Shown here: positions 1 through 4,971 of the stretch, piece by piece
Numbering within the stretch: the first letter of the stretch is position 1
Layout: the number at the start of each line of letters is the position of its first letter
IMG/VR virus record: IMGVR_UViG_2529292853_000007
Source: a virus
Taxonomy: Duplodnaviria; Heunggongvirae; Uroviricota; Caudoviricetes
DNA length: 4,971 bases
Direction: 5' to 3' (one strand)
Notes under the pieces: generated by a model
Told to the model about the DNA's origin: nothing
Database searches by the model: none
What the model saw: only the letters and a program-made list of their open reading frames with translations
Position numbers and translations under genes: made by a program

Positions 1-2496
1 GTAATGCGTACCTGACCACACAGCGCAAGGCGTGGGATGTGCTCAGTGATTTCTGCTCGGCGATGCGCTGTATGCCGGTATGGAACGGGCAGACGCTGAT
101 GTTCGTGCAGGACCGACCATCAGATAAGGTGTGGACCTATAACCGCAGTAATGTGGTGATGCCGGATGATGGCGCGCCGTTCCGCTACAGCTTCAGCGCC
201 CTGAAGGACCGCCATAATGCCGTTGAGGTGAACTGGATTGACCCGAACAACGGCTGGGAGACGGCGACAGAGCTTGTTGAAGATACGCAGGCCATTGCCC
301 GTTACGGTCGTAACGTCACGAAGATGGATGCTTTTGGCTGTACCAGCCGGGGGCAGGCACACCGCGCCGGGCTGTGGCTGATTAAAACGGAACTGCTGGA
401 AACGCAGACCGTGGACTTCAGCGTGGGTGCGGAAGGGCTTCGCCATGTACCGGGGGATGTCATTGAAATCTGCGATGATGACTATGCCGGTATCAGCACC
501 GGCGGGCGCGTGCTGGCGGTGAACAGCCAGACCCGGACGCTGACGCTCGACCGTGAAATCACGCTGCCATCCTCCGGTACCACGCTGATAAGCCTGGTTG
601 ACGGAAGTGGAATCCGGTCAGCGTGGAGGTCCAGTCCGTCACCGACGGCGTGAAGGTGAAAGTGAGCCGGGTTCCTGACGGCGTTGCCGATACAGCGTGT
701 GGGGGCTGAAGCTGCCGACGCTGCGCCAGCGCCTGTTCCGCTGTGTGAGTATCCGTGAGAACGACGACGGCACGTATGCCATCACGCCGTGCAGCATGTA
801 CCGAAAAAGAAGCCATCGTGGATAACGGGGCGCACTTTGACGGCGACCGAGCGGCACGGTGAATGGGTCACGCCGCCGCGGTGCAGCACCTGACGCCGAA
901 GTCACCGCAGACAGCGGGGAATACAGGTGCTGGCGCTGGGACACGCCGAAGGTGGTGAAGGGGTGAGCTTCCTGCTTCGCCTGACCGTGGCAGCGGATGA
1001 CGGCAGTGAGCGGCTGGTCAGCACGGCCCGGACGACGGAAACCACATACCGCTTCACGCAACTGGCGCTGGGGAACTACAGGCTGACAGTCCGGGCGGTA
1101 AATGCGTGGGGACAGCAGGGCGATCCGGCATCGGTATCGTTCCGGATTGCCGCACCGGCAGCGCCGTCGCGGATTGAGCTGACGCCGGGCTATTTTCAGA
1201 TAACCGCCACGCCGCATCTTGCGGTTTATGATCCGACGGTACAGTTTGAGTTCTGGTTCTCGGAAAAGCGGATTGCGGATATCAGGCAGGTTGAAACCAC
1301 AGCCCGCTATCTTGGTACGGCGCTGTACTGGATAGCCGCCAGTATCAATATCAAACCGGGCCATGATTATTATTTTTACGTTCGCAGTGTGAACACCGTT
1401 GGCAAATCGGCATTCGTGGAGGCTGTCGGTCAGCCGAGTGATGATGCATCAGGCTATCTGGATTTTTTCAAAGGCGAGATAGGGAAAACCCATCTGGCTC
1501 AGGAGCTGTGGACGCAGATTGATAACGGTCAGCTTGCGCCTGACCTGGCTGAAATCAGGACGTCCATTACGGATGTCAGCAATGAAATCACACAGACCGT
1601 CAATAAGAAACTGGAAGACCAGAGTGCAGCGATCCAGCAGATACAGAAGGTTCAGGTTGATACAAATAATAACCTGAACAGCATGTGGGCTGTGAAGCTG
1701 CAGCAGATGCAGGACGGACGCCTTTATATTGCGGGTATCGGTGCCGGTATTGAGAACACCCCTGACGGCATGCAGAGTCAGGTGCTGCTGGCGGCAGACA
1801 GGATTGCGATGATTAATCCTGCGAATGGCAACACAAAGCCGATGTTTGTTGGTCAGGGCGATCAGATATTCATGAATGAAGTGTTCCTGAAACGCCTGAC
1901 GGCTCCCACCATTACCAGCGGCGGTAATCCTCCGGCATTTTCCCTGACACCGGACGGGAGGCTGACGGCGAAAAATGCCGATATCAGTGGCAGTGTGAAT
2001 GCGAACTCCGGGACGCTCAACAACGTCACGATTAACGAGAACTGTCCGATTAAGGGCAAACTGTCAGCCAACCAGATTGAAGGCGATCTCGTTAAAACAG
2101 TGGGCAAAGCTTTCCCGCGGGACTCCCGTGCACCGGAACGGTGGCCATCAGGGACCATTACCGTCAGGATTTATGACGATCAGCCGTTTGACCGGCAGAT
2201 TGTTATTCCGGCGGTGGCATTCAGCGGTGCTAAACATGAGAGGGAGAATAACTGATATTTATTCGTCATGCCGCCTGATAGTGCGGAAAAACGGTGCTGA
2301 AATTTATAACCGTACCGCGCTGGATAATACGCTGATTTACAGTGGCGTTATTGATATGCCAGCTGGTCGCGGCCACATGACGCTGGAGTTTTCGGTGTCA
2401 GCATGGCTGGTAAATGACTGGTATCCCACAGCAAGTATCAGCGATTTGCTGGTTGTGGTGATGAAGAAAGCCACCGCAGGCATCAGTATCAGCTGA
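1..2496 (+). pseudogene. J: Lambda-like tail tip / central tail fibre host specificity protein J, C-terminal ~830 codons; 5' end lies outside the window; reading frame disrupted at multiple points (or sequence errors)
   Basis: Frame 3 from position 3 reads NAYLTTQRKAWDVLSDFCSAMRCMPVWNGQT... matching recalled lambda J, open to 653. Between 610 and 965 the J-like sequence hops frames (frame 2 at 611-688 NPVSVEVQSVTDGVKVKVSRVPDGVA; frame 1 at 691-786 YSVWGLKLPTLRQRLFRCVSIRENDDGTYAIT; frame 3 at 786-803 AVQHVP; frame 2 at 806-847 KEAIVDNGAHFDGD; frame 1 at 850-867 SGTVNG, and so on). It returns to frame 3 for ORF 927..2255 ([54 protein letters not shown]...). Frame 3 stops at 2253-2255, and the J-like C-terminus (...GVIDMPAGRGHMTLEF...ISIS) continues in frame 1 to the TGA at 2494-2496. 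Confidence 0.85.
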
Positions 2497-2515
2497 ATTT
2501 TATAACCCATATACG

Positions 2516-2540
2516 GGCGCCAGAAATGGCGCCTTTTTTA
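2516..2540 (+). terminator. Putative rho-independent terminator downstream of J: GGCGCC stem, 6-nt loop AGAAAT, GGCGCC, then TTTTTTA
   Basis: Perfect 6-bp GC stem at 2516-2521 and 2528-2533 followed directly by a T-run at 2534-2539, 20 nt after the J stop codon. Confidence 0.6.
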
Positions 2541-2552
2541 TTGCAGAAAAGC

Positions 2553-2566
2553 GAGAGGTAATTATG
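2553..2566 (+). promoter_or_regulatory. Ribosome-binding site (GAGAGG) and ATG start of lom
   Basis: GAGAGG at 2553-2558, 5 nt upstream of the ATG at 2564 that begins MRKVCAAILSAAICLAVSGAPAWA, a typical signal peptide. Confidence 0.6.
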
Positions 2567-3160
2567 CGTAAAGTTTGTGCAGCCATTTTGTCCGCAGCCA
2601 TTTGTCTGGCCGTATCCGGTGCGCCTGCATGGGCGTCTGAACATCAGTCCACGCTGAGCGCGGGGTATCTTCATGCCCGACGAACGTCCCCGGCAGCGAT
2701 GATCTGAACGGGATTAACGTGAAATACCGTTATGAGTTTACGGACACACTGGGGCTGGTGACGTCTTCAGCTATGCAGGAGACAAGAATCGCCAGCTACC
2801 CGTTACAGCGATACCCGCTGGCATGAAGATTCCGTGCGTAACCGCTGGTTCAGCGTGATGGCGGGGCCGTCTGTACGCGTGAATGAATGGTTCAGCGCGT
2901 ATGCGATGGCGGGTGTGGCTTACAGCCGTGTGTCGACTTTCTCCGGGGATTATCTCCGCGTAACTGACAACAAGGGGAAAACGCACGATGTGCTGACCGG
3001 AAGTGATGACGGTCGCCACAGCAACACGTCTCTGGCGTGGGGGGCTGGCGTGCAGTTTAACCCGACCGAATCCGTGGCCATTGATGTCGCTTATGAAGGC
3101 TCCGGCAGTGGTGACTGGCGCACTGACGGTTTCATCGTGGGTGTCGGTTATAAATTCTGA
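2564..3160 (+). pseudogene. lom: Lom outer membrane protein (Ail/Lom/OmpX/PagC family beta-barrel), phage moron; reading frame interrupted by three apparent single-base deletions (or sequence errors)
   Basis: Frame 2 from the ATG at 2564 gives MRKVCAAILSAAICLAVSGAPAWASEHQSTLSAGYLHA, then a premature stop at 2705-2707. Lom-like sequence continues in frame 1 (2683-2766, NVPGSDDLNGINVKYRYEFTDTLGLVTS), frame 3 (2769-2798, SYAGDKNRQL) and frame 2 again (2798-3160, TRYSDTRWHEDSVRNRWFSVMAGPSVRVNEWFSAYAMAGVAYSRVSTFSGDYLRVTDNKGKTHDVLTGSDDGRHSNTSLAWGAGVQFNPTESVAIDVAYEGSGSGDWRTDGFIVGVGYKF, stop TGA 3158-3160). Matches recalled lambda Lom nearly residue for residue. Confidence 0.85.
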
Positions 3161-3186
3161 TTAGCCAGGTAACACAGTGTTATGAC

Positions 3187-3213
3187 AGCCCGCCGGTTCT
3201 GGCGGGCTTTTTT
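3187..3213 (+). terminator. Putative rho-independent terminator downstream of lom: AGCCCGCC stem, loop GGTTCT, GGCGGGCT, then T-run
   Basis: 8-bp stem at 3187-3194 pairing with 3201-3208, followed by TTTTT at 3209-3213; sits 27 nt after the lom stop and 12 nt before the stf ATG. Confidence 0.65.
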
Positions 3214-3224
3214 GTGGGGTGAAT

Positions 3225-4971
3225 ATGGCAGTAAAGATTTCAGGTGTACTGAAAGACGGTGCAGGTAAACCGGTACAGAACTGTACAATCCAGCTGAAAG
3301 CAAAACGTAACAGCACCACGGTGGTGGTGAACACGGTGGCCTCAGAAAATCCGGATGAAGCCGGGCGTTACAGCATGGACGTTGAGTACGGTCAGTACAG
3401 CGTTATTCTGTTGGTGGAAGGCTTCCCGCCATCGCATGCCGGGACCATCACCGTGTATGAAGACTCACAACCGGGTACGCTGAATGATTTTCTCGGTGCC
3501 ATGACGGAGGATGATGTCCGTCCGGAGGCACTGCGCCGTTTTGAACTGATGGTGGAAGAGGTGGCGCGTAACGCGTCCGCAGTGGCACAGAACACGGCAG
3601 CCGCGAAGAAGTCAGCCAGCGATGCCGGCACATCAGCCCGTGAGGCGGCAACCCATGCGACTGATGCTGCAGGCTCAGCACGCGCAGCCAGCACGTCAGC
3701 CGGACAGGCCGCGTCGTCGGCTCAGTCAGCGTCTTCCAGCGCAGGAACGGCATCAACAAAGGCCACTGAAGCATCAAAAAGTGCTGCCGCTGCAGAGTCC
3801 TCAAAAAGCGCGGCAGCTACCAGTGCCGGTGCGGCGAAAACGTCAGAAACGAATGCGGCAGCGTCACAACAATCAGCAGCCACTTCTGCATCCGCCGCGA
3901 CCACGAAGGCGTCAGAAGCTGCCACCTCAGCCCGGGATGCGGCGGCCTCAAAAGAGGCAGCGAAATCATCAGAAACGAACGCATCATCAAGCGCCAGTAG
4001 TGCCGCTTCCTCGGCAACGGCGGCAGGCAATTCCGCGAAGGCGGCAAAGACGTCTGAGACAAACGCCAGGTCTTCTGAAACGGCAGCGGGACAGAGCGCC
4101 TCAGCTGCGGCAGGCTCAAAAACAGCGGCTGCGTCGTCTGCCAGTGCCGCGTCAACAAGTGCCGGGCAGGCCTCAGCCAGTGCCACCGCCGCCGGAAAAT
4201 CGGCAGAAAGCGCCGCATCGTCCGCTTCAACAGCCACAACGAAGGCTGGCGAAGCCACTGAACAGGCCAGCGCAGCAGCGAGGTCTGCTTCCGCAGCGAA
4301 GACATCCGAGACGAACGCGAAAGCGTCGGAAACCAGCGCAGAATCCTCAAAAACGGCTGCCGCATCGTCCGCCAGTTCTGCGGCGTCATCGGCATCATCT
4401 GCGTCTGCTTCAAAAGATGAGGCGACCAGACAGGCGTCAGCAGCGAAGGGCAGCGCCACGACGGCATCCACGAAGGCGACAGAGGCAGCTGGCAGTGCGA
4501 CGGCGGCAGCACAGAGCAAAAGTACGGCGGAATCCGCGGCAACGCGCGCCGAGACAGCGGCAAAACGGGCAGAGGATATTGCATCCGCCGTGGCGCTTGA
4601 GGATGCAAGTACGACGAAAAAGGGGATAGTACAGCTCAGCAGTGCGACCAACAGTACGTCTGAAACGCTGGCGGCAACGCCAAAGGCAGTAAAATCAGCC
4701 AATGACAATGCGAATAGCAGGGTGCCATCTAACCGAAAAGTTAACGGTAAAGCACTGACTGCGGATATCACTTTAACCGCCGCGCATGTGGCTGCTTTTG
4801 CCAGAAGGGCAACGGATACGTATGCCGATGCGGATGGTGGCGTTCCCTGGAATGCCGAATCAGGCGCTTACAATGTCACCCGCTCTGGCGACAGCTATAT
4901 TCTGGTTAACTTCTATACCGGAGTCGGAAGTTGCCGGACCCTGCAGATGAAGGCGCATTACAGAAATGGTG
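3225..4971 (+). CDS. stf: Side tail fibre protein Stf, N-terminal 582 codons; 3' end lies beyond the window
   Basis: ATG at 3225 in frame 3; I translated codon by codon to 4971 and found no stop. The product begins MAVKISGVLKDGAGKPVQNCTIQLKAKRNSTTVVVNTVASENPDEAGRYSMDVEYGQYSVILLVEGFPPSHAGTITVYEDSQPGTLNDFLGAMTEDD..., matching the recalled lambda Stf N-terminus, then a long Ala/Ser/Thr-rich region, then GIVQLSSATNSTSETLAATPKAVK. It is absent from the supplied ORF track, presumably because it has no in-window stop. Weak Shine-Dalgarno-like GGGGTGA at 3216-3222. Confidence 0.9.
   Translation, partial: MAVKISGVLKDGAGKPVQNCTIQLKAKRNSTTVVVNTVASENPDEAGRYSMDVEYGQYSVILLVEGFPPSHAGTITVYEDSQPGTLNDFLGAMTEDDVRPEALRRFELMVEEVARNASAVAQNTAAAKKSASDAGTSAREAATHATDAAGSARAASTSAGQAASSAQSASSSAGTASTKATEASKSAAAAESSKSAAATSAGAAKTSETNAAASQQSAATSASAATTKASEAATSARDAAASKEAAKSSETNASSSASSAASSATAAGNSAKAAKTSETNARSSETAAGQSASAAAGSKTAAASSASAASTSAGQASASATAAGKSAESAASSASTATTKAGEATEQASAAARSASAAKTSETNAKASETSAESSKTAAASSASSAASSASSASASKDEATRQASAAKGSATTASTKATEAAGSATAAAQSKSTAESAATRAETAAKRAEDIASAVALEDASTTKKGIVQLSSATNSTSETLAATPKAVKSANDNANSRVPSNRKVNGKALTADITLTAAHVAAFARRATDTYADADGGVPWNAESGAYNVTRSGDSYILVNFYTGVGSCRTLQMKAHYRNG
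3594..4560 (+). repeat. Ala/Ser/Thr-rich low-complexity repeat region within stf (fibre shaft), with a recurring K(T/S)SETNA motif
   Basis: About 320 codons dominated by GCN/TCN/ACN codons. The unit AAGACNTCNGAGACNAACGC (KTSETNA) begins at 3837, 3963, 4047 and 4299; the spacings of 126, 84 and 252 bp are all multiples of 42 bp (14 codons). Confidence 0.55.

Follow-up and report, generated by a model that had tools for sequence, protein, structure and literature searches.

Clustered single-base indels in the J and lom genes of an Escherichia coli prophage contig, probably a consensus artefact of collapsed prophage copies

The J-lom-stf module

The window (the whole stretch of DNA that was analysed, 4,971 bp long) is the entire contig AQAC01000076.1 of assembly GCA_000356785.2, as established by exact protein look-up. 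The proteins annotated on this contig belong to the draft genome of the ETEC isolate Escherichia coli P0302293.4. Of a lambda-type tail tip (host specificity) gene J the window contains the two-thirds at the 3' end. On the same strand follow lom, which encodes an outer-membrane beta-barrel of the Ail/Lom type, and stf, a side tail fibre gene represented by its 5' part (Table 1).

At the nucleotide level, the J sequence shares 96-97% identity with genes annotated as gpJ in phages and in E. coli prophages. The precomputed Pfam assignments on the J fragments are Ig_J, Ig_J_second, Phage_Tail_Tip and Ig_GpJ_C, and the gene order is the same as in the loci L001-L003 and L166-L175. By sequence and domain similarity and by synteny the gene is therefore a gpJ. 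It does not form one continuous reading frame: it is truncated by the contig start, and the deposited sequence is further broken by 11 deletion events and one insertion, judged here to be artefactual. The module resembles the lambda J-lom-stf tail module in gene order, in a nucleotide identity of 96-97%, in Pfam domains and in the terminator-like hairpins situated after J and lom. There is no biological difference between the two; just the deposited reading frames are broken here. Over positions 3161-4711, which lie for the most part in stf, there are no indels relative to locus L002, and a search for tandem repeats in stf found none.

J is a multi-copy sequence in genomes of this kind. Complete E. 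coli genomes have a median of 2-3 places matching J and up to 14-15, and complete ETEC genomes have 4-7 such places. P0302293.4 probably also carries several prophage copies. The window is a short contig over a multi-copy prophage module, as would be expected for a collapsed-repeat error.

Table 1. Positions of genes, hairpins and indels in the 4,971-bp window. Absent and extra bases are relative to intact genes; codon positions are those of the intact reading frame.
Feature	Position	Strand	Basis or detail
Lambda-type tail tip / host specificity gene J, 3' two-thirds	1..2496	+	96-97% nucleotide identity to gpJ; Pfam hits
Clustered deletions in J (11 events, 12 bases), as compared with all intact J genes	604..962	+	Base-level alignment
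1 base absent	610..611	+	GGC/GGT/GGG codon position 3; C/G/T among alleles
1 base absent	688..689	+	GGA/GAA; G/A column 38:38 among alleles
1 base absent	784..785	+	ACC/ACT codon position 3; C/T 52:24
1 base absent	802..803	+	CCG/CCC codon position 3; L003 vs L076 difference
1 base absent	848..849	+	CAG/CTG codon position 2; rare A/T variant of L076, L167; L003 vs L076 difference
1 base absent	866..867	+	GGT/GGC codon position 3; L003 vs L076 difference
1 base absent	877..878	+	CCA/CCC codon position 3; L003 vs L076 difference
1 base absent	893..894	+	ACC/ACT codon position 3; L003 vs L076 difference
1 base absent	923..924	+	TAT/TAC codon position 3; T/C 52:24
2 bases absent (after about 932)	930..937	+	From GCGCGC/GCCCGC/GCGCGA; window reads GCGC-T
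1 base absent	962..963	+	GGC/GGG/GGT codon position 3; L003 vs L076 difference
Extra T in J	2253	+	Makes TGA stop at 2253-2255, ending ORF 927..2255
Terminator-like hairpin then T run, 3' of J	2515..2534	+	
lom (Ail/Lom outer-membrane beta-barrel gene)	2564..3160	+	Lom annotated in references; Pfam Ail_Lom on fragments; alignment
1 base absent in lom	2677..2678	+	Alleles TCG or CGG; window CG
1 base absent in lom	2765..2766	+	TCA/TCG/TCT codon position 3
1 base absent in lom	2797..2798	+	CTG/CTT codon position 3; G/T 42:25
Terminator-like hairpin then T run, 3' of lom	3187..3208	+	
stf (side tail fibre gene), 5' part	3225..4971	+	Open to contig end

Indels in J and lom

The J deletions were located by alignment with three intact J references, ten full-length J-lom loci and 80 partial J loci. 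In all intact J genes, the counterpart of an 801-base query is 813 bases long. The missing bases are distributed over ten single-base deletions and one two-base deletion, with 9-96 bp between neighbouring events. When the segments between the deletions are translated one by one, the J-like frame runs in the order 3,2,1,3,2,1,3,2,1,(3),1,3, and each segment is 100% identical in peptide sequence to intact J, the 9-nt segment 924-932 being too short to be called alone. In the stretch 933-962 the J-like peptide is encoded in frame 1, and frame 3 is open there as well. The net loss of 12 bases restores frame 3 at position 963, within ORF 927..2255.

These results bear out the original prediction, made from the letters of the window, that J-like sequence can be followed between 600 and 970 only by repeated switching of frame. 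The order of frames that had been traced is the one given above; the lambda-like peptide that had been noticed outside frame 3 at 937-961 lies in the frame 1 segment; the net shift is a multiple of three, with frame 3 resumed, as had been proposed; and the amino-acid sequence, described then as almost unchanged, is identical in every segment. It had also been suggested that indels and substitutions be counted in a nucleotide alignment with intact J genes. In region 571-1000 this count gives 11 deletion events and three substitutions relative to the best reference. In region 780-975 the best matches in complete genomes have an identity of 95.1% over 206 record bases, as would be expected from ten gaps without any substitution.

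Similar events, overlooked in the original prediction, occur beyond 600-970. After the stop created by the extra T at position 2253, J proceeds in frame 1 to its end at 2496. The alleles at positions 2250-2253 are of two types, 'AAT AAC GAT' (L117) and 'CAT ACT GAT' (L002 and L119), and the window reads 'AAT AAC T GAT'. This event is opposite in direction to the others, being a gain rather than a loss. The lom gene is broken into three ORFs by three single-base deletions.

The indels are confined to this one contig. Upon searching 5,426 complete E. coli genomes with region 780-975 using BLAST, none of the 15,135 J places found (in 4,537 genomes) was seen to share any of the deletions, and an exact 60-mer spanning four deletions had no match in genome, viral and metagenome collections. 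The ORFs created by the indels (442, 108, 71 and 72 amino acids) are recorded on AQAC01000076.1 only, and a 349-amino-acid ORF also maps to this contig only. An intergenic ORF of 57 amino acids occurs in ten other loci, none of them from sister isolates. The record field 'samples_with_this_contig = 3' was considered as a sign of sister isolates and was set aside, because the same field reads 2 for the complete chromosome CP025753.1; what the field gives is most probably the number of copies of a single record.

If the deposited sequence were taken as it stands, about 15 recent frameshift mutations would have struck J and lom of a single prophage, inactivating the tail fibre of a decaying element. 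Frame-disrupted prophage genes are common and broken J genes are present in other assemblies, for instance that of L172 with its nonsense mutation, in agreement with such a history. However, 11 indel events accompanied by three substitutions in 430 bp, at 100% peptide identity, are unlike neutral decay. The identity of the peptides between the deletions to intact J means that there is no sign of decay: neither accompanying substitutions nor relaxed constraint were found. Nor do the lesions recur in sequences obtained independently from this strain or from related ones, the allele being absent from all other assemblies, genomes and metagenomes that were searched. There is, moreover, no known mutational basis for the coincidence of the lost bases with sites of inter-allele SNPs, described below. 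Genuine mutation is thus very unlikely, and the 'very recent damage' that had been offered as an alternative to a technical artefact finds no support.

Position of the indels relative to allelic variation and base runs

A panel of 76 distinct J alleles was compiled from 80 IMG/VR loci and the three references. For all 14 deletion events (11 in J and three in lom) a placement exists on a column at which natural alleles vary. Each of the ten single-base J deletions can be put on a polymorphic column, as compared with 34% of random deletions, an expectation that takes in the ambiguity of placement within runs (binomial P = 2e-5, 76 alleles). With a minor-allele count of at least 3 required, the number is 9 of 10 (P = 8e-6). 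The three lom deletions likewise all fall on polymorphic columns (67 alleles, P = 0.027). In the reference frame, third codon positions can host 11 of the 14 events. The events at 688 and 2677, which are not at third positions, occur at sites that vary between the references, and that at 848 is the exception.

The correspondence is closest for the alleles L003 and L076, which have exactly six differences in the region 785-997 of the window. A base has been dropped at each of the six, and neither allele's base is kept. One of the differences is the A/T substitution at a codon position 2, which is present in only one of the 76 alleles. The probability of a six-of-six match is about 2e-6 to 2e-5, as given by a hypergeometric estimate corrected for the post hoc choice of the pair. 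The J single-base events outside this set are situated on common polymorphisms (C/T/G at 610, G/A at 688, C/T at 784 and T/C at 923).

The more complex sites have a similar relationship to the alleles. In the GC repeat, the window sequence GCGC-T is the longest common subsequence of GCCCGC-T and GCGCGA-T, as worked by hand on the listed allele forms, which gives the loss of two bases. At 2677 in lom, the window sequence CG is the longest common subsequence of TCG and CGG. At 2253 the window has the AAC allele type plus an extra T that matches the ACT of the other type. The alternative bases at the 12 J sites are not found together in any of the 76 alleles, L076 covering six of the sites and L027/L028 five, so that the second copy would be either an unsampled mosaic or one of more than two copies that were collapsed. 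That the lost bases coincide with differences between J alleles indicates an error of the consensus in a prophage region whose several copies were collapsed.

Indels at the same sites might in principle be real, had one base been deleted at each heteroduplex mismatch while diverged co-resident prophages recombined. The pattern would then be the footprint of an aberrant processing of mismatches, and tail genes would be inactivated in patches. This is given hardly any credence here.

The losses had been described in the original prediction as coming often from short homopolymers, and here it fails. Of the 11 J events, six have taken out a singleton (C in GGCAA, A in CCAGA, T in GGTGT, A in CCAGC, T in TATCA and C in GGCGT). 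Another four have each shortened a two-base run by one base, and in the last a GC unit has gone from (GC)3. The reference stretch has four runs of at least 4 bases (G5, A5, G4 and G4), and these are all intact. The examples that had been put forward show the same: at GGAATCC a lone C is gone; at CCGAAAAAG the A5 is kept and one G of GG is gone; and at TGGGTCA the loss of a lone T has created GGG rather than shortened a run.

Illumina sequencing is a platform with very few indel errors. According to the project papers, the isolates were sequenced as 100-bp reads on an Illumina HiSeq 2000 and assembled with the Celera Assembler, and a companion paper reports an average coverage of >200x for 208 isolates. 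The sister isolate P0302293_3 (AQAB00000000, ST155, run SRR446963) is an ETEC from Bangladesh belonging to this Illumina/Celera project. P0302293.4 was presumably processed like its sister isolates, as suggested by the adjacent accession and the shared project. The density of deletions climbs toward 962 and then stops, which is reminiscent of the tail of a low-quality Sanger read, but this idea was dropped in view of the Illumina/Celera source.

Read-level errors of the homopolymer-biased type made by 454, Ion Torrent or Nanopore instruments, carried into the consensus, would account for indels that are nearly all of a single base and lack accompanying substitutions, and four of the events do touch two-base runs. 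The indels are nevertheless neither within longer runs nor biased toward them, and the platform, as reported by the project papers and presumed for isolate.4, was neither flow-based nor nanopore. With Illumina chemistry, and all the more at the coverage reported for the 208-isolate set, read-level indels are implausible as the source of the J losses. Random errors are not expected to fall on allele-variable columns (P about 2e-5), nor at all six of the L003/L076 differences. A true case of homopolymer-type deletion in the L173 draft (A4 to A3 and A2 to A1) looks unlike the window. Such an origin is therefore extremely improbable. The split J genes of L172 and L173 had been considered as further cases of the artefact seen in the window and were rejected, that of L172 being caused by a nonsense substitution and that of L173 by the homopolymer deletions.

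Probable origin of the indels and comparison with known systems

The frame hops are best explained as an artefact of consensus calling in a short-read draft assembly, in which several prophage copies were collapsed, and not as a property of the bacterial DNA (probability about 0.86). A 5-kb contig confined to J-lom-stf has the look of a collapsed repeat in a short-read draft. The contig is indeed short and confined to the repeat, the module is present in several copies in complete E. coli and ETEC genomes, and the errors coincide with differences between alleles. The indels are almost certainly no biological feature. The suggestion of a technical artefact in the original prediction thus stands, given the indels without substitutions, the unchanged peptides and the restriction to one contig; its homopolymer-biased mechanism does not, in view of the base context, the Illumina source and the coincidence with allele sites.

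Isolate P0302293.4 probably has at least two lambdoid prophages with nearly identical J-lom-stf segments, whose reads would have been piled by the assembler into the one 4,971-bp contig. The copies would be nearly identical over 5 kb and would differ in the 360-bp patch of J, at the end of J and over 120 bp of lom. Each difference between the copies was seemingly written in the alignment not as a mismatch but as two half-gapped columns. A column-by-column vote would then have dropped both of them, leaving in the patches a consensus that is a common subsequence of the copies. Assuming that this is so, an isolated SNP would result in the loss of one base, TCG aligned with CGG also in the loss of one base, and the GC repeat in the loss of two. 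At 2253 both half-columns may for once have been kept, giving a gain of one base; this gain implies that the vote was not uniform. The software step that dropped the bases was presumably this vote. No description of the Celera Assembler turning variant sites of Illumina data into indels was found in the literature.

A different fault of the pipeline, in which ambiguity codes or N were written at the mixed sites and stripped by a later step, would likewise cause single-base losses exactly at the sites of inter-copy SNPs. It predicts, however, a loss of two bases at 2677 in lom (TCG against CGG), where the window has lost one, and a loss of two bases at 2250-2253 (AAC against ACT), where the window has gained one. 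At the GC repeat it predicts GCCGT, whereas the window has GCGCT. Stripping of ambiguous bases is for these reasons considered unlikely. The model of staggered gaps fits the GC repeat, 2253 and 2677 alike.

Through this artefact, false gene fragments have entered public databases. Two fragments of Lom have protein accessions (ENE31528.1 and ENE31529.1), and the split J ORFs, together with antisense ORFs, are called as genes on AQAC01000076.1. Such artefacts raise the counts of pseudogenes and of pan-genome genes for the prophage regions of draft genomes. Their signature is a cluster of single-base indels, free of substitutions and situated on columns that vary among paralogues, in a short contig bounded by repeats. 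It offers genome scans a simple test by which errors of the consensus, real frameshifts and homopolymer errors can be told apart.

The decay of real prophages proceeds by substitutions, larger deletions, IS insertions and nonsense mutations, which are common to related isolates. The window resembles a cryptic lambdoid prophage in this process in that its J and lom genes are broken up and, were the sequence real, would have no function. It differs in having indels only, which lie on allele-variable columns and are unique to one contig.

In the lambda tail genes G/GT, a programmed -1 ribosomal frameshift occurs as one event at a slippery heptamer, and the DNA is intact. The likeness to the window is limited to a change of frame within a tail-gene cluster. 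Here there are 11 deletions in J at the level of the DNA, no slippery motif, and homologues that are intact in one frame.

The errors in homopolymer length made by 454, Ion Torrent and Nanopore instruments share with the window the single-base indels, the apparent frameshifts and the absence of accompanying substitutions. They strike runs of identical bases, as in the A4 of L173, whereas here, on an Illumina platform, the long runs are intact and singletons make up most of the lost bases.

The nearest published parallel is the 'short-range mosaicism' of Levy et al. 2007 (PMC1964779), in which the Celera Assembler consensus of mixed haplotypes became a short-range mosaic sequence present in no read. 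In both cases a consensus derived from more than one near-identical sequence is a string found in none of them, and the errors are exactly at the variant sites. The mosaic described by Levy et al. concerned the choice of bases where allelic differences cluster in a Sanger assembly of a diploid, whereas in the present Illumina assembly of a bacterium nearly every variant site has become a single-base indel.

The 3' part of J

The J gene, which encodes the tail tip, is truncated because an extra T creates a TGA codon. The surrounding sequence (window 2247-2256) looks like a merger of two allele forms, AAT AAC GAT and CAT ACT GAT. Downstream of this T, the C-terminal domain of J stays open in frame 1 up to 2496. 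The part of J lying between 963 and 2240 has no indels; in a set of 5,426 complete genomes of E. coli its top identity is just 97.5%, as opposed to 99.3% for window 1-600 in the same genomes. This part of J may be a truly rare mosaic allele, or it may be a consensus that blends bases of several copies.

lom, stf and the intergenic gaps

The single lom gene (window 2564-3160) is replaced by three ORFs, situated at 2564-2707, 2719-2826 and 2834-3160, because three single-base deletions interrupt it. Two of the three fragments have been deposited as the GenBank proteins ENE31528.1 and ENE31529.1. The number of terminator-like hairpins in the window is not above that in shuffled sequence; both of those found occupy intergenic gaps. 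The Ala/Ser-rich part of the side tail fibre gene stf carries two additional open frames, and no tandem repeats were found by TRF in this part (window 3622-4771).

Small features of J, lom, stf and the gaps between them (window coordinates)
Feature	Position	Strand	Remarks
Extra T in J	2253 (context 2247-2256)	+	makes TGA, truncating J
Hairpin, GC stem with T tail	2515-2534	+	terminator-like; gap 3' of J
Single-base deletion in lom	after 2677	+	column variable among natural alleles
Single-base deletion in lom	after 2765	+	column variable among natural alleles
Single-base deletion in lom	after 2797	+	column variable among natural alleles
Hairpin, GC stem with T tail	3187-3208	+	terminator-like; gap 3' of lom
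Second + frame ORF in stf	3622-4629	+	335 aa
Antisense ORF in stf	3722-4771	antisense	349 aa; has a gene call in the deposited contig

Genes of other prophages

In the lambdoid prophage at the comparison locus L166 (LOOP01000011.1), a gene with RVT_1 (reverse transcriptase) and TIR domains (4102-5706) lies just past the tail-fibre end. This apparent defence gene has no relation to the window's indels. In the reference prophage L003 (CP027355.1), the gene for minor tail protein L (1423-2120) carries a RefSeq frameshift annotation.

The J gene is also split at two comparison loci. One of these, L172, is one of two J-lom-stf copies in the complete genome CP025753.1. A nonsense substitution, C to T, turns a CAG codon of its J into TAG, and this J may be a genuine pseudogene. 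That prophage also has a split tape-measure gene. The J of L173 (AIGE01000010.1), from a draft assembly, is split by two single-base deletions (AAAA to AAA and AA to A), called relative to its near-identical relative L168 and corresponding to window 384 and 391. These deletions are of the homopolymer type, unlike the indel pattern of the window.

Follow-up and report, generated by a model that had tools for sequence, protein, structure and literature searches.

Frameshifts in the J and lom genes of a lambdoid prophage contig read as a probable collapsed-repeat consensus artefact rather than prophage decay

The J and lom genes in a 4,971-bp stretch of lambdoid prophage DNA (hereafter, the window) are broken by small frameshifts that, judging from sequence comparison, are very probably an artefact of the assembly consensus, made by collapsing merged prophage copies, and not a product of prophage decay. 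The window is the complete contig AQAC01000076.1 of the draft assembly GCA_000356785.2 and contains a lambdoid tail region, in which the 3' 2.5 kb of J is followed by lom and by the beginning of stf. Among the three explanations put forward in the original prediction, a consensus collapsed from divergent prophage copies is favored by the location of the indels at sites that are polymorphic between alleles, and the other two, basecalling error and recent inactivation, lose ground, as detailed below.

All features discussed here lie on the plus strand. The tail-tip gene J (lambda gpJ family; positions 1–2496) was delineated by Pfam matches and by alignment to the annotated gpJ of Escherichia coli PSS-12 and of phages. 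As recorded, J is split into separate ORFs (3–653, 927–2255, and 2281–2496) that match, in series order, Phage-tail_3, Ig_J, Ig_J_second, Phage_Tail_Tip, and Ig_GpJ_C, that is, the full gpJ series, with the N-terminal ~324 codons falling outside the contig. An intact terminator hairpin followed by a T run (2515–2534), conserved across all relatives, separates J from lom (2564–3160), which encodes an Ail/Lom outer-membrane beta-barrel protein. The Pfam Ail_Lom profile matches the lom fragments 2564–2707 and 2834–3160 (profile positions 1–44 and 92–199, respectively), and the mid-portion of the profile is out of frame as recorded. Another intact hairpin with a T run (3187–3208) precedes the side tail fiber gene stf, identified by the Pfam phage_tail_N domain, of which the 5' 1.75 kb (3225–4971) is present and open to the contig end.

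Indels were called against E. coli PSS-12, the closest intact relative (97.1% identity to the window). This comparison yielded 16 indel columns that represent 15 events, 14 deletions and one insertion. In the J gene, alignment to PSS-12 and other alleles places 11 deletion events in a cluster spanning 604–963 (after ~604/605, 690, 785, 803, 848, 866, 877, 894, 924, 934, and 962); one of these removes 2 nt, for a total of 12 bases, a multiple of three, so that the frame recovers downstream. The single inserted base, at 2250–2253, terminates the ORF 927–2255, and lom carries three single-base deletions (after 2677, 2765, and 2797). No indels were found in stf (3225–4711 aligned to PSS-12) or in either intergenic region, which bears out the original observation that the damage is limited to J and lom and that stf and the intergenic signals are clean, with both terminator hairpins intact. 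The initial estimate of about 16 frameshifts, a dozen of them within 360 bp, thus holds for columns and bases and translates into 15 events, 11 of them (12 bases) in 360 nt. Such clustering was rightly judged unlike uniform random error: none of the 200,000 uniform simulations placed 11 events in 360 nt.

When the 12 missing bases are restored and the extra base is removed, J becomes an uninterrupted 834-codon frame, with no in-frame stop and no excess of substitutions, that is 97.8% identical to J of PSS-12 and of phage vB_EcoS-640R1. Compared to lambda J, the identity of the repaired product is 96% for the 500 residues at the start of the part encoded in the window and 54% for the last 334; hence, the very high amino acid identity to lambda noted at the outset applies to the damaged part of the protein but not to its C-terminal end.

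The principal evidence for the artefact comes from the coincidence between the indels and inter-allele polymorphism. Polymorphic columns were defined from 12 intact natural alleles which, coming from other genomes, serve as proxies for the copies in this strain. Within J, 10 of the 12 deleted columns are polymorphic (12 of 12 if gaps are allowed to slide) against a background of 12.6% (p = 4e-8), and in lom, the proportion is three of three against a background of 13% (p = 0.002). Nine of the 11 J events coincide with differences between two types of natural alleles, PSS-12-like and SPF_0923-like, which otherwise differ at just six positions in the interval. The insertion fits the same scheme: in the allele alignment (columns 2265–2271), the window reads AACT where the natural alleles read AAC or ACT, AACT being the shortest common supersequence of the two. 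Thus, the consensus is short of a base at sites of difference between natural alleles and, at one such site, has a base too many.

A search with an exact 32-mer spanning two deletions retrieved two further draft-derived IMG/VR contigs, here denoted L003 and L004, both more damaged than the window, in which the deletions of the window recur together with additional ones, forming nested sets. Over 4.7 kb, L004 shows 69 gap openings; all are deletions, and every deletion of the window is among them. L003 shares eight of the 11 J-cluster events (nine of the 12 deleted columns). In both contigs, the J deletions fall on polymorphic columns (p = 3e-10 and 6e-16), as do the lom deletions of L004 (p = 7e-13) and the deletions in the upstream L/K/I/J region (p = 2e-13). 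The downstream part of L003 is 100% identical to the finished genome NCCP 13717 across 3.69 kb; in the damaged stretch, there are only four substitutions relative to this genome, against 26 dropped bases, and ~17 of the 20 L003 events map exactly to differences between the window allele and the NCCP 13717 allele. Shared ancestry would likewise predict deletion positions common to three assemblies, when the link to polymorphic sites is set aside.

These patterns suggest the following scenario. Reads of at least two co-resident lambdoid prophages, whose J and lom differ by a few per cent, would have been merged into a short repeat contig of the draft E. coli assembly. The multiple alignment built by the assembler appears to have spread each mismatch over two half-occupied gap columns; usually, both would be called as gaps, with the loss of one base, and once both would have been retained, with the gain of one. 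Segments in which the copies are identical, or diverge too much for merging, such as the receptor-binding end of J and stf, would then come out clean. The frameshifts would accordingly be a property of the consensus, absent from any DNA molecule in the strain, which most likely has intact J and lom in each of its prophages. In finished E. coli genomes, both the window and its 560–1010 segment occur in a median of 2–3 and up to 15 places per genome. Which segments become damaged is not fully explained by this model: the window and the NCCP 13717 allele differ at ~15 positions within 1–600, yet this region contains no deletions.

A close precedent is the 454 draft of E. coli EC958, in which comparison with the finished PacBio genome attributed clusters of indels both to the collapse of a 3.7-kb repeat (11 substitutions and 4 indels) and to a mixed phage tail-fiber region (2 substitutions and 20 indels) (PMC4134206). 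The error clusters of that draft affected only prophage or island segments that were multi-copy or mixed, the assembly being accurate elsewhere, and the discrepancy was settled in favor of the finished sequence (PMC4134206). The indels described here likewise fall within multi-copy prophage tail genes and are missing from finished genomes. Unlike the mixture of substitutions and indels in EC958, however, nearly every discrepancy in the present case is a base dropped at an inter-copy SNP, and identical positions recur in three assemblies. Moreover, the EC958 case was proven at the level of reads (PMC4134206), whereas here we infer the mixing of alleles at the deletion sites in the strain by comparing sequences.

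Basecalling or low-coverage error without repeat collapse, whether associated with homopolymers, methylation motifs, or an uncorrected long-read patch, appears very unlikely, even though the errors are all small indels, clustered as in a low-quality patch, and six of the 14 deletions lie within runs of 2–3 nt. The remaining eight take out a base outside any run, and all 16 homopolymers of at least 5 nt in the window are intact, so that the original claim that nearly all losses occur at short homopolymers does not stand, and we rejected the homopolymer error model. The association with Dam (GATC) or Dcm (CCWGG) sites, proposed as a check, was rejected as well: no indel site lies inside either motif, the nearest GATC being 25–520 nt away and the nearest CCWGG 9–706 nt away, that is, at least 9 nt in every case. 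Random read errors would be expected neither at identical positions in three assemblies nor on allele polymorphisms.

Recent inactivation, that is, a defective prophage with single-base deletions in J and lom inherited by three strains, is, in our estimate, less probable still. E. coli commonly harbors cryptic prophages in which tail genes are broken, and the same deletions do appear in three separate assembly records. However, decay predicts no link between deletions and inter-allele polymorphic sites, and the observed link is far beyond chance. A pseudogene is expected to carry its lesions in independent high-quality sequences, with a mixed mutational spectrum that is independent of polymorphism. 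Here, the lesions were seen elsewhere only in L003 and L004, which are error-rich drafts, and consist of 14 small deletions and one insertion; there are only losses of 1–2 nt and a single gain, with no nonsense mutations, in a gene that, once repaired, is nearly identical to intact J. In the case of L004, inactivation would require 69 deletions in 4.7 kb without any other damage. Across 5,426 finished E. coli genomes, none of the 11,374 copies of J has the deletions; the best full-length match to the segment aligned 451 nt to 463 nt, and the best match over the full window was 97%. The 32-mer across two deletions had no exact match among 185,579 GTDB species-representative genomes or in JGI metagenome contigs, and a literature search for the accession returned nothing relevant. 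In the cryptic prophages of E. coli K-12 (Rac, Qin, DLP12, and e14), the lambdoid tail genes are likewise not intact; the lesions there, however, comprise truncations, IS insertions, and large deletions, all of which finished genomes reproduce, whereas the indels described here are of 1–2 nt and occur in none of the finished genomes searched. Finally, recombination between co-resident prophages of ~97% identity could form a heteroduplex in which faulty repair deletes the mismatched base, leaving single-base losses exactly at inter-copy SNPs, but we give this possibility hardly any credence because its support, the positional pattern alone, is more simply explained by an assembly artefact.

If the collapsed-repeat origin is correct, the frameshifts in J and lom are an ordinary finding without biological significance, and their practical value is that of a warning. 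Frameshifts made by the consensus would occur on short prophage-tail contigs of this and sibling draft assemblies, and neither the J and lom "pseudogenes" nor the unusual proteins deduced from them should be taken for prophage decay or for new protein variants. One such protein, the 442-aa J fragment, is already in protein collections, where it is present only on this contig. This type of error has a diagnostic signature that can be recognized from assembled sequence, without read data, namely, indels located at SNPs between alleles and insertions that combine two alleles into a supersequence.

The tail region otherwise resembles the J-lom-stf region of phage lambda (NC_001416, 15505–21973) in gene order, Pfam domains, and the terminators after J and lom. 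It differs in the C-terminal receptor-binding third of J, where the identity is low as given above, in lom, which belongs to another allele group than lambda lom, and in stf, which is uninterrupted over the portion present. In the lambda record, stf is shown as two tail fiber CDSs (orf-401 and orf-314), a split that reportedly represents a genuine single frameshift in lambda PaPa (Hendrix and Duda 1992). The frame break in laboratory lambda thus lies in the same tail-fiber module as those in the window, but it is one reproducible mutation in stf, whereas here stf is intact and there are many breaks in J and lom that track allele polymorphism and are thereby marked as probable consensus errors. 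Between positions 4711 and 4764, PSS-12 is ~890 nt longer than the window, and a chimeric mis-join in stf was considered; this was rejected, given that the stf of the window is collinear with NCCP 13717 stf over its full length, the sole gaps being a compensated pair of a 3-nt deletion and a 3-nt insertion near 4609–4622.

The window, which makes up the whole of contig AQAC01000076.1 (4,971 bp) in draft assembly GCA_000356785.2, is a lambdoid prophage tail region with three genes on the plus strand, all confirmed by Pfam domains: J, the tail-tip gene, represented by its 3' 2.5 kb (1–2496); lom (2564–3160); and stf, the side tail fibre gene, of which the first 1.75 kb are present (from 3225 to the contig end). 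Two terminators on the same strand, at 2515–2534 and 3187–3208, have intact hairpins. Close relatives of this region are found in hundreds of phages and about 5,000 finished E. coli genomes, mostly several per genome.

Alignment to the closest intact relative, from E. coli PSS-12 (97.1% identity to the window), reveals 15 indel events comprising 16 indel columns, none of them in stf or the intergenic regions, which bears out the core of the original prediction, namely, clustered frame damage in J and lom with clean stf and intergenic signals. Eleven deletion events (12 bases) are clustered in J, after plus-strand positions ~604/605, 690, 785, 803, 848, 866, 877, 894, 924, 934 (2 nt), and 962; in addition, J contains one extra base at 2250–2253, and lom lacks single bases after 2677, 2765, and 2797. 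The clustering is indeed far beyond uniform error, 11 events within 360 nt having been reached in none of 200,000 uniform simulations. With the 12 bases restored and the extra one removed, J reads as an open frame of 834 codons, whose product shares 97.8% identity with intact J proteins. The number of bases lost within 604–963, 12, is divisible by three, so the frame past the cluster equals that ahead of it; between the last two cluster events, the ORF at 927–2255 runs out of frame for about 9 codons. The suggestion that nearly all lesions lie at short homopolymers does not hold: 8 of the 14 deletions hit a base outside any run, the others occur in runs of 2–3 nt, and all 16 homopolymers of at least 5 nt in the window are untouched.

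The indels follow natural variation among alleles. For this comparison, 12 intact alleles (from lambda, ten further phages, and the PSS-12 prophage) were aligned to the window, these alleles from other genomes serving as a proxy for the second J/lom copy of the strain. Of the 12 columns deleted in J, 10 are polymorphic, compared to 12.6% of the columns overall (hypergeometric p = 4e-8), and all 12 are once gaps slide within equivalent placements; in lom, this is the case for 3 of 3, against a 13% background (p = 0.002). Four J sites are polymorphic through a single allele only, that of Salmonella phage SPF_0923, which suggests one particular second haplotype. Across the 390-column interval, the natural alleles of PSS-12 and SPF_0923 differ at 9 of the 11 J deletion events but elsewhere at just 6 positions. 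The single insertion is of the same kind as the deletions: the window reads AACT where natural alleles have AAC or ACT, AACT being the shortest sequence that holds both. Window positions 1–600 differ from the allele of finished E. coli NCCP 13717 at about 15 sites, yet are spared damage.

A 32-mer that covers two deletions is absent from GTDB species-representative genomes and JGI metagenome contigs but present in two IMG/VR contigs from isolate drafts, L003 and L004. The latter (IMGVR_UViG_2531839332_000012) carries all the window deletions and many more, with 69 gap openings in 4.7 kb, every one a deletion. Its dropped bases extend upstream of the region covered by the window, through L, K, I, and 5' J (L004 1–2600), where 70 columns are deleted in 2.6 kb, in patches separated by clean stretches, 30 of them on polymorphic columns (p = 2e-13, with only three reference alleles). 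L003 shares 8 of the 11 J-cluster deletion events and has extras of its own. Deleted columns of L003 and L004 are enriched on polymorphic sites in J (p = 3e-10 and 6e-16, respectively), as are those of L004 in lom (p = 7e-13). L003 is the clearest case: it is 100% identical to NCCP 13717 over 3.69 kb (late J, lom, stf), and at L003rc 829–1400 it misses 26 bases with only four substitutions, about 17 of 20 events falling exactly at sites where the window and NCCP 13717 alleles differ. This damaged stretch reads like a common subsequence of two real alleles. That three assemblies share identical positions of damage, that the indels coincide with SNPs, and that the shifts show no link to homopolymers or to Dam or Dcm motifs together make a platform error unrelated to repeats, that is, context-dependent basecalling, highly improbable.

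Window 560–1010 matches 11,374 places in 5,426 finished E. coli genomes, and the deletions occur at none of them; the best full-length matches pair 451 nt in the window with 463 nt in the genome. Real decay of J and lom, the recent inactivation considered originally, is less credible still: decay would not direct lesions to inter-allele SNPs, nor would it yield 1–2-nt losses alone with no nonsense mutations and no excess of substitutions, and at least some finished genomes should show it.

The tracking of inter-allele polymorphism favours the remaining option: the frameshifts are very probably a consensus artefact of divergent prophage copies collapsed in the draft assembly and not a biological feature. 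We infer that reads from at least two co-resident copies were merged into one consensus and that, at each site of difference between them, the alternative bases probably ended up in two half-occupied columns of the multiple alignment; a base would be lost if both columns were called as gaps and gained if both were called as bases. Segments identical between copies would come out clean, as would those too divergent for merging (the J receptor-binding end and stf), which would account for the confinement of damage to mid-J and lom. The same class of error was found when an E. coli 454 draft was compared with its finished genome: indels clustered where a 3.7-kb repeat had been collapsed and where a phage tail-fibre segment was mixed (PMC4134206). 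Caution is needed when such contigs are used to count pseudogenes or to compile protein catalogues.

The very high identity to lambda holds for the damaged part of J (96%) but not for the C-terminal third (only 54%), which is of a different receptor-binding type, common to PSS-12 and phage 640R1 (window 1500–2496). The host-receptor specificity of this J probably differs from that of lambda. At 4711–4764, stf is a shorter mosaic variant, ~890 nt shorter than that of PSS-12; this architecture is natural because it is collinear with stf of NCCP 13717. The latter gene (L017 6083–9655, NZ_CP115984.1) is listed as a pseudogene ('incomplete; missing N-terminus') despite opening with the same conserved N-terminal sequence as stf of the window. 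The Ala/Ser-rich, compositionally biased part of stf (3622–4771) contains long alternative-frame ORFs on both strands, of 335 aa on the plus strand and of 349 and 263 aa on the minus strand; of these, the antisense ORF of 349 aa, which the source record calls as a gene and for which no Pfam hit is on record, is probably spurious.

In the published genome of phage PhiR29_2 (PV340557.1, L013 997–1019), J is annotated as two overlapping CDSs, with a 2-nt gap (AAGG--GGGAG) at columns 973–974 of A1, the alignment spanning J, the polymorphic site of the last J deletion in the window; this may reflect either a true frameshift or a comparable consensus error. The lom homologue of phage mEp332 (PV340541.1, L008 2596–3198) is 603 nt long and carries no annotation beyond hypothetical protein; one of its G-runs is short by one base relative to every other allele (column 547 of the lom alignment, A2), possibly a homopolymer error or a real frameshift.

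Follow-up and report, generated by a model that had tools for sequence, protein, structure and literature searches.

The closest described relatives of the locus analysed here are lom of phage lambda and the other Ail/Lom genes (PF06316). The locus resembles them in lying between J and stf, in having a hairpin on each side and in giving a full-length profile match once its reading frame is repaired; unlike lambda lom, its frame is broken three times in the deposited sequence, which leaves fragments of 47 aa and 108 aa only. Two cases from the assembly literature are close to the form of this damage. When repeats are collapsed during assembly, the read pile-up shows correlated differences (PMC2397507). 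Our locus is like the collapsed-repeat mis-assemblies treated there (Phillippy, Schatz and Pop 2008, PMC2397507) in being a short stand-alone contig from a multi-copy element, with apparent errors that fall at copy-distinguishing sites and cluster in patches of haplotype difference. It is unlike them in its signature, since the collapse would be known here from the footprint in the consensus alone, as lost or doubled bases rather than a majority base, and not from doubled depth or unsatisfied mate pairs. In the second case, the column-by-column consensus of the Celera Assembler over clustered differences can yield a sequence that is found in no read (PMC1964779). The short-range mosaics of this kind (Levy et al. 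2007, PMC1964779) resemble two stretches of our sequence that match neither haplotype, GCC-C-GACG where the haplotypes have TC or CG, and ATAACTGAT where they have ACT or AAC. The mosaics in PMC1964779 were formed between two diploid alleles, whereas here the copies would be paralogous prophages in a haploid bacterium, and that paper does not explicitly report that single SNP columns are lost. For the reasons given below, we hold with high confidence that the indels of lom and J are consensus-calling errors, made when near-identical prophage copies were merged into one contig, and that they are not in the organism.

The window (the whole stretch of DNA that was analysed, 4971 bp) is the complete contig AQAC01000076.1 of the draft assembly GCA_000356785.2, which comes from the ETEC strain E. 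coli P0302293.4. It represents the tail end of a lambdoid prophage, with 96-99% nucleotide identity to annotated prophages and phages, and it contains three genes on the same strand:

1 to 2496, plus strand: the 3' two-thirds of gene J (tail tip / host specificity protein), assigned from the annotation of matching records and from Pfam matches (Ig_J, Phage_Tail_Tip, Ig_GpJ_C) on its fragments; the 5' end runs off the contig and the stop codon is at 2494-2496

2564 to 3160, plus strand: lom, a gene for an outer-membrane beta-barrel protein of the Ail/Lom family, in three frame segments in the record

3225 to 4971, plus strand: the 5' part of stf (side tail fibre), an open frame with no indel that runs off the 3' end of the contig

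The placement of lom between J and stf is supported by its neighbours in five matching annotated records and by the Pfam matches of the flanking ORFs, and lom itself is 98-99% identical to annotated lom genes at the nucleotide level. On either side of the gene is a terminator-like hairpin that is GC-rich and runs into a stretch of T, one just after J (2515-2534) and one just after lom (3187-3208). This arrangement is consistent with lom being a small unit of its own among the tail genes.

Positions 2540-3180 of the window were aligned to the intact lom genes of E. coli JE86-ST05, E. coli PSS-12 and phage PhiR42_1. These 641 bases occupied 644 alignment columns, and the only indels were three 1-bp gaps on the window side, exactly as expected from the original prediction that lom is broken by three single-base deletions summing to -3. 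The base facing each gap varies from reference to reference, and when the contexts were compared with those of the references, no homopolymer run was found at any of the three lom sites. The deletion sites and the two ORFs left in the gene are as follows:

2564 to 2707, plus strand: 47-aa ORF that starts at the ATG at 2564 and covers the signal peptide and the first strand, then 9 out-of-frame residues up to the stop at 2705-2707

2677/2678, plus strand: deletion site 1; the haplotypes are GCC-TC-GACG and GCC-CG-GACG, and the window has GCC-C-GACG

2765/2766, plus strand: deletion site 2; the references have GTC[A/G]TTC, the variable base being a third codon position (TCA/TCG, synonymous Ser)

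2797/2798, plus strand: deletion site 3; the references have CT[G/T]ACC, again at a third codon position (CTG/CTT, synonymous Leu)

2834 to 3160, plus strand: 108-aa ORF with an internal GTG start, the C-terminal part of Lom

At site 1, the references read GCC[T]CGACG or, in 14EC047, GCCC[G]GACG. The missing base had been predicted to be a T at site 2 (in TCTTTCAG) and an A at site 3 (in CTAACCC); this part of the prediction was wrong, as the references have A or G at site 2 and G or T at site 3. Translation reproduced the predicted frame path of 2, 1, 3 and 2, with the segments in frame 2 (2564-2680), frame 1 (2683-2766), frame 3 (2769-2798) and again frame 2 (2798-3160), and there was no continuous single-frame Lom ORF. 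The product from the lom start is limited to 47 residues, as had been claimed, and lom as deposited therefore encodes the 47-aa and 108-aa fragments only. The lom frame is thus interrupted in the record, with three 1-bp gaps relative to all references and the stop at 2705-2707. We attribute this interruption to the record and not to the gene.

The net shift of the three deletions is -3, and the last 121 lom codons are back in the original frame. This net shift is a point in favour of programmed recoding, in which ribosomal frameshifting or transcriptional slippage would restore full-length Lom. However, recoding would need three separate events within 120 nt, the contexts at the sites (CATGCC/CGACG, GACGTC/TTCAGC and CCAGCT/ACCCG) are neither slippery heptamers nor homopolymer runs, and thousands of lom genes are uninterrupted, so that the probability of this explanation is close to nil. 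The three deletions are also not a compensating design, because the stop at 2705-2707 lies inside the shifted stretch; the frame is restored by chance (1 in 3), since there happen to be three SNP sites.

When one base is restored at each site, lom encodes a protein of 199 aa that matches Pfam PF06316 (Ail_Lom) over residues 1-199 of 199 (E = 1.3e-122), and the 47-aa fragment matches positions 1-44 of the same profile. Leaving aside residue 39, which is Ser or Arg, the repaired Lom is identical to WP_001233093.1 at 198/199 residues, and the sole difference, I to V, is itself a known polymorphism. The near-perfect amino-acid conservation that had been noticed from the sequence is thus borne out by this comparison.

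The same kind of damage had been suspected in J, and it was found there. Within 604-963, J contains 11 deletion events that remove 12 bases (10 of 1 bp and one of 2 bp, at 933), and there is also one 1-bp insertion near 2250 (2249..2253). These indels break J into fragments of 216, 442 and 71 aa. At the insertion, the window has ATAACTGAT, compared with ATA-CTGAT in PSS-12 and ATAAC-GAT in 14EC047, and it can be read as the union of these two known haplotypes. Relative to the closest references, positions 1-603, 964-2249 and 2799 to about 4711 are free of indels. Despite 15 frameshifting events, no nonsense or unusual missense changes were found over about 3.7 kb.

The GenBank proteins from P0302293.4 include ENE31528.1 and ENE31529.1, which correspond to the 47-aa ORF and the 108-aa ORF, respectively. 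Because these two proteins equal the broken ORFs, the frameshifts sit in the deposited record and were not introduced by later processing. Prophage genes do decay, and the presence of the deletions in the deposited record and its annotation fits a genuine pseudogene, that is, a decaying (cryptic) lambdoid prophage that has truly lost three bases from lom and twelve from J. However, as many as 15 frameshifting events with neither nonsense nor unusual missense changes, together with a repaired Lom that is still so nearly identical to an intact protein, argue against decay. The distribution of the missing bases argues against it further, as described next.

Polymorphism was scored per column in a set of 85 related loci (5 annotated records and 80 IMG/VR proviruses), which gave 68 unique references for the lom segment and 61 unique references for the J segment. 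Of the columns that are deleted in lom and J, 14/15 are variable among the references, compared with 19.8% of the other columns (binomial p = 1.7e-9); for J alone, the count is 11/12. Variation at a minor-allele frequency of at least 0.2 was found at 8/15 deleted columns versus 3.6% of the others (p = 1.4e-8). We also used a more lenient null that allows for freedom in gap placement, with a column scored if its homopolymer run or a neighbouring column varies, and the excess was still clear (10/15 vs 13%, p = 2.6e-6). In lom, the column at site 1 has T in 48 and C in 20 of the unique references (minor-allele frequency 0.29), the column at site 2 has A in 63, G in 4 and T in 1, and the column at site 3 has G in 42 and T in 26 (minor-allele frequency 0.38). 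In addition, 11/14 deletion events (lom sites 2 and 3 and 9/11 of the J events) fall at third codon positions (p = 7e-4 against one third). Third codon positions are where natural differences between functional copies of a gene gather, whereas mutations and random errors do not gather there. Real frameshifts in a decaying gene would have no reason to hit columns that are polymorphic in other prophages, nor would they have a reason for the third-position bias.

The deleted allele was also absent from every other sequence in the collections searched, which is a further point against a pseudogene. A 45-mer across sites 2 and 3 and a 27-mer across site 1 had no match in genome, viral or metagenome contig collections. 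None of the 14,946 lom places in complete E. coli genomes (0/14,946) had lom identity of at least 99%, as would be expected of a copy with the same deletions, and the 47-aa product was found on one contig only among about 15 billion proteins. On this evidence, we consider a genuine pseudogene very unlikely.

The sites of the missing bases correspond to differences between known haplotypes. In lom, the references show a small number of haplotypes at these sites, of which the commonest, TC-A-G (36 loci), and CG-G-T (3 loci, including that of the complete genome 14EC047) contrast at exactly the three deleted sites. At site 1, they differ at two adjacent bases, and the window keeps the single C that both share. 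In J, the deleted columns 802, 848, 866 and 877 carry rare alleles (in 1-2 of the 61 references each), and all four of these alleles are on the haplotype of one IMG/VR locus, L015. The corresponding 216-bp segment of its J gene (L015:1177-1392, equivalent to 770-975 of the window) occurs at 100% identity in many complete genomes that have 2-9 J copies each. In E. coli O157:H7, the identical segment is present in prophage Sp8 of strain Sakai and in many further genomes. This pattern of identity means that such J segments are widely common to unrelated lineages.

No pair among the references was found whose differences are exactly the deleted sites. For J, the pair that comes closest covers 9/12 of these columns; it also differs at 12-15 further positions, where the window follows one member of the pair. 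For lom, all three sites are covered by a pair, with 7-11 further differences. Since no reference pair fits, the 85 references do not include the true parental copies. There was also no case of two loci from one genome among the 80 IMG/VR loci.

Sites that differ between copies could also be hit by a process in the cell. In this explanation, the deletions are real and were made during recombination or gene conversion between prophage copies, when heteroduplex mismatches at inter-copy SNPs were processed faultily and one base was removed at each. If true, the sequence would carry the footprint of mismatch-targeted mutagenesis in recombination between similar, non-identical copies. We regard such an origin as very unlikely. 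The preferred explanation remains an error in the deposited consensus, because the missing bases sit on sites that differ between haplotypes and the contig is a short stand-alone repeat.

The contig starts inside J and stops inside stf, and with such ends it looks like a repeat collapsed from two or more prophages. The region is usually multi-copy in E. coli: 17,585 matching places were found in 5,098/5,426 complete genomes, and the number per genome has a median of 3 and reaches 15. From this species-wide pattern, the P0302293.4 genome probably contains more than one copy. Seven of the IMG/VR loci (L010, L014, L020, L036, L063, L072 and L083) are J-lom-stf records that make up entire short contigs of draft genomes, 4.6-6.4 kb in length, which suggests that short-read assemblies of E. 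coli often leave J-lom-stf as a repeat contig of its own.

The indels could then have been formed as follows. In P0302293.4, short reads from at least two near-identical J-lom-stf copies would have piled into one contig of 4971 bp. At each difference between the copies, the two alternative bases would have been put in separate, half-empty columns, and a column-by-column consensus would have called a gap in both columns, so that the base was lost. At site 1 of lom, for example, TC- aligned over -CG would leave a lone C after the half-empty columns were dropped. At one place, in J, a base would have been called in both columns, and a base would have been gained as the insertion. We infer an assembler step of this kind, from a SNP to two gap columns to a lost base, and it would fit all 15 events. 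The sibling isolate P0302293_3, whose accession (AQAB) is the neighbouring one, comes from a Bangladeshi ETEC series for which 100-bp Illumina HiSeq reads were put together with the Celera Assembler (PMC5469772). Judging from the adjacent accession and the shared naming, isolate.4 was probably handled by the same pipeline as isolate.3. If the copies were merged in this way, at least two intact lom genes are most likely present in the organism; one would be of the TC-A-G type and one of the CG-G-T type.

The evidence demands two haplotypes in the read set and is silent on where they reside. A mixed read population, from two co-cultured variants or a polymorphic prophage, would thus give the same artefact without two copies per genome, and heterogeneous samples are also a source of correlated differences (PMC2397507). 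Nevertheless, several copies of J-lom-stf are the rule in E. coli, and the contig ends in J and stf as is expected for a repeat bounded by inter-copy divergence. A mixed culture should produce such errors genome-wide. We consider a mixed population very unlikely as the source. If it were the source, the indels would still be an artefact, with the same footprint.

Single-base indels are a classic signature of some sequencing platforms, and Illumina has low indel rates. The stripping of ambiguity codes (Y, R, K) at a downstream step would remove bases exactly at polymorphic sites. These two technical sources, random platform errors and code stripping, together seem hardly credible. Random errors would not follow polymorphic columns, and platform indels would not arise this often outside homopolymers; no lom site is a homopolymer, and the series was run on Illumina. 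Code stripping can explain neither the loss of 2 bp at 933 nor the gain of 1 bp at 2250, and it is excluded as an effect of the scan pipeline because GenBank's own proteins equal the broken ORFs.

Taken together, these results leave us with little doubt that the interruption of lom belongs to the record and has no biological reality, while the observation itself is correct for the deposited sequence. The original description of lom as interrupted by apparent deletions was correct as a description; it left the cause open, and the evidence now points to a consensus error and not to the organism. The frameshifted lom and J (ENE31528.1 and ENE31529.1) should accordingly not be counted as pseudogenes or as prophage decay in P0302293.4. 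The results also provide a simple diagnostic that works without reads: if the apparent frameshifts of a short repeat contig coincide with sites that vary among related copies, and most of them affect third codon positions, they are the mark of a collapsed consensus. Other draft assemblies from the same period could be screened for spurious pseudogenes in this way.

Two further observations concern stf. At 4712-4763, the frame is open. The closest references carry about 300 aa more here, as a module flanked by '...KAVKSA.DNA' and 'DITLTAAHVAAF', in place of which the window reads 'NSRVPSNRKVNGKALTA'. Among complete E. coli genomes, none matches 4560-4971 without a break; the best matches are split in two, with several hundred additional bases on the side of the record. 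No tandem repeats were found in stf. The short form could be a natural short allele between repeated motifs, or it could be a second assembly collapse. The part of stf that is rich in Ala, Ser and Thr is also overlapped by two long ORFs, one of 349 aa on the minus strand (3722-4771) and one of 335 aa on the plus strand in another frame (3622-4629), and the 349-aa ORF is recorded as a called gene in the contig collection. Both seem to result from the biased, repetitive composition of this part of stf rather than to be genes.
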